Notes under the pieces: model-generated | Databases searched by the model: none | Told to the model about the DNA's origin: nothing | What the model saw: only the letters and a program-made list of their open reading frames with translations | Shown here: positions 1 to 64,000 of the stretch, piece by piece | Numbering within the stretch: the first letter of the stretch is position 1 | How the letters are laid out: each line of letters opens with the position of its first letter | Program-made: the position numbers and the translations under genes | Source: a virus | Lineage: Duplodnaviria; Caudoviricetes | IMG/VR virus record: IMGVR_UViG_642918906_000001 | Coordinates: 128,001-192,000 of that record | Reading direction: 5' to 3' (one strand) | Length of the DNA: 64,000 bases

Positions 1-1302
1 TTCTTGACCCAGACGACGGCAACCGTCATAGTAACCTTTGTTCGCCACAACCTGTACGAAGTCTTCTGTGTTCTCACGTTGCAGTTGCAGTGCATCAGAA
101 CCCAACTGGTGTGGTGACAAGAAGGTAATGCCTCGTGGAGCAGTATAGTTACGCATGCGACGGAACAACAGTCGAATATCGTCACCAGCTACTTTAGCAT
201 CCAACCCAGTCTTAGGCAGCATATTGAGATAGTCAACACAAAGGAACTGGAGTTCAAAGCCTTGTGCTTGCAGTCCATCAAGATAGTTGACAAAACCAGC
301 TACTGTAAATTCAGTAGGGTCAAATCGAACCATCTTAGCTTTAAAGCCATTCTCTTCCAAGCGAGAGCATACATAAGCAGCTGCATCACGTTTGTCTACA
401 TCACGTCGAATAACAGGTTCACCTGTTTCGTTCTCTTTGAGGTAGCAGTACATATGCATCAAGTTGTCAGAGATCTCGTTCTCAAGTGTTACGAACAAAA
501 CCAAAGGCTTCTTTGTGGAATCCCGCATAAAGGGTCTGTTGAAAATACAGACGTGTAGGAACACGAACATCGCAAAGTAGGATTTACCTTGGTGTTGTAG
601 TGCAGCAGTAGTGATAAACTCACCACGGCGCAAAGCACCCAAAGGACCCAGTAGACGGTTAACGCCTTTCCAACCCAAACGGAATGCACCATCGGGCGAA
701 AGAGTATCTTGTGCTTTCTGAAAGATATCCTCTACGGATTCAGGATCGTCAAAATCGATACTACCCATCTCAGCAGGGTGTTTAGATTCAGCACGAGCTT
801 TTACATAAGGCTCAAGTTTAGCGCCCATTTCAGACACCATACTAACGATGTCCAGATTACCACGGTCTTGGAAGATCAGTTTTTGCGAATATTCTTTTAC
901 AACAGTCTTAATAGTCACGTCATTAAGATAAACGTTCAGTGTACCACGGCGACTATTAATGGAACGCATGATAGCCATGCCATCAGGGAAGTTCTCTAGT
1001 ACACCTTGCTCAACCGAATCGTAAAGATAAACTTCTTCACGGCAACTAACACGAACCAGTTGCAATACTTCTTGCAACCCAGGGAAAGCATTCTTTGGCT
1101 TCTGATTAAGTTCATTAACCAGATTGCGCAATTCAAGAAAAGTCTGCCGACCAGAGTCATGGTCAGCGGTGGTTTCTTTTACATCTAAAGAAGATACAAC
1201 TTTATCAATCAGCTCCGTTGACGGTGATGCTGGGGAGTCTTCACGGTGCTCAAGGCACAACAATGTAACGCATTGAACTAATAGCTGTTTGGGAGAAGCC
1301 AT
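1..1302 (-). CDS. dnaB: DnaB-like replicative helicase (phiKZ gp118-like), 3' end outside window
   Basis: Not in the ORF track. Manual minus-strand translation from ATG at 1302 gives MASPKQLLVQCVTLLC..., Walker A-like GALRRGEFITTAALQHQGKS, Walker B FLCVDYLNML and SPHQL motif, in frame to base 1. Lies divergent from the capsid genes. Confidence 0.9.
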   Translation of the reverse strand, partial: MASPKQLLVQCVTLLCLEHREDSPASPSTELIDKVVSSLDVKETTADHDSGRQTFLELRNLVNELNQKPKNAFPGLQEVLQLVRVSCREEVYLYDSVEQGVLENFPDGMAIMRSINSRRGTLNVYLNDVTIKTVVKEYSQKLIFQDRGNLDIVSMVSEMGAKLEPYVKARAESKHPAEMGSIDFDDPESVEDIFQKAQDTLSPDGAFRLGWKGVNRLLGPLGALRRGEFITTAALQHQGKSYFAMFVFLHVCIFNRPFMRDSTKKPLVLFVTLENEISDNLMHMYCYLKENETGEPVIRRDVDKRDAAAYVCSRLEENGFKAKMVRFDPTEFTVAGFVNYLDGLQAQGFELQFLCVDYLNMLPKTGLDAKVAGDDIRLLFRRMRNYTAPRGITFLSPHQLGSDALQLQRENTEDFVQVVANKGYYDGCRRLGQE

Positions 1303-1388
1303 TTCGAATCCTTGTAAAAATAGTGGAGTGTATCGTGTATCATTATTAATACAAGTATTAGTTTGTAATGTAAATATAGCAATATCAA

Positions 1389-1399
1389 TATGTAGAACT
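1389..1399 (+). promoter_or_regulatory. Candidate late promoter (TATG core, TATGTAGAACT)
   Basis: TATG is the phiKZ late-promoter core. The same 11-mer TATGTAGAACT occurs at 48433-48443, also upstream of head genes. Confidence 0.5.
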
Positions 1400-1430
1400 T
1401 TAACCCCTTTAAACCAATAGGTTGTGTACT

Positions 1431-1973
1431 ATGGTCCAACTGCTAGTATTACCTGAAGCTGTGTACGATCAGTACAAAGTAGACGGTGTCCAATTTAACA
1501 GATTGTTAGACACCAACTATATAGCTTGTCCTGACGTGAGTTCAGTCAATGATCTTGCACAGATTGACATTGCGTTGAATGAATTTCCCTTCGTGTTCTG
1601 CCCCGGTACTGGCATTGTCTTGGCCCACAGTCCACGAGTTGGCATTGCTATTGCATCGACTTCTGATGTCGAAAATAAGTTTATGATGCAAGATTTGCAT
1701 AATGCTTTAGAGGAACGCGTCGAAACGCTTTCGCTTCGCCTCGCTAACCAACCTAAGTTAGTAAGTGAATATTCCCTTTATCCTGTAGATGAGAATCTTT
1801 GGGTTGCGGTGCAGAAGAGTCTGCCTATCACCAATAGCGATCCTGAACGGTTAACTTTAATCAGTAACCGTACCTTCTTTGATAGCTTGATCTATGAGTT
1901 GCTGAGAACCTGCAAATTAAGTCAGGTAGCATCAACGAATCTCTTCAACTATTATCTTATGTCTAAGGTCTAG
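1431..1973 (+). CDS. Minor head/virion protein (phiKZ gp119-like)
   Basis: 180-aa ORF between DnaB and the major capsid gene; call rests on synteny. Confidence 0.65.
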   Translation: MVQLLVLPEAVYDQYKVDGVQFNRLLDTNYIACPDVSSVNDLAQIDIALNEFPFVFCPGTGIVLAHSPRVGIAIASTSDVENKFMMQDLHNALEERVETLSLRLANQPKLVSEYSLYPVDENLWVAVQKSLPITNSDPERLTLISNRTFFDSLIYELLRTCKLSQVASTNLFNYYLMSKV

Positions 1974-2049
1974 TTCCGGTGAAAAATAGATCTTTCACAT
2001 TTAGATACTTGTTTAAAACCAAAACCCATCCTGCGTAGGAAATTAATTA

Positions 2050-4290
2050 ATGAAACATCTTAAATCTCTGAAGTCTGTATTTAAAGCTACTACTGACGCC
2101 CATCAAACTTTCTCGATGGAAGGTTTTGTAAGCGCCATGAAGAAAGAAGACGATCTGGCAGACGGTCTGTTCCAATCGGCTGAACGCGCTGCTGGTCTGA
2201 TCGACTCGATCGGTACTGAATCTTTCGGTTCTAAGCATGATGATGCACAAACTGCATCCAGCCTGTACAAGCAAATCTCGAAGATTGCTCGTGACTATGG
2301 TTTTGAACAATACCTGTCGGCTGACGAACGTGTTGCCGAAAACCAACTGACCGCTGCTGTTCTGGGTTCCCTGGCTGCAACCAACACCAGCAAATACATC
2401 AAAGCTCTGCGCGGTGTATCGAAAATCGTTCCGTCGACCGAAGACATCAAAACCATCACCCAGACCTATAGTGGTCCTGCTGGCGGTATGGATGTATTCA
2501 CTGGCGAAGAAACCAAAGCTGTAGCTCTGGAAAACTACAACGAAAAATCGCAACGTGACTTCCGCGTTGTTACCGTTGGTTATAACCTGGCTGCTTCCCG
2601 TCAGGACGAGTTCGCTGAACGTATCTACCCAACCACCGTTATCAACCCTATCGAGGGTGGTGTGGTTCAGGTTCTGCCATACATCGCTGTAATGAAGGAC
2701 GTTCACCACTCCGTGAACGGTGCTCGTTGGAAGAACGACGAAGTGAACATGGTTGAAGCATACCGTGATCCGTCGATCCTCGACGACAACGCTACCGACC
2801 TGATCCCAGCTATCGATCCAGCCGGTACCAACCTGCATTACTTCGCTGACCCAGCTCTGATCCCAGCTGAGACTGTTGTTAACGAACAAAACCTGTCGAT
2901 CGAAACCGCTCCTCTGAAGCCTGGTATTCGTCTGGACCTGATGGGTAACTCCAACGCTAACCTGCTGATTGCAGCTAACATGCTGGACGTTTCCGACACC
3001 ATCGACCCTGCTGGTCGTCTGAAAGCTCTGTACATCAAGTTCCAGGATAAAGTGATCAAGTTCAAAGTAGACCGCATGCCACGCGCTGTGTTCCAACCAG
3101 ACCTGATCGGTGATACCCGTGGTGCCAAAGTTGACTTCTGGACCGACGACCTGACTGTAAGCTCCGTAACTCGTACTATCGACGGCGTACAAACCGCTGC
3201 CATGTCCGAACTGGAAGCTCGTGGCTGGGTACTGCGTCTGAGCGTAGACTTCACTGGTAACATCTCCACTTCGAAAGGTGATTCCCGCTTCACCAATGGC
3301 GACGCTACTATTGCCAAGATCCTGAACGCTGACCGTCGCGAAATCGACATCACCGCAGGCGATGGTAAAGTACTGGCTGATACCATTACCGATCTGGAAA
3401 TCGTTGGTTTCGAACTGCAAGTTCGCTTCACTAACACTAACCGTCGTCAGCGCGGTCACCTGCTGCAAACTCGTGCTCTGCAATTCCGTCACCCAATCCC
3501 AATGCACGCTCCAGTGACTCTGCCACTGAGCACCATGGAAGATGAAGGTCCAGGTGAAGTTGTTAAAGCTCTGACTGTTAACACCAACATCCGTAACAGC
3601 AACAACGCTGTTAAGACTCTGTTGAACTACCTGGCTCAACTGCGTGAGCTGACCGGTAACGGCTTCAACCGTCCAGTCATCAACGTGTACGAAGGTGCTC
3701 TGGCCGCTGTAATGCGTCCTACCTACCACTACGACACCATGCATCTGCCAGACATGATCGACACCCTGAAGTCGAAAGACCGTTGGGACGACGTCTGCTC
3801 GGCCATCCTGAACAAAGTTAAAGGTATCCTGTTCCCAGCATACCGTAACTCGAACATCGAAGCTGCCTTCCGAGTAATCTCGGGTAACCAAGACGAGCGT
3901 CCGATCTTCCTGTTCTGCACCGACAAAGAAATCGCCAACTACCTGATGACTAAAGGCGACGACCGCACCCTGGGTGCTTACCTGGAATACGACATCGTAT
4001 CCACTAACAACGAACTGTTCGACGGTAAGTTGGTAGTAGTACCTACTCGTAAGACTCCAGTTGAGAACGACATCCTGAGCTTCGGTCAGTTCTTCTACGT
4101 ATCGACCATCATCGCTGACCTGCCTATCACTCGTGGTGGTAATCAGATCACTCGCGAAATCGCAGCTGTTCCATTCAACCTGCACATCAACAACGTTCCA
4201 TTCGCTCTCGAATTCGACGTTACTGGTTTCGAACAGGTAATGGGCCACTCGATGTGGAACAAACCAGTTGTAGACGCCCTGGGCGCTTGA
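2050..4290 (+). CDS. Major capsid protein precursor (phiKZ gp120-like)
   Basis: 746 aa with extreme codon bias. AVALE|NYNEK processing site followed by YNLAASRQDEFAERIYPT, and TNTNRRQRG, typical of phiKZ-family capsid proteins. Confidence 0.95.
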   Translation: MKHLKSLKSVFKATTDAHQTFSMEGFVSAMKKEDDLADGLFQSAERAAGLIDSIGTESFGSKHDDAQTASSLYKQISKIARDYGFEQYLSADERVAENQLTAAVLGSLAATNTSKYIKALRGVSKIVPSTEDIKTITQTYSGPAGGMDVFTGEETKAVALENYNEKSQRDFRVVTVGYNLAASRQDEFAERIYPTTVINPIEGGVVQVLPYIAVMKDVHHSVNGARWKNDEVNMVEAYRDPSILDDNATDLIPAIDPAGTNLHYFADPALIPAETVVNEQNLSIETAPLKPGIRLDLMGNSNANLLIAANMLDVSDTIDPAGRLKALYIKFQDKVIKFKVDRMPRAVFQPDLIGDTRGAKVDFWTDDLTVSSVTRTIDGVQTAAMSELEARGWVLRLSVDFTGNISTSKGDSRFTNGDATIAKILNADRREIDITAGDGKVLADTITDLEIVGFELQVRFTNTNRRQRGHLLQTRALQFRHPIPMHAPVTLPLSTMEDEGPGEVVKALTVNTNIRNSNNAVKTLLNYLAQLRELTGNGFNRPVINVYEGALAAVMRPTYHYDTMHLPDMIDTLKSKDRWDDVCSAILNKVKGILFPAYRNSNIEAAFRVISGNQDERPIFLFCTDKEIANYLMTKGDDRTLGAYLEYDIVSTNNELFDGKLVVVPTRKTPVENDILSFGQFFYVSTIIADLPITRGGNQITREIAAVPFNLHINNVPFALEFDVTGFEQVMGHSMWNKPVVDALGA

Positions 4291-4377
4291 ACTGGAAAGG
4301 GTGGATTCCGTTACATGGAAGATGGTACTACTGTCAGATATGAAGAAAGCGGGATTGCCCGCCGACTAGAGCGGTGA
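4291..4377 (+). other. In-frame extension after the capsid UGA stop (putative readthrough peptide TGKGGFRYMEDGTTVRYEESGIARRLER)
   Basis: 28 sense codons in frame after TGA-A, ending at TGA 4375-4377 before the terminator. The peptide matches the C-terminus of the 31131-31682 product. Confidence 0.65.
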
Positions 4378-4391
4378 CACTAGATCATACG

Positions 4392-4420
4392 GCCAGTCCT
4401 TCGGGACTGGCTTTATGTTG
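4392..4420 (+). terminator. Hairpin GCCAGTCC-TTCG-GGACTGGC plus TTTATG flank
   Basis: 8-bp GC-rich stem with cUUCGg loop downstream of the capsid gene. Confidence 0.85.
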
Positions 4421-4440
4421 TCTTATGGGGTAATACAAAA

Positions 4441-4462
4441 TATTTGAGATTTATATCATTCA
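4441..4462 (+). promoter_or_regulatory. Candidate early promoter TATTTGAGATTTATATCATTCA
   Basis: 22-bp exact copy at 55889-55910. TATATCAT resembles the phiKZ early consensus TATATTAC, and both copies follow a terminator. Confidence 0.65.
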
Positions 4463-4501
4463 TTTGATCTTAATATTAATCCTTAACCAAAGGACCCGAT
4501 T

Positions 4502-5020
4502 ATGAGCTTCTTAGCGAACTATTGGAAAGCCGTTGAACGAGCTGTATCTGAGACGGGAATGAATCCAGGGGATATCGTAATCGACATCACCACTGTTAGT
4601 AAAAATACTGACGTGCCTGATGTTGTAGAGTCCTTTGTTAATGATGTAACACAACCCCAACCTGAGCCGGCGCAAGCTGGTAATATGCCCCAACCCAAAA
4701 CTGACTTTGAGGCTAGGGAATCCCTGGCTAGGAGGTCGGCTAGACCAAGCCAAGGAATCGAAGAACTGGAAGAAAACTACGATACCAAAGCTACCACCAA
4801 CAAAACCCGCGTCAAACGAGATGTACGAGTACGTATGGACGAAAGAGATTCCGGGATCACCGTCAGTCCTAATCCGACGAAAGAAGAAAGACGCAAAACG
4901 CGTAAGGCGGAAAACAAGCGTTTAAAGAAACTCGGTGGAGGTAGAAAAGTGAGGTTGATTATTGACGAGGTACGTTTGAATGACAGAACTATATGGTCGC
5001 CACCCGGCGTTGACCGATGA
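4502..5020 (+). CDS. Hypothetical protein with basic C-terminus
   Basis: 172 aa, AAGGA RBS, K/R-rich tail. Confidence 0.7.
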   Translation: MSFLANYWKAVERAVSETGMNPGDIVIDITTVSKNTDVPDVVESFVNDVTQPQPEPAQAGNMPQPKTDFEARESLARRSARPSQGIEELEENYDTKATTNKTRVKRDVRVRMDERDSGITVSPNPTKEERRKTRKAENKRLKKLGGGRKVRLIIDEVRLNDRTIWSPPGVDR

Positions 5021-6017
5021 CATCAAGCACATTGTTACACCAGGGCAACTACCTCGCCATCTGAATACATCGTTTAATAACAACAATGGTTTCAGCTCTG
5101 AAATGAAGTTTATCAATTCGAGTGGCTGGGATCTGTTGATATTGACAGCAGATGGTTTAAGGTTGCATAGTCCAGTCGGTTCTGGTAAATCAGATGGTAA
5201 CTGTTATTTCATGGTACGCTACAAACTAGGTGGTTACGTAGACCTAGACGTAAGTTGGCGTGCTGAGAATGAACCGTTGGTTAGACAGCAACTAGAAGAA
5301 ATCGAAAGACTAGTTTCGGCTTATCGGCAAGACCCTCTAACTGGTAGACCTACTTATCAGGAAGCGGTTATCGATTTTCACTATCGCGTAGAGTGTATTG
5401 AGTTAGATCATTACAAGCATGGTGTGTGGATTCCTGTACTAGGGATTCATCTGTTTCTATCAAATGGTCGAGACGCACTGTGTAAGCACTATGGTCGATC
5501 TATGTACACTGAAGTGATTGCGTTTAATAATGATTTCGCTAACCAAGAGGAGGTATCCCAGGCGACGGGATGTGGAGTCGTCTACTTTGTCAGTAACCCT
5601 ACTGAGAAAGATCCGATAATCATTAGTAATCGACACTTCAGTGGCGTAGTATTACCAACGTACGATCCCGGTCAAAAGCCTGGGGTTCATATCTACAATG
5701 TGGGGCAACGGAATGATACTACGAATAAGCAGTTAACTGACATCGTATTCATTCCAGTTATTGAGTTTGCAAAGAACGGCATTTATAGAAGTAAAGAAGA
5801 ACTGGAAGCAGCTCTAGATAACTTCGCTCGTAATATGAAAAATCAGAAAGACACAGTGGAATATAAAGAACTGCTTGAGAACATCCGACAAACATTCCCG
5901 GAGTTTTATAAGCGTTATGAAGTTCCTAGGAAGCCATTTGATTTGACTACGTTTATGACGGACGTTGTTGCGGGTATCGCAGCTGCCAGTAAGGTAAAAT
6001 CTGTAATAGGTGGTTAA
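4980..6017 (+). CDS. Conserved hypothetical protein (phiKZ gp122-like position)
   Basis: 345-aa ORF directly upstream of the nvRNAP subunit. Confidence 0.7.
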   Translation: MTELYGRHPALTDDIKHIVTPGQLPRHLNTSFNNNNGFSSEMKFINSSGWDLLILTADGLRLHSPVGSGKSDGNCYFMVRYKLGGYVDLDVSWRAENEPLVRQQLEEIERLVSAYRQDPLTGRPTYQEAVIDFHYRVECIELDHYKHGVWIPVLGIHLFLSNGRDALCKHYGRSMYTEVIAFNNDFANQEEVSQATGCGVVYFVSNPTEKDPIIISNRHFSGVVLPTYDPGQKPGVHIYNVGQRNDTTNKQLTDIVFIPVIEFAKNGIYRSKEELEAALDNFARNMKNQKDTVEYKELLENIRQTFPEFYKRYEVPRKPFDLTTFMTDVVAGIAAASKVKSVIGG

Positions 6018-6020
6018 GTA

Positions 6021-7655
6021 ATGATCTCTGAGATGGATGGATTTCTACGTAGTAAGATGCTAGAGCGAACAGCCCCTTTTAATAAGTCTGTAGCTAACGG
6101 GCTGGCACTCGAGCACCTGATGGGGGTTAACGAGGCAGGGCTATGTAATCGTCGAGCTTATATCGACAAGATCTGGGCATTGAACGCACAGATGTTTCCA
6201 GCCGGCTTTAAATATGAAGGTAGTGTGTTGTGCCGTCCTGAACAGATGGCTGCTGAACTAACACGTGAATATGGTTCTAAGCGTACAGCTAACATTGCTA
6301 AAACGAACCATCGGATGATCGCACTCAAGACCTCTTTTAAAGGAGAACCTTGTTTCGATCGGTATATCCTTATTCCGTTCATTAACCAAGATGGTACCTG
6401 CCCACTCAATGGTGCAGTGTATATGCCATCGCCAGTTATGACCGATGTGGGTTATTCGGTACTGGCCAATACAATCTTCATTCCGTTCCGCCGTGCCAAG
6501 CTGACCTTTAAACATGTGGACAACCATTACGTATGCAATGGTCGTCGTGAGATCAAACATGTTATCTGGTCGCAGATCCACAACGAAATGTCTAAGCGTA
6601 CCAAGAAAGATCTCGATAATCGTCATCGTATCGAATCGTGTCTGGCTCATTATTTCTTTTGTGAGTTCGGTGTTAAAGAAACCTTTAAGCGTTGGGCTAA
6701 TGCCGATATTCGTATTGGTAAGTTCTCGGACTTCGATGAACGCAAATACCCACGTGACAAATGGAACGTTTATCAATCGGCAAACTTGGTTGGGAAACAT
6801 CCGACCGGTGACATGGCGGTAGCTATCCCAATCGAATCCGATTCAGACTTCGTACAACGTCTGATGGCAGGTCTCTGGTATGTTGTCGACGCATTCCCTA
6901 ATCGGTTTGTTGAACCCTCTTATCTTGACTCCAGCGAACTCTGGCGTATCATCTTGGGCCTGATGATCTTCGGTGACTTCGAGCACCAAGGTAAACTCGC
7001 TGAGAACGTTGACGCACACATGACCTCGTTCAACGGTTATCTGGACGTCGATACAATCAAAGAGCTGGCATCGGTTAACGTAAAGGTTAACACGATCTGG
7101 GAGCTGCTGTACGAGATCATGACTAGCATGGCTCATCACTTCTATGATACTGACATGGACGAAACCAGTCTGTGGAATAAATCACTGAGTGTACTGCGTT
7201 ATGTATTCGATGATCTCAACTCGGCTGTAACTATGTTCGGTTATGGATTCCAATCCCGACTGGATAAAGACTGGACGATCAATGAGATCAACGATGCACT
7301 CAAGCGTTCGTTCAAGCCTAACACAGCTGTTAGACGACTATCGGTGGACCACGGTGAATTCGATACCGTGAGTTATCCTGGTGATAACAAAGCCATCAAG
7401 CTTACATCGATTGTTGTTCCGCAAGACAAAGCTAAATCTAAAGGTTCGCACAACAAATCGCTGATTGGCGATTCTAGTCGTTTGATTCACGTCTCGCTCG
7501 CTGACGTAGGTCAATATAAGAACCAACCTAAGAACAACCCAGATGGTCGGGGCCGATTGAACCTATACGTTGACGTTGGTCCAGATGGTACCATCCAACG
7601 TGGTAAGGATGATCGCGAGTTCTTAGATTCTGTACAAGCGCGATTCAACCGTTAA
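6021..7655 (+). CDS. Non-virion RNA polymerase beta subunit, N-terminal part (phiKZ gp123-like)
   Basis: 544 aa; size, synteny and motifs (FIPFRRAKLTF, HVSLADVGQY...PDGRGRLNLYV) fit gp123. Confidence 0.85.
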   Translation: MISEMDGFLRSKMLERTAPFNKSVANGLALEHLMGVNEAGLCNRRAYIDKIWALNAQMFPAGFKYEGSVLCRPEQMAAELTREYGSKRTANIAKTNHRMIALKTSFKGEPCFDRYILIPFINQDGTCPLNGAVYMPSPVMTDVGYSVLANTIFIPFRRAKLTFKHVDNHYVCNGRREIKHVIWSQIHNEMSKRTKKDLDNRHRIESCLAHYFFCEFGVKETFKRWANADIRIGKFSDFDERKYPRDKWNVYQSANLVGKHPTGDMAVAIPIESDSDFVQRLMAGLWYVVDAFPNRFVEPSYLDSSELWRIILGLMIFGDFEHQGKLAENVDAHMTSFNGYLDVDTIKELASVNVKVNTIWELLYEIMTSMAHHFYDTDMDETSLWNKSLSVLRYVFDDLNSAVTMFGYGFQSRLDKDWTINEINDALKRSFKPNTAVRRLSVDHGEFDTVSYPGDNKAIKLTSIVVPQDKAKSKGSHNKSLIGDSSRLIHVSLADVGQYKNQPKNNPDGRGRLNLYVDVGPDGTIQRGKDDREFLDSVQARFNR

Positions 7656-7674
7656 CTTAAAATCAAAGGGTGTA

Positions 7675-9765
7675 ATGATGCATAACTTCAATCCAAACCA
7701 AGGCCTCCCGGTCCCATGCACTGAGGTAGATCCACGGTGGTTTAATAACAATCTTCCGCAAGGTAATGATTGCGTTCCACCGATCCAACTGAGTCAATGG
7801 ATGCAGGCCAACCAACCGGTTGGATTGATGGCTATTGGTTTGGTACGTGGAATGGCACAAGCCGCAGCCAATAAGTCACCGACTCATACGTTCGTTTATA
7901 ACCTGTTCTGTCAGAACGGATTTCAAAATCAGGTATGGCAGCAATGGTGTCAGACAGCTGTAGACTTCACTGAGTTTCTGATCATCGTTCGGCAATACAA
8001 TCCTAATGATGCTGTTAAGAAAGCTGCACAGTGTGTTGTAGAAGCTGCAATGGGTGTAGCGTTCCATACTTACCCAGTGCTTCAGCAAATTACTCCAAAC
8101 AACTTCTGGGCTGGCCTGCAAGGTGCTCAGCAGATGTACCAATCGATGATTAACGATATTCGTTCGCTTCGATCGGGTAATTACAATAACGGGATGCCAA
8201 GTAACCAGTGGCAGGGCGGTCCCCCGCAAGGTAACCTCCCACCGATTAATGTTCAACAACACCAGTCGTACAGTGGTTATCAGAATCATGGAACTCAGGT
8301 AACAACTCAAGCAACTGTCTCGAACTATCAGCACACCAACTCGTCTTATAGCAATGCACCCACCGCCACCAGTGGCGATGTTGCTAACTCGCTGTATGAT
8401 GTACCTGTAAACGAACCTGCTAAACCGCTGGTCCCTAAAGAAGAGATCAGTTCCGGTTATGACTATTACAGCACACCACTTCAACAGGAGTCTGCTCCAA
8501 TGCAATCTTTCCCACAAGCTGCAACTGTAGAAGAAACTACTCTTCCGATTCCATCTAACGTAGCGGAAGTCGTAGTTGACCCAACCTATTATCAACCAAC
8601 CGGTTTCAAACTGGACATCAACCGTGCATACGACTTGATCCATAACCCAGGTGGTATCGTAATCCAACCAGATCAACTGGTGGATTGGGAAATCACTGTA
8701 GGTGATGACACTCCATGGCCTCAGCTGATGGACCCTAACACCTATTGCCGGTTCTTGGTCAAATTCCCCGACGGTATTGTCAAAGAGAAATTCGTTGAAT
8801 GGACCGATGCAATGAACTATCTCCGTCACGAACTCGATGCAGAACTGCGTCGTAAAGCCCACCGCCCTAACGGTATTGTCGTATCGAGTGCAACTCCTAT
8901 CTCCACCATCGGTGGTGATGCAATGAATGCAACTGAAGTTGAATCGCTGGTTAAGGATGGTCACCTGTCCCGTAGCGCTGTACCGCCAGTAATCATCTCC
9001 GGTGTATTCCAAGGCTCGACTGATCTTGAGATCGAAGGTCAAGTCCGCGAAGAACTTTCCAACATGCTGGAAGTAAACTTCAACGATGACATTCCAATGC
9101 CAGCGGTAGAGTATCGTTCTCAGTTCACCCATACGCTCCCACTGAGCGATGAAGCGGTAGAGGCAATCAATGATATCCGTGAAGCTAAAGATCTCGGTCA
9201 AGCCGCCCAAGGTATCAAAGCACTGGCTGTTCAAGGTGTGATCTCCATCCGTGTGATGCATGCACTGAACAAACGTCTGACCGATATTCTGAATACCACT
9301 ATCGCTGATAGCATGGGTCTGACTTGGGCTATCGACGACTTCTGTGAAGAGTATCTGGAACTGGAAGACTTCATCGAACAGAAACGTGGCGCTGCAATGC
9401 GTCGTGTACTGCAAGGTACCGGCGAGCAAGTCCTCAATCGTGCACTGACTATCGTAGCAACTGACGATGGTGGTGAACACACTGCAACACTGTATCACGT
9501 TGTAGATAACTATCTGAACCATCAGGTAGGTTGGGACCTCGCTGATCTGACCACCCTGAATCTGAAATCCGGTAAGCCTGTACTGATCAGTGCTCTGGCG
9601 CACCCAGTGATTCTGGAAACTCTGAAAGGTATGATCACCCGTAATAACAAAGCTCGTGAAGAGTTTAACGCTACCCTGCGTGTTATCACCCGTGATGGCT
9701 TCTATCTGGAAGTCATCAAAGGTCGTCTGATCGAGAACGCTACTCTGTTGAAACTCGTACGTTAA
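7675..9765 (+). CDS. Conserved hypothetical protein (gp124-like position) with Q/N/P-rich linker
   Basis: 696 aa, high-expression codon bias, follows the gp123-like gene. Confidence 0.8.
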   Translation: MMHNFNPNQGLPVPCTEVDPRWFNNNLPQGNDCVPPIQLSQWMQANQPVGLMAIGLVRGMAQAAANKSPTHTFVYNLFCQNGFQNQVWQQWCQTAVDFTEFLIIVRQYNPNDAVKKAAQCVVEAAMGVAFHTYPVLQQITPNNFWAGLQGAQQMYQSMINDIRSLRSGNYNNGMPSNQWQGGPPQGNLPPINVQQHQSYSGYQNHGTQVTTQATVSNYQHTNSSYSNAPTATSGDVANSLYDVPVNEPAKPLVPKEEISSGYDYYSTPLQQESAPMQSFPQAATVEETTLPIPSNVAEVVVDPTYYQPTGFKLDINRAYDLIHNPGGIVIQPDQLVDWEITVGDDTPWPQLMDPNTYCRFLVKFPDGIVKEKFVEWTDAMNYLRHELDAELRRKAHRPNGIVVSSATPISTIGGDAMNATEVESLVKDGHLSRSAVPPVIISGVFQGSTDLEIEGQVREELSNMLEVNFNDDIPMPAVEYRSQFTHTLPLSDEAVEAINDIREAKDLGQAAQGIKALAVQGVISIRVMHALNKRLTDILNTTIADSMGLTWAIDDFCEEYLELEDFIEQKRGAAMRRVLQGTGEQVLNRALTIVATDDGGEHTATLYHVVDNYLNHQVGWDLADLTTLNLKSGKPVLISALAHPVILETLKGMITRNNKAREEFNATLRVITRDGFYLEVIKGRLIENATLLKLVR

Positions 9766-9767
9766 AA

Positions 9768-9793
9768 CATAAAGCCCCTCCTGAAGGAGGGGC
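9768..9793. terminator. Hairpin GCCCCTCC-TGAA-GGAGGGGC with 5' CATAAA flank
   Basis: 8-bp inverted repeat right after the stop codon. Confidence 0.75.
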
Positions 9794-9808
9794 ATCTTAG
9801 AGGATGTA

Positions 9809-10141
9809 ATGATGATCAAATTTAATCTTGCTGACAAAACTACCCTAGCTGGCCGTGAGGCTGTTGTTTATGAAGCTTTCGTAAAAGCACTTCGTGACAC
9901 TACGCTGTCTCGGGCCGGATTGGCTACAGCGATCCATCAGTCTCACCCGGCGATCAAAAACGTCTCACTGGTGGCGCTTAAAGGCGATGGTCCTAACAGT
10001 AGTACACTCCGTGCTAAGTTCTACGATGGTAGTACCGCAACTTTCCATTACACTACCTATACCACTGAAGAAATGAACGTACCAGACAAATGGTCCGCGC
10101 GAGTATCGGCTGGTCCAGATGGTGCCGTTACACTGCATTAA
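9809..10141 (+). CDS. Hypothetical protein
   Basis: 110 aa, GAGGA RBS. Confidence 0.7.
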   Translation: MMIKFNLADKTTLAGREAVVYEAFVKALRDTTLSRAGLATAIHQSHPAIKNVSLVALKGDGPNSSTLRAKFYDGSTATFHYTTYTTEEMNVPDKWSARVSAGPDGAVTLH

Positions 10142-10147
10142 TCCTAG

Positions 10148-10174
10148 TGCCCTCCTTCGGGAGGGCATTATGTC
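10148..10174 (+). terminator. Hairpin TGCCCTCC-TTCG-GGAGGGCA plus TTATG
   Basis: 8-bp stem, UUCG loop. Confidence 0.8.
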
Positions 10175-10184
10175 ATTAAAAGCT

Positions 10185-10202
10185 TTTTAAAGAGTATATT
10201 AC
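10185..10202 (+). promoter_or_regulatory. Early promoter TTTTAAAGAGTATATTAC
   Basis: Contains the phiKZ early consensus TATATTAC with upstream TTTAA. An 18-bp exact copy lies at 61868-61885. Confidence 0.8.
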
Positions 10203-10212
10203 AGAGGTGTAT

Positions 10213-10650
10213 ATGGAAGCAACCTTGACGATCACACGTGAAGGATCGATGTATGCTGATTTTCTGATGGACTCAGCTCCAGTTGGATTTGAAGACTGTT
10301 TAGAAAAATCAGAACTACTGCGCCGACTCCATTGGGGTCAGGCTTTTGCTGAACTTGGTGAACCGATCACCGATAATCTAATTGGTGACCCAGTAGCTAC
10401 ACTTCGTAGAATACATTGTCTTGAAGAGCGAAATATATGCGCCCATGTTACAATGCGTGTCATGGATCTATCAGGCGATCACCTACGAGCGTTCTTTAAA
10501 CCATACGGTCCAATGGCTGATAAACTCCGTGGACTCTGGCTAACCAATCCAACTGGGTTGAAAGCTAAGTTCCGTTACATCCAAGCTAATAATGATGAAG
10601 GCGATTTAACCGTCACCAACATCTATGGCATCGACGTCATTCAAAATTAA
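10213..10650 (+). CDS. Degenerate prohead-protease-fold (T4 gp21/phiKZ gp175-like) protein
   Basis: Motif order AELGEP...RIHCLEERNICAHV...KPYGP...KFRY...IYGIDV; catalytic His and Ser appear substituted. Confidence 0.55.
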   Translation: MEATLTITREGSMYADFLMDSAPVGFEDCLEKSELLRRLHWGQAFAELGEPITDNLIGDPVATLRRIHCLEERNICAHVTMRVMDLSGDHLRAFFKPYGPMADKLRGLWLTNPTGLKAKFRYIQANNDEGDLTVTNIYGIDVIQN

Positions 10651-10669
10651 CCAATAGGAAATTACCCCA

Positions 10670-11344
10670 ATGCGTATTGACAATACTAAAGTAGAAAGCT
10701 TCAAAAACTGGTTCTTTGGTCGTCCGAATATTAATTTCGATGACCTTGATGATCAGGCATTCAACGAGTTGTCGATCCATGTTGCAGCTGAGAGCGATCT
10801 GCCGAAAGAAGCAGACCCCGAGGCTAAATACTACGTCGAGGCAACTGGTGATACCTATCGCTTCGTCGATGGGGCTTATCAAGTAATAGATGTTTACAGT
10901 TTCGGTGTAACCCAAGCTTACCGTGACGCACCACGTCGCGTGTACGCCCGTGAGACCATTGTGGACCATTCCCATGGCATTCCATCGATCACCGCTGAAC
11001 AGATCCGTAACGGCGCTCCAGCCGGTTTGGCGACACTCTACAACATCCAAGCGTTGTTGATGGATCTTGAACAGATCCGTCGTATTGATGTTTACGGGTA
11101 TAAAACGACCTTGATGGATGTTTTGAGTCAGGGGGCTTATTCCACCAAAGAACAAAACGTTACACACTGGTTCTCCACTCAACACACTCTGTTGTATCGC
11201 CTGCTGGCGTCCAGCATGCGTGCAAAAGACGCGTTCAACAAATCTGTAATCGATGCTCTGTTCAAACACAACTACGTACTGACTTGGGACGATGCTAAAA
11301 ATCGCCCAGTCTTTAAAGTGGATGACTTCATCGTTTATCTGTGA
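10670..11344 (+). CDS. Hypothetical protein
   Basis: 224 aa, AGGA RBS, in the early cassette. Confidence 0.75.
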   Translation: MRIDNTKVESFKNWFFGRPNINFDDLDDQAFNELSIHVAAESDLPKEADPEAKYYVEATGDTYRFVDGAYQVIDVYSFGVTQAYRDAPRRVYARETIVDHSHGIPSITAEQIRNGAPAGLATLYNIQALLMDLEQIRRIDVYGYKTTLMDVLSQGAYSTKEQNVTHWFSTQHTLLYRLLASSMRAKDAFNKSVIDALFKHNYVLTWDDAKNRPVFKVDDFIVYL

Positions 11345-11351
11345 GGTGGTT

Positions 11352-11630
11352 ATGCGACTTAAAATCTTGGCTGTGTTATCGGTTGTACTATTGGCTGGCT
11401 GCAATAAGGAACCGGATCAAGTCATTGGTACACTGATGGCATCACGTTGTGATGTAGAGTGTGGTGTCGTCATTAACTCGAAAGGCATTGCCAATGATGA
11501 TGTTCTACGTGAGTTCAAAACCTGCGGTGGGGACAATAAAGATCTGATAGGTCGTAAGGTGATTGCCTTCAAGCAGAATCTCGTTCACGGTGAAACCTGT
11601 ATGACAGTATACGAATACCTACAACGCTAA
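11352..11630 (+). CDS. Small lipoprotein
   Basis: GAGGTGG RBS; signal peptide MRLKILAVLSVVLLAG|C with lipobox, plus four further Cys. Confidence 0.75.
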   Translation: MRLKILAVLSVVLLAGCNKEPDQVIGTLMASRCDVECGVVINSKGIANDDVLREFKTCGGDNKDLIGRKVIAFKQNLVHGETCMTVYEYLQR

Positions 11631-11639
11631 AGGTGCGAG

Positions 11640-12089
11640 ATGATTACGCTTGAAACTACAACATCGTTCGTACCTGCCTTCTCTGCGTTACCATTCATCA
11701 AATCTTTAAATCAGTACTATCCCGATATTGAATACTGGTATGTGAATAAAGTCATACCAGGCCTCACGTTAGGTAATGATAAGCTCATTGTCGCACGTGA
11801 TGAACACTTCAATATTGCTGGTATTGCTTTGGGTAAGTTGAGTGACGCTGAAGCGAAGTTGCGTTGTGTTCGTGTACACCCGGATCATCAGAATAGTGGT
11901 CTGGGTATTCGCCTGATCGACAACATGCTTGAGTTGATCGGCGAACGTAAACCTGGGGTGACTGTATCGGAAGAGATGATCAACCTTTACAGTCGTGCCT
12001 TCGTTAAACGCTATGGCTTTGAATTGTCCGACGTAACCAAAGGACGTTATCGCCGTGGCAAACTTGAATATGGATTCAATGGAGCGTAA
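11640..12089 (+). CDS. GNAT-family acetyltransferase
   Basis: Acetyl-CoA motif A LRCVRVHPDHQNSGLG; C-terminal KRYGF motif. Confidence 0.85.
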   Translation: MITLETTTSFVPAFSALPFIKSLNQYYPDIEYWYVNKVIPGLTLGNDKLIVARDEHFNIAGIALGKLSDAEAKLRCVRVHPDHQNSGLGIRLIDNMLELIGERKPGVTVSEEMINLYSRAFVKRYGFELSDVTKGRYRRGKLEYGFNGA

Positions 12090-12467
12090 ATGGAATACCT
12101 GATCGACCTCTCGAAGAAAACGTCAGCATATCGTGAAGCATTGCTACGTTATCTGACTGGTGGCAAATACCAGAAAATCGGTTGCTATATGGAGTACCGC
12201 CACCCAACCAAACTTCGCAGCGAATCCCTAGATGACTTCATCCAGCGATACCATCAAACCGATGATCGAAACTGGTGTGCACGTGCCACTGACATCACAG
12301 TGGTTGGTGATGAGCTGGTGATCACGGTCACTCCTTTTGGGGTATGGAAAGATAGCGTTGATTTTGATGAACGTTGGCCTTCTGCGCGCATCATCCAGTT
12401 CAATGGTGAGGTTAAGGAAATCGTTGGGTTTGACTTGATCCTAAAGGCGAACCATAACGATTTCTAA
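12090..12467 (+). CDS. Minimal prohead-protease-like protein
   Basis: MEYRHP...RYHQTDDRNWCAR...TPFG...PSARI...IVGFDL; paralogous to 10213-10650. Confidence 0.55.
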   Translation: MEYLIDLSKKTSAYREALLRYLTGGKYQKIGCYMEYRHPTKLRSESLDDFIQRYHQTDDRNWCARATDITVVGDELVITVTPFGVWKDSVDFDERWPSARIIQFNGEVKEIVGFDLILKANHNDF

Positions 12468-12470
12468 GTA

Positions 12471-12511
12471 GACGACATAAAGCCAGCTCCTTCGGGAGCT
12501 GGCATATGCTG
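12471..12511. terminator. Bidirectional hairpin GCCAGCTCC-TTCG-GGAGCTGGC
   Basis: 9-bp stem between convergent genes, with CGACATAAA and ATATGCTG flanks. Confidence 0.85.
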
Positions 12512-12521
12512 TTATTTTTTT

Positions 12522-12953
12522 TCAGTTTTCAGTGTATTCTAACGTAATAGAATCTGAAGGGAGGTACGCTAAACAGGCAGGTGTAGTTGCAATAGTGACA
12601 GTAGGACCTGAGATATTACGATCCAAGAATTCATTATCACTTAAAGGTACACCCAACGTATCACGTAATACCTTTAGAACATCGTAGAATCTCTTGTACG
12701 AGCTAGACTTGCCTGGAACCTTAATACCCCTAAGGTCTTCACTCAATCGCCGCCTAACGTAGTACAGTGTTTGAACACCACCGAAGTTATTACTGTCGGC
12801 TCTAGCCACAATATTAATTCGGGAATTACATTGACCCTGTAACCAAATCTCAGGAACGCTAAAATTAACGTCAGCTGGTTGAATTGGAGGCTTAACCTTG
12901 TTAGCCGTATTAAAAGCGGTTAGTAAACTTTGTTTGATGTCAGTGCTTACCAT
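12522..12953 (-). CDS. Virion structural protein, 'Y-x-R-x-D-L' paralogue family
   Basis: GAGGT RBS before ATG at 12953; SLLTAFNTAN and LYYVRRRL motifs shared with 12961-13839, 31131-31682 and 47294-47779. Confidence 0.65.
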   Translation of the reverse strand: MVSTDIKQSLLTAFNTANKVKPPIQPADVNFSVPEIWLQGQCNSRINIVARADSNNFGGVQTLYYVRRRLSEDLRGIKVPGKSSSYKRFYDVLKVLRDTLGVPLSDNEFLDRNISGPTVTIATTPACLAYLPSDSITLEYTEN

Positions 12954-12960
12954 GTTGACC

Positions 12961-13839
12961 TCAGTTATAGTGGAGCAGTAAATAACCACTCATGTTGTTA
13001 GCTAACCCACTGACCCGTAATACACACACCTGTTGAATGTCTTTACGTGGAGAGTACCGTGGCAACACGATGCCATTGTAAAGTACACTCAATCTAGCCT
13101 CACCTGAAATAACCTCACCGGCTATGTTCCAGTCCACCACTTCGGTACTACACACGAATGGATAAGTGGTAACATCATTAAGGATTGCTGCCAGCTTACG
13201 ACCACTCGGCCATACGGAAGCACTGGACAAGTCTTTGATGAATTCACGTTCATGGGTGAAATCAAAACCGCTAGTCGTAAACTGACTAACGATTTTACCA
13301 TCTACACTACCTAGAGGTCTAGGGTTAGCGGTGATGAGTTCTAATTTATCACCTACGTTGGCCAATAGCTGCTTAGTGGTATTGACCAGCTCGAATTGAA
13401 CTGATCCTACAAACCGCAATGACTTAGGTGACGCTGTCAGTGTATAGACACGTTGATATTCATCGTACTGTACATGGACAAAATCGTTCAATGTAAATAC
13501 GATGTCATTTAGTTCGCCAATAGCAGCGAGCACTTTAAACGTATTGGTAGGTAAAGCGAAGTCACTGAGTTGTTTGATAGCTGGACCCACAAAGAAACTC
13601 GCTAGGTCTAAACGATCGTAAACATAGTTCTCACGGGTAACCTCAGGTTGAGTGTTGTTTGGGTCGATGCTACGACGAGCATCAACCTCAATCTGTGTCC
13701 GTGTTCCACCCAAAGAAACCATCGATTTAAGTGTTGCGGTGTAAGGAGTCAAATCGGTGAGATACACTTCATTGATCCGATTGATCACAGCAACCCATGG
13801 GTCAGCTGCTAAATAGTCTTTTGTGCTATACATACTCAA
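12961..13839 (-). CDS. Virion structural protein (gp127-like)
   Basis: 292 aa with YVYDRLDL motif; synteny. Confidence 0.7.
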   Translation of the reverse strand: MSMYSTKDYLAADPWVAVINRINEVYLTDLTPYTATLKSMVSLGGTRTQIEVDARRSIDPNNTQPEVTRENYVYDRLDLASFFVGPAIKQLSDFALPTNTFKVLAAIGELNDIVFTLNDFVHVQYDEYQRVYTLTASPKSLRFVGSVQFELVNTTKQLLANVGDKLELITANPRPLGSVDGKIVSQFTTSGFDFTHEREFIKDLSSASVWPSGRKLAAILNDVTTYPFVCSTEVVDWNIAGEVISGEARLSVLYNGIVLPRYSPRKDIQQVCVLRVSGLANNMSGYLLLHYN

Positions 13840-16007
13840 CTCTCAAATTTGGGCCAGTCTGTTTCAGTTGGAGGTTCATAGATACCCAGTTCGCCATTCG
13901 GGTCAGGATCGTTGTAAACGGTAATGTTGACATTACTAATACCCAAGCCAATTACAGGCATTGGATAATTACCTTCTTTAAAGGACGTCTCAACAATATC
14001 TACCATTGGATCGATACACCATTTACCTTGTTGACGATAATGCCATGAGATCTCTGGACCCACTACAGCATCGCTGATCAGATAGCGTGCTTTCTCAAGG
14101 GCAGCGTACTGCCTTAGAGCGATGTTAACAATAGGTACAATAAGCGTATCACCGGACGAAGCAGAGATATCACCAATACGGGGCATTACCATACCCAGCA
14201 CATGGAACTTGGTGTATTCCACATTGCGTAGGAATTGTGCAATGTAACTAGACATCTTTGACATCAGTCTAAGGAGTTCACGTTGTACTTCCCCAAGAGT
14301 AATGATCTTAACCAAGTTTGCACCGGTAGCGATGTTAATGGTATCTAACATCAACTGTTCCATGTCTGGATTGGACAAATCGGTAATGTCGAAGCCTTGA
14401 GCCTTAAAGTAATCATCCCATGCAATATCGCCGTCTACCAAGGTACACATGCGGTTCATGTAGTGCATGCGAACAATTTGTTCACAATACCCACGACCAA
14501 CCATGTGTTCTTGGAAACTATATAGTTCCCACTGTTTGATATATCGTTGATGTGCACCAACGCAGTCAAGATAGAACTGCTCTGTGGAGATATAGTCACT
14601 CATTGGAGGTGTCAGGTCTTGGATAGCCGTAATGATCCGATCAGGAATAATACGGATAGGTGACATCTCCCGCAGTTCAGCAAACGTAGGAGACCTTGGT
14701 CGCAATACATCGTAGGCTACGAACTTTGGAATAGTCGGACTTAGCCAACCGCGAGTTTTCATCCAGCAATACATCGTGATGATCCAAGCATCCTTAACCG
14801 ACATGGTCATGTTAACACCATTCTTAGGATTAGGTACTTGAATGAAAGCTCTATAGCGCTGACTTGATGCTAGGTCCAGCCACTCGTTCAATAGAACGTC
14901 CTGTAGACTGCGTACGTTAGACACAGAGCGGTCGATAACCTCAGAGTCATACACACGGGTAGGTAACGTGCTATAAGCTCCGTAACCCATGTCACGTTGG
15001 ATGTCACGCTCGGTATCGAATTGGACCAGAGCGTTGTCACGTGCCAATGGTTCTTCCCGTACTAAAATATTCATCGTAGGTACAGCGGCATTATCTTCAT
15101 CAACCACTTTGAAGTTAATGTCATGCTTAACCATTTCAGCAGAAGCTTTGAAGTCACGTAACAGGTTCTTAGAGTTCTGTTCCAGAGTGTATTCGAGAAT
15201 AGGAATACCGCGATGAGTTAGAATGTTTTGAACCAACCGCTTGAAGTTATCCTTACTACCGGCATGTCGCTGCAAGTAATTAATGTTACGGTATAACCAA
15301 AGCATCTGGTAAGTGTCAAGATAGGGGATGAAGTCATCTAGATGTTGATGCGATGCAAGGTATTCACGAATATGGTAACTATGGGCTTGGTTAGTCTTAG
15401 CTTTGTCTAAGCGCATTGCCATGATAGCAGGTACCATTCGCATATAGAGATTACCTAAGAAACCAGCATGGAACAGTGCATCGACTAAGTTGAACTGATC
15501 GTTGTACCAATGCAAATAGAATGCATCTACCCAATCTTGTAGTTCATAAATCAATATACCCTCTTGTTCCTCGATGTACTGTGCGTCGTAATAGAGGATT
15601 TTCCCATTGGGTGCGTCGATAGCCGTTTGGATGTCAACTGGGAAAAGGATACCTGTAATCAAGTCAACTTGTTTAGGGTATTGACGAGATAAACTTTTAT
15701 ATAGCGTACTACCCGGTACATAAGCCCGTGCAGTAGCTCGGTGGATAAGTAGATTGGCCTTAGTAAATTCAATCATTTCCAGCGTGTCAGCTGAACGAAC
15801 GTACATCATCTCATCGGTTGAATGATATTCCCCGGCTAAGTGCATGTAATATTTCCACGTAGTTGGTTCGTCTTGGTCTACAGTAATTGGATAGTTGCGC
15901 TCTAATTGATAGTTGATTTGTTCAGCAGTTTCACTAAACTTAATAATAACTGACCTTACCAATTTGATAGTGTCAGAACGATAAACATCAAAGTATACGT
16001 TACTCAT
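13836..16007 (-). CDS. Virion structural protein, probable baseplate wedge (gp128-like)
   Basis: 723 aa; TWKYYMHLAGEYH and WLYRNINYLQRHAG motifs; divergent from portal. Confidence 0.75.
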   Translation of the reverse strand: MSNVYFDVYRSDTIKLVRSVIIKFSETAEQINYQLERNYPITVDQDEPTTWKYYMHLAGEYHSTDEMMYVRSADTLEMIEFTKANLLIHRATARAYVPGSTLYKSLSRQYPKQVDLITGILFPVDIQTAIDAPNGKILYYDAQYIEEQEGILIYELQDWVDAFYLHWYNDQFNLVDALFHAGFLGNLYMRMVPAIMAMRLDKAKTNQAHSYHIREYLASHQHLDDFIPYLDTYQMLWLYRNINYLQRHAGSKDNFKRLVQNILTHRGIPILEYTLEQNSKNLLRDFKASAEMVKHDINFKVVDEDNAAVPTMNILVREEPLARDNALVQFDTERDIQRDMGYGAYSTLPTRVYDSEVIDRSVSNVRSLQDVLLNEWLDLASSQRYRAFIQVPNPKNGVNMTMSVKDAWIITMYCWMKTRGWLSPTIPKFVAYDVLRPRSPTFAELREMSPIRIIPDRIITAIQDLTPPMSDYISTEQFYLDCVGAHQRYIKQWELYSFQEHMVGRGYCEQIVRMHYMNRMCTLVDGDIAWDDYFKAQGFDITDLSNPDMEQLMLDTINIATGANLVKIITLGEVQRELLRLMSKMSSYIAQFLRNVEYTKFHVLGMVMPRIGDISASSGDTLIVPIVNIALRQYAALEKARYLISDAVVGPEISWHYRQQGKWCIDPMVDIVETSFKEGNYPMPVIGLGISNVNITVYNDPDPNGELGIYEPPTETDWPKFES

Positions 16008-16042
16008 GGTAAGATACTCACTTAGTAATTTGGGAGTTTTAA

Positions 16043-18796
16043 ATGACTCAAAGTAAGAAAGTGGATACTTATCCTAAATTGGCAGCCCTTCGTTTAGGTC
16101 ATGCAGCTACACCTACTAACGCCGTTTTAAACATTCTGCGTAAAGGTGTCAATGACCCAACTGGTTCGGCATCACAACCCAAAGTGGATGTGAACCGCTA
16201 CACTATGGATAAGGTGTCCCGACAGACATCGCAAGATCAGACTGACTCTGATGCAGTTATGCAACTGCTACCAGAACTTCAGTTGGTAAAAACCGTAACC
16301 ATTGGTACGACACTCGATCCAAAGTCGATGTCTGAATCTAACCTTACGTTCACCGTTGACCCTACTGTGTTCGACAGTGAGATTGGTAAGTTGTTGCTTG
16401 AGCCAATTGAAACTTTCTTCAAGAAAGACTATAAGATTGACGACCGCCTCGACCTCATCCTGACGGATTGCTTGTTCACCAAGGGTTCATCGGTGCTATG
16501 CGTATTACCTGAGAACACATTGGACTCTCTGGTAAACGGTCGACAACAAATGTCGATGGAATCTTTTGAACAGATTCGTAATCACGTTAGTGCCTCTAAT
16601 AATAAGCCACTAGGTATTTTAGGATCACCCAAGCCACGTGGTACAGGGCCAAAGATCTCCCTTGAATATCATGATGGGGTTTCAGCAGAATCGGGTGTAA
16701 AAGGTTATGCTGAATTCTTGAAGAAAAACGTTACACTTGAACACATCACTGTAACTGATAACTTCGATGGCCTAAAGATTCCTCAGATGTCTCAACGTAT
16801 CCGTGAGCTTACGATCGCACAGAAACTGCGCGGGCGTAATATCTCTATGGAAGCTGAAGTTCACCACTTCAAGAACAAAGAGATTGAAGAACTCTATCAG
16901 GCTACTCATGCAACTTCTGAACAGACTCAAGTTATTTCCTCACCGAAGTATATGTCACGTCCGTCAGTCGGTCATCCCCTGATTCTTCCACTTCCACCAG
17001 AGTCAGTCATTCCAGTATTCGTATCTGGTCGACCTTACGAACACATTGGTTATTTCCTGCTGGTAGACCATAACGGTTATCCAGTCTCGAAAGACACCAC
17101 TCGTGACTTCTATGGTGAGATGCAGTCGGGTTGGAAGTCCAGTACCCAAGGTGGGTCTAACGCTCAAGGTTCTAGTGAAATCCTTCGACTGACCCGTGAG
17201 GCAATGGGTGACAACGGCAATAAGTCTGAGTACGAAGTAGACCATATCCAACAGGCTTTCAACGCCATCCTGACTAGCGACCTGAACAACCGTCTCCGTA
17301 ACGGGATGTACGATCAGGAAATTGAAGTTGGCATGTCGCAAGAGATCCAGCGGATTATGCTTTACCGTAGCTGGAAAGCTAAGTCGACTCAGTTGGTTTT
17401 CGTACCAGTTGAACTCATGACCTACATCGCATTCGACTACAACAACAATGGTATCGGTGAAACTCTGATTGCTCGTACTAAGATGTTGTCGACAATGCGT
17501 ACCACACTGCTGTTCGCTGAAACCATTGGTGGTATGCGTAACGCAATGGGTCGTAAGAAAGTCCGTATCGAAATCGACCCAGATGATCCAGATCCAGAAC
17601 AAACGATCTCCAACATCCAATCGGTTATCATGGAACAGTCTCACCGGAGTTTCCCTCTGGCTGCACCTGATCCAGGACAAACCTTGGATGCACTGATGCG
17701 TTCTGGTTATGACTTTGAGATTAACTCTAACGACTCGGCCTATGCTTCGACTAAGGTTGAGTTTGACGATTACAATACCAATGTCAATGCTGGTAACCCA
17801 GATCTGCAAGACCGTCTTCGCCGTTATCACATCAGCTCCTTTGGTATTCCACCAGAGAAAGTTGACCCAATGGCTAGTCCAGACTTTGCAACCTCGATCG
17901 TGAACAACGACTTGGTTACGGCACGTGTGGTTAAAGAACGTCAGAAAGCATTGTGTGAACACCTGTCTAAGTTCATCCGTGTATTCTCCGTACATAGTTC
18001 CATTATCCGTGATGCGCTGAAAACTAAGATCCACGACAACGTTTCCATGATCGTATCCCCTGAGTTGAAGAAACTCACGGTAGATGAACTTATCGATGAA
18101 TTCATCTTGGCAATCAGCGTAGGTCTCCCTGCACCAGACAACACTCAACATGAGCGTCAACTGGAAGCATTGGAAGTTTACGAACGCTTGCTGGATAAGG
18201 CACTGGAATCTCATATCACTCCAGATATGTTCCCAGATGACCTCACTGAGATCGCAGGCCTGGCCGATGATATCTTGCTTAACACCAAAGCAATGTTCAT
18301 GCGTCAATACATGGCTACTAACAACATCATGCCAGAGTTGAATATTCTGACCGAGATGGATGGTAATAGACCAGCGTTCAGTCTGTTGGACTTCATCAAT
18401 ACCCAACGTGCAACAACCGTTCAGGCATTCCTTGAATACGCGGCAGGTAAGAAGAAGTTCAAAGATCGTCTGCACTCACTCTACAAAGAAATTATTGAGT
18501 CTATCAATAATGACGCCGATGGCGGCGGCTTTGGTGATAGTGGTGGCGGTGGTTTCGGCGACGAGCCAACTGACGATGAAGGTGGTGGGTTTGATGATGA
18601 TTCGTCGTTTGACGATACATCTAACAATGAACTCGATGACGATTCACAAAATGAATTGGATTCAGATTTCAGTATGGACAATACCCAAGAGTCCGATGAT
18701 CTTGCTGAAGATGATGACGCCTCTGATCTTAATGATCCGATGCAATCAGCTGAAGAAGATGAGAACGAGGAAGACGAAGGTAGTCGCCCTCAGTAG
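16043..18796 (+). CDS. Portal protein (phiKZ gp129-like)
   Basis: 917 aa; GHPLILPLPPESVIPV and TYIAFDYNNNGIG motifs, SME/SLE cleavage-like sites, very acidic C-terminal tail; synteny. Confidence 0.75.
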   Translation: MTQSKKVDTYPKLAALRLGHAATPTNAVLNILRKGVNDPTGSASQPKVDVNRYTMDKVSRQTSQDQTDSDAVMQLLPELQLVKTVTIGTTLDPKSMSESNLTFTVDPTVFDSEIGKLLLEPIETFFKKDYKIDDRLDLILTDCLFTKGSSVLCVLPENTLDSLVNGRQQMSMESFEQIRNHVSASNNKPLGILGSPKPRGTGPKISLEYHDGVSAESGVKGYAEFLKKNVTLEHITVTDNFDGLKIPQMSQRIRELTIAQKLRGRNISMEAEVHHFKNKEIEELYQATHATSEQTQVISSPKYMSRPSVGHPLILPLPPESVIPVFVSGRPYEHIGYFLLVDHNGYPVSKDTTRDFYGEMQSGWKSSTQGGSNAQGSSEILRLTREAMGDNGNKSEYEVDHIQQAFNAILTSDLNNRLRNGMYDQEIEVGMSQEIQRIMLYRSWKAKSTQLVFVPVELMTYIAFDYNNNGIGETLIARTKMLSTMRTTLLFAETIGGMRNAMGRKKVRIEIDPDDPDPEQTISNIQSVIMEQSHRSFPLAAPDPGQTLDALMRSGYDFEINSNDSAYASTKVEFDDYNTNVNAGNPDLQDRLRRYHISSFGIPPEKVDPMASPDFATSIVNNDLVTARVVKERQKALCEHLSKFIRVFSVHSSIIRDALKTKIHDNVSMIVSPELKKLTVDELIDEFILAISVGLPAPDNTQHERQLEALEVYERLLDKALESHITPDMFPDDLTEIAGLADDILLNTKAMFMRQYMATNNIMPELNILTEMDGNRPAFSLLDFINTQRATTVQAFLEYAAGKKKFKDRLHSLYKEIIESINNDADGGGFGDSGGGGFGDEPTDDEGGGFDDDSSFDDTSNNELDDDSQNELDSDFSMDNTQESDDLAEDDDASDLNDPMQSAEEDENEEDEGSRPQ

Positions 18797-18797
18797 A

Positions 18798-18837
18798 CAA
18801 CATAAGACCCCGACCGTAAGGCCGGGGCTTTATGCCG
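18798..18837. terminator. Bidirectional hairpin with CATAAG/CTTTATGCCG flanks
   Basis: CCCCGACC-GTAA-GGCCGGGG between convergent genes. Confidence 0.75.
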
Positions 18838-20124
18838 TTAACCTTCTACTCCGATAATACGGAAGTAAGCAGTCTCGTTCTTAACTGGCTGAGCCGGGTA
18901 GCGTCCACCGTTTACAGCTTTCTGTTGTAACCATGGGCGGTGATGAGCATCGTAGTTATTACGTTGGTTCATGGTCGCACAGTACACATATAACTGCTCT
19001 ACTGTTGGAGCTAACTGACTCTTGGCCATACCGGGTTCTTTGATGATGTGATAATCTAGCATCTTACCGTAAGCCCCTACCATCGGCAGTTGCTCTTGCT
19101 TACCATCAATGAATCGACCAGGTTCATTAAGATACTGAACTGGTTCGAAAGATTGGAAGAACGTTGGGGAATCAACAATAACAAAGAAACTCTGACTCAG
19201 TTTAAGGTAAGCCCTAATGACGGAATCATCTTTTAACTGCTGTGCATTGAATAACGTTTCACTATCGGGATCTGATTCAAGCCCTAAGCTACTGAGGTCC
19301 ATATCTTTAACCGATTGAATATACCGATTAAGGAACATCATTCGGCCGAAGCTTAGACGCCAGGTATTATCATTAACCCGCTCGTAAACATCTGAGAGTA
19401 CGTTAAGGTAACCGCCTGTTACCAACAACACCGTTTTGTCTTTGATATCGACATCACTTGGTAGTTTCAAATATGTAGCGTCCCAAAGAGGAGTGTCTTC
19501 AGAAGAAGCGATAATCATTTCATCAGTAATTGGAACAAACTTTAATTTACCAATCGTTTCAAATGAGTATAAACCAATCTGGTTATCATTAGACCTTAGT
19601 ACTGTTTTGTTACCATCGATAATCCTTACGCCATTTACAGTCCAGTCAGTTAAATGGAAATAACCATTTACTGAGATCAAACAGTTATCACGGATTACCT
19701 GTGGCTTAAACTTAGGATGAGTTAACACTAAGTCATCTTTATAGTGAACGGAGATATCTTGGTCAATATGACCATTGGCTGGAGCGGCTTGAATATCGTA
19801 ACCACAATGCCAGGCTTGTGCATACTTAACCAAACGAAGTTTCTCGTTGGGTAGCTGTGCATCAAATGGAAGTGTTTTGTTACCAATAGAAGTCAACCAT
19901 TGTTGTACAGTCAGCATAGGGTCAACACCATTTAAAGTGTATTCCACATTCGACCAGTGCAGTGCCTTTAATACAGGGCTACCTGCTCCTGGGTACTCGA
20001 TGTACAAATAGATATCACCATAGTTTGCAGAGAGCGTACCGATTGGCTCGTCAGCCAAATCAGCCTCGGCCCAGCGACCGTCGCGTCGATCTCGGCGGTA
20101 TCTTGCCCGTACTAATTCGTACAT
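18838..20124 (-). CDS. Virion structural protein (gp130-like)
   Basis: 428 aa, GGAGGT RBS, CLISVNGYFH motif; synteny. Confidence 0.75.
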   Translation of the reverse strand: MYELVRARYRRDRRDGRWAEADLADEPIGTLSANYGDIYLYIEYPGAGSPVLKALHWSNVEYTLNGVDPMLTVQQWLTSIGNKTLPFDAQLPNEKLRLVKYAQAWHCGYDIQAAPANGHIDQDISVHYKDDLVLTHPKFKPQVIRDNCLISVNGYFHLTDWTVNGVRIIDGNKTVLRSNDNQIGLYSFETIGKLKFVPITDEMIIASSEDTPLWDATYLKLPSDVDIKDKTVLLVTGGYLNVLSDVYERVNDNTWRLSFGRMMFLNRYIQSVKDMDLSSLGLESDPDSETLFNAQQLKDDSVIRAYLKLSQSFFVIVDSPTFFQSFEPVQYLNEPGRFIDGKQEQLPMVGAYGKMLDYHIIKEPGMAKSQLAPTVEQLYVYCATMNQRNNYDAHHRPWLQQKAVNGGRYPAQPVKNETAYFRIIGVEG

Positions 20125-20216
20125 GTTTTACCTCCAGGAGTAAGATTGGACAATTCTATGTGAATTTCACATCATTACGCTAACAACAGCGCACTAGTGC
20201 TTCCTAGGAGGGCGCG

Positions 20217-22433
20217 ATGGCTTACAGTACAACTAATCTGTATCCAGAAGACCTTAACGGGACTAACCCGGCGAACTTGATTACTAACGAACCACAAACG
20301 TTACAAGTACCTGGTCCCGAAGACTACTACTTTATTATCCCGAAGGCGGCCCCGTTCTTCGTTGACTCCGTGAAGGTACTCAACGCTGCAACAATGCAAC
20401 CTTACGTGGAAGGTGATGACTACCAGCTAGGTCACCAATTCATTGAAGCTATGGACTCTACTGGTCGACCCATTGCCGGTAGTATTCGTTTCATGCGACC
20501 TACCATCACCGGTCAAGTACTTATTACTTACCGAACGTTGGGTGGTCCATGGGGCTTCAGTGATCAGGCGATCATGCGTGAGCTGTCGAACAAACTCGTC
20601 AACCCACTCATCCGCAGTTGGGGTGACATTGATCCGCTCCCTTACTCATTCCCACCATTACCCCATGATCAGCGAATCGACACACTTATTGGTTCTAAAC
20701 AGATCAATGACACCTTGATTCACATTGCTGAGATCATGGAAGCAACTGCTGAAGGGACCACACAATCTCACCTTAATGACTTTAATAACCCGCACCGGGT
20801 TAACAAGACCCAGGTAGGTTTGGGTAACGTCCCCAACTTTGCAATGGCTACCGATCAAGAGCATCAAGATGGTACTCGTAACGATTTGTTTACGAATCCT
20901 CGTGGTGTCCTGTTGATGATTCAGAAGTTTGCATTGGTTCCATTAGATGCACACATCGCCGACTATGGCAACCCACATCGGGTTAACAAGTCACAGGTAG
21001 GTTTGGGTAACGTACCAAACTTTGCAAAAGCAACTGCGGCGCAAGCAATAGATCCGACCAACGACTCGACATTCATGACTCCTTACACGGCAGCCCTGCT
21101 CGTGCAAAGTATGTCTAATGATCCACGTCTTGATCAATTGATCCTTGATTTCAACGAACACATCACTGCTAACAACCCGCACAATATCACACCTGCTCTG
21201 ATTGGCACTTACACATCGGAACAAATCGACGATATGATCGATGCTGTTTCCAGAGGTGGTGATGCAGCAACGTTCGACGGCCAAGATGCCGCACAGTGGG
21301 AAGCTAAGTTCCCGTCTAACGCTGACATGAATGCCATCCTCGATGAACTGTTCCAGACATTTGTTGATGCAAGTACCGCTTGGGCTCAATTGGATGTAAG
21401 TGATCCACTCACCCCTGCTGAGAAAGATACCATTGCAGCACGGCGATTGAGTTGGACGTTTGGCGACTACAACGCGTATGCGCTGTATAACTCTCTTGGG
21501 GACGGGGTTATTCAAGCTTCATCCGAAGTCGGTAATGGATTCCCAACTGGGGCAGTTGCTAACATGGTAGGTCGTTGGGGTACCACTAGTAATGGTGCAT
21601 ACTACGTTAACGATAATGGCACTGTTAAAGTTTGGGGTAGTGGTCCGGTTACTTTACCGACTAAGTATACCAACGCTTCAGATGCGGCTTTTGATCCGAT
21701 CGCAGCAGTGTACCCTTCTCTGGATTGGGTAATCCTACATTCTAGAGCTGGTGAGATCCTACGTGTGTCCCGAGGTACTGCCGCCAATGGTACGGGCGTG
21801 GTTCTTAAGAACGGTGACAACATTGTGTGGAGCATGTACCTTAATAACGGTATGGCCGATAACCGAGTATGTGCTATTTACGAGGACTCGGAGTCGAACT
21901 GGTTTGCTTTGGGTGATACTAGCTGGGTGGCGGCTTGTAATGCGTTACTATCGGCAGCCACCGCGGCTGATGCGACTGTGCTCGACGTACGTATTGGCAC
22001 CAATACCCTGGTGATCATCACCGAGACTGGTCCAGATACAGCTAAGGTTCAGAAAGTATACGTCTACGCTATCAACTGGGGTGGAACAATTACTCTAACT
22101 GACGTTAGTGGTACTACGGCTGTTCGTAACCACACTACAGGTGAAGTTCTGATGGCCGACCAACTGACTGGGGTTACTCAGGTAGCCGGCTCGTTTAACC
22201 ATACGGTACTTACTCGTCCGATTGCACCCGATCAAGAGCTTTGCGATCTGTTATCATTCGGTGACGACTCTAACGGTCAACTCGAGATCCCAGCGACATC
22301 GGCACCATTCTTAGCTATCGGTGCAGGTTACGGTTTTACAGTGACCATCAACCAATTCCGCTACGCTGAGTTCTGGGGTGATTCTCCAGACAACTCGCTG
22401 CTGTATCGTGGATCAGCTAGTATCGCACCTTAA
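20217..22433 (+). CDS. Baseplate/tail-fibre protein with C-terminal beta-propeller (gp131-like)
   Basis: YPEDLNGTNPANLITNE start, HxxxxxNPHxVxKxQVGLGNVPN repeats, RCC1-like blades (FGDDSNGQL, AIGAGYGFT). Confidence 0.8.
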   Translation: MAYSTTNLYPEDLNGTNPANLITNEPQTLQVPGPEDYYFIIPKAAPFFVDSVKVLNAATMQPYVEGDDYQLGHQFIEAMDSTGRPIAGSIRFMRPTITGQVLITYRTLGGPWGFSDQAIMRELSNKLVNPLIRSWGDIDPLPYSFPPLPHDQRIDTLIGSKQINDTLIHIAEIMEATAEGTTQSHLNDFNNPHRVNKTQVGLGNVPNFAMATDQEHQDGTRNDLFTNPRGVLLMIQKFALVPLDAHIADYGNPHRVNKSQVGLGNVPNFAKATAAQAIDPTNDSTFMTPYTAALLVQSMSNDPRLDQLILDFNEHITANNPHNITPALIGTYTSEQIDDMIDAVSRGGDAATFDGQDAAQWEAKFPSNADMNAILDELFQTFVDASTAWAQLDVSDPLTPAEKDTIAARRLSWTFGDYNAYALYNSLGDGVIQASSEVGNGFPTGAVANMVGRWGTTSNGAYYVNDNGTVKVWGSGPVTLPTKYTNASDAAFDPIAAVYPSLDWVILHSRAGEILRVSRGTAANGTGVVLKNGDNIVWSMYLNNGMADNRVCAIYEDSESNWFALGDTSWVAACNALLSAATAADATVLDVRIGTNTLVIITETGPDTAKVQKVYVYAINWGGTITLTDVSGTTAVRNHTTGEVLMADQLTGVTQVAGSFNHTVLTRPIAPDQELCDLLSFGDDSNGQLEIPATSAPFLAIGAGYGFTVTINQFRYAEFWGDSPDNSLLYRGSASIAP

Positions 22434-22444
22434 GGAGGTGACCT

Positions 22445-22768
22445 ATGGCAATGGCTACCTTTCGAGTTAACCTCGATAAACTGAAGACAGCTATTCTTCA
22501 GTTATTCAATGGTCAACTGCAAAAAGTAACTACTCTTAAAGATCGTTTGAATGAACATACCTTAGCAACTGGTAATGTTCACGATCTTGAACCACGTGAC
22601 ATCGGTTTGGGTAACGTACCTGACTGGACACCTGCCACTAAAGTGCAGGCACAGCAAGGTTTGAGTAACAACGCCTTCATGACCCCACGCCGGGTGGATG
22701 ATTACGCAGACGCTAATATCTTCACCGTCATTGGTGATGCATTTAAAGACGCGGCTGATGATCTTTAA
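22445..22768 (+). CDS. Short fibre-family protein (gp132-like)
   Basis: HxxxxGNVHDL..DIGLGNVP repeat; AAGGAGGT RBS. Confidence 0.75.
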   Translation: MAMATFRVNLDKLKTAILQLFNGQLQKVTTLKDRLNEHTLATGNVHDLEPRDIGLGNVPDWTPATKVQAQQGLSNNAFMTPRRVDDYADANIFTVIGDAFKDAADDL

Positions 22769-22781
22769 ACACAACTAAACG

Positions 22782-22828
22782 GCAGAGGGAGCGCTGGTTA
22801 ATCCCAGTGCTTCCCCTGCTGTTATTTT
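22782..22828 (+). terminator. Imperfect 16-bp hairpin followed by TGTTATTTT
   Basis: GCAGAGGGAGCGCTGG...CCAGTGCTTCCCCTGC. Confidence 0.55.
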
Positions 22829-22842
22829 CCCTTGGAGCTGAC

Positions 22843-24210
22843 ATGGCTGACATTTATGTAAAGTATCCGTATGACCCTACTGGGAAGAATGCGGATAACC
22901 TAGTGTCTGGAGAACTACATACACTGACTCCAGTTAGTGGGTTCCCTTACAAAATTATTACCATGAACAATGGTGGCTTCTATGCTCGGACCTGCCGTGT
23001 ATATGACGCTGACTATAATCGCTTGGTGGAAAGTGTAGATTACATCTTAACTTACCGCTACGCACACCTCTCCCAAATGCTGGGACTTGAGGTTGTTAAC
23101 GACATCGTTTTCTTAGATCAGTCCCGTGTTGGCTCCGTGTATATATCGGCTCAGATGGTCGGTAGCGATGTGGCGTTTAGTTTGACCGGTATTCCAGACT
23201 ATGTTGAGTGGTACAGTAATCAAGAAGCTGGGTACTTACCACGAATGTTTGACTACAACGGTAATGAACCAGAATGGGGACCCGGTGAGCTTGATAAGGA
23301 GCGTTGGCGCTTAGACACATACCAACCGTTCAACAATGAGATCTACGAGCTTAGTCGGGCAGCTGAAGGCGGTCGTGGTGTAGGTGAAGACAACTTCCGT
23401 AAACAAGTAAAGGACAAGTACAATGCTTTCCTTGCAATGTTTACAGATCGGTTACAGCGTCACATCGATGATAAAGATAACCCGCACGTTACAACAAAGA
23501 ACCACTTGAAATTAGGGTTACTGCAAAACTACAGACTTGCAACGGTGACGGAGTCTAGACAAGGTGTATCAAACGCACTGTATCAAACGCCTGAGTTGTC
23601 TTGGCAAACCATTGATGCATTAGCTATGCAGCCGCTGAATAGTCATATCACCAACTACAGTAACCCTCACCAGACAACACCTGAGAAGATTGACTCACCA
23701 CGGAAGACTGTGGTTGATTCAACAATAGCTAGTAAGTACCTAGATAACGAAACGGTGGCTAATGCTAACTTGTTCATGAATGGTGCAACAGGCTTCACTT
23801 ATTCGCAGTACTATGCCGCTGTTCGGAGTAATATCCCAGCCGCAAGTTTTGCCGTGATTGGAGGATACTTGAACCCATACCGTCTTGGTCGGGGATCACC
23901 CGCATCAAACACAGTACTTCGTTCAGGTCCTAATCCAAGTTGGCAAACGATTGACTCGCTCATCATTGAAGCTAAACCACGCGCAGCACCGGGTTTAATG
24001 GCTATGGCATTTCCAGGTGGTACTACGCCTTCCAATGCGTTTAACGCTGCCATCCAACAGCCTTGGGCTTACACTGCCAATTTAGGGTCCATCATTTGTT
24101 ATCGCCTAACAGACACGTATGTTTGGGGTGCGGGTAACGGTGCTTGGGGTACAAGCCATAGTGTTCTTTACGTAGCCTATAAATCCGCTGGTGGTTGGGT
24201 TCAAGTGTGA
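22843..24210 (+). CDS. Tail-fibre paralogue (gp131-135 family)
   Basis: YPYDPTGKNADNLVSGE start, NPH repeats; GGAG RBS. Confidence 0.8.
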   Translation: MADIYVKYPYDPTGKNADNLVSGELHTLTPVSGFPYKIITMNNGGFYARTCRVYDADYNRLVESVDYILTYRYAHLSQMLGLEVVNDIVFLDQSRVGSVYISAQMVGSDVAFSLTGIPDYVEWYSNQEAGYLPRMFDYNGNEPEWGPGELDKERWRLDTYQPFNNEIYELSRAAEGGRGVGEDNFRKQVKDKYNAFLAMFTDRLQRHIDDKDNPHVTTKNHLKLGLLQNYRLATVTESRQGVSNALYQTPELSWQTIDALAMQPLNSHITNYSNPHQTTPEKIDSPRKTVVDSTIASKYLDNETVANANLFMNGATGFTYSQYYAAVRSNIPAASFAVIGGYLNPYRLGRGSPASNTVLRSGPNPSWQTIDSLIIEAKPRAAPGLMAMAFPGGTTPSNAFNAAIQQPWAYTANLGSIICYRLTDTYVWGAGNGAWGTSHSVLYVAYKSAGGWVQV

Positions 24211-24219
24211 GGTAATAAA

Positions 24220-25596
24220 ATGATTCCAGTATTACAACCGCTACCCATTGACTGGAGCGGTAAATCGCTACATAACCGAACTAAAGGTGAGATACATAAC
24301 CTCTCCACACAATCAGGATTACCGTATCGGATAATCGTGATGGAACGCGGTTACTTCTACACTGACGATCTGTTCATGATCGACTCACGTGGTTACATCC
24401 TTAAGTCCACTGACTACCAGTGTATCGTACCTAGTAGAGATCTTTTCAATGAGGTTAAGAAAACCGCGTGTGCTGTGATCCTTATCACGAATCCCGATGT
24501 GGGTAACATCGTCAGGGTCGACGCACAGATGGTGGGTGGACGTTATTGCTCACTTAACCCAGCGATCCTTGAAACCGCAATTAACGTCACGTTAGCCGCT
24601 AATCGGAAGATTTATTGGAAAGACATCACAGACAAACCGGATGCGTATCGACCAAATGGTCACCTCCATGCATTGTGGGAACTGTTCGGGTTTACTGAAC
24701 AAACCGGTATCCTCAAACGAATGACTACTGCGATGGATAAGATAGTGGCTAAAGAGTTTGTAGGGTTGTTCGACGAATTCATGATTGAGTGGGGTCCAAT
24801 TGAGGACGGAATGCAAGACGTGGAAAATCGTCTAACTACCCACATCAATGACACTGAGAACCCACATGAGGTAACAGCTGATCAAGCTGGATTGGGTAAC
24901 GTCGTAAATGGACCAGTGGCAACCCAAGCAGACGCACAATTCTCCAGTGACACTAACCGTGGTTCGTACACAACGCCATTGCGAACGAGTCAGTCTATTG
25001 CCGCCAACTTTACTCCAAGGTTGACTGAGCATATTAATGATCTGAATAACCCTCACGCAGATACTGCTGCAAAATTGGGTACCATGACAAACCTCGATTT
25101 TCGTTTGTTGGCTAACCAATTCTACAACCGGGGTGAAACCGTTGCCGCAACAAATAGGTTGCAAGGCCTGGCATTTGCCGATTACACCAACTACATCAGA
25201 ACCAATATCCCAGTAACTGAACTGGTATCGGGTATCTTACCGCAATCCAATTATGTTGGCGTTCCGCAGGGAGATGGATATATCCTTCAACCATCTGCGT
25301 CAGGTTACATGGTGTGGAGACCTTATGTTCAGGCCATCGAACAATGGGTGAAGAAAGGTAATAACATTCTTTACGCGGGTAACTATGGTTCTAACGATCC
25401 CGCGGGCGCACAGGCATGGTTAGGATCTGTCCTAGGTACTAATCACCCTAACGGTACGATTGCTGTTTATCGAGCCATCATGACATGGGGTATTGGTACC
25501 GGCAACGGAGCTATTTCCACAACGGTAAGCGTGACCAGTATGGCCGTGTGCCTCAACGGAGCTTGGACACTCAGTCCAGGCGTATACTCTACTTAA
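24220..25596 (+). CDS. Tail-fibre paralogue (gp131-135 family)
   Basis: LPIDWSGKSLHN start, NPH/GLGNV repeats. Confidence 0.8.
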   Translation: MIPVLQPLPIDWSGKSLHNRTKGEIHNLSTQSGLPYRIIVMERGYFYTDDLFMIDSRGYILKSTDYQCIVPSRDLFNEVKKTACAVILITNPDVGNIVRVDAQMVGGRYCSLNPAILETAINVTLAANRKIYWKDITDKPDAYRPNGHLHALWELFGFTEQTGILKRMTTAMDKIVAKEFVGLFDEFMIEWGPIEDGMQDVENRLTTHINDTENPHEVTADQAGLGNVVNGPVATQADAQFSSDTNRGSYTTPLRTSQSIAANFTPRLTEHINDLNNPHADTAAKLGTMTNLDFRLLANQFYNRGETVAATNRLQGLAFADYTNYIRTNIPVTELVSGILPQSNYVGVPQGDGYILQPSASGYMVWRPYVQAIEQWVKKGNNILYAGNYGSNDPAGAQAWLGSVLGTNHPNGTIAVYRAIMTWGIGTGNGAISTTVSVTSMAVCLNGAWTLSPGVYST

Positions 25597-25606
25597 GGGA
25601 GTCAGC

Positions 25607-26914
25607 ATGACTGATATCACAATCTTACCATTCGACCTGACTGGTACGTTGGCTTCTAACCTGCGAGTGAGTGAGGAACATACCCTCACCCTCGTTACAG
25701 GTCGAACCAATAGAATGTTTGCACCAAAGTTCGGTGCTTACTACAAAGAATCCCTGGAAGTCCGAACAAGTGCAGGTGTTAAACTAAATTACGACACTGA
25801 TTATGTCTGCACCTATTACTACGCTGACATCTGGGATCTTAACGCCAAAGAATGTTGCGCGATCATTGTAGTGACCAACCCATTGGTGGGCAACGACATC
25901 AAGATCACATACCAGGCTGTAGGTGGACCATACGCACTAAGTTTGGATGAGCTTAAAGATATCCTGACTGAAGTCGACAACTCACCTGAATCCATCGCCT
26001 GGGATGATATCCGTAATAAACCGTTGCAATTCCCTCCAGCTTTACACTACCACGAATACTGGCAGTTGTATGGACTTGAGTCCACAGTCGAAAACCTTGA
26101 GTTACTCGGTGAAGCATGGGCAGTTGGTCGCAAAGGCGTCCTTGATGATAACCGTTACTATTACGAAGGATACATCGACCTAGCGCAGAAAGCTTTGGAC
26201 GATTACCGAGTCAAGGTAATGGCACATATCACTGATCGATCTAACCCACACTTGACTGATAAAAATAAAGTAGGTCTTGGGTTGATTAATAACTGGGGTA
26301 TGGCTGACGCCACTGAATCAGCCACCATCACGGTCAATAACAAGTACCAGCCGATTGGCGGTGTTTACGATCAGCTGACGAACCATGTATTTCCGGTATT
26401 GGATCTACACGTGCGTGATACTAACAACCCCCACCGAGTACAGTTGACTGACCCATTGTTGAACTTGTATAGTACGGCACAGATCCAGCAACTGATAAAT
26501 CTTAGATTGGCCCGAACTGAGACAGCGTTTGACTCAGCTGCCTTCCAAGCTATCCCGTTGGCTCAGCTCTATGCCAACTTCAGGACTGGATTACCAGCTG
26601 AAAGCGTACTGGCTAACTCGGTACTACCGCAGGCTTTGATTGCCCCTGCTGTACCGGGCTGGAATCCCGATGATTACGTCTTGAATGGCGCAAACCAATT
26701 TCTACCATACTCGGTACTGATGCAAGCTTACAATGACACCCAAGGTAGTGTTTACTACATCGGCGCCACGCCGTTAGCTTCGTGGGCTCATTTGAGTACA
26801 GGTACATACGTAATAACCGGCACATACGTCTCATTTAACAGTTGGCGAACAATGCCCCAACTTTCAGTATATTTAAAAACCGGGCCCGGCAACAGTTGGG
26901 CTCAAGCAGCCTAA
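25607..26914 (+). CDS. Tail-fibre paralogue (gp131-135 family)
   Basis: LPFDLTGTLASNLRVSEEH start, NPH repeats. Confidence 0.8.
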   Translation: MTDITILPFDLTGTLASNLRVSEEHTLTLVTGRTNRMFAPKFGAYYKESLEVRTSAGVKLNYDTDYVCTYYYADIWDLNAKECCAIIVVTNPLVGNDIKITYQAVGGPYALSLDELKDILTEVDNSPESIAWDDIRNKPLQFPPALHYHEYWQLYGLESTVENLELLGEAWAVGRKGVLDDNRYYYEGYIDLAQKALDDYRVKVMAHITDRSNPHLTDKNKVGLGLINNWGMADATESATITVNNKYQPIGGVYDQLTNHVFPVLDLHVRDTNNPHRVQLTDPLLNLYSTAQIQQLINLRLARTETAFDSAAFQAIPLAQLYANFRTGLPAESVLANSVLPQALIAPAVPGWNPDDYVLNGANQFLPYSVLMQAYNDTQGSVYYIGATPLASWAHLSTGTYVITGTYVSFNSWRTMPQLSVYLKTGPGNSWAQAA

Positions 26915-26926
26915 GGTGAAACAAAC

Positions 26927-27532
26927 ATGACTGAAGAAACCGTAGTTGAACGCGAGTACCCTAACCGCGTTCCAGCAACAGCACTATTCAACCGACTCAA
27001 TGGCGAACTGGTGTCTGTGGTCAGCGTTGCTATCGAAGAAGCCCAGTACAACGAAAGCTATTACATTGCCCGGTCGGTAATGTACGACTTCGGTGCGAAT
27101 GGGGACAAGATTGAAGGCAAGATCAACATTAGCGCCAATGGCGTAGTAACCGATGACTTTAAGGTATTGGCTGCCGATGAGCAGACCATTACCATTTACG
27201 AATCACAAATGAACGCTCTCGCCGCTGAGAAGATCACCAGTAAGTTTCCTCTGACCAAGCAAATCAACTTGCTGGCCAATGCAGTTAATAAGTTGGCAGC
27301 TGAGCATGACCTGCTTAAATCCCCCGAGTTTGAAGCCTTGAACGAGATGGTTGAGTTTATCAACTATTGCGTGCAAGTTAACCAGACCAAGAAAGAGCAC
27401 TACGCCAATGACCCAACTGTTAACTACATCAGTGATAAAGCCGCCGCCGATGCGCTGTCTCGACGGATGGAAGGCGGTGTCCATGAAGAAATTGGAGCAA
27501 AAACTATTACCGGTGGTCGCGTTTGGTCCTGA
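26927..27532 (+). CDS. Hypothetical protein, possible tail-fibre assembly chaperone
   Basis: 201 aa right after the fibre genes; KITSKFPLTKQINLL helical segment. Confidence 0.55.
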   Translation: MTEETVVEREYPNRVPATALFNRLNGELVSVVSVAIEEAQYNESYYIARSVMYDFGANGDKIEGKINISANGVVTDDFKVLAADEQTITIYESQMNALAAEKITSKFPLTKQINLLANAVNKLAAEHDLLKSPEFEALNEMVEFINYCVQVNQTKKEHYANDPTVNYISDKAAADALSRRMEGGVHEEIGAKTITGGRVWS

Positions 27533-27965
27533 TGACGCAAAGCAGATCATCGAATACGTTGAGACACTCGATCCAAGTTACTGGTTCCATCGCCTTAAGA
27601 TTAATAGCATCCCGACTAAGGGTACTAATAAAGCCAACTATTGGTTTATGGGTGATGGCCAGATGCCAAAAGCGTTGAAAGAATATCTCAATGAACTGGC
27701 TCCAACTATCGATGGCTTTAAACCAGCCGAGATCTGCTTAAATCGGTACGAGGTGGGAAATGGGATGCCTGAACATATTGACCAGGCATTCTATCGTTAC
27801 AACATGGTTATTCCTTTGAGTAATCATGGTGATGGTCTGTTCGTCGAAGATGAATGGTATGTAGATCGACCGGGCTCTGGTTTGATCATGCCCATCAAAT
27901 CCCCACCACATCATGTTCCAGATGTAAAGCATCGGCGATACACTCTCATCTATCTTTACGACTAG
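27483..27965 (+). CDS. 2OG-Fe(II) oxygenase
   Basis: LNRYEVGNGMPEHID (HxD), distal PPHHV and RRYTLI (2OG-binding Arg). Confidence 0.85.
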   Translation: MKKLEQKLLPVVAFGPDDAKQIIEYVETLDPSYWFHRLKINSIPTKGTNKANYWFMGDGQMPKALKEYLNELAPTIDGFKPAEICLNRYEVGNGMPEHIDQAFYRYNMVIPLSNHGDGLFVEDEWYVDRPGSGLIMPIKSPPHHVPDVKHRRYTLIYLYD

Positions 27966-27973
27966 GTAATGCC

Positions 27974-28462
27974 ATGTACAAATATTTTGAACCACTAACT
28001 GAATCTGAAGTTGGTGAACTTATTCAACTTTCGAAAGAAGTTAAGTTTACTAAAGCTGAGGGTTATCGTCGTCGGCGTGGTGCCAATGCACCTCAGGTCA
28101 ACAGCGTCTACAATTTCTCCCGTTGGTTTGACTGGCACTCCAGTCAACGTAAACAGTATAAGACTTATTTCCCAACCACAGTCAGGGAAAAGATTGTACA
28201 AGGCTGGTTCCTTGAACTACCACCACATATCGGATTCCTTGATCTGATGGACTACTGGGTAGGAAAACCACAATCGGGTCGGGTCATCGCAACCGCGTTG
28301 AAAGACCAGTCCATCTGGTTGGATGGAAAAGAACAACGATTAAGTGCCGGTGAACAGATCGGCTTTAGCTTAGAATTATTGCATGAAATCAAAACCTGCC
28401 GTGAGGGTGGTCTCTGGGCATGTGTCATGTTCATGGGCTGCTATACGAAGCATGAAGATTAG
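27974..28462 (+). CDS. Cupin/2OG-oxygenase-like protein, degenerate metal motif
   Basis: WFLELPPHIGFLDLMD...LSAGEQIGF...LHEI pattern resembles a double-stranded beta-helix fold without a canonical HxD. Confidence 0.5.
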   Translation: MYKYFEPLTESEVGELIQLSKEVKFTKAEGYRRRRGANAPQVNSVYNFSRWFDWHSSQRKQYKTYFPTTVREKIVQGWFLELPPHIGFLDLMDYWVGKPQSGRVIATALKDQSIWLDGKEQRLSAGEQIGFSLELLHEIKTCREGGLWACVMFMGCYTKHED

Positions 28463-28500
28463 TGCCCAATCCTACAATGACATTACCCTGAGGATTTACC

Positions 28501-29397
28501 ATGGCCACCACAATTGCTAACCCTATTGACCAACAGTTAATTAACGTAACTCGTACCTGCTATTCCGCATACCTTCAAACTTCCAAGTATCTTGGCCTGA
28601 GTCCTTTTCGGATCATTCCGCACACGACCCTGAACGAGAAGTTTAATATCCAATCGGGTATTGCTCCAGCCGTTGGCGAAATGCCTAACGTGCGTTACCT
28701 CGTAATCGGTAACATGGGTCATTACACTGTTAAAGGGCCAGATGGTTCCGATGAAACCACGAACTACATTCACCGTGCAAACGATGCGGCACTGTATAAT
28801 CAGATCCCATTCGTAATGCGTGAAGTAGGTGATGATATCCCAGCTGATCGCCGTGACCAGTATTGCTTACGCACAACTGAGAACGTCGGTGGTAAGAACT
28901 ACATCGTTTATTATGGTCGTCGCCTGAACATGACTGGTATTCAGCCACAACTGCTGGAACTGACTGTAATCAACGGTATCATCACCGCCACACCATACAC
29001 CCCAACTGTCGACGATCTTAACCCGGTTCCACCAGTTATCTCTAACTCTGGTACGGTGATTGGTTCTAATAAAACTGTCTCGGCTAGTGCGATCGTTAAA
29101 GTTTCGCTAAGCGCAGAAGAAATTCGCGACATTACCAATGCCTATCGTATTCGTACTGGTTCCACCCGATCTCCAACTATTTCTGAGATGGGTCTGTGCT
29201 CAGGTGTAGACCGTCGAGTTACAGCAGCCGGCTCTAACTTCCAATACAACGAAGTTATTGCTTGTCAGATCAACGTCTTCATTGCAACCAACCATCCAAT
29301 CGGCTACAACTCTAGTGGTCTCGACCTCACCTTCGATATCGGTGGTGTTGAACCAATGTTGGGTTCGAACGCAGTGCAGCAAGCAACCTTCCGTTAA
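28501..29397 (+). CDS. Virion/baseplate structural protein (gp139-like)
   Basis: [28 protein letters not shown] and [11 protein letters not shown] motifs. Confidence 0.8.
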
Positions 29398-29406
29398 GGA
29401 TTGACT

Positions 29407-29970
29407 ATGTTAGTGATGCCTAAAAGCAACGAGCCTTTTAGAATCGCTGGATTTGACCCAGGTGCAAACTTGGGTCTGACTTACCTTGAAGATGCACTGG
29501 ATGGGTCTAACCCTATCGTTCGACGCGTAGAGACAGAGAAGCTGAATCCAGCTGAATATGGCTATAAAGAAATCGCTGAAGTACATGGTAACCGTGTAGT
29601 ACGTCTAATGATCATGTACGACCGCGTGACACAGTTCCTGAGAGAAGTTAAACCGCATGGCGTAGTAGTTGAGGGTAACTACCTCGGACGCTTTGCAAAC
29701 GCGTTTGGATCGCTTGTAGAGTGTGTGCAAGTAATCCGTAGTGCAGTCTATGCCTACGACCCTTTCATGACTTTACACCTCGTCGATCCAACCACAGTCA
29801 AGACTAACATCGGTATGGTCAAGATTCGTGGTACAGACAAAGAAGATGTAAGAAAAGCATTATCTAATTTAAAGTCCCTGGATTGGGATGGTATTAACAT
29901 TGACGATTTGGATGAACACTCCATCGACTCTGTAGCTATTGCCTATTACTACGCTTCGGTTCTACTTTGA
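29407..29970 (+). CDS. RuvC-like Holliday junction resolvase (gp140-like)
   Basis: IAGFDPG, VVVEGNY, PTTVK, DKEDV and DEHSIDSVAIA acidic catalytic motifs. Confidence 0.85.
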   Translation: MLVMPKSNEPFRIAGFDPGANLGLTYLEDALDGSNPIVRRVETEKLNPAEYGYKEIAEVHGNRVVRLMIMYDRVTQFLREVKPHGVVVEGNYLGRFANAFGSLVECVQVIRSAVYAYDPFMTLHLVDPTTVKTNIGMVKIRGTDKEDVRKALSNLKSLDWDGINIDDLDEHSIDSVAIAYYYASVLL

Positions 29971-29982
29971 TTGAGAGGTACC

Positions 29983-30441
29983 ATGTATACATTCATAAAA
30001 GGACTTGGAACCAAATCCATAGTCACCGCAGTATGTGTAATCATCTTGGTTCTCGCTGGAAGTGTACGGTTTCTTTATAATGCTAATAATAGCAAACTTA
30101 CTGAAAACGCTACACTTAAAGCAGACAACGTGGTTATGCAACAAAACGAAGTCTTCACAGAAAAATCAGCTGTTATCACAGACCAGACGGTCACGAAAAT
30201 GGTTGATGATTCAGTGAAGGCTAAAACAGCCACAGAAAAGCTACGTAAAGAGAGTCAGCATGAATATGCCAAGAAAGTCGTACCTGCGGCTTCAGAAGGC
30301 GTTTCGGCAAATAGTGACCCTAATGGGGATGAGCGTGCTGGCATTGTCGCTGGCGGCCTGCTCAAAAACTATTGCCGTATCCGCCCAGAAGACCCCGACT
30401 GCCGTGCCCTCGGTTCTGCTGTTGGATTGCCTGATCGATAA
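29983..30441 (+). CDS. Putative inner-membrane spanin (Rz-like)
   Basis: N-terminal TM helix, coiled-coil body, two C-terminal Cys; overlapped by a lipoprotein ORF in another frame. Confidence 0.7.
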   Translation: MYTFIKGLGTKSIVTAVCVIILVLAGSVRFLYNANNSKLTENATLKADNVVMQQNEVFTEKSAVITDQTVTKMVDDSVKAKTATEKLRKESQHEYAKKVVPAASEGVSANSDPNGDERAGIVAGGLLKNYCRIRPEDPDCRALGSAVGLPDR

Positions 30442-30649
30442 ACCACCAGCAACTTTTGATGCAGTCGTCATGCGACAGCTGTATCCAGATGTTAAGGATG
30501 TTTGGGAAGCCCGGTTCTTGCTTATGTCAGATGCTTATCTATCGCAGACTTCTAACCTAGAGCAATGTGATCTTTCTAAGAAAGCGATACGTAGCTGGAA
30601 CGCACAGCACCTGGAGCTTAACCATGACACTCGAAGAACTACTCAGTGA
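30260..30649 (+). CDS. Putative outer-membrane spanin lipoprotein (Rz1-like)
   Basis: Lipobox LALSLAA|C, Pro-rich segment then LLLDC; overlaps the 3' end of the Rz-like gene. Confidence 0.7.
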   Translation: MNMPRKSYLRLQKAFRQIVTLMGMSVLALSLAACSKTIAVSAQKTPTAVPSVLLLDCLIDKPPATFDAVVMRQLYPDVKDVWEARFLLMSDAYLSQTSNLEQCDLSKKAIRSWNAQHLELNHDTRRTTQ

Positions 30650-31037
30650 TCTTGGTACCGACCCCCTTAGCAATAAGGTTAACGGTGCCCCACTGAGAGC
30701 CAGCATCAACGCCGTATTTAAGAAGCTCGGTATACCGGCCATCGATCAGACGACTTCCAGTGAAGTTATTCTTGAAGCCATTTATGGTTTAGAAGATGAA
30801 ACTGTTAAAGCAACTCTTTTGGGTAAGCGTGTTAGTGAAGCTAAAGGGGTCCTTACTTTAAAGCGGATACTAATGGTAACAGCGATCATTGGAACTATTA
30901 TTGCAATCTCCGTGTTTACACATGTAGTACGTGGTGATCATCCACTGACGGCTGAGGAGATTGACCTTGTTAAAAGTATCGGCGGGGGAGCATTTGACCT
31001 TGTAAAAGAGATCTACATTAAACCTGATGCACAATAA
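30624..31037 (+). CDS. Single-TM membrane protein in lysis region (holin candidate, weak)
   Basis: GGAG RBS; TM ILMVTAIIGTIIAISVF. Confidence 0.55.
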   Translation: MTLEELLSDLGTDPLSNKVNGAPLRASINAVFKKLGIPAIDQTTSSEVILEAIYGLEDETVKATLLGKRVSEAKGVLTLKRILMVTAIIGTIIAISVFTHVVRGDHPLTAEEIDLVKSIGGGAFDLVKEIYIKPDAQ

Positions 31038-31041
31038 AAAT

Positions 31042-31076
31042 AACATAAAGCCACCCCTAACATGGGGTGGCTTTTA
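31042..31076. terminator. Hairpin AAAGCCACCCC-TAACAT-GGGGTGGCTTT
   Basis: 11-bp inverted repeat with 5' CATAAA flank. Confidence 0.8.
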
Positions 31077-31130
31077 TTATGCTATGTAGTCAAAGTAATT
31101 TTTTACATTAGTAACCGTAGAGGACTTCAC

Positions 31131-31682
31131 ATGAGTGATCGTTTTCCCTACAACCTCCCATCGCGTGAGGCGCTTGTAGAACTGGTCCGCCGTTCTGAGA
31201 ATCGACCTGATCTGCGTGACAACTTTGTCACCTTTGAAGATCTGTTTTTCTCACCGACGCTAGTGGAACCCGGTAGAACTTATATTGAAATGGTCGACCT
31301 CATTACGAGTCATAAAGACTGGTTTGAGTTTCGACGTTTGGATCTTGCGGATAATCGGTGTCTTGGTCCAACGATTAATATTATCGTTCAAGGTAATGCC
31401 ACTCCAGCCAATATTGCGCTGGAAATCAACCGTTCACGTAAAATGTCTTTTGGTGAGAGCGACGTTTCGTTCTCCGACGAAGTGATCGCATATACAGGCG
31501 ATTCGTTTGATTACGATTTTACTGCTCTTTCTGGTAGCTACGCTTACTATGGTACAACCAAGGTTAAAGTTACAGTTGTCCCAACATCTCAATGGACACG
31601 CTACACCGAGAGTGATCTGATTCGTTATACTGAAGTTGGTGTTGAACGTGAACTCGAACACAAAGTAAGTAATTGGAGTTAA
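31131..31682 (+). CDS. Virion structural protein ('YxRxDL' family) with C-terminal RYxE repeat peptide
   Basis: GAGGA RBS; ALVELVR and FEFRRLDL motifs; ends RYTESDLIRYTEVGVERELE. Confidence 0.75.
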   Translation: MSDRFPYNLPSREALVELVRRSENRPDLRDNFVTFEDLFFSPTLVEPGRTYIEMVDLITSHKDWFEFRRLDLADNRCLGPTINIIVQGNATPANIALEINRSRKMSFGESDVSFSDEVIAYTGDSFDYDFTALSGSYAYYGTTKVKVTVVPTSQWTRYTESDLIRYTEVGVERELEHKVSNWS

Positions 31683-31687
31683 TTTTA

Positions 31688-32476
31688 ATGATCCTTAAAA
31701 ACGGCTCAAAAGGCGATGACGTTATTCGTCTACAACGTAAACTGATTGGCCTTGGTTATTCCGTTAAAGATGACGGCGTCTTCGGGGACAATACTGAGAA
31801 AGCTGTAAAAGCTGTCCAACTCAGGTTCAATCTAAAGGATGATGGTATCGTAGGGAATAACACATGGGCTGTATTGGATACTCCTACTACAACTCGTCCG
31901 GCACTAACAGATAAAGATTATCAATGGGCTGCCGATTATCTCCAAGTTGATCTACCCGCAGTTAAAGCTGTAAAAGAAGTAGAGGCACCGGCAGGTGGAT
32001 TCTTACCAGATGGTCGAGTGACTATTTTGTATGAACGCCACGTCATGTTTAAACGTCTACGGGTTAATGGAATTAATCCTGAACCGTTTGCAGCAGCTAA
32101 CCCTTCGATTGTCAACAAGAGTACAGGAGGTTATCTTGGTAAATCGGCAGAGTATACGCGTTTAGAGCAGGCTGAAAAGATTGATGAGGTTTCAGCATTA
32201 GAGTCCTGTTCTTGGGGCGCTTATCAGATCATGGGCTATCACTGGAAGCTACTTGGCTTCGGTAGTGTTCATGACTTTTTAGCCAAGATGAAAGAATCTG
32301 AGCGGGGTCAGTTAGAATGTTTTGTCAAATTCATTAAGGCCGACGCAGCGTTGCTTAAAAATCTGCGCGCTAAAGACTGGGCTAAATTCGCGGCTGGTTA
32401 TAATGGACCTAATTATCGTCAGAACAATTATGACGTTAAGTTAGCCAGCGCGTATACAAAGTTCGGTGGAAAATAA
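31688..32476 (+). CDS. Modular endolysin: PG_binding_1 domain plus N-acetylmuramidase (DUF3380-type)
   Basis: LKNGSKGDDVIRLQ...DGVFG..T...DGIVGNNTW, then VKEVE, ILYERH, SWGAYQIMGYHW and FAAGYNGP. Confidence 0.92.
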   Translation: MILKNGSKGDDVIRLQRKLIGLGYSVKDDGVFGDNTEKAVKAVQLRFNLKDDGIVGNNTWAVLDTPTTTRPALTDKDYQWAADYLQVDLPAVKAVKEVEAPAGGFLPDGRVTILYERHVMFKRLRVNGINPEPFAAANPSIVNKSTGGYLGKSAEYTRLEQAEKIDEVSALESCSWGAYQIMGYHWKLLGFGSVHDFLAKMKESERGQLECFVKFIKADAALLKNLRAKDWAKFAAGYNGPNYRQNNYDVKLASAYTKFGGK

Positions 32477-32549
32477 ATACCCAACACTATGAGTCTTATC
32501 CAACTATAAGACAAAATAGTTGCCTACACTATTTCTGAAGGAATGTAAA

Positions 32550-35500
32550 ATGGCTGATCAAAAGAAAGCTGGTATGATTTCTGGCATGTCGCCTCTGGCG
32601 GTACTGACCGGCGATGAGCTGATGGAAGTATCGTCCCGCCAGCCGGACGGTTCTTGGAAAACATTTTCTATTATCGTAAGTAAGATCCGTACCAATGCTG
32701 GTCTGTCTGCTTATGAAGTTGCCGTAGTTAACGGTTTTGTGGGTACTCAAGCTGAATGGCTTGAATCCCTTAATGGTAAATCTGCTTATCAAGTAGCAGT
32801 AGAACTTGGTTATGTCGGTACTGAGGCCGAATGGCTCGAGTCACTCGTAGGTAAATCGGCATACGAAGATGCCGTCGCCCAAGGTTACAATGGCACACTG
32901 TCCGAATGGCTTAACAGTCTCAAAGGGCAGTCAGCGTACCAAATCGCAGTAGCTAATGGTTTTGTTGGCACAGAAGCGGCGTGGCTTGAATCCCTTAAAG
33001 GTCAGTCGGCCTATCAACTGGCTAAGATCATTGATCCAACCGTTGGTACTGAAGAAGAATGGCTAGCAACGCTGGTAGGTAAATCGGCTTATCAGGTCGC
33101 ACTGGACAATGGTTTTGTTGGCACTGAAGCCGCTTGGTTGAAATCCTTGGAAGGTAAATCTTCTTATCAGGTATGGTTATCCATTCCAGGTAACGAAGAC
33201 AAGACCGAAGTAGAGTTCATCGAGGCCATCACAGGCCAGCAAGGTGAAGATGGTAAATCGGCCTACGAAGTGTGGGTTGAGTTACCTGGCAATGCTGGTA
33301 AAACAGAAGCTGAGTTCTTCGAATCGCTTAAAGGCGAGGGGATGACTCAGGCTAAACTGCAAGAACTGCTGGATCTTGGTTATTACACCACCGAAGGTAA
33401 GTTCGTAGTTAAAGGTACCAACAGTGGTATCGTGTCTAACGCCGGTTACCTGAACTTCCTATTCCTGTTTGACAAGCGTCTGAACAACGTTGATTCTTCC
33501 GACCCAGACAAAGTACCGCAACGGTCTGTCGAAATGGGTCGTATGGAAGCAGAGGGTTACTCTTACTGGAAGAATAGCTCGGCACCATCGGACGAAGGTA
33601 CCCTTCCAGCAGTACCAAACTCCGAAGTTCGGCTGTATGACAACGGCCATTTCCAAATTGGTAGCCTGACTGAATACGTTGATTTCGGTGACGGTAGTAA
33701 AGTAACGGTAGTTACTCCAGCCGGTACTAATACCTACGATCTGGCTGAAGCCACTCAAGGTAGCGATGGTAAGTCGGCTTATCAAATCGCAGTAGATAAT
33801 GGATTCACTGGTACTGAAGCAGAATGGCTGCTCAGTCTCAAGGGTACCAACGGTACGAATGGCACCGACGGGACTGATGGACAATCGACATACCAATTAT
33901 GGGAATCCCAAGCTGGTAACCAAGGTAAGTCGGAAGCTGAGTTCCTAGCCTCCATTAAAGGTGAACCGGGCGAGTCAGCTTATCAGCAAGCAGTCGATGA
34001 GGGTTTTGTTGGTACGATTACCGAATGGTTGGCTAGTCTTAAAGGTGACGATGGCCAATCGGCCTATCAGCTTTGGGAAGCTCTCCCAGCCAATACCGGT
34101 AAATCCGAAGAAGAATTCCTTACCAGTCTTGAAGGCGAGTCAGCGTATCAGGTCTGGCTTGGCCAACCGGGTAATGCTGGTAAAACAGAAGTTGAATTTA
34201 TCGCATCCCTGAAAGGGGCTCGTGGTGAACAAGGTTTGTCAGCTTACCAGATTTGGATCAATGCTGGTAACACAGGTAGCGAAGCTGAGTATCTGGCTAG
34301 CCTGAAAGGTCGTGACGGTACTAATGGTACCAACGGCACGAATGGTGAAGACGGCGCAGGTCTCAATGTAGTGGCTACTGTTAGTCAAGAAGACTTCGAC
34401 CAGATCGTACAAGATGGTACCTCGGTACTTGGTGACGCCTATTTCGTAGGCGAGTTCATGTACGTGTTCAACGGTACCGACTGGGTTAAGTCTAACAGCT
34501 TGCAAGGTCCTACCGGTAAAGGTCTGAACTATCTGGGAGTGTGGCCTAACGGTCAGGCTCTGCCATTGGGTCCTACCTATAACGCTGGCGACACCTACAT
34601 GTGGCAAAACAACATGTGGACGCTGATGGAACAGCCTACCCGTGCGTGGGTTGCTACTGGTGTTCCTGGCCCCGCTGGTAAATCTGCCTATCAGGTCTGG
34701 TTGGAACAGCCTGGTAATGCTGGTAAGACTGAAGCGGAATACATTGCCAGTCTGAAAGGTGACAAGGGTGATGAAGGCGACGTCGGTCCAGATGGTCTCT
34801 CCGCTTACCAAGTATGGTTAGCTCTTCCGGGTAATGCTGGTAAGACTGAAGCGGAATACATTGCATCCCTCAAAGGTGCAAAAGGTGATCCTGCTGCGGC
34901 ATTCGAAATCGTTGATCAACTGACCAACGTATCTGAACTGCCTCGACCAGGTACTCCTGCCAATGCATACTACGTTGGTAAAGACCTGTACGTTTGGTTT
35001 GATTCGAAGTCGGACTACGAGAACCTCGGTTCCCTGGATGGCGCTTCCGCTTACCAAATCTGGCTTGAGAACGGCGGTGTTGGTACTGAAGCTGACTTCC
35101 TTGCTTCGCTGAAAGGTACAGATGGCACTAACGGTACGAACGGGACCAATGGTACAGATGGTAAGAACCTGCAAGTAAATGGTACTCAGGCTAACGAAGC
35201 GGCTATTAAAGCATTGCCTGATCCTGTTAGTCAGGATGCATGGGTTGCTGACGATACTGGTAATCTGTGGATCTACAACGGCACCGATTGGTTTGACGCT
35301 GGTCCATTCCGTGGTCCAAAAGGTGAAGACGGTACAGATGGTACCGACGGCACTAATGGTCAATCGACCTACGAATTGTGGGTAGAACAGCCAGGTAACG
35401 CAGGTAAAACAGAAGCTGAGTTCTTGGCTAGCCTGAAAGGCGCTGATGGTACCGACGGTACGAATGGTACTGATGGGCGTAACGTTACCGTGCTTGGTGG

Positions 35501-36992
35501 ATTGTCGTCACTAGGTTCTATCATTGCTCAACCAAATCCTGCTCAGCAGGATGCATGGACTGCAATGGATACTGGTCGTCTGTATATGTACATCGGTACT
35601 ACGTGGACTGACCTTGGTCAATTCCGAGGTAATCCTGGTGCCCAAGGCGAGCAGGGTGTTGCTGGTCAAGGTCTTGTGATCGTACAAGAAGTTGAGCTGC
35701 TTACTGACCTCCCAGCGGCTTCGACTCTTCGCCCAGGTGACGCAGTCTATGTACTGGAAGATCATAAACTGTATCAAGTGAACGATGCTGGTGTATATGG
35801 TCCCGGTATTCAGATCCAAGGCCCTCAAGGTGCGGATGGTGAAATGGGGCCTCAAGGTCCAGCGGGTACCTCCATTACCATCATGGGTTCGTTTGCTGAT
35901 CTTACAGCCCTGCAAGCCGCACACCCTACCGGTGTAGCCGGTGAAGGTTACCTGATCGGTGACGATCTGTACCTGTATGGTGTTAACCCAACTGGCGGTG
36001 CTACCGAGTGGTACAACGCAGGTCCTGTACGTGGTCCCCAAGGCCTTCAGGGTAACCCAGGCCCTCGTGGTCTGCGTGGCTTGATCGGTGAGACTGGTGA
36101 ACGTGGTTCGTTGTGGCTGGTACTGCCTGAAGGTACCGATACGCCAACACCTGAATATGGTCGGTCCGGTGACTGGGCAGTTAACTCGCAGTTCGACTCG
36201 TTCTACAAGGACGCTTCGACTGGCTGGGCACTGATCGGTCGTCTGGTTGCGGGTGACGTTAACTCACCTCTCCCAGGCCTCGGTAAAGTAGTTCGTGAGG
36301 GTACTGAGTGGGTACCGTTGCCAATCGATGAAGTAACTAGTCCTGTAGTAGGTACTCAATACGTACGTGTTGGTATCGCGGGCGGTAAAACTCAATGGGC
36401 TACACTGACGCTTCCATCAGCAGGTGTACCTGAAGTTCCAGCTAACACTACGGTCCCACAGGGTCGTACCTCTGCTGGATGGGTTGCCGTACTGGCTGCC
36501 CCAACAGGTCAAGTTGCAACTACCCGTTACGAATTGCTTAACGGTGTATTCGTAGCTTCGGCAGTTCAAGCAGCAGCGCCTAGCACTACCGATACAGCGC
36601 TGTGCTATTCGGTGACCTCGGCGGGCGTCGGTTCGTGGGTAACTCCAACGTTTAACCGCTACTCGCTGTTGCAGGATACTGCTGCCCGTAACGGTAACTT
36701 CACCCCAGACTTCTCAGTACAACAGACCTTCCGTATTAACGGTGGTACTGGCTCTAACCCGACTGCGGTGACTTTGCCTGCTGGCACTACTGCACGCACT
36801 ATGTTGGCAGTGTTTGTGGTACAAGGTAACACTAACAAGCTTTCGTTTGTTGCTGGTACCGGTAGCCCAACCATTGGATACAACAACGGTGTTGCAGCAG
36901 CTGACATCGAGTACGGTGCTACCCAGACTGTGATTACTGCATTCTGGAACGGCTTCGGCGGCTGGATCATCTCCAAGGGTCCTTCCTACTAA
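32550..36992 (+). CDS. Long repetitive collagen-like fibre protein (gp145/146-like position)
   Basis: ~1480 aa; 18 GxSAY...GTExEWLxSLxG-type repeats, GXY tracts, small knob domains; AAGGA RBS. Confidence 0.85.
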   Translation: MADQKKAGMISGMSPLAVLTGDELMEVSSRQPDGSWKTFSIIVSKIRTNAGLSAYEVAVVNGFVGTQAEWLESLNGKSAYQVAVELGYVGTEAEWLESLVGKSAYEDAVAQGYNGTLSEWLNSLKGQSAYQIAVANGFVGTEAAWLESLKGQSAYQLAKIIDPTVGTEEEWLATLVGKSAYQVALDNGFVGTEAAWLKSLEGKSSYQVWLSIPGNEDKTEVEFIEAITGQQGEDGKSAYEVWVELPGNAGKTEAEFFESLKGEGMTQAKLQELLDLGYYTTEGKFVVKGTNSGIVSNAGYLNFLFLFDKRLNNVDSSDPDKVPQRSVEMGRMEAEGYSYWKNSSAPSDEGTLPAVPNSEVRLYDNGHFQIGSLTEYVDFGDGSKVTVVTPAGTNTYDLAEATQGSDGKSAYQIAVDNGFTGTEAEWLLSLKGTNGTNGTDGTDGQSTYQLWESQAGNQGKSEAEFLASIKGEPGESAYQQAVDEGFVGTITEWLASLKGDDGQSAYQLWEALPANTGKSEEEFLTSLEGESAYQVWLGQPGNAGKTEVEFIASLKGARGEQGLSAYQIWINAGNTGSEAEYLASLKGRDGTNGTNGTNGEDGAGLNVVATVSQEDFDQIVQDGTSVLGDAYFVGEFMYVFNGTDWVKSNSLQGPTGKGLNYLGVWPNGQALPLGPTYNAGDTYMWQNNMWTLMEQPTRAWVATGVPGPAGKSAYQVWLEQPGNAGKTEAEYIASLKGDKGDEGDVGPDGLSAYQVWLALPGNAGKTEAEYIASLKGAKGDPAAAFEIVDQLTNVSELPRPGTPANAYYVGKDLYVWFDSKSDYENLGSLDGASAYQIWLENGGVGTEADFLASLKGTDGTNGTNGTNGTDGKNLQVNGTQANEAAIKALPDPVSQDAWVADDTGNLWIYNGTDWFDAGPFRGPKGEDGTDGTDGTNGQSTYELWVEQPGNAGKTEAEFLASLKGADGTDGTNGTDGRNVTVLGGLSSLGSIIAQPNPAQQDAWTAMDTGRLYMYIGTTWTDLGQFRGNPGAQGEQGVAGQGLVIVQEVELLTDLPAASTLRPGDAVYVLEDHKLYQVNDAGVYGPGIQIQGPQGADGEMGPQGPAGTSITIMGSFADLTALQAAHPTGVAGEGYLIGDDLYLYGVNPTGGATEWYNAGPVRGPQGLQGNPGPRGLRGLIGETGERGSLWLVLPEGTDTPTPEYGRSGDWAVNSQFDSFYKDASTGWALIGRLVAGDVNSPLPGLGKVVREGTEWVPLPIDEVTSPVVGTQYVRVGIAGGKTQWATLTLPSAGVPEVPANTTVPQGRTSAGWVAVLAAPTGQVATTRYELLNGVFVASAVQAAAPSTTDTALCYSVTSAGVGSWVTPTFNRYSLLQDTAARNGNFTPDFSVQQTFRINGGTGSNPTAVTLPAGTTARTMLAVFVVQGNTNKLSFVAGTGSPTIGYNNGVAAADIEYGATQTVITAFWNGFGGWIISKGPSY
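34713..34864 (+). repeat. 35-bp exact direct repeat within fibre gene (34713-34747 and 34830-34864)
   Basis: GGTAATGCTGGTAAGACTGAAGCGGAATACATTGC occurs twice. Confidence 0.85.
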
Positions 36993-36993
36993 G

Positions 36994-37032
36994 ACGACAT
37001 AAAGCCCCTCCTCACGGAGGGGCTTTATGCTG
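36994..37032. terminator. Bidirectional hairpin CATAAAGCCCCTCC-TCAC-GGAGGGGCTTTATG
   Basis: 14-bp perfect inverted repeat between convergent genes. Confidence 0.9.
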
Positions 37033-37758
37033 TTACTTACCATGAACGCTCATCACACTGAAGTATTTAGAGTCGATGAACTCAAAGTCCATGTGTAAGA
37101 GATTCAACATACGGAATGCATTCAGTGATGCCTGCTTCTGGTCAATTGGCGTTTCACTTACGTCCTGCTCAAAGATCTTTGGAGCGATAAAGTTAAAGCA
37201 GTTAAGTTTAACTTTCTCTAACTCAGGTTTATGCATTTTAATCCATTCAGGAAATTCATACATAACACAAGCGGCAAAGTTTTCATTCATTAACTGTGGA
37301 GTCAATTCAGTCATTGGGATACTAACCAACTCAATAGTCAGGGAATCACCGTACAGCTGATGGAATATATCTTCAAGCCAGTCAAGTTCAGTTGAGTTCA
37401 GAACGTATGGCCAGTAGTTAACAGTCATACCCACCGACGTCAAAGGATCAGCCATTTGATTTAAACGGTTGATATGATCGTCAGTTAACAACCTAAGGAT
37501 GAATGGAACAATCCCCGTACGGATAGACCCAGCTAGCGTGGCTTGTGTATTATCGCCGCCACGCTGAGCGTAGGCTTGGGCAAACTCCTCGTTGCTAATG
37601 AGTCCACCACTTAGTCTATCCCAGAAATCATTTTCACGAAGCCAGTATTCTTTATTATTGATAATGGCTTCAGCAGCAGCTGGGTTAATACGGTTGATTG
37701 TACCCAGTCGTGTGTCTAGATGAATGTCTAGTGGAGTAAGGATACGTTTTAATTGCAT
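37033..37758 (-). CDS. Conserved hypothetical protein (gp147-like)
   Basis: 241 aa, LDIHLDTRLGT motif; synteny. Confidence 0.75.
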   Translation of the reverse strand: MQLKRILTPLDIHLDTRLGTINRINPAAAEAIINNKEYWLRENDFWDRLSGGLISNEEFAQAYAQRGGDNTQATLAGSIRTGIVPFILRLLTDDHINRLNQMADPLTSVGMTVNYWPYVLNSTELDWLEDIFHQLYGDSLTIELVSIPMTELTPQLMNENFAACVMYEFPEWIKMHKPELEKVKLNCFNFIAPKIFEQDVSETPIDQKQASLNAFRMLNLLHMDFEFIDSKYFSVMSVHGK

Positions 37759-37760
37759 GA

Positions 37761-38222
37761 TTAACTCTTTTGAGCGTATTCTAAAGTAGTCTCTAATACA
37801 ACTCGCATGTTAGTAGTTGCATACACTACAAAGAACAACCAGTAGTTATCTTTAAGGATCTCGACCAAGTCATGATGTTCAACAGCTTTACCAATTGTTT
37901 CATCATCAACGATCATACTCTTACTGGTGAACGGGATTAATCGTGGTACCATTTGTTCAATGACTTCATCGATGTTATCCACACCCTGCAAGAAGGTAGC
38001 CGTAGTACTGATCAAGGTCTGTTGCATTGAGGTAGGTTTGCGGAACTTTTCCCAAACATACTTTTCAACGTATTTAGAATCCATCATTAGCAAATTGAGA
38101 TCTGAACGGATACCATTCAAGATCTCAATAAACCCAGCACTGTGTGCACTGTCTTCACTTAAGAACAATTCATGGATGGACTCAGTTAACGCAGTACGCA
38201 TTTGTTGATTAGCTTCGTGCAT
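37761..38222 (-). CDS. Hypothetical/virion protein (gp148-like)
   Basis: ATG at 38222, coupled to the upstream RNAP gene. Confidence 0.7.
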   Translation of the reverse strand: MHEANQQMRTALTESIHELFLSEDSAHSAGFIEILNGIRSDLNLLMMDSKYVEKYVWEKFRKPTSMQQTLISTTATFLQGVDNIDEVIEQMVPRLIPFTSKSMIVDDETIGKAVEHHDLVEILKDNYWLFFVVYATTNMRVVLETTLEYAQKS

Positions 38223-38223
38223 A

Positions 38224-38898
38224 TTAAACCAAGTTGTTAGCAAGATGCTGAGCCTTGAGGTAAACCGAAAGAGTCTTGTTAGACTTAACAGTTGAGTCGA
38301 ACTCAGACATAATGGAGTTAATGGAAGCCTCACCAGTTTCGATAATAGATCGGTTCATAGCAAGGTATGCTTGTTCGTCACCACCACGACATTTGATCAA
38401 TTCACGGATCATACTGTGCAGGCCTTTAGAGGCGTTAACCTGAAGCTCAGGAGCGGACAACCTAGCGCCTTTAGAGTCACCGGTAGGCTGACCTGTACGT
38501 TGATCGACAACGTGGTTAGAAGAAGGGATAGAGGCCTTCTTAACGAGCATCTGAACTTGCCTACGGAAAGGTACGATGCCAACCATGTGCTTGTTGGCCG
38601 TTTTATAGACCTGACCAGTTTGTTGGTCCGTTAGGATCAGATGTTGGAACAGTTCAAACTCTAGTTCATCAGCGATATCGTAGATACGCTTCATCTGTAG
38701 AGTTTGTTCCTGTAGGTTCGGTGCGTAAAGAGCCATGATCTCGACATCTGTTTCCAGATTCGCAATCCACTGCTCGAAGTCTTTATCTGACATTCGAGCA
38801 AACAGTTCTTCATAGACCTTCACGTTATCTGAACCGGGAAGGAATTTGTCAATAAAATACAAGGCTTCTTTTTCAGCCTTCTTACGATCGATAGCCAT
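38224..38898 (-). CDS. Virion RNA polymerase beta subunit, C-terminal fragment (phiKZ gp149-like)
   Basis: RRQVQMLVKK, DQRTGQPTGDSKGARLSAPE and ELIKCRGGD resemble the RNAP beta C-terminal region. Confidence 0.88.
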   Translation of the reverse strand: MAIDRKKAEKEALYFIDKFLPGSDNVKVYEELFARMSDKDFEQWIANLETDVEIMALYAPNLQEQTLQMKRIYDIADELEFELFQHLILTDQQTGQVYKTANKHMVGIVPFRRQVQMLVKKASIPSSNHVVDQRTGQPTGDSKGARLSAPELQVNASKGLHSMIRELIKCRGGDEQAYLAMNRSIIETGEASINSIMSEFDSTVKSNKTLSVYLKAQHLANNLV

Positions 38899-38918
38899 GG
38901 TTAGCTCCAGTTAAAGAA

Positions 38919-39245
38919 TCATAGGATAGAATCCTTAGACTGACACTTGTACATTGGAGCTGCGGCGGTATCGGTACATGCAGGCAGTCTACGCTTACTC
39001 AGGTAAGGTAGTACATTAGCAGTGAAACTACCGATCCACTGCTCAAAAGAATCTGTTTCCAAAAGCGACGCTCGCAATTGAATTGTATCAGCACTGTATT
39101 GCGCCAGTACACCATGAAAGAAATTGTTCAGGGCAGCAATACTATCACAAGAACCCATCCGACGATAAATGTCTTCAGATAGTTCAACGTCACGACCACG
39201 CAAGGCAGTGACAACTAATTGTTTGTAATCGGGTTGAGTTGACAT
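38919..39245 (-). CDS. Hypothetical protein
   Basis: 108-aa ORF in operon. Confidence 0.7.
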   Translation of the reverse strand: MSTQPDYKQLVVTALRGRDVELSEDIYRRMGSCDSIAALNNFFHGVLAQYSADTIQLRASLLETDSFEQWIGSFTANVLPYLSKRRLPACTDTAAAPMYKCQSKDSIL

Positions 39246-39251
39246 ATAAAC

Positions 39252-39599
39252 CTACTTTATTTCACCACGGTAGATGCACTCCGTGTGTTTATCTAAAAAC
39301 TTGACTAATAAATGTCGGTGACAGAACTTGCCTGGACGGCAGTAACACCCGACTGCTAAAACTTCTACATTAAATAGCTCACTGAAGTATTCTGGAAATT
39401 CAATGAGCCGGTCCTCTAGTAACTGGTTGTAGCCCTTCGTGTAATCGGCTTCAGATAAACCGTTGTACTTATAGGCTGCCAAAAGAGTCCACGTGGGAGC
39501 TAACATCCAATCACCTGACTTAATACTGGTGTCCATGTAGGGCACACCTAAGTCCATAACCTTCCGAACATTTGACAGCTGATAAGTATAAACTTCCAT
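39252..39599 (-). CDS. DUF488-like protein
   Basis: LAPTWTLL...YTKGY...LAVGCYCRPGKFCHRHLL. Confidence 0.7.
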   Translation of the reverse strand: MEVYTYQLSNVRKVMDLGVPYMDTSIKSGDWMLAPTWTLLAAYKYNGLSEADYTKGYNQLLEDRLIEFPEYFSELFNVEVLAVGCYCRPGKFCHRHLLVKFLDKHTECIYRGEIK

Positions 39600-39607
39600 T
39601 AGCTCAC

Positions 39608-40489
39608 TCAGTCATCTGGACATTCACATTTAAGAGCGCCACCATTTTGGTAGACTGTACGGGTATCGCAAGTACCACACAACCAAGACTTACCGCCCAT
39701 ACGTGCAGCCATTTCTTTGGCTACTGCACCAGCAACGTTAGCCAGGTCCTCATCGTCCATGTATTCCAGTTCGTCTAGATGGGTATTACGACAAATTGGA
39801 CGGAGATCACCATCACGAATACCATTGAAAACTACACGTGGTGGACGGTTCATCCAGTTAGGATCATAAGGAGTCGGCCGACCATCAGTAGTAAGAGCTA
39901 GCTCGCCTTTCTTAAAGAGGTGCTGACTACCGCTACCCAACTTGATGTCAAATACAGCTGAATCATGCTGATACCTTTTCCAATTAGGATCGTCCTGATA
40001 GATGCGCTCACCCGCTTCGGTCAGGATAGGGTCACCGACTTGGTGCAAAACCACCAATCTTAGATAAGGATGATTCTCCGGGTTTTGTTCGACGAGAAGA
40101 TTACCCGCTTCATCTCTTTTGTACACCGGGTGGGTATAGACTTCATACTTGCGTTCTTTTGGAGTATCGATGTGCGTTTCATTACCTTGACCGTCAATTA
40201 CAATCGCCATTTCTTTTTCCTTGATCGGAATTGCTTTATTAGCATAGTTAAGTTTAAGTTCGCCTTGACGACGGCGAAGTTTTCGCTTTAATCCAAAAAG
40301 ACTAACGTCGTAAACATCTTCGTGATAACGTTCGTGTTTAGTAGAGCGCCAAGGAACCTTCTTGCCATTAGTATCGATTACAGCATCACCGACTTTAACG
40401 CCATGTGGACCCCAAAGATCTTTTGTATGGTATTCAAACTCTCGCCGAGGTACCTCGATAAGACCGCCGGCTCCTAACTCAAGTATCAT
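39608..40489 (-). CDS. Hypothetical protein with short internal repeats and C-terminal Cys cluster
   Basis: G[DE]xxxxxxGxxxx[YW] units and CGTC...CEC; start could be TTG at 40501. Confidence 0.6.
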   Translation of the reverse strand: MILELGAGGLIEVPRREFEYHTKDLWGPHGVKVGDAVIDTNGKKVPWRSTKHERYHEDVYDVSLFGLKRKLRRRQGELKLNYANKAIPIKEKEMAIVIDGQGNETHIDTPKERKYEVYTHPVYKRDEAGNLLVEQNPENHPYLRLVVLHQVGDPILTEAGERIYQDDPNWKRYQHDSAVFDIKLGSGSQHLFKKGELALTTDGRPTPYDPNWMNRPPRVVFNGIRDGDLRPICRNTHLDELEYMDDEDLANVAGAVAKEMAARMGGKSWLCGTCDTRTVYQNGGALKCECPDD

Positions 40490-40515
40490 AAACCGTTCCA
40501 ATGTAAGTTGTAATA

Positions 40516-40549
40516 GACCCGCGCCGAAGCGCGGATCGTTTATGCCGCC
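40516..40549 (-). terminator. Hairpin CCGCGC-TTCG-GCGCGG with CGGCATAAA flank
   Basis: UUCG stem-loop directly after the uvsX stop. Confidence 0.7.
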
Positions 40550-42003
40550 TTAGCGAGCGCTCGTGGGGTGATAGCCGCTTGTTCAGCGTCAGACATCCAG
40601 TAAGGTTTGTAAAGGCCCTTACGCATCCGCAGGAGGTCGTACGTGGACAGGAACTTCTTCTCATTAAGATGTTCGTCTTCTTCGCACATCCAATACCCAC
40701 GAGTCTTATTGAGAATCACATCCCAATCATAACCCATGGCTTTGAGGTCTTCGTAAAGAGCTTTAGGTGTGCAAACTTCTTCAGGGTTATCGGTAGGACC
40801 ATTAGCCCCTTCCAGAACCCAGCGTTGGAATACGATCAACTGAAGCATTTCAGATTGAATCTCCGCTGCACGTTGCAGACTACGCGATTCTTCCAGTTTC
40901 TTACGGACAGTAGTTCGAGACAGCTTGACGTCAGGACAAAGTTCAAGGTAGTAGTTCATCAGGTTACCACCAATCCCCCAGTCGGCTTCTTTACAGTAGT
41001 CGAATTCAGACAGGGATGGTTTAATACCTTCAGACTGTGCAACAAGAATGTTGAATGGTAGATCCGAGATACCATTCTTACCACGCAGGTTCTTAACTTC
41101 CAAGCAACGTAGGTCAGAGTCACCTTGGATCGCCGTAGAGTTATCCAATGGATACTGAGGCATCTTGTCTTTGTTCAACAGTGGTTTGTTGGACAGGATT
41201 TCCCAAACGTTGTTAGGTAGCGAATAGAAGCCGTTAGACACACCTGCAATGGTAGTACCTTTCTTCTGACCAGACAACTTACGTTTGTCAGCAGCGTAGG
41301 GGTCCATCTCGATCACGTCAGCAACGTGAGCTGTCAGCAGCATGTAGGTGTTAGACTTAGCACACAACTGAGGTAGTTGACCAAACAACTGAGCCTTAGC
41401 TTTACCGTTAGCCATGGCGTCCATGTTCAAGCCGCTGCTACCGATAGCATTCTTCTCATACATCGTTGCTACAGCACTAACTTGGAACTTGGAGAACGAG
41501 TCGATGAACCCTACGGTTGGGTACAGGAACTTCTTAGAGTTACCATTGATATCCAAGAATGGACTAGTGCGAAGATAGGTCTTAGATTCTTTCTCTTTTA
41601 CACTCAGTGCATCACGGAACTGTTTGAAGAAATCATCACCAGTGTAACGAGACAAGTCGGTGAAGGTAAACTGTTCGTCATTGACCCAGTCGATATCACG
41701 GAGCTCATCATAGTACTCGCCAATAGTAGACAAGCGACTATGGGGTGTCAATGTACCTTCTGTATCGTAGGTCAGCGCATAGCTGCCTGGAAAGGCACGA
41801 CGGACCATTGCAAGCATGTACATGCAGATGGCCGATTTAAAGTTGTTAGGGCGAGAGCTTACCCCCGTCAGAGATCCAAGACCTCCGTTGAGAATCATCT
41901 CACCGTGTTTACCCTGTTCATACTTACCTGTTGGGATATCCATCAGGCAGCCAATGTTAATAGCTGGCCGGAACGCGGGCTTTTCAAAATGGTTTGCAAA
42001 CAT
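40540..42003 (-). CDS. uvsX: UvsX/RecA-like recombinase (phiKZ gp152-like)
   Basis: RPAINIGCLMDIPTG, Walker A-like SSRPNNFKS, YDTE, Walker B GFIDSFS. Confidence 0.88.
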   Translation of the reverse strand: MFANHFEKPAFRPAINIGCLMDIPTGKYEQGKHGEMILNGGLGSLTGVSSRPNNFKSAICMYMLAMVRRAFPGSYALTYDTEGTLTPHSRLSTIGEYYDELRDIDWVNDEQFTFTDLSRYTGDDFFKQFRDALSVKEKESKTYLRTSPFLDINGNSKKFLYPTVGFIDSFSKFQVSAVATMYEKNAIGSSGLNMDAMANGKAKAQLFGQLPQLCAKSNTYMLLTAHVADVIEMDPYAADKRKLSGQKKGTTIAGVSNGFYSLPNNVWEILSNKPLLNKDKMPQYPLDNSTAIQGDSDLRCLEVKNLRGKNGISDLPFNILVAQSEGIKPSLSEFDYCKEADWGIGGNLMNYYLELCPDVKLSRTTVRKKLEESRSLQRAAEIQSEMLQLIVFQRWVLEGANGPTDNPEEVCTPKALYEDLKAMGYDWDVILNKTRGYWMCEEDEHLNEKKFLSTYDLLRMRKGLYKPYWMSDAEQAAITPRALAKAA

Positions 42004-42123
42004 TTTTGAGTTTTCCTTTAAGAGTGTTAACTACATAAAGTATCAACTACGGTAATTTAATCCGCTTATTTTATGTTAACAGTGTCGCGACTGTGTTTAA
42101 TAATTTTTATAAGGTACCTTAAA

Positions 42124-43074
42124 ATGAAATATGGATCACTGAGTAAGTACATGGCTGAAGTTGGTGTTGAACCAAGCCAAGAAGATTTCACTGAAGAAGA
42201 AATCGTTTATGATGAAGGCGCACCTGCCCATGTAAATACTGAAACAGAACCATTGGGTGTAGACACCCAACCTGATAACGCACTTTTCAAACAGCTCCAC
42301 ACGATCTCTACAGAAGCTTTGTCTATCGGTAACTTTGCCCGATACTTCTCCCGTAAAGCAGACTCGTTGAATATCACAGTTCAAGAAGGGTTCAAATACC
42401 TGACCACCTATAACTACGAACCAATGGAAACACTACATCCAATGCAGATGGACAACTATGTATCCACATTGGATTTCATGGACCATGAAGATCTTAAAGT
42501 TCCACAACCAACCAGCTTCAAGGGTGAACTACTTCCATATACAGCACTGCTGCTGGAACGCGCCCAGACGATGAACAAAGTTCTGACCAACGTAATTCAG
42601 CCAGCTACCACCCGCTTTGGTCATTACCTGAGCCTGCCTATGGATCGTGCAGAACGTCGTGACTTCGAATATGGTATCAACATCCAAGATGACCGGGATA
42701 AGATGGTTAAGGAAGATGCAGCGTTGTTTGGTAGCAATCGTTCTAGTTCCGCATCACTAGGTCAACTGTTTAACTCGTTCAGTGATTTCGTTTCCGCTGA
42801 GCGTAACATGCAAACAGTAAAAGCTACCTTAGGTGAAGGTGGTATGGATTCTGTTAAGAAAGCCGTACAGGCCCTTACCATTACCGCAGGTGCTCTGATT
42901 AAACGTCTTGGTCAAGACACCAATAACAAACCATCTACTGAGTTTGTTAGAATGATCTCTGATCAACTGACTGAAGTTGCCCGTTGGGTTGAATGGTACG
43001 CAGGTCAAATGACACGCATCATCGAAACTAACAATGCATTGTATGAAGTTGAGAAAGAAATCCTCAAGCTGTAA
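42124..43074 (+). CDS. Head protein with cleavable acidic propeptide (gp153-like)
   Basis: Acidic N-terminus, SQE and ISTE|AL sites, helical body. Confidence 0.7.
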   Translation: MKYGSLSKYMAEVGVEPSQEDFTEEEIVYDEGAPAHVNTETEPLGVDTQPDNALFKQLHTISTEALSIGNFARYFSRKADSLNITVQEGFKYLTTYNYEPMETLHPMQMDNYVSTLDFMDHEDLKVPQPTSFKGELLPYTALLLERAQTMNKVLTNVIQPATTRFGHYLSLPMDRAERRDFEYGINIQDDRDKMVKEDAALFGSNRSSSASLGQLFNSFSDFVSAERNMQTVKATLGEGGMDSVKKAVQALTITAGALIKRLGQDTNNKPSTEFVRMISDQLTEVARWVEWYAGQMTRIIETNNALYEVEKEILKL

Positions 43075-43115
43075 CGGTATAAAAGCCCTCTCCCGAAGGA
43101 GAGGGCCTTATGCTG
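43075..43115. terminator. Bidirectional hairpin GCCCTCTCC-CGAA-GGAGAGGGC
   Basis: 9-bp stem (UUCG loop on minus strand) between convergent genes, TTATGCTG flank. Confidence 0.85.
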
Positions 43116-43118
43116 CAT

Positions 43119-43523
43119 TTACCGATGCTTTGCTTCAACACAGTAACCTAGAAGACACTTGATATCAGACTCAAGTTTCTCATCAGTACCATAATTAAGC
43201 CAGCAGGGCATCGACCGGATTATCCGACGAACTACACGATCGCTATTTAAATCTACTTTCTCCAATGGAGGAATGTGTTTCCAGATTACGCTCCCAAACA
43301 GCGTAGGGAACTTCATAGCGTTCGAATCTGCAACCAACTGCATACGCTCATTCAGACGATCAATGCTGTTGTGATCGTATGAACTACACTTAACTAATTG
43401 AGCATGCAGTGAAGCTATTACACACATTCTTCGAAACCCCACGTCACTACGAGCCCACAAGCCATGCCAAAAGCTAATGAGTTTCCGACGTGTGGCTGCT
43501 CTGAATTCAGTAATTAGATTCAT
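43119..43523 (-). CDS. Hypothetical protein
   Basis: 134 aa downstream of RNase H. Confidence 0.7.
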   Translation of the reverse strand: MNLITEFRAATRRKLISFWHGLWARSDVGFRRMCVIASLHAQLVKCSSYDHNSIDRLNERMQLVADSNAMKFPTLFGSVIWKHIPPLEKVDLNSDRVVRRIIRSMPCWLNYGTDEKLESDIKCLLGYCVEAKHR

Positions 43524-43533
43524 GAGTTACCCA

Positions 43534-44997
43534 CTATTTTTTCAGTAAGAACTGGGCGTACGGTGATCCAAAGATAGCATGACCATCTTCAGCCGTAAAC
43601 ACAGTTGAATATGAATAGGCACACGGACCCAACGGGATAACCATTATTTCGACCTTAATGCCCTCACAGGCCATTCTATTAAGTTGATTACGGGACGGAA
43701 TGTCAATAGCGAGACAAAGCTTGATATTGACTTTCTGACCCTTGAACTTAATTGGAATGTCAAGGTGTGTAGTGTTCTGAGTAATGGTTTTCTTAAGTTG
43801 AGTAACCGTCTTCTTACCTACTACGACTTCGTAAAAGTCAGCGGTAATGTCAATTAGATCCACCGACTCTCCAAGTTTACCATCAATGTATTCATTAAGC
43901 CGTCTTTCCATCTGACCGAATTCAAACACGGCTTCGTTCGCCATCCTAGGCGGATTGAGAGTCTTACTAATCAACCCCATTTCTGGAGTTGCCAGTACAT
44001 GGATATCATCAAACTTCAGCAGACCGGCTACACCCATCGTTTCGATAGTCTGACGGTAACTAGCTCGACATGCGTTTGTTAAGTTGATAATACCGAGTTC
44101 TGGTAGGTCCGTACCAAGTGCATCGGCATGGAGTTGCTTAAGGCTTTCAAGATATTCATCAAGTTCCTTAGCTTTGTAGACACCAAATGTGGCCTCAGCA
44201 ATACGACGACCAAACAATAAGTCAGCTTTTGCTAGCTTATCTTTAGCCGTATCACGCGGTTTAAAACCAGCGTTATGCATTCGACCCAAGTTATAAGTAT
44301 AGTAAACACCATCGGGCACTAGTCCAGAATTGATGCCAAAAACCATACGGGTTTCAAGCAGCAAAGGTGAAATAGGTTTCTTCTTAAGCTTGGTGACTTT
44401 CTCACCGTCTACTTTAACCTGCACTGGCGTTGATGTAGCTACACCGCCGCCCCGAAGAGCGTTCTGGTCAGCCTTATCATTACCGATGTCGTTACTATGA
44501 CCTTTAACCCACTCGATCTTGAGTTTATACCCACGATCGTCCCAACGTTTCTTCTGCTCTAACAAATCGAGCCAAAGCTCTTTGTTTTCACGCGGAGTTC
44601 CATCAGGCTTTAGCCAATTAGCTTTGATCCACTTATGAACCCACTGCGTTAGACCCTTGATAACGTATTCGGAATCGGGACGCATAACCAAGCTTTGCGC
44701 CCCGGATTCAAATGCGAGTTTAAATCCTTCTATAGCTGCTGTTAACTCAGCCGTATTATTGGTGGCCCGTCCTTCCACCTTACCGAACGCATCGTAAAAC
44801 TCGATAACGGTACAAGTTTCATCTAATGCAACTTCTTTATAACCTTCGGCAGTAGGCTGCTGTTTAGTGCTAGCCTTTGACGACATAGGTTTGTCATGAT
44901 AAGTGTATCCATGGACACCCCATCCCGCCACGTTCTTTTGGAACGACCCATCTGTGTATAACACAATTCCATCACACATCTTAAATACCTCCACCAT
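43534..44997 (-). CDS. rnhA: Ribonuclease HI with C-terminal extension (gp155-like)
   Basis: LYTDGS, TNNTAEL, DSEYV and WVKGHS..GNDKAD motifs. Confidence 0.92.
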   Translation of the reverse strand: MVEVFKMCDGIVLYTDGSFQKNVAGWGVHGYTYHDKPMSSKASTKQQPTAEGYKEVALDETCTVIEFYDAFGKVEGRATNNTAELTAAIEGFKLAFESGAQSLVMRPDSEYVIKGLTQWVHKWIKANWLKPDGTPRENKELWLDLLEQKKRWDDRGYKLKIEWVKGHSNDIGNDKADQNALRGGGVATSTPVQVKVDGEKVTKLKKKPISPLLLETRMVFGINSGLVPDGVYYTYNLGRMHNAGFKPRDTAKDKLAKADLLFGRRIAEATFGVYKAKELDEYLESLKQLHADALGTDLPELGIINLTNACRASYRQTIETMGVAGLLKFDDIHVLATPEMGLISKTLNPPRMANEAVFEFGQMERRLNEYIDGKLGESVDLIDITADFYEVVVGKKTVTQLKKTITQNTTHLDIPIKFKGQKVNIKLCLAIDIPSRNQLNRMACEGIKVEIMVIPLGPCAYSYSTVFTAEDGHAIFGSPYAQFLLKK

Positions 44998-45021
44998 TAA
45001 ATTCCTGATCTAGATCATTGT

Positions 45022-45453
45022 CTATTTCAGTACATTGTTAGTACAGGTCTCCATCCACTTTAAGTGGGCTTGCTCGTATTCGGAGTGCATTTTATCGATG
45101 TGAGTTTGAAGCTCTTTCATTTTTACGCCTATCATCTTGTCTAAAGCCGGTAGATCTTTAGCAGTTGCCAAATCGACAGCTGTAAGATATTTAGGTTTCT
45201 GAGCATCGCGGGGTAGGACGAAAGCATCACAAGAAACTAACTTACGTTCCTTAGTGGGCTGTTTTACTTTCGGGGTCACCCGGTCCGATACCTCTTTCGT
45301 TTGTTGTTCTTGCCGCCAGGTCGACGTAGAGGTAGATTCATAATGAACCACCGTATTCTGATTTTCATTGACGTATGTAGGTGCGTAAACCACGCACGCA
45401 GAAAGGGTAAGGCATACGCCTAGTAGTAAAGCAATTTTAGACATGTGGTTCAT
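45022..45453 (-). CDS. Lipoprotein
   Basis: Signal KIALLLGVCLTLSA|C; CxxFxLP then a helical C-terminus with Cys. Confidence 0.7.
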   Translation of the reverse strand: MNHMSKIALLLGVCLTLSACVVYAPTYVNENQNTVVHYESTSTSTWRQEQQTKEVSDRVTPKVKQPTKERKLVSCDAFVLPRDAQKPKYLTAVDLATAKDLPALDKMIGVKMKELQTHIDKMHSEYEQAHLKWMETCTNNVLK

Positions 45454-45466
45454 CCCCTTAAAGGTC

Positions 45467-45754
45467 TTATTTCAGAATATCGCCGAACATCTGACGACGA
45501 AGCAACAAAGCGTCTGTGGCTTTCGATTCATCAGGCTTAGCACACATACTCTCGATGAGTATAAGTTTCTCTGACTTAGCTACACTAAGCTCAACCGTGG
45601 TGTAGAACTGCATTAGGATCGAAATCGCCAAGCAGCCATATACAACAAGGATGTGCAGATTTGCCAGCGCAATTTCTTTTATAGTGAGGTCCCCAAAGAG
45701 AGCTCGCCGAAAGAATGGCCAAAAAAGGAGCAAGGCTCGAATAGTCAAACTCAC
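45467..45754 (-). CDS. Small membrane protein
   Basis: GAGGA RBS, GTG start, TM LHILVVYGCLAISILM. Confidence 0.6.
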   Translation of the reverse strand: MSLTIRALLLFWPFFRRALFGDLTIKEIALANLHILVVYGCLAISILMQFYTTVELSVAKSEKLILIESMCAKPDESKATDALLLRRQMFGDILK

Positions 45755-45940
45755 CGGAATATCCTCAGGTCAGTAATAAACTAAGCCTACCCATGTAACC
45801 ATAAAGGCTGAAGCATAGACTTGTTGACGGTATTGGTTCTACTAAAGCAAAACTATACCCGACGATTTAAATTAACGCAAGTAGAATTACTGATTGTATA
45901 GATGGTGTTCCATCAAAGCTCTACTCACGAGGAAAGTACA

Positions 45941-47251
45941 ATGTACGAATTGAAAGGCTTTTTCGAATATCCAGCGTATATCAATAACACGGTGGATACA
46001 GTAGCTGTTCTCGGTGAGATCTCCGACAACAGTCTAACCTATGCAAAAGACAAGACTATCCTAACCGGGTCGTCCACCCCAAACGTAGGTCTGATCTCAT
46101 TTCATAGTGTAAGGGACGAAAATGTCGTTCCAGTTGAAGGTGTGTACTATGAACAAACATTGAAGCTCGGTGAGTATATCTTTAACCAAGCTCAAGCAGG
46201 TACTATCACCAACAACCCAACGGCTTTACGTCAGATGATCATGGCCGAGTTTAGCGGCATTGTTCTGGACTTTACGTCTGGTGTAATGCTGACTAACGGT
46301 AACGTTTGGATGCCCGAGTATATCGAGGTTAAGCTCGCTACTCTGGATAATGAAGATAACCGGGTAATCGTTTGGTTAGCTGATGATTCTTTCGCCGCCC
46401 AGTATGATGGGTATGTGATTGAAGTCATTCAGCCTATTTTACCAGTTGATGATTTCTTTAAAGATCCATTGCAAGTAAAGATTCTTCTGGACTCCTACAA
46501 CATCGTTGAGAAACTTGAAGAAGCTCAAGCTCGCCGGGCTCAGTATCCGTATACTCATCTTCGAGCATTCGAATTTGATTACGTAAACCCTGCTGATCAG
46601 ACTAAACGTTGGTCAGCTAAGTGGTTGGTGATCATCTATGGTGAAGCAGGTAATAACCCCGATATCATCAAAGATGCTATCGTTAAAGATATTCTGGACC
46701 AGTCCACACATCCACGGGAAGATTGGGAAACTATCCTCCCAGATTTGTTTCTGACCACCGAGTTTATCTTTACCCCACTGTGGACCAAATACTCGGTACC
46801 TAACTCAGATTTCCGAGCTGGTCTGTATTCCCCAGTCTTCGACCCTAACACTGATATTAATCTGGTATTGCGTACTGCACGTGGACCTGCTTACACCGAC
46901 GTGTTTGTTCGAGCTAACTATCAGTCCAGTGTTAACATCTATAAGTCTCTGGCTTTTGGTGTTGTCGGTAACCCACAGAACCGTAATGGTGTAACTAAGT
47001 TCTATACGAAGTTCCCTGACTACGTTGTAACTGAGGTTGGTAGCGGTGATGCTAACCGTGTTAGTCCTGAAACGCTGGAGTGGATGATGCTGTTCTCAAC
47101 GCTGATCAAAGCGGCTGAGACCATGACTCGCTACACCAGTGTGCCACGCGGGATCTCTCGTATGGTTCGTGATGGTATTGTGTATGCTTCGGCATTCTAT
47201 AAGAACGTCAACTATCTGGTCGCTGCTAAATCATCGGTTGAATCGATTTAA
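45941..47251 (+). CDS. Virion structural protein (gp157-like)
   Basis: MYELKGF...LGEIS, IYGEAGNNPD and LPDLF..TEF motifs; GAGGA RBS. Confidence 0.78.
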   Translation: MYELKGFFEYPAYINNTVDTVAVLGEISDNSLTYAKDKTILTGSSTPNVGLISFHSVRDENVVPVEGVYYEQTLKLGEYIFNQAQAGTITNNPTALRQMIMAEFSGIVLDFTSGVMLTNGNVWMPEYIEVKLATLDNEDNRVIVWLADDSFAAQYDGYVIEVIQPILPVDDFFKDPLQVKILLDSYNIVEKLEEAQARRAQYPYTHLRAFEFDYVNPADQTKRWSAKWLVIIYGEAGNNPDIIKDAIVKDILDQSTHPREDWETILPDLFLTTEFIFTPLWTKYSVPNSDFRAGLYSPVFDPNTDINLVLRTARGPAYTDVFVRANYQSSVNIYKSLAFGVVGNPQNRNGVTKFYTKFPDYVVTEVGSGDANRVSPETLEWMMLFSTLIKAAETMTRYTSVPRGISRMVRDGIVYASAFYKNVNYLVAAKSSVESI

Positions 47252-47255
47252 AATG

Positions 47256-47280
47256 AGGAGAGGGAAACCTCTCCTTTTAT
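47256..47280 (+). terminator. Hairpin AGGAGAGG-GAAA-CCTCTCCT plus T tract
   Basis: 8-bp stem with GNRA loop. Confidence 0.7.
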
Positions 47281-47293
47281 AACGGAGCCCCAC

Positions 47294-47779
47294 ATGAAAA
47301 TCTTTGAACTCCCTTTATCGGTAAACACGTTGGGTTCCGATCCAACTCTTCATTTATTTAATGCTTTAAATGAAGCGTACCCTGAATACGAACTAACCCG
47401 TGAGAACTCCAGGATTCTAAAGATCCAGCCCGCGGTTACCAGTACGTATCCCAATCTGACCTACCTCAGGATTCAGAAAGGGGATGATCCAGAGGACGTT
47501 TTCGAATTCTTTTATAATCGTTACAACATCAATGACTATATAACTAACCCGTTGTTTACAGCCAGTGAAGCTGCACAGGCTGCCGCTCTACCAAACTCGG
47601 CAAAACTAGTTGATGTGATTTCAGCCAAGGTTCAATTGAACATGCAACCTAATGACTTCTGGACCAGTATCAATAGCCTTGATTATAGTGGTGGTACAGA
47701 TGGACCTAACTGGTCAATGCAATCGGTTTACGATTCAGTTTACTGGTGTGGCAGTATGTATGTATGGTTACACACCTAA
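47294..47779 (+). CDS. Virion structural protein, 'YxRxDL' family
   Basis: HLFNALN, FFYNRYNI and DSVYWCG motifs. Confidence 0.6.
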   Translation: MKIFELPLSVNTLGSDPTLHLFNALNEAYPEYELTRENSRILKIQPAVTSTYPNLTYLRIQKGDDPEDVFEFFYNRYNINDYITNPLFTASEAAQAAALPNSAKLVDVISAKVQLNMQPNDFWTSINSLDYSGGTDGPNWSMQSVYDSVYWCGSMYVWLHT

Positions 47780-47802
47780 GACAATCTTCAAGAGTTAAAC
47801 AC

Positions 47803-48426
47803 ATGGCTAATAACCTTATTCCAAAAGTAGGTACGAAAGGTAGGTTTGTATTAAAGCCACCGTTCGACGCTGCGATGATTCCGAATACGCTCTACACCAT
47901 GACCGCGGAGCGGACATTCGACGAGATCGATACATTCGGCACCAACATCTATACTCAGTTCTACCAACCTTTCAATATACCTGAAGCGCAGGTAGCGACT
48001 GATCGCGCAGCGGGTGCGGTCATTATTACATTGATGGCCGACTCAGCCCGCCCTTTATATGTCCCATCGACATATGTACAGTCATACCCAGATCTCAACT
48101 ATAAACCGTATAATCAATACATCGCGGTTCTGTCTTTTGGTCCTCTGGCAGACGATACTTTGTTTGAACCTACCGTCCAAGCACTGAAGAATACAACCAG
48201 TGAGTTCTTGGGTGTAGAACCTGAAGTTCATATTGCATTCATGCCGTTAACAGACATCATCACACCTGAGCAACATGATAACCAAGAAGCTGCACGGCAG
48301 GCCGCTATTAGTAATCGCAGTACCGATTATGCCCGTCTTTACGAAGTTCAAGCGCAGAACGCTCAACTTCAACAACGCGTCAACATCCTTGAGAAGATCG
48401 TTAAAGACAACGGTCTACTTGATTAA
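47803..48426 (+). CDS. Conserved hypothetical protein
   Basis: 207 aa; PKVGTKGRFVLKPPF, YVPSTYV and a C-terminal coiled coil. Confidence 0.75.
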   Translation: MANNLIPKVGTKGRFVLKPPFDAAMIPNTLYTMTAERTFDEIDTFGTNIYTQFYQPFNIPEAQVATDRAAGAVIITLMADSARPLYVPSTYVQSYPDLNYKPYNQYIAVLSFGPLADDTLFEPTVQALKNTTSEFLGVEPEVHIAFMPLTDIITPEQHDNQEAARQAAISNRSTDYARLYEVQAQNAQLQQRVNILEKIVKDNGLLD

Positions 48427-48469
48427 CAACCTTATGTAGAACTACATCCCTATTACCCGGAGTAATTAA

Positions 48470-50311
48470 ATGTCTCGAGTTAAATTATTCGACTTCATCG
48501 GTTCGATTGCAAACGAATCGGTAAGTCATGACGCTGCAACGCACGTCGAAGTGAATACCAAAAACGATCTTCCTAAAAACGTACAGGAAGATACCGACAA
48601 AGTGGAAGTTGATAAAGACGTATCGGCTGATGCAACCAATACCAAAACTAGTGAGCCAGGTCCTAAGGACGGCGGTGGTGACGGTACGGCTGAATTCCAT
48701 TCTGCTGAGAAAGCTGCCACCCACATGAAAGTTGGAGATGTCGCCAAAAATATCGATCGTGATCAAAACGGTGGTCGTGACATCGACACCCTGCCTAACA
48801 AGGTAAACGCCAAAGATGGTTTGAGCTCAAGTGACATTAGTACTTCGGTTGAAGAACATTCTGATAAAGTCGAATCCGAATCTGAAGCAACTGAACTGGA
48901 GTCGATGGACGCTAGTGGTGCAGAAGAAGTTGGTGCAGCAGACGACATGATTGTCGATCTGGATTCCGAAGAAATGGAAATCTCTGGTCTGACTGAAGCC
49001 ACTGATAAAGGCCTGTCGGTAGCCGACGCTGCTTTCGCTAAAGTAGACGAACTCAATAAAGGCGTTGCCTCGATTGAGCGCTACATTGAGATGCTTGATC
49101 GCATTGATCGAGCCGGTCGTGAGTTTACTCCTGAACTCCGTCAGTCTATTAGCTGGGGTCTGGAATCGATCGATGGCGAACTGTTCTTTGATGAACGCGT
49201 AGCACTGGAATCGTGTGATCCGTCTGCACGCGTATCGCTTGAAGCTACAGGCGTGGCTGCCTCCGGTGCCCGCGAAGGTACTATTGATGATGGTGAAGAT
49301 CCGGGCGAAGTAAGTAAGGGTCTGAGTGCCAAACTTAAGAAACTGGTTGAAGCCAGTATCCGAATGTTCTGGCGTGCTGTTAATGCCGTAGTCGACATCT
49401 TCAACCACATGACCGGTGACATGAAGAAGATTCGTGACCATCTGTCTGACCTGCGTTCTAAAGCTAAGGTGCTGGATGGCGGTAAAGAGTTTAAAATGAA
49501 AGGCGCTCATCGCTTGATGGTTGGTGATGAATTTGTTGGTGATGGTCGTCAAGCTGTTGATCGTGTAACCCGCGTAGCTAACGAGCTGTTGATCGCATGG
49601 CCTAACCAACTCGGTAAGATCGTACAGAAGTGGGGTCAAGGTCGTCGTGGGGCAATGAGTAAGACTGAAGATGGTCATAACAACCATATCAATGAAGCTC
49701 GCCTGAAAGATGAATTTGCTGACGCCATTCGCCGTTCCTTCCGTGATATGCAAGCCCTGAGCCCTAATGACCGCGACAAAGTACCGTCCGGTTTCTTGGG
49801 TGTGGATAAGTTGATGTGGTCCGGTCCTCTGGCTGGCAACCGTGCTCTTTACATCGGTACCTCCGATGGCGGTAAGGACATGAAAGGTGCCATCAACTTT
49901 AGCTTCTCGGCTATTCCAGGTGAATCCACTCACGCTGGTGAAATTACCGTTGAGACCCCAACTGCTGGTGAGGCAATCGCCATCATTCGTGAACTTGAGA
50001 AAATGACTCATTTCATCGATGACGCCAAGCAAGGTATGAATACTATCAAGAAAGTCTACGATGGTATCTTCGGTGATTCAATCGAGCGTTTCTCACGTAC
50101 CGTGGCCTCTACACCACAGATGGAAGAATACTACCGTGGTGGTGATCTTGCTCTGACTGTATCACGTGTTACCTTTGATGCTAACCGTGAGTTCTTGGGT
50201 TACATGACCAGTATGGTTAAAGCCTACATTGGCTTCATCAGTGCTTCTATGAAAGCTGAAGGTGGTGGTGAGCAAGGGGACATCGAAGGTTCGGCAACCC
50301 GCGTAGATTAA
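48470..50311 (+). CDS. Internal head protein with long acidic propeptide (gp162-like)
   Basis: Many S/A/G-x-E sites (SVE, SIE, GLE, ALE, SLE); GPLAGNRALY. Confidence 0.75.
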   Translation: MSRVKLFDFIGSIANESVSHDAATHVEVNTKNDLPKNVQEDTDKVEVDKDVSADATNTKTSEPGPKDGGGDGTAEFHSAEKAATHMKVGDVAKNIDRDQNGGRDIDTLPNKVNAKDGLSSSDISTSVEEHSDKVESESEATELESMDASGAEEVGAADDMIVDLDSEEMEISGLTEATDKGLSVADAAFAKVDELNKGVASIERYIEMLDRIDRAGREFTPELRQSISWGLESIDGELFFDERVALESCDPSARVSLEATGVAASGAREGTIDDGEDPGEVSKGLSAKLKKLVEASIRMFWRAVNAVVDIFNHMTGDMKKIRDHLSDLRSKAKVLDGGKEFKMKGAHRLMVGDEFVGDGRQAVDRVTRVANELLIAWPNQLGKIVQKWGQGRRGAMSKTEDGHNNHINEARLKDEFADAIRRSFRDMQALSPNDRDKVPSGFLGVDKLMWSGPLAGNRALYIGTSDGGKDMKGAINFSFSAIPGESTHAGEITVETPTAGEAIAIIRELEKMTHFIDDAKQGMNTIKKVYDGIFGDSIERFSRTVASTPQMEEYYRGGDLALTVSRVTFDANREFLGYMTSMVKAYIGFISASMKAEGGGEQGDIEGSATRVD

Positions 50312-50320
50312 GGAACCAGT

Positions 50321-51514
50321 ATGACTACCCGATCCGACTATAAAACACTTATTCATGATTGGGAAAAGACTGGCAAGCTGTTTGCTTCTTTAGAACGATA
50401 CCAAGCAATCCTTGGTGACGAAGAAGTATCCAGTGAAGACGTAGCTTTCGTAATGAGTACTGCTCTTGAAAACATCGACCCTGAGTTCGATATCAAAGAG
50501 GGTAGTACCATTACTCTGCGCGCTATTAAAGAAGCACTCGTTGCAGCAGCTAAGGTCGCATGGGAAATCCTTAAACAGATCTACCAGTACCTTAACGCCT
50601 TGTATGTTCGATTCACTGGGAGTATCCGTCGTGTACGGGGCAATCAGGTTCGAGTGATGCGACGCTTGGCTTCTTTGGGATCTAAGACCTCGTATTCCAG
50701 TACGATCAACGTAGCTGGTTTGCAAAGACTTAGTGTTGACGGTAAGTTCGTCGGTATCGATATGTCCAACCTTCAGGACATTAAAGCTATCGCCAACTAT
50801 ACCCTCACTGTTTATCCACGTTGCGTAACGCAGATTGCACGTAATGCAAGCCGTCAATTCCTTAACCTTTTGGATACCGCTAATGGCGAAAATAACAAAG
50901 AAGTAAGTAAGCAACTTATTGAGGTGCTATCTGAGATCTTTGAACGTAATTTTCGTGAGCCGCCAGACTCGTCCGATGTACGTCAAGGTGAGATTGGTGG
51001 ACAAACTAAGTTCCTAAAGCGTAGTACTGCTCTGGTGGGTAACTCTGCATTTGTCTACACCGATCCACGTGTGATCGGTAATGAGTTCGGTAAGACTAAC
51101 GGTAATGCAGCTGATACCGTAGCCAGTGCCTTACACATGAACTTCCAAGAACTCAGTTTAAACGTAGCCGACAAATCTGAGCGTGAGATTGAGTTACCTA
51201 CCGTACGTGATCTTACACAACTGACTGAAGAGATCTCGAGAATCCTGACTATCGCTGAAAAGGCGGAATCAGGTAGACGTGATTTCAACTCGGTTAAAAC
51301 AGTTGTTGACGATGCTATTCGTCAAGCTATGGACAGCACCGAAAACAAAGCGGTTATACCTGTAGCACAGACGGTAATGACTGTACTGGGTGAAGTATCT
51401 AAGAAGCTCGCTGAGCCAATGGATAACTTCATGCATTGGTTAGCCATTACTCTGAACGTCTGGTTGAACTTCATCGATCACTGTGTTGACCACTATGAAC
51501 GTGAAGGTATCTGA
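50321..51514 (+). CDS. Internal head protein paralogue (gp163-like)
   Basis: ASLERY and TALE motifs, architecture parallel to 48470-50311. Confidence 0.75.
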   Translation: MTTRSDYKTLIHDWEKTGKLFASLERYQAILGDEEVSSEDVAFVMSTALENIDPEFDIKEGSTITLRAIKEALVAAAKVAWEILKQIYQYLNALYVRFTGSIRRVRGNQVRVMRRLASLGSKTSYSSTINVAGLQRLSVDGKFVGIDMSNLQDIKAIANYTLTVYPRCVTQIARNASRQFLNLLDTANGENNKEVSKQLIEVLSEIFERNFREPPDSSDVRQGEIGGQTKFLKRSTALVGNSAFVYTDPRVIGNEFGKTNGNAADTVASALHMNFQELSLNVADKSEREIELPTVRDLTQLTEEISRILTIAEKAESGRRDFNSVKTVVDDAIRQAMDSTENKAVIPVAQTVMTVLGEVSKKLAEPMDNFMHWLAITLNVWLNFIDHCVDHYEREGI

Positions 51515-51555
51515 CGACATATTGCCCAGCCTTAGTGGCTGGGCTTTATGCCGCT
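51514..51555. terminator. Bidirectional hairpin GCCCAGCC-TTAGT-GGCTGGGC
   Basis: CGACATA and TTTATGCCG flanks; convergent genes. Confidence 0.85.
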
Positions 51556-51820
51556 ACGATGTAGTGGTTAAGTTAGGTCGTCCAGTTGCGGTGTCGCCAC
51601 AACTAGCTCGTGATCCAGCCATGCAGACCGGAATACCATTTACAAATACCTTAGCGGAACCTGTAATCATCACTGCACCTTGGTGCGGGCCAGATCCATG
51701 TGGTACAACTTCACAACCTACGACGGCTAAAGGGTTACTGTTGTAGAAGACCTTCTCGTTAGGTCCCGGTTTAATGATACCTCCTGCGGTATCCAAGTTG
51801 CATACGGAAATACCTGCCAT
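51554..51820 (-). CDS. PAAR-like spike tip protein
   Basis: PHGSGPH...[24 protein letters not shown]; start overlaps the spike gene stop. Confidence 0.88.
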
Positions 51821-52659
51821 TAGATAAAGTCCCAACGGGTGCACTTGGCTGTAATAGCTGGAGAGTCCAACGTCATCGAGCCAGATGCTTTAATAGTAGT
51901 GGTAGCAGACTCACTGGTGTAAGTCTGAGTCTTAGAAGTAATCGTACTCGGTGTCCACTCATGGGTTGTACCACCCACAGTCATTTTGATGTACTGGTCT
52001 GCTTTAAGATCAATCCATTGCTTCTCAACGTTAATGAATGAATCGTTTGCATTGCGTAGTCGGACACGAGTTTCCTTAGAATTGATTTCAAAGAAGTTAC
52101 CTACATCATCAGCGACTGCTACTGAACCATCTTTGGTATTTATCTGGACGGTGTAAGCAAACGGCTCACCATTCTTTTTAGTTGTTTGTAGATTGACATA
52201 TCCATTTAGTGGAGACACAATAGTCGTATAACAGCTGTCGAGTGATTGACCAGCTCCACCCGCATTGGGGGTTGCACCGTAGGCATTGACAACATGCTCT
52301 AGGGTACGTAGTCCATTACGCATGTTCATGCTACGCCAGAAGTATTTGGTCGAGTTACCCAAACGGTAGATCTCAACGAGTTCACCTCGACGGACGTCAG
52401 GTGGGGTAACACGGTTATCATCAAACGGGTACCATTCACATTCCAGATCGCGAGTAGCGGTACCTTTTACTTCGTAGGCGTTACCCTTAGCATCAATACC
52501 CTTCAAAATATCCTGTACTGGGTTATGTGTTACTTCACCATCAGTTGCAGATGCGGACTCAACCGGTAGTGCTTGGATGATCCTAGAGTCGTAAGATTTG
52601 TTCTTAGTAACATACCCAACACTGAATAAAAATAGTGCAGATTTAATATCAGTAGCCAT
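51820..52659 (-). CDS. Baseplate central spike (gpV/gp5-like; phiKZ gp164-like)
   Basis: [14 protein letters not shown]-fold segment and T/S-rich beta-helix C-terminus, next to PAAR. Confidence 0.82.
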
Positions 52660-52717
52660 TGTAATTAACCTTTTACTTGGTTGTATAGATCTATAAGATT
52701 ACTTAAGGATTCTCAAA

Positions 52718-55207
52718 ATGCAAATTAGTCTAATGCGTCTGAAGTCGTATAAGCGACTGATGCGTTCAGGTATTCAATCCTTCGAATGGACCCCTACCAA
52801 ACAACTGATGCTGATCATTGGTTCAAACGGTTCGGGTAAGTCGAGTATCATGGACGAGCTATCACCGCTTCCGGCCCGACACAAAGCTTTTCTTAAAGGT
52901 GGCGAAAAGGAATTTCATTGTTATCATAATGGCAACCTCTATGTCCTTAAGTCAGTTTACAATCATGGTACAGGTGACCACTCATTCATCCGTAATGATG
53001 AGGAGCTTAACTCGGGTGGCACATTCAAGATCCAAGAAGACCTCTGCCTCCAAGAGTTTGGCTTGACTCGTGAAATCCACGACATCATGACCGGTCGTAC
53101 TCTCTTTACTGACTTGAGTACAGCGGAACGACGTAAGCTATTGACTAAGATGTCTGTAGTTAATCTGGATTATGCATTCGATATCTTCCAGAAACTGAAG
53201 ATTGAATCTCGCTCTCAGAAAGGTACAGTGGATACTATCACTCGTCGACTGGTTAACGAGAACCATGACATTCCATCTGATGCCGAAATGCAATTGATGC
53301 GTTTGGACAACCAGAAACTGAATGATCGATTGAATCAATTGTTCACTGCTCGTCAACCAAATGTTAAGCAAGGATTCAATAATGAAGAAGAAGCCGCTTC
53401 AGCTCTCTCCCAACTTGTTGAGCGTGCTAAAAGTTTGCTCTATAGTTACCCTAAGCTACCCGCGGGGTTTATTTCGAATTCCAGAGAAGACTTCGCAGAA
53501 CAAAAGCAACTCGTTGCAGGACAATGTTCCGCTATTCAGGCCGTAATCCAACGGATGGCTGAAGAACTAGAGTCCTTGAGGGGTTCTAATAGTGCGGAGT
53601 TTGAAGTTTCACCTGAGCAGCTAACTGGACTGCAATCGGAGATAGAACAACTACAAGCTCGTATTGACGAAGCACAGGCTAAGTTCGACCTAACTAAACC
53701 AAAGTTACCGATCTTTAACTTAGACCTCACCAACGATCCCCTAGGACGTCTGGAAGGTATGTTCTCTCGATGGATGGCTTCTATTAATGCTTTCCCTGAA
53801 AACGCCGATGGTTATATCTCGCGTCATGCCTATGAAGCCACAGTGCAGAACGCACAAGCTAACCATGAGAAGCGACGTAAGATGCAAGAGGCCTATCAGA
53901 TTGCTAGCCAAAGGTTGGCTCGACTGAAAGGTTGCGATACTGTAGTTTGTGTTAAGTGTGAACATGAGTTCAAACCGGGGATGGATGAATCAGAAGGTCC
54001 TCGACTGGAAGACTATCTGTCTAAGCTTAGTCTGAAGATGGATGAAGTTGATCTGGCCATCAAGCAAGACGAAGAATACATCGACCTCTTTAAAGAGTAT
54101 CGAGTGCATGTTAGTAACTTTGCAGCACTCAACGGCTCGTATTCTGACTTCGGTACTTTGTGGGATCATCTTGCTCAATCGCAGATTATGTTCCGTACAC
54201 CTAAGACGTTGATGGTAGATGCAGTAGAATGGCATACAGCGATGAAAAGCTACTTAGCCATACGTATGGACTCCGCTAGACTGGTAACGCTCCAAACGCG
54301 TCTACAGACGCTTAAAGAGATCGATTCTGATTCGGTTGCTTATACTCGTAAACGAATCCTCGAACTGGAACACAGTGTAGCAGATAAATACCGTGAGCAG
54401 TCTGAGACTACCCAGTTTCTTCGTGAGATTGAACAAGGCGAACGTGGCATCGCAGACATGAACCGTGAGATCGAATTGTTGTTGACCCGTTATACGGAAT
54501 GGCGTAAACGAGCAATGTCTCATGCGGAATGGTTGTTGGACAAAGCGTTCGAATCTGAGATCACTGAAACACAACTGCAATTGGCTGAAGGTACTCGTAG
54601 ACTCAATATCTCTGAACAGCGTGAGAACTCTATTCGAGTATTGGAGAACGAAGTTAACTCAGCTAAAGAAGTTTCGTCTGACCTTAACCTCCTGATTAAA
54701 GCATTGTCTCCAAATGGTGGTTTACTTGGTCGTTACCTGCTCGGCTTTATGCAAGGCGTGGTAAGTTACGTGAACGCATTCATTGGCGAAGTCTGGACTT
54801 ATCCAATGGAAGTACTACCCTCTAAAGTAGAGAAGGATGAACTCGATTACAACTTCCCATTGAATGTTTCTAATGGTGCTGTAATTGCAGATGACATCGC
54901 ATTGGGTTCTGACTCACAACTTGAGATGGTTAACTTTAGTTTCGAACAAGCAGTCCGTAAGTTCTTGGGTATGGAAAACTATCCATTGTTCCTTGATGAA
55001 TTTGGACGTACGTTCGATGAGCAACACCGAGCTAACTTGATTCCGTTTATCAGTCGCTTGATTGAGAACGGTCATTACTCACAAATTTTCTACATTTCCC
55101 ACTTCAGTAGTGAGCATGGTGCATTCAACAGTGCCGAGTACATGGTGCTTGATCCTACCAACATTACTGTCCCTGTAGCCTTCAATAAAAACGTGGTGAT
55201 TCGATAA
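52718..55207 (+). CDS. sbcC: SbcC/Rad50-like SMC ATPase (gp165-like)
   Basis: Walker A GSNGSGKS, coiled coils, CVKC zinc hook, signature-like GSDSQ, Walker B LFLDE. Confidence 0.92.
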   Translation: MQISLMRLKSYKRLMRSGIQSFEWTPTKQLMLIIGSNGSGKSSIMDELSPLPARHKAFLKGGEKEFHCYHNGNLYVLKSVYNHGTGDHSFIRNDEELNSGGTFKIQEDLCLQEFGLTREIHDIMTGRTLFTDLSTAERRKLLTKMSVVNLDYAFDIFQKLKIESRSQKGTVDTITRRLVNENHDIPSDAEMQLMRLDNQKLNDRLNQLFTARQPNVKQGFNNEEEAASALSQLVERAKSLLYSYPKLPAGFISNSREDFAEQKQLVAGQCSAIQAVIQRMAEELESLRGSNSAEFEVSPEQLTGLQSEIEQLQARIDEAQAKFDLTKPKLPIFNLDLTNDPLGRLEGMFSRWMASINAFPENADGYISRHAYEATVQNAQANHEKRRKMQEAYQIASQRLARLKGCDTVVCVKCEHEFKPGMDESEGPRLEDYLSKLSLKMDEVDLAIKQDEEYIDLFKEYRVHVSNFAALNGSYSDFGTLWDHLAQSQIMFRTPKTLMVDAVEWHTAMKSYLAIRMDSARLVTLQTRLQTLKEIDSDSVAYTRKRILELEHSVADKYREQSETTQFLREIEQGERGIADMNREIELLLTRYTEWRKRAMSHAEWLLDKAFESEITETQLQLAEGTRRLNISEQRENSIRVLENEVNSAKEVSSDLNLLIKALSPNGGLLGRYLLGFMQGVVSYVNAFIGEVWTYPMEVLPSKVEKDELDYNFPLNVSNGAVIADDIALGSDSQLEMVNFSFEQAVRKFLGMENYPLFLDEFGRTFDEQHRANLIPFISRLIENGHYSQIFYISHFSSEHGAFNSAEYMVLDPTNITVPVAFNKNVVIR

Positions 55208-55332
55208 TGCCAAACGCAATTGATATCGTACATTATGCTGTAACCCAACTAGCCTACCCCTTCTGGTCATTATGTGCAGCTGCCGGCGTCTGGCACACAA
55301 TTATTAATTTCGTAGAGGAGATGAAAAAATGA
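55207..55332 (+). CDS. Small hydrophobic protein (41 aa)
   Basis: Not in ORF track: MPNAIDIVHYAVTQLAYPFWSLCAAAGVWHTIINFVEEMKK. TAATG overlap with sbcC and ATGA overlap with the next gene. Confidence 0.6.
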   Translation: MPNAIDIVHYAVTQLAYPFWSLCAAAGVWHTIINFVEEMKK

Positions 55333-55655
55333 CACCAGATGACGCGATCGTACTTCTCACACTGACCCTAATGATCGGTGGGATACTTTATTGCCTAGGA
55401 CGCATGGCTGGGTGGAGCATCCTATGGTGTTACTTTGTCGGTAGTGCGATCATCGAACTTAGCGTGCGATTGATTAAGGTACCATTAAAGAAACTAGATG
55501 AATGGTCATCCGCAAGGACACTGAATCGTTTACTACTTGAAACAGAGAAAGCTGATGCTCGTCGTAAGCTAGTACGGGATGCACTTGCACCAACGAACCC
55601 ACATACTCTACAAGTACGTCAACGTCGGCACATTACTAACCCAATGATCCAATAG
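55329..55655 (+). CDS. Membrane protein (two TM segments)
   Basis: GAGGAG RBS; hydrophobic N-terminal half. Confidence 0.7.
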   Translation: MTPDDAIVLLTLTLMIGGILYCLGRMAGWSILWCYFVGSAIIELSVRLIKVPLKKLDEWSSARTLNRLLLETEKADARRKLVRDALAPTNPHTLQVRQRRHITNPMIQ

Positions 55656-55663
55656 GTGACCAT

Positions 55664-55843
55664 ATGTTTAAAGACTATGTATTACTGGCGTACATCGCAA
55701 TCATGTGCACGCCACTTCTGTGGTTCGTGAGGCCTCACAAGATTCCTGGTAATGTTAAATGGTACTACGGGCACGTGATAGTGGTAATCATCTCACTCAT
55801 CGGTCTTGCAACATACCGCTATAACTACCCATCGGTGTTATAA
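55664..55843 (+). CDS. Small two-TM membrane protein (59 aa)
   Basis: Not in ORF track: MFKDYVLLAYIAIMCTPLLWFVRP...GHVIVVIISLIGLATYRYNYPSVL; AGGT RBS. Confidence 0.65.
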   Translation: MFKDYVLLAYIAIMCTPLLWFVRPHKIPGNVKWYYGHVIVVIISLIGLATYRYNYPSVL

Positions 55844-55879
55844 ACATACGGCCTCCCTTCGGGGAGGCTTTATGACGTT
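55844..55879 (+). terminator. Hairpin GCCTCCC-TTCG-GGGAGGC plus TTTATGACG
   Basis: UUCG stem-loop; near-identical copy at 61826. Confidence 0.85.
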
Positions 55880-55888
55880 AATACATTT

Positions 55889-55910
55889 TATTTGAGATTT
55901 ATATCATTCA
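55889..55910 (+). promoter_or_regulatory. Candidate early promoter (copy of 4441-4462)
   Basis: 22-bp identity. Confidence 0.65.
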
Positions 55911-55939
55911 CTAGCAGTATAGGTAAGGAAACACTATTC

Positions 55940-56392
55940 ATGTTGTTGAGCGATGTAACTAATCAACTAGGTGCCGGTAGTGCGTATGAGTTCCTCACGG
56001 CATCGCAGTGGGTCAGAGCAAGGCAAGACATACGTGTGTACTACAAAGGCACCCAAATCAACGTAGTGGTGCGCAAAGGGGGGTTCTGGTTCGTAACGAA
56101 CGTAGGTACAACACTTAGATATGTTAGACTCACTTCACAGATCGCTGACCAACTAATTATTAGTCAACGAGATGCTAATTACCTTCTTGATCTACCTAGT
56201 AAAGTAGACAAAGAAGATCTTGATATCCAACAACCTAAACGAGAAGACTCTATGGATGAAACAAGCAACGGCTTCACTGACTTACAAATGAAGAACATGG
56301 CTTTTGCCATGGGTATGTTTTGCGTCGCTACTGCAACAGTGTTTGGTGTTAAGACTGTAGTTAATATTGTTCCTAAGGGGCGAGGTAAATAA
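55940..56392 (+). CDS. Hypothetical protein with C-terminal TM
   Basis: TAAGGA RBS; hydrophobic MAFAMGMFCVATATVFGV. Confidence 0.7.
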   Translation: MLLSDVTNQLGAGSAYEFLTASQWVRARQDIRVYYKGTQINVVVRKGGFWFVTNVGTTLRYVRLTSQIADQLIISQRDANYLLDLPSKVDKEDLDIQQPKREDSMDETSNGFTDLQMKNMAFAMGMFCVATATVFGVKTVVNIVPKGRGK

Positions 56393-56515
56393 TACTGTTA
56401 GGTCTACCTCTATGTAGAGGGGAGTTATCTTAAAAGTTTATTCATATAAACTATAGAGCTAAGCTCTATACTCCTTTTTCTTAAATTAGAGACAGACCAA
56501 CATAAGGCAAGCGGT

Positions 56516-56776
56516 ATGAAAGATAATTGGTATAACCGTGTTAAGAAAGCTGTACAAGAAAACATTCCAGTAATCGTAACTATCGGCACTACAGTCGCAG
56601 CAGTAGCTGCGGTTATGTATGCTAAGGATGAACTAGACGAAACAGTCAAAGGCAACAATGAGTTATTGAAAACGATTGAAGAGAAAATTGCTATTGCTAT
56701 TGAGTCACCAACCATTGTTAAAGTTGAAATAGGTGACGAGATTGAATTGTTTGGTACAGGTAATCGTACCGATTAA
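56516..56776 (+). CDS. Small single-TM protein
   Basis: 86 aa; homologous to the C-terminal ~90 aa of 62191-62967. Confidence 0.7.
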   Translation: MKDNWYNRVKKAVQENIPVIVTIGTTVAAVAAVMYAKDELDETVKGNNELLKTIEEKIAIAIESPTIVKVEIGDEIELFGTGNRTD

Positions 56777-56812
56777 CGACATAAAGCCCCTCCCGTGAAG
56801 GAAGGGCTTGTA
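56777..56812. terminator. Hairpin with CGACATAAAGCCC flank between convergent genes
   Basis: GCCCCTCC-CGTGAA-GGAAGGGC, imperfect stem. Confidence 0.7.
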
Positions 56813-57340
56813 TTATTTCTGAGGTAGGTCGTCTAAAAGACCCATCTCTCTGGAACGTTGTTCAAGCTGTTCTTTGTTAACGACATCCATACGGCTGATG
56901 AATTTATCAGAGGCTTCAATGATGACACCTTGATCACCCTCACCTTTGGCATGGCCTTTCTCGAAAGCTTCAGGTAGTTCTCCAAGGTCTTGGGATTGAG
57001 TAGGCTCACTTGGTTCTCGCTTAAGGAACGGATGTGCACCACCTGACTGTTGCACCGATTGTGCAATGGCGTTAAGAATACTGAGGGCGTCATCGCCTTT
57101 CTTCTCATCAACCACCAGTCGACGTTTAGCAATCGTGACTTTATCCATTGAGTCGGCTACTTTCAAGAGAAGTTCGACACCATCTTTATCAGTAGGTAGA
57201 CCTTCTGGACCAGCCGTAAGTTTGTGCAGTAAGCGACCTTTTAAACGTTGAGTATGTTTAAGTTGGTCATCGAAGTCTAATTCGGCGTAGTCAACATCGG
57301 GTTGTTCTGGATCTACGAATAGGTTATTAATTGGTTCCAT
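56813..57340 (-). CDS. Hypothetical protein
   Basis: 175-aa helical, acidic ORF. Confidence 0.7.
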   Translation of the reverse strand: MEPINNLFVDPEQPDVDYAELDFDDQLKHTQRLKGRLLHKLTAGPEGLPTDKDGVELLLKVADSMDKVTIAKRRLVVDEKKGDDALSILNAIAQSVQQSGGAHPFLKREPSEPTQSQDLGELPEAFEKGHAKGEGDQGVIIEASDKFISRMDVVNKEQLEQRSREMGLLDDLPQK

Positions 57341-57403
57341 GAAGTTATACCTGACTGGATATAGTTATGTCGTACGACACGTTTAATTGAAAGGGTCTAT
57401 AAA

Positions 57404-57940
57404 ATGATAGATAAAATCGAACGTTTGCTGAGGCGTTGGTCTAAATCAACTCCAAAAGCAACCTACTTTAAATACCTGGAACAGTTTGAAAAGGCAGATA
57501 CGTCGATCACTACTCTACCGATTATGTTGGTTGAGTTCTGGCGTCGGGTTGACCTTAAGCACTTTGAGACAGGTCCAACCCTTAAAGAAATGATGTATGA
57601 AAAGGTTCATGTTCGACATAAATCGATTTCTGAACTAGCGGCTATCTTGGCTATGGCGACTGGGTCGCTTGCCCAAGACGATGAGAACTTCATTCATGAG
57701 ATCTCTATCAATCAGTTCGCAGTCTTCGAAGACCTGACCATGGATGATTACTTTGCCAATTCGAAAGGGGGTTCTGTATCCTATTCGGAAGGTGTTGCTA
57801 TCTTGCGTCAAGCAATGTTAGCACATGGCGATGTGATCGAAAATATGCCACCTGGGTATCATTGCCGGATGTTGAATCGGATGTACAATGATATCCTGAA
57901 CGTTACAGTTACCATCGTAAACCAAATGAAGGACTCCTAA
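57404..57940 (+). CDS. Hypothetical protein
   Basis: 178 aa. Confidence 0.7.
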   Translation: MIDKIERLLRRWSKSTPKATYFKYLEQFEKADTSITTLPIMLVEFWRRVDLKHFETGPTLKEMMYEKVHVRHKSISELAAILAMATGSLAQDDENFIHEISINQFAVFEDLTMDDYFANSKGGSVSYSEGVAILRQAMLAHGDVIENMPPGYHCRMLNRMYNDILNVTVTIVNQMKDS

Positions 57941-58002
57941 CAATCAGGTCAAATTTAACCGTAGTATCGAACCCTGTTTAATTCACCGTAGGTGTAGAGC
58001 TA

Positions 58003-58758
58003 ATGGATTCTGTAAACGATTTGTTGTCCGATCCACTTAAGGGCACTAAACGCGCGCAAGGCGTACTGTGTTATTTGTTCCGTGAAGCATTGTTGTGGCG
58101 TAAGATGAACCGCTTTACTTGGGGTCGTCTTCAAAACAACTATTTCTTGAAACCCCATAATCAGGTTAAACCTGATAAAGGTAACTTGAATAAAGTGCTG
58201 ATCGCAGATGACATGAACTGGCAGGCTTTCTGCAAAGCTATTGACTTCCTCAATCCACACAAAGCGTATCTTGATATCAAGCTACACTGGAAAGATGGTA
58301 GTACTAGCGACTATCGGGTTGTAGTAGACCCGACTGATCCAGAAGACAAACCAACTGCCAACGAATTCCACTGGACAGATTGTGAAATCTTTAAGCGTGC
58401 AAAAGATCCATCTTTGTTGATGGCTCATCTGTACCGTCACATCGCAGCCAGTGAAGGCTCTAAACACCCTGACCAACTCGTTTGGTGGGAAAAGCTGTTT
58501 GAAGATTATACCAAGAACCCGGCTAACGTCGTAGGTATGACTCAGACTGAGATAAACAAGAACGTTCAAGGCTTGAAGCGATCCATCGTCGATCCGCGTT
58601 TGAGCTGGAACGGGTTTCGTAAAGGACTGCATCTGCTTCGCCCTAAAGCGGAGGAGTACACCTTAACACTACAATGGGCGGATAACCCTGAGTTGCGTAA
58701 GACTCTACCCGATTCAATTCATCCGATCTATATCGCTGATCCTTATTTCGTGGAGTGA
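58003..58758 (+). CDS. Conserved hypothetical protein with tandem duplicated domain
   Basis: Two copies of L..L[FY]R...W..L...Y...P.N...L...[ML].W..F.K....L.P.......L.W.D. Confidence 0.75.
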   Translation: MDSVNDLLSDPLKGTKRAQGVLCYLFREALLWRKMNRFTWGRLQNNYFLKPHNQVKPDKGNLNKVLIADDMNWQAFCKAIDFLNPHKAYLDIKLHWKDGSTSDYRVVVDPTDPEDKPTANEFHWTDCEIFKRAKDPSLLMAHLYRHIAASEGSKHPDQLVWWEKLFEDYTKNPANVVGMTQTEINKNVQGLKRSIVDPRLSWNGFRKGLHLLRPKAEEYTLTLQWADNPELRKTLPDSIHPIYIADPYFVE

Positions 58759-58761
58759 CAT

Positions 58762-59298
58762 ATGGTCGATACACAACGAGCTGATGCGGTATTGGAAACG
58801 GTTAAAACAAGCCTTAGAGCTGGCGAGCGGTTTTTGCTTTACCTTGCGTTTGTTAACGGTAAAACAAAACCACCCAAATATCACAACGGTCATATGAGAT
58901 CGCTGGCTCAGCGTGGACTTATTGAACTACTTCCCACCGGTGAATACAAACTGACTTTGGCGGGCGTAGACACATACACCCAGATTTATCTGAACGACGT
59001 AAAGATTGGCGCACGGGATGAAGTTACGACAATCAACTACTTCCGCTGTCACTTCAGTGAAAGATTGCGCGAGGGTTTCGAGGGACCAGTGATCGTATGC
59101 AGTAATGAGGGTGTAATCAATTACACCAAAATGCTCCAGATCACAGAACACCTGAGTCTTAGTCCACGTACGGTTGAATGTGACTACGCCGTGCTGGATT
59201 TCATTGACGAATACACGGGTGAGTCACATGATCTTTATCCGGGTGACACCGTGGTAATGAACAGTGACGGTTACGTAATCCACAAGTTCTCGGAGTGA
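58762..59298 (+). CDS. Hypothetical protein, possible N-terminal winged helix
   Basis: SLAQRGLIE...YKLTLAG pattern. Confidence 0.6.
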   Translation: MVDTQRADAVLETVKTSLRAGERFLLYLAFVNGKTKPPKYHNGHMRSLAQRGLIELLPTGEYKLTLAGVDTYTQIYLNDVKIGARDEVTTINYFRCHFSERLREGFEGPVIVCSNEGVINYTKMLQITEHLSLSPRTVECDYAVLDFIDEYTGESHDLYPGDTVVMNSDGYVIHKFSE

Positions 59299-59300
59299 TA

Positions 59301-59678
59301 ATGAGCGTACTTGATCTGTCTGATCCAACAACCTGCCCAAAACAGTTTGACTTCGGCTTCGAGTACCCTAAATCTACATTGACGGGAATTACGTTCCTGT
59401 CATATGAGGGTCTTAGAGCTTACATCATCACAGGTTCAAAACACAACGAGTACTTACAAGGGAACATCGCTTACGCTAACCAGAACTACAAAGCTGATTA
59501 CATCTACGTGCCAGCTTTGAAGGAACTCATGGAATCGACGCTACGTATTGAAATTGCGAAGTATCCTTTCTTGGGTTTGAAGTATGGACCTAAGACTGAG
59601 GTTATCTGGTCTAAGATCGGAATCACTCCCGCTCAACAAGAGTGGGTTGAAACAGTACGGAAGGTACTGTCGAAATAA
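59301..59678 (+). CDS. Hypothetical protein
   Basis: 125 aa, GGAG RBS. Confidence 0.65.
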   Translation: MSVLDLSDPTTCPKQFDFGFEYPKSTLTGITFLSYEGLRAYIITGSKHNEYLQGNIAYANQNYKADYIYVPALKELMESTLRIEIAKYPFLGLKYGPKTEVIWSKIGITPAQQEWVETVRKVLSK

Positions 59679-59744
59679 AGTAGTAAATCCAAAATAGCCG
59701 CCTGACCAATTCCGTTCAGGCGCTTAACTTAAAAGGTAGTACAT

Positions 59745-60638
59745 ATGAACGTTAAAGAAGAAACCCTCAAGTTGCAAGTCCTGACCACTAAAGCTCTGGC
59801 ATGGATCAATACTAAAGCGATCAAAGAAGAACGGGTCACCATCCAACAACTAGCACAGTCTCTACGTGTATCAGTTGCAAAAGCAAAGGAGATCGTAGGA
59901 TTCCTGATGCGCGGCCCAGGTGATAATGATCGTCTTGCCAACACATACCAGATCTTCGTTCAGGGGAATCAAATTCCAGATTGGATGAGGCCACATTTGT
60001 CGGGTGTGGCGATTGCTGCTATTCTTCGCACTGCCCGAAATCAGAACACCACCATCGTGTACCGCGATGTTCACCGTAAGATCCTCGCTGAAGCATATGG
60101 TGACACTTTCAAAGGATATCTGACAAGCCGTTACAACCATGCCGCGAACGCTATCGCTGATGCTCTTGACCGTTCAGGCATAGATAAGAAAGTATTCGAA
60201 GCAAAGGTTGATGACTACCCTCAACTCCGTCAACTGAACAATCCCGACTGGCACGTCCGGTCGCCGATGGGTGGTGGTTCTGGACTTAACATCACCTACA
60301 CAGCGGTGGAAGGCACAGAGATCTCACTACACTTCGGCTCTCTTCGATTCGAAACGATTGAAGCTGCAATGTACAATGTAATGCCAGAGCTTGTTCATTC
60401 TAAGCACGGTCGTTCAGACCACATGCCCGAAGAACTGGACGCTAAGCTCGATCAAGTCCGTAAGCTGATCTCCAACATGCAAGATCAAGGCTATGGATTT
60501 GTTCGTATGAGTCGACATTTCTCGATGAGTAAGAATCGCACCCATTATACCACGATTGTGTTCACCATGAACGATGACCTAGGTCTGACTGTTCGTGTTG
60601 TTCTCCCATGGGCTAATGTGATGTTTGACGAGGCATAA
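59745..60638 (+). CDS. Hypothetical protein with N-terminal HTH-like segment
   Basis: VTIQQLAQSLRVSVAKAKEIV; 297 aa. Confidence 0.65.
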   Translation: MNVKEETLKLQVLTTKALAWINTKAIKEERVTIQQLAQSLRVSVAKAKEIVGFLMRGPGDNDRLANTYQIFVQGNQIPDWMRPHLSGVAIAAILRTARNQNTTIVYRDVHRKILAEAYGDTFKGYLTSRYNHAANAIADALDRSGIDKKVFEAKVDDYPQLRQLNNPDWHVRSPMGGGSGLNITYTAVEGTEISLHFGSLRFETIEAAMYNVMPELVHSKHGRSDHMPEELDAKLDQVRKLISNMQDQGYGFVRMSRHFSMSKNRTHYTTIVFTMNDDLGLTVRVVLPWANVMFDEA

Positions 60639-60673
60639 TAGAGTGGGGTACTTCGGTACCCCATTTTATGACA
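60634..60673. terminator. Hairpin GTGGGGTAC-TTCG-GTACCCCAT with CATAA/TTTATGAC flanks
   Basis: UUCG stem-loop. Confidence 0.85.
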
Positions 60674-60694
60674 TTTCTTTTTTGGGTGATTTCA

Positions 60695-61822
60695 ATGTTG
60701 AACTTAGCTAATGCCTCTTTTACGGGCGTACCTAATGACACGGTCAAGAAGATCGATGTACTGGGCGACGTTGGGGATGAACTACAGAACAGTTTAGTTT
60801 CAAAAGTATCTGCATTCGATACTAACCTTGACGGTATCATTACCAGTTCCCTTAAGTCGATTAAAGGGATTGGGGACGCAATACTTAATACGGGACTCGA
60901 TCTTCCATCAGCCCGTGACCGGATCAAAGAAGCCCTAGGTGGTTCACGTTATGCTATATCAGAAATCTCTGAGGTATTGGAACGTGGTATCACTGGCGAC
61001 ATGACCGGTATTGATGAAGGTACAGGTTACGTACGTGGTGCTAACACCATGATCGACAACGTTAAGCTGGTAATGAATGGCGTTGACCGTACGTTCAACC
61101 AATCGGGCTATAAGAACGTTTCCGGTGTAATGGGATTCATCCGTGATCTCACAGGCAACCAACTGATCCAGTCGTTTGACTTGGGTGCTGAGGCTGCTCT
61201 GATCAAAGGGGTTATTACCGAGGTTAGTAAATGGGGTGTACCTGAACTCATCGATGAAACCTTTGGAGCTAAATGGAACGAGGACACTAAGTCTTATAAC
61301 TACGACTACAGTGACGAGTTTAGATTCAGCGTAACCAAGCGTGCATCTGATTCTATTTCACCTTCGACTAATCTAGCGGTTATCCAGACCCTTATTACCC
61401 ACGGCGGCGATAAAGCATTGGTCGCTGAAAACCCACAATTCCCAACTCAATTGTTGAATGGTTACGTGATTCCAGATGGCTGTATCCAAGGTGGCCCTTA
61501 TCCAGTAGACCCAGCTGATCCATACGGTGCACAGACAGTACCTAACTATCGGCATCAAGGTTATTCCTTAATCAAGATCCTAGACACACTTGACCCTACT
61601 TGGTTTAAGGTAGAACGGACTTATCATACCGGACAAGACGATATACCGTTTGCTAAAGACACTGTATGGCGATTAGAGTACCTTCAGACCGCCTCAGATG
61701 GCGCTAAGACGGTTTTATCTACAGATGCTGACCTACGTGACGCTTTACTCGCAGCGCCGTTCTATCGCGTTGAATCGGGCGTTAATCTACTTAAGTCAAT
61801 GTACCCTTATATTGTTCTTTAA
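60695..61822 (+). CDS. Probable virion structural protein (gp174-like position)
   Basis: 375 aa; call rests on synteny and resemblance only. Confidence 0.55.
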   Translation: MLNLANASFTGVPNDTVKKIDVLGDVGDELQNSLVSKVSAFDTNLDGIITSSLKSIKGIGDAILNTGLDLPSARDRIKEALGGSRYAISEISEVLERGITGDMTGIDEGTGYVRGANTMIDNVKLVMNGVDRTFNQSGYKNVSGVMGFIRDLTGNQLIQSFDLGAEAALIKGVITEVSKWGVPELIDETFGAKWNEDTKSYNYDYSDEFRFSVTKRASDSISPSTNLAVIQTLITHGGDKALVAENPQFPTQLLNGYVIPDGCIQGGPYPVDPADPYGAQTVPNYRHQGYSLIKILDTLDPTWFKVERTYHTGQDDIPFAKDTVWRLEYLQTASDGAKTVLSTDADLRDALLAAPFYRVESGVNLLKSMYPYIVL

Positions 61823-61825
61823 TAT

Positions 61826-61853
61826 GGCCTCCCTTCGGGGAGGTTATATGCCG
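61826..61853 (+). terminator. Hairpin GCCTCCC-TTCG-GGGAGGT plus TATATGCCG
   Basis: UUCG stem-loop. Confidence 0.8.
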
Positions 61854-61867
61854 CATTATTAGAAGCC

Positions 61868-61885
61868 TTTTAAAGAGTATATTAC
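61868..61885 (+). promoter_or_regulatory. Early promoter TTTTAAAGAGTATATTAC
   Basis: TATATTAC consensus; identical to 10185-10202. Confidence 0.8.
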
Positions 61886-61994
61886 TGTTGTGAATTAACA
61901 CCCTTCTATCAACCAAAGGAGTACTTAATATGGGACCTTAAGTTAGAAGAACTACCTACTCAAACATGTCAGTTAACTAAAAGAGGTATTTGTC

Positions 61995-62111
61995 ATGAGC
62001 GTTAAACTGCGTTGGCAAGTTGCTGCAATTGTGGCGGTAGGTTCGACCATTCAAACTATGGCCGTTCTCTACGTTGTTAGAAAGGCACCCAATATCTGGG
62101 TGGATGTGTAA
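61995..62111 (+). CDS. Small hydrophobic peptide (38 aa)
   Basis: Not in ORF track: MSVKLRWQVAAIVAVGSTIQTMAVLYVVRKAPNIWVDV; AGAGGT RBS. Confidence 0.55.
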   Translation: MSVKLRWQVAAIVAVGSTIQTMAVLYVVRKAPNIWVDV

Positions 62112-62190
62112 TCGCGTTACGGATTACGCTTTAACTAACCAACCACGACCCTTGCATGATGTAGGGGTCGTGGTTCATGAGTAATGTGCC

Positions 62191-62967
62191 ATGGAAAGAA
62201 TATATGTAAAACACTACATCCTCGCAACCTACGGCAACACCTCTGCTTCCGACTACCGAGTGAACGCAATGAACGAGTTGGTTCACCGTTATGAGGTTGT
62301 AACGGAACGAATCACCAAAGCTCTTTTGGCGAACGGGATCGAAAACCCAGAGGCGTTGATCACCTATAGCTTTCGTATGCTTGGAGACCACCATGATGAT
62401 GTATTTCATCGCAGGGAAATGGTTGAAGTGGACTTCAAAGCGCTCAAGGAAGATAGTTCGAGTTTTCCGTGGGAAAGCTGGGGGTGGGTGCAGGCATTCC
62501 AACCGCTCGTCGATGTCGCTGGGTTCACTATCGTCGAGATCGATTCGGAATATCAATCGTTTGGGCCAGAAGCTACACCGGAAGTTGACTACATCCAACC
62601 AGTCTATCGGATCTACGAAAAAGGTAGGCCCGAATACGTCAAAGGCGGCTTTACTAGTTCGCGCAATAGACGGGCTGGGGATAATCCTAAAGGGTTTTAT
62701 GAAGAGGTAATTAAACCCTGCGGGAAGCTGTTAAAAGAAAACGTTGCCTCCGTGGTAGCTGTGACCGGTACCATCGTTTCGGTTGTTGTACTCTGGCGTG
62801 CATCGCAGACAATGGTTCACGACCTTGAAGAGAAGCAGGCTGAAGCTAGCCAGGTTCTCCACTATATTGAGGAGATGGTGTCGGATGTAATCGATATGCC
62901 TCAGATAGTGAAGGTCGAGTTTCCAGACGACAGTGAAACGGTTGGGGTTGGTCGTCGGACCTGGTAA
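62191..62967 (+). CDS. Hypothetical protein with C-terminal TM module
   Basis: 258 aa; C-terminal part homologous to 56516-56776. Confidence 0.7.
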   Translation: MERIYVKHYILATYGNTSASDYRVNAMNELVHRYEVVTERITKALLANGIENPEALITYSFRMLGDHHDDVFHRREMVEVDFKALKEDSSSFPWESWGWVQAFQPLVDVAGFTIVEIDSEYQSFGPEATPEVDYIQPVYRIYEKGRPEYVKGGFTSSRNRRAGDNPKGFYEEVIKPCGKLLKENVASVVAVTGTIVSVVVLWRASQTMVHDLEEKQAEASQVLHYIEEMVSDVIDMPQIVKVEFPDDSETVGVGRRTW

Positions 62968-62974
62968 ACAATTA

Positions 62975-63000
62975 TGCTCCCTCGAAAGGGGGAGCATTTT
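62975..63000 (+). terminator. Hairpin TGCTCCCTC-GAAA-GGGGGAGCA plus TTTT
   Basis: 9-bp stem (one G-U pair), GNRA loop, T tract. Confidence 0.75.
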
Positions 63001-63018
63001 CTAACAATGGAGTATAAC

Positions 63019-63243
63019 ATGGAATTCTTCCATACCCTCCCTTTCGTGTACCAGTCACTGATTGTCCTCACATTAATCGTGGGTGCGATGAAACTCGGTG
63101 TTAACGAAATGGTGATGTGGCTATTTTCGGCATTCGGTAATCGGGGAATTCTCTTTGGAGCAATTCTTCTGATCGTTCTGTACCTAGCTTTCTTATGTGC
63201 AGTAGTTGCTTCCATCTGCTACTTCTTTTACTCGATCTGGTGA
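63019..63243 (+). CDS. Small membrane protein
   Basis: GGAG RBS, two TM segments. Confidence 0.7.
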   Translation: MEFFHTLPFVYQSLIVLTLIVGAMKLGVNEMVMWLFSAFGNRGILFGAILLIVLYLAFLCAVVASICYFFYSIW

Positions 63244-63246
63244 TAC

Positions 63247-63486
63247 ATGGAAATCGTTGAAGCTATACAAAACCTCGAAATGACCTACCGAATTGCGATC
63301 TTCTGTTTGTTGGTGTCTCTGGGGATGTTCGCCACCCGTGACTACATCAACGAACTGCTTACTCGTTGGGGTGGAGCTGTCGAGTTTTATCTCGATAGTT
63401 TCTTGGGTACAGTCCTTTTTGCATCTTGGATTGGTACCGCAATTGGGGTGATCCGTTTCGGTGTTCAAATAGTCTTTGGAGTCTAA
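63247..63486 (+). CDS. Small membrane protein
   Basis: 79 aa, two TM segments, layout similar to the preceding ORF. Confidence 0.7.
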   Translation: MEIVEAIQNLEMTYRIAIFCLLVSLGMFATRDYINELLTRWGGAVEFYLDSFLGTVLFASWIGTAIGVIRFGVQIVFGV

Positions 63487-63875
63487 TGATGGATACGCTA
63501 CTTGACAATTTTGTTAAGGCTCAACTGCAACCAGTAATGAATGCCTACTCGTGCTGGCTCGGTCCAGAGTTTCATTCCAAGCGTACCCCTATTGAAGGTG
63601 GTGTCGATAATCTGATCACCTACTCGATGGATAAAGGTGCGAAGTCATATATCCATTGGATGGTGTGGAATGTCCACACTGACGACGGCGCTTTCAAAAT
63701 TCGCGTTGAATGGGCTATGCATGAATGCCATACGCTGGAGTTCATCCGTCCTGAAGACGCAACCTTCGATCAATGTCAGGAAGTTGTCGCATTGGTACTG
63801 AAAGACATCTACGAACAGTTGATGGCTTATACTGAACGCGAAGGCTGGCCTAGTGAAAACATGCAAATCTGCTAG
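63486..63875 (+). CDS. Hypothetical protein
   Basis: TAATG overlap start; 129 aa. Confidence 0.7.
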   Translation: MMDTLLDNFVKAQLQPVMNAYSCWLGPEFHSKRTPIEGGVDNLITYSMDKGAKSYIHWMVWNVHTDDGAFKIRVEWAMHECHTLEFIRPEDATFDQCQEVVALVLKDIYEQLMAYTEREGWPSENMQIC

Positions 63876-63888
63876 GGTTAAACAAAAC

Positions 63889-64000
63889 ATGAATAACGAA
63901 AATTACAAAAAGCTGGTACTGACTCTTCTGCACTCCTACACTCTTGCTATTCGCGCAGCGCATCCACGTGAAGCGGATAAGGAGCTTTACCATCGGTTGA
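63889..64000 (+). CDS. Hypothetical protein, runs off window
   Basis: MNNENYKKLVLTLLHSYTLAIRAAHP..., open to the end. Confidence 0.55.
   Translation, partial: MNNENYKKLVLTLLHSYTLAIRAAHPREADKELYHRL

Follow-up and report, generated by a model that had tools for sequence, protein, structure and literature searches.

Does the short reading frame behind the stop codon of the major capsid gene belong to the capsid protein? In the window analyzed here (the whole 64,000-nucleotide stretch of phage DNA, Table 1), the capsid ORF (2050..4290 with its stop, + strand, 746 aa) encodes a product matching PF25620 PhiKZ_MCP (Pfam, E 1.3e-226), and its 3′ end reads ...GCT TGA A. In frame after this TGA, 28 sense codons, TGKGGFRYMEDGTTVRYEESGIARRLER (4291-4374), run up to a second TGA. 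This layout, claimed in a preliminary description of the same DNA, is borne out by the sequence. The description had also placed the terminator only after the second stop; indeed, the single terminator-like hairpin on the + strand in 4150-4560 occupies 4391-4412 and is followed by TTATGTTGTC, and it therefore lies 3′ of the second stop. In the alignment of relatives (A1), both this hairpin and the GGCTTTATGYCGT stretch are retained. A post-stop open frame of 28 codons is not beyond chance alone, as at least 28 sense codons follow the stop in 25% of the 364 genome ORFs (non-nested, at least 100 aa). Its significance can thus come only from comparison with relatives.

Table 1. Positions in the window of the capsid gene, the elements downstream of it, and the second copy of the motif.
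Feature	Position	Strand	Remarks
Major capsid protein gene (phiKZ gp120 orthologue)	2050..4287	+	746 codons, strongly codon-biased; PF25620
TGA stop, candidate low-frequency readthrough site	4288..4290	+	+4 base is A
Gly-rich linker TGKGGF (relatives: xGKG or xNPG)	4291..4308	+	Alignment of 22 peptides
Three octad-like repeats RYMEDGTTV / RYEESGIA / RRLE(R)	4309..4374	+	Consensus RxLEDGxxRxLEDGxxRxLE
Second stop, TGA in the window; end of the putative extended form	4375..4377	+	Stop identity varies among relatives
Intrinsic terminator hairpin and T-rich tail, 3′ of the extension	4391..4422	+	Hairpin 4391-4412
phiKZ gp143 orthologue (DUF7941-type virion protein)	31131..31682	+	C-terminus carries the capsid-extension motif
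Tail motif RYTESDLIRYTEVGVERELE of the gp143 orthologue, degenerate copy	31599..31658	+	Regex match

Such a comparison is informative. Among 35 distinct phiKZ-like capsid 3′ ends, 22 have TGA followed by a homologous peptide of 24-30 aa, 12 have TAA without the peptide, and one (L038) has TGA followed by an in-frame Big_2 ORF. Translation past the capsid stop in relatives, the check that the preliminary description had proposed, gave a uniform outcome: TGA, frame, 24-30 in-frame sense codons, and the motif residues are kept in 23/23 distinct motif-bearing junctions, with synonymous turnover. These junctions, whose counts overstate independence because the sequences share descent, span at least eight lineages (among them phiKZ, PhiPA3, PS119XW, Phabio, Psa21, RVTF4, Noxifer, and Viktualia, plus uncultured contigs). 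Frame, length (24-30 aa), and motif are all kept though the capsids are ~54% identical overall. The second stop is TAA in 14, TGA in 6, and TAG in 3 of the 23 relatives, and frames +1 and +2 each contain a stop in 20 of them.

The pattern of substitution is that of a coding sequence. In the alignment of 22 peptides, the R, E, G, R, E, G, R, L, E columns are invariant, with synonymous codon diversity, apart from the third Arg column (R in 21/22) and the Leu column (L in 20/22). The three Arg columns draw on codons including CGT, CGA, CGC, CGG, AGG, and AGA, the Leu column uses CTA, TTA, CTG, and CTC, and all four GGN codons occur at both invariant Gly columns. Whole-codon indels are the only ones in this alignment, and the median dN/dS of the extension is 0.42 (NG86; 175 of 231 pairs usable). 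Selection acts on the extension peptide at the protein level, in the frame of the capsid gene.

Furthermore, the presence of the peptide is tied perfectly to a TGA stop among the distinct 3′ ends, the Big_2 ORF of L038 apart, since capsid genes without the peptide end in TAA in 12/12 cases. The stops of flanking genes vary, both upstream (TAG 6, TAA 4, TGA 2) and downstream (TAA 6, TGA 2, TAG 1). Ordinary TGA stops across the genome are kept in 11/34 Phabio orthologues and 6/22 phiKZ orthologues. When genes were ranked by conservation of the post-stop peptide, the capsid gene stood 4th of 137 in the comparison with Phabio and 2nd of 93 in that with phiKZ; once in-frame neighbor genes with their own ATG are set aside, its post-stop peptide is the best conserved.

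The motif has a second home in the virion. The preliminary description had seen an RYxE-type motif recur at the C-terminus of ORF 31131-31682, and a motif regex found it in two places only in the 64-kb window, the capsid extension and this ORF; relatives show the link more strongly than the window does. All genomes checked have RxLEDGxxRxLEDGxxRxLE at the end of the gp143/DUF7941 protein. Searching five whole genomes with a motif profile (E < ~0.03) returned two places each, the C-terminus of the gp143 orthologue and the post-capsid peptide, the exception being one partial Psa21 match (E 0.008). Extensions left out of the model still match the tail profile (E 4e-10 for PhiPA3, 3.6e-6 for Psa21, 1.2e-4 for Phabio, and 0.022 for Noxifer). 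In the window's own genome, the extension profile matched only itself (E 2e-16) and missed the gp143 orthologue. We considered whether this miss refutes the motif link and rejected that reading, as alignments of the orthologues show the window copy to be the most degenerate. Profile search found no motif copy in phiKZ gp126 or gp127. Genomes whose capsid has no extension still retain the gp143 tail, so there is no co-occurrence signal. The AF2 model of the gp143 orthologue is usable (pLDDT 81.4), and its top Foldseek match is the phiKZ baseplate protein gp127 (9xqd_0, E 4.9e-7). Judged by its sequence, the extension is a real protein module. It stands at the extreme C-terminus of both gp143 and the predicted extended capsid, with the difference that it is ordinary ORF sequence in gp143, whereas in the capsid gene a stop codon precedes it.

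Could the stretch instead be untranslated and owe its conservation to a role as DNA or RNA, whether within the terminator or 3′ UTR or as a copy of the 3′ end of gp143 maintained by gene conversion? It sits in the 3′ UTR and adjoins a conserved terminator, and the second motif copy is present in every genome. The window RNA folds better than its shuffles (z = -2.84), in a stretch that includes the terminator, and three of the five pairs in a 5-bp CCGUC/GACGG pairing persist in 16-17 of 18 sequences. However, variation is concentrated at synonymous sites of the invariant residues, including first-position changes (CGN/AGR, CTA/TTA), and all indels are whole codons. No convincing conserved RNA structure emerged from RNAalifold, whose consensus fold is weak (-5.67 kcal/mol), and the extension region has no Rfam match. 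Identity between extension and gp143 tail is 0.51 within genomes (0.31 at third positions) and 0.53 between genomes (0.31), and permutation gave no signal of coevolution or gene conversion (p 0.84 for amino acids, 0.89 for nucleotides). This equality at third positions argues against gene conversion. We therefore consider conservation as nucleic acid very unlikely.

A free small protein, unfused to the capsid and made by independent initiation or by termination-reinitiation after the capsid stop, is another candidate explanation. The window has an ATG at 4315 with a purine-rich GGAAAGGGTGGA stretch upstream, PhiPA3 and L067 likewise have ATG at that position, and Phabio and Psa21 have TTG. In L038, the ATG of the in-frame Big_2 ORF is 6 nt past the TGA, so coupling is conceivable there. 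Nevertheless, a start codon at the position of ATG 4315 (codon 9) occurs in only 5/23 peptides, where it falls after the first conserved Arg; no peptide (0/23) has a start codon upstream of that Arg, and 12/23 are without any in-frame ATG, GTG, or TTG. The conserved part begins directly after the stop, with xGKG or xNPG and then Arg at about codon 7. Moreover, the strict tie to TGA over TAA would be unexpected under reinitiation. The preliminary description had named a free 20-aa peptide from ATG 4315 as a possible refutation of readthrough; with that start unconserved and so many peptides startless, such a product is unlikely.

The losses of the peptide bear on a further explanation, that the capsid gene was once longer, was cut short by a nonsense mutation, and left the extension behind as a decaying relic. 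Remnants do persist after TAA, namely 'ASRLRLEP' in L016 and L077 and '..CCTAGAGTAG' in L068. L068, nested in the Psa21-like clade, combines a TAA stop with a ~59-nt deletion of the extension, and L071, also nested, has a TAA stop and has lost the peptide. Thus, at least two lineages do without the extension, which is therefore dispensable in some settings. The large TAA group falls outside the extension clade in the IQ-TREE phylogeny (support 89/40) and is sister to L015 in FastTree. Real decay of the peptide is recognizable and fast, and it is seen where the stop is TAA. Behind TGA, on the contrary, frame, length, and motif have outlasted the divergence of the capsids, and dN/dS is below 1. 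A relic is highly improbable.

These observations point to selected UGA readthrough, which probably yields a minor, C-terminally extended capsid isoform. Translation of the capsid mRNA would normally terminate at UGA 4288-4290, while a small fraction of ribosomes would use a near-cognate tRNA of the host, in all likelihood tRNA-Trp, to decode the UGA. They would then translate 28 more codons as far as the second stop, giving a capsid isoform of 775 residues whose tail would comprise the Gly-rich linker and ~22 residues in three repeats, RxLEDGxx RxLEDGxx RxLE. The earlier claim that a minority of capsid subunits carry the readthrough peptide gains support from the conservation of frame and peptide in relatives.

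We infer that readthrough is the expression route of the extension and a minority event, because codon usage collapses at the stop and the fused form is absent. The capsid gene, in its 746 codons, is without any GGA, GGG, AGA, AGG, CGG, CTA, TTA, or TCA, whereas 6 of the 28 extension codons (GGA twice, GGG, AGA, CGG, and CTA) are ones that it never uses, in agreement with the rare codons noted before. A capsid fused to the extension without a stop was found in 0/35 distinct 3′ ends and in 0/6 proteins returned from a 5.8-billion-protein set (word-limited search, 83 candidates scored); all six are 740-746 aa long and end at the normal stop. Hence, of the two outcomes anticipated for relatives, a conserved peptide or a fused one, the former was found and the latter was not.

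Stimulatory cis context, in the form of C at +4 or 3′ structure, was not found, given the weak consensus fold and the +4 base after the capsid TGA, which in the 23 motif-bearing junctions is mostly A (15) or G (7), with a single C and no T. UGA leakiness in bacteria does not require such context. Suppressor tRNAs occur in some large phages, and UGA is also the selenocysteine codon, so the capsid UGA might be read in either way by dedicated machinery. However, the 316,674-bp genome has a single tRNA, Leu-TAA, and none with a UCA anticodon, and TGA ends 104 of the 364 ORFs (non-nested, at least 100 aa). Selenocysteine recoding requires a SECIS, according to the available text of PMC7026636, and no conserved stem-loop was found directly 3′ of the UGA, in line with the Rfam result. 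Dedicated decoding thus has a negligible probability. The same source, in the text available, describes UGA as the leakiest stop and tRNA-Trp as its near-cognate reader.

Where would a readthrough tail reside? In the published phiKZ structure, as far as its available text describes it, the capsid protein's C-terminal arms build the six-helix bundle at the center of hexons and contact the external gp244 in pentons. By analogy with that structure, the tail would emerge at the capsomer center, probably outside. For the phiKZ capsid model, the available passages of PMC11297242 assign residues 728-747 to the C-terminal arm and mention no extra density. Averaging would remove a flexible tail of low occupancy from the phiKZ capsid density. 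In the AF2 model of the capsid with its extension, the tail forms beta-bridges with a period of ~8 residues (pLDDT 62-68); the whole model is poor (mean pLDDT 44.9), and little weight is therefore placed on the tail fold. The tail matched no Pfam family, and searching PDB sequences with its profile gave chance matches only (E 2.4).

Since the DUF7941 virion protein gp143 ends in the same module, we infer that the tail serves for display or docking on a small scale. DUF7941 proteins have been proposed to form head-to-tail filaments in which the region after the N-terminal domain docks on the next protomer (bioRxiv 10.64898/2026.04.21.720040, available text). One paper names gp143 a 'lysis regulator', and it is reported to tune the holin. 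Tentatively, and with considerable doubt, the capsid tail may dock to DUF7941 N-terminal domains, so that a few extended subunits in each head either anchor gp143 or other DUF7941 filament proteins on the capsid surface or compete with the identical gp143 tail for a single binding site. Given the reported effect of gp143 on the holin, the quantity of assembled capsid could then be coupled to lysis timing or to host-recognition fibers. If docking holds, a dsDNA jumbo phage would have fixed a rare error of translation as a way of setting stoichiometry.

If readthrough is true, phiKZ, PhiPA3, and their relatives, which serve as models for the phage nucleus and for therapy, would have an unannotated capsid isoform that the proteomic databases and cryo-EM models of phiKZ-like phages miss. 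A portable C-terminal module common to the capsid and the DUF7941/'lysis regulator' protein would suggest an unrecognized interaction, and the stop would offer a natural system for UGA leakiness in Pseudomonas. Besides, the capsomer center would tolerate low-copy display of foreign modules, one relative having an Ig-like domain there.

Stop-codon readthrough to a coat isoform is textbook for Qbeta. For phiKZ-like phages, the preliminary description was aware of no account of it, and a targeted literature search, including the available text of two phiKZ cryo-EM papers, likewise returned no description there and no report of readthrough on the capsid of a tailed dsDNA phage.

Among known systems, the A1 protein of the RNA coliphage Qbeta is a read-through product of the UGA at the end of the coat gene; PMC7026636 cites Weiner & Weber 1973. 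The capsid gene studied here resembles it in ending in UGA, in having an in-frame extension without its own start, in the minority virion isoform expected, and in that a dedicated tRNA is unnecessary. In contrast to Qbeta, the phage here is a ~317-kb dsDNA jumbo myophage, and its putative extension measures 24-30 aa and not ~200 aa. T7 gp10B and the Ig-like domains added by programmed frameshifting exemplify recoding-extended capsid and tail proteins of dsDNA phages. As in these, recoding would here give a major structural protein a minor form with a longer C-terminus. A frameshift of that type does not fit the capsid gene, where a slippery site is absent, the extension follows the stop in frame 0, and frames +1 and +2 are mostly closed. 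In L038, a Big_2 Ig-like domain even takes the place of the extension behind the capsid.

The capsid ORF in the window terminates as GCT TGA A; a further run of sense codons with its own stop comes next in frame. The terminator lies only behind this second stop, as the preliminary description had stated.

Features of the capsid 3′ end and the second motif copy in the window
Feature	Position	Strand	Basis
Major capsid protein, phiKZ-type, 746 aa	2050..4290	+	Pfam PhiKZ_MCP, E 1e-226
Extension, 28 sense codons, in frame, TGKGGFRYMEDGTTVRYEESGIARRLER	4291-4374	+	sequence
Second TGA, closes extension	4375-4377	+	sequence
Terminator hairpin, 9-bp stem, T-rich tail	4391-4412	+	13 bases past second TGA
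phiKZ gp143 ortholog, C-terminal motif	31131-31682	+	orthology

Codon usage breaks sharply at the first stop. GGA, GGG, AGA, AGG, CGG, CTA, TTA, and TCA have zero uses among the 746 capsid codons, and 6 of the 28 extension codons belong to this set, in agreement with the earlier claim of rare codons behind a strongly biased gene. The genome containing the window has 316,674 bp (45.3% GC); among the named phages in the collection, Pseudomonas phage Viktualia comes closest to it, with 90.5% identity across this stretch. Of the 364 non-nested ORFs (≥100 aa) in the genome, 104 end in TGA. Since at least 28 sense codons also follow the stop in 25% of these 364 ORFs, the open frame, on this genome alone, is not beyond chance.

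On the minus strand, a 733-codon ORF (2047-4248) lies antisense to the capsid gene and matches it codon by codon. Its frame stays open because TTA, CTA, and TCA are absent from the capsid codons; the ORF is a side effect of extreme codon bias and most likely does not represent a gene. Past the terminator, at ~4440-4460, an AT-rich block precedes the next gene and is conserved between genera; it reads TTTATATCATT in the window and ATCTATATTAC in most relatives (columns ~240-255 of alignment A1). This block appears to resemble the phiKZ early-promoter consensus.

For comparison, capsid 3′ ends were drawn from named phages, IMG/VR contigs, and metagenome contigs, and duplicates were discarded. 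Also omitted from the tree were L007 (phage HPP-Temi, near-identical to L003), L077 (near L016), L079 (truncated ahead of the stop), and two short sequences, L081 and L082, leaving 35 distinct sequences. Both frame and peptide proved to be conserved: 22 of the 35 carry TGA followed by a homologous in-frame peptide of 24-30 aa, and 12 carry TAA without a homologous peptide, the large TAA group among them having either lost the extension or never possessed it. In the other sequence, L038, TGA precedes an in-frame ORF of 203 codons that encodes a Big_2 Ig-like domain (Pfam, E 4e-9).

With L007 added back, 23 motif-bearing junctions were tallied. At +4 they have A (15), G (7), or C (1), and as second stop TAA (14), TGA (6), or TAG (3). 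Stop codons interrupt frame +1 in 20 of the 23, and frame +2 likewise in 20. As controls, the genes upstream (TAG 6, TAA 4, TGA 2) and downstream (TAA 6, TGA 2, TAG 1) of the capsid gene at the same loci use mixed stops. Genome-wide, the TGA of this genome's TGA-ended ORFs is retained in 11 of 34 Phabio and 6 of 22 phiKZ orthologs. When post-stop peptide conservation was scanned, the capsid gene came 4th among 137 in the Phabio comparison and 2nd among 93 in the phiKZ comparison, and all cases ranked above it were neighboring genes lying in frame by chance, each starting with its own Met.

L068, nested within the Psa21-like clade, has lost most of the extension through a ~59-nt deletion and ends in TAA-T; L071, another nested sequence, has TAA-T too. 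L039 and L040, the sisters of L038, have TAA with a terminator directly behind, which indicates that the Big_2 ORF and the TGA of L038 arrived together. Thus, TGA is kept only where coding sequence follows in frame. The Big_2 ORF (L038:2410-3021; an IMG/VR contig whose capsid is ~52% identical to that of the window) has an ATG 6 nt past the stop; it represents either another type of cargo expressed by readthrough from this site or a decoration gene translated through coupling.

The extension itself bears a coding signature. In the 22-peptide alignment, the motif columns, fully or almost fully conserved, are R, E, G, R (21/22), E (21/22), G, R, L (20/22), and E (21/22), encoded by six Arg codons (CGT, CGA, CGC, CGG, AGG, AGA), all four GGN codons in both Gly columns, and CTA, TTA, CTG, or CTC for Leu. 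Length differences are whole codons in every case, and the median NG86 dN/dS is 0.42 (175 of 231 pairs usable). The preliminary description had considered that the ATG at 4315 might instead start a free peptide. However, ATG, GTG, and TTG are all absent in frame from 12 of 23 peptides, and no start codon precedes the first conserved Arg in any of the 23; the ATG at 4315 is therefore incidental. On these comparisons, the extension is shown to be under protein-level selection in the capsid frame, without a start codon of its own and dependent on TGA. In the window (4363-4371) as in relatives, the penultimate motif codons almost always read (C/T)TA GAG or GAA. Of 22 sequences, 17 use the rare Leu codon CTA or TTA, which creates an out-of-frame TAG just ahead of the extension stop. 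Annotated small hypothetical ORFs overlap the capsid stop in Viktualia (L001:1872-1970) and HPP-Temi (L007:1845-1988), in a frame other than that of the conserved peptide, and no deposited record whose annotation was inspected annotates the frame-0 peptide.

Other mechanisms were considered. A suppressor tRNA was rejected, as the sole tRNA in the genome is Leu-TAA. No Rfam family matched at the extension, and the consensus RNA structure is weak (-5.67 kcal/mol; covariation term -0.28), which speaks against both a SECIS element and an explanation at the RNA level. Nor is there support for gene conversion from the gp143 copy: across nine genomes, nucleotide identity between the two tails is 0.513 within vs 0.533 between genomes, third-position identity is 0.311 vs 0.308, and amino-acid identity is ~0.55.

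The motif had earlier been seen to recur in the window gp143 ortholog, and it indeed ends every gp143 ortholog looked at (sets of 6, 4, and 13), reading R-LLENG--RYLENG--RYLES in phiKZ, including in genomes without the capsid extension. Tails and extensions were combined in a profile of 23 positions, which, searched against five whole genomes (E cut-off ~0.03), matched only two places in each, the gp143 C-terminus and the post-capsid-stop peptide, except for one partial Psa21 match (E 0.008). The window copy has the most degenerate repeats among orthologs and an additional KVSNWS behind the motif. Views on gp143 diverge: one paper presents phiKZ gp143 as a holin-specific "lysis regulator" located in the cytoplasm (PMC12894885), whereas a Goslar preprint counts it among DUF7941 proteins, proposed to form head-to-tail polymers on the peripheral baseplate, in which the part that follows the N-terminal domain docks onto the adjoining protomer (10.64898/2026.04.21.720040). 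An AF2 model of the window ortholog (pLDDT 81.4) matched the phiKZ baseplate protein gp127 in Foldseek (9xqd_0, E 4.9e-7); this predicted fold is consistent with the preprint's placement. AF2 predicted the same beta-bridge pattern in both tails, repeating every ~8 residues (low to moderate confidence).

UGA leakiness, with tRNA-Trp as reader, is established background (PMC7026636). We propose that a near-cognate host tRNA would read the capsid UGA at low frequency, producing a minor 775-residue isoform. In phiKZ, the C-terminal arm of the capsid protein (residues 728-747) forms a six-helix bundle enclosing a ~9-Å pore at each hexon center; in pentons, it extends to gp244, an external protein (PMC11297242). 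The isoform tail would project from the capsomer center and may constitute a small display or docking module common to the capsid isoform and gp143. Selection, the missing start, and the tie to TGA are shown here; that a minority of capsid subunits carry a tag, as the preliminary description proposed, is what we infer. No fused, stop-less form was found among the 35 distinct 3′ ends or among 6 proteins retrieved by a word-limited database search; together with the non-optimal extension codons, this suggests that full occupancy is not wanted. A term search of the phiKZ capsid structure text (PMC11297242) found neither readthrough nor extra density, and none of the literature searched described translational readthrough for the capsid gene of a phiKZ-like phage. 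The proposed recoding would be like that of Qbeta A1, but here in a dsDNA jumbo phage.
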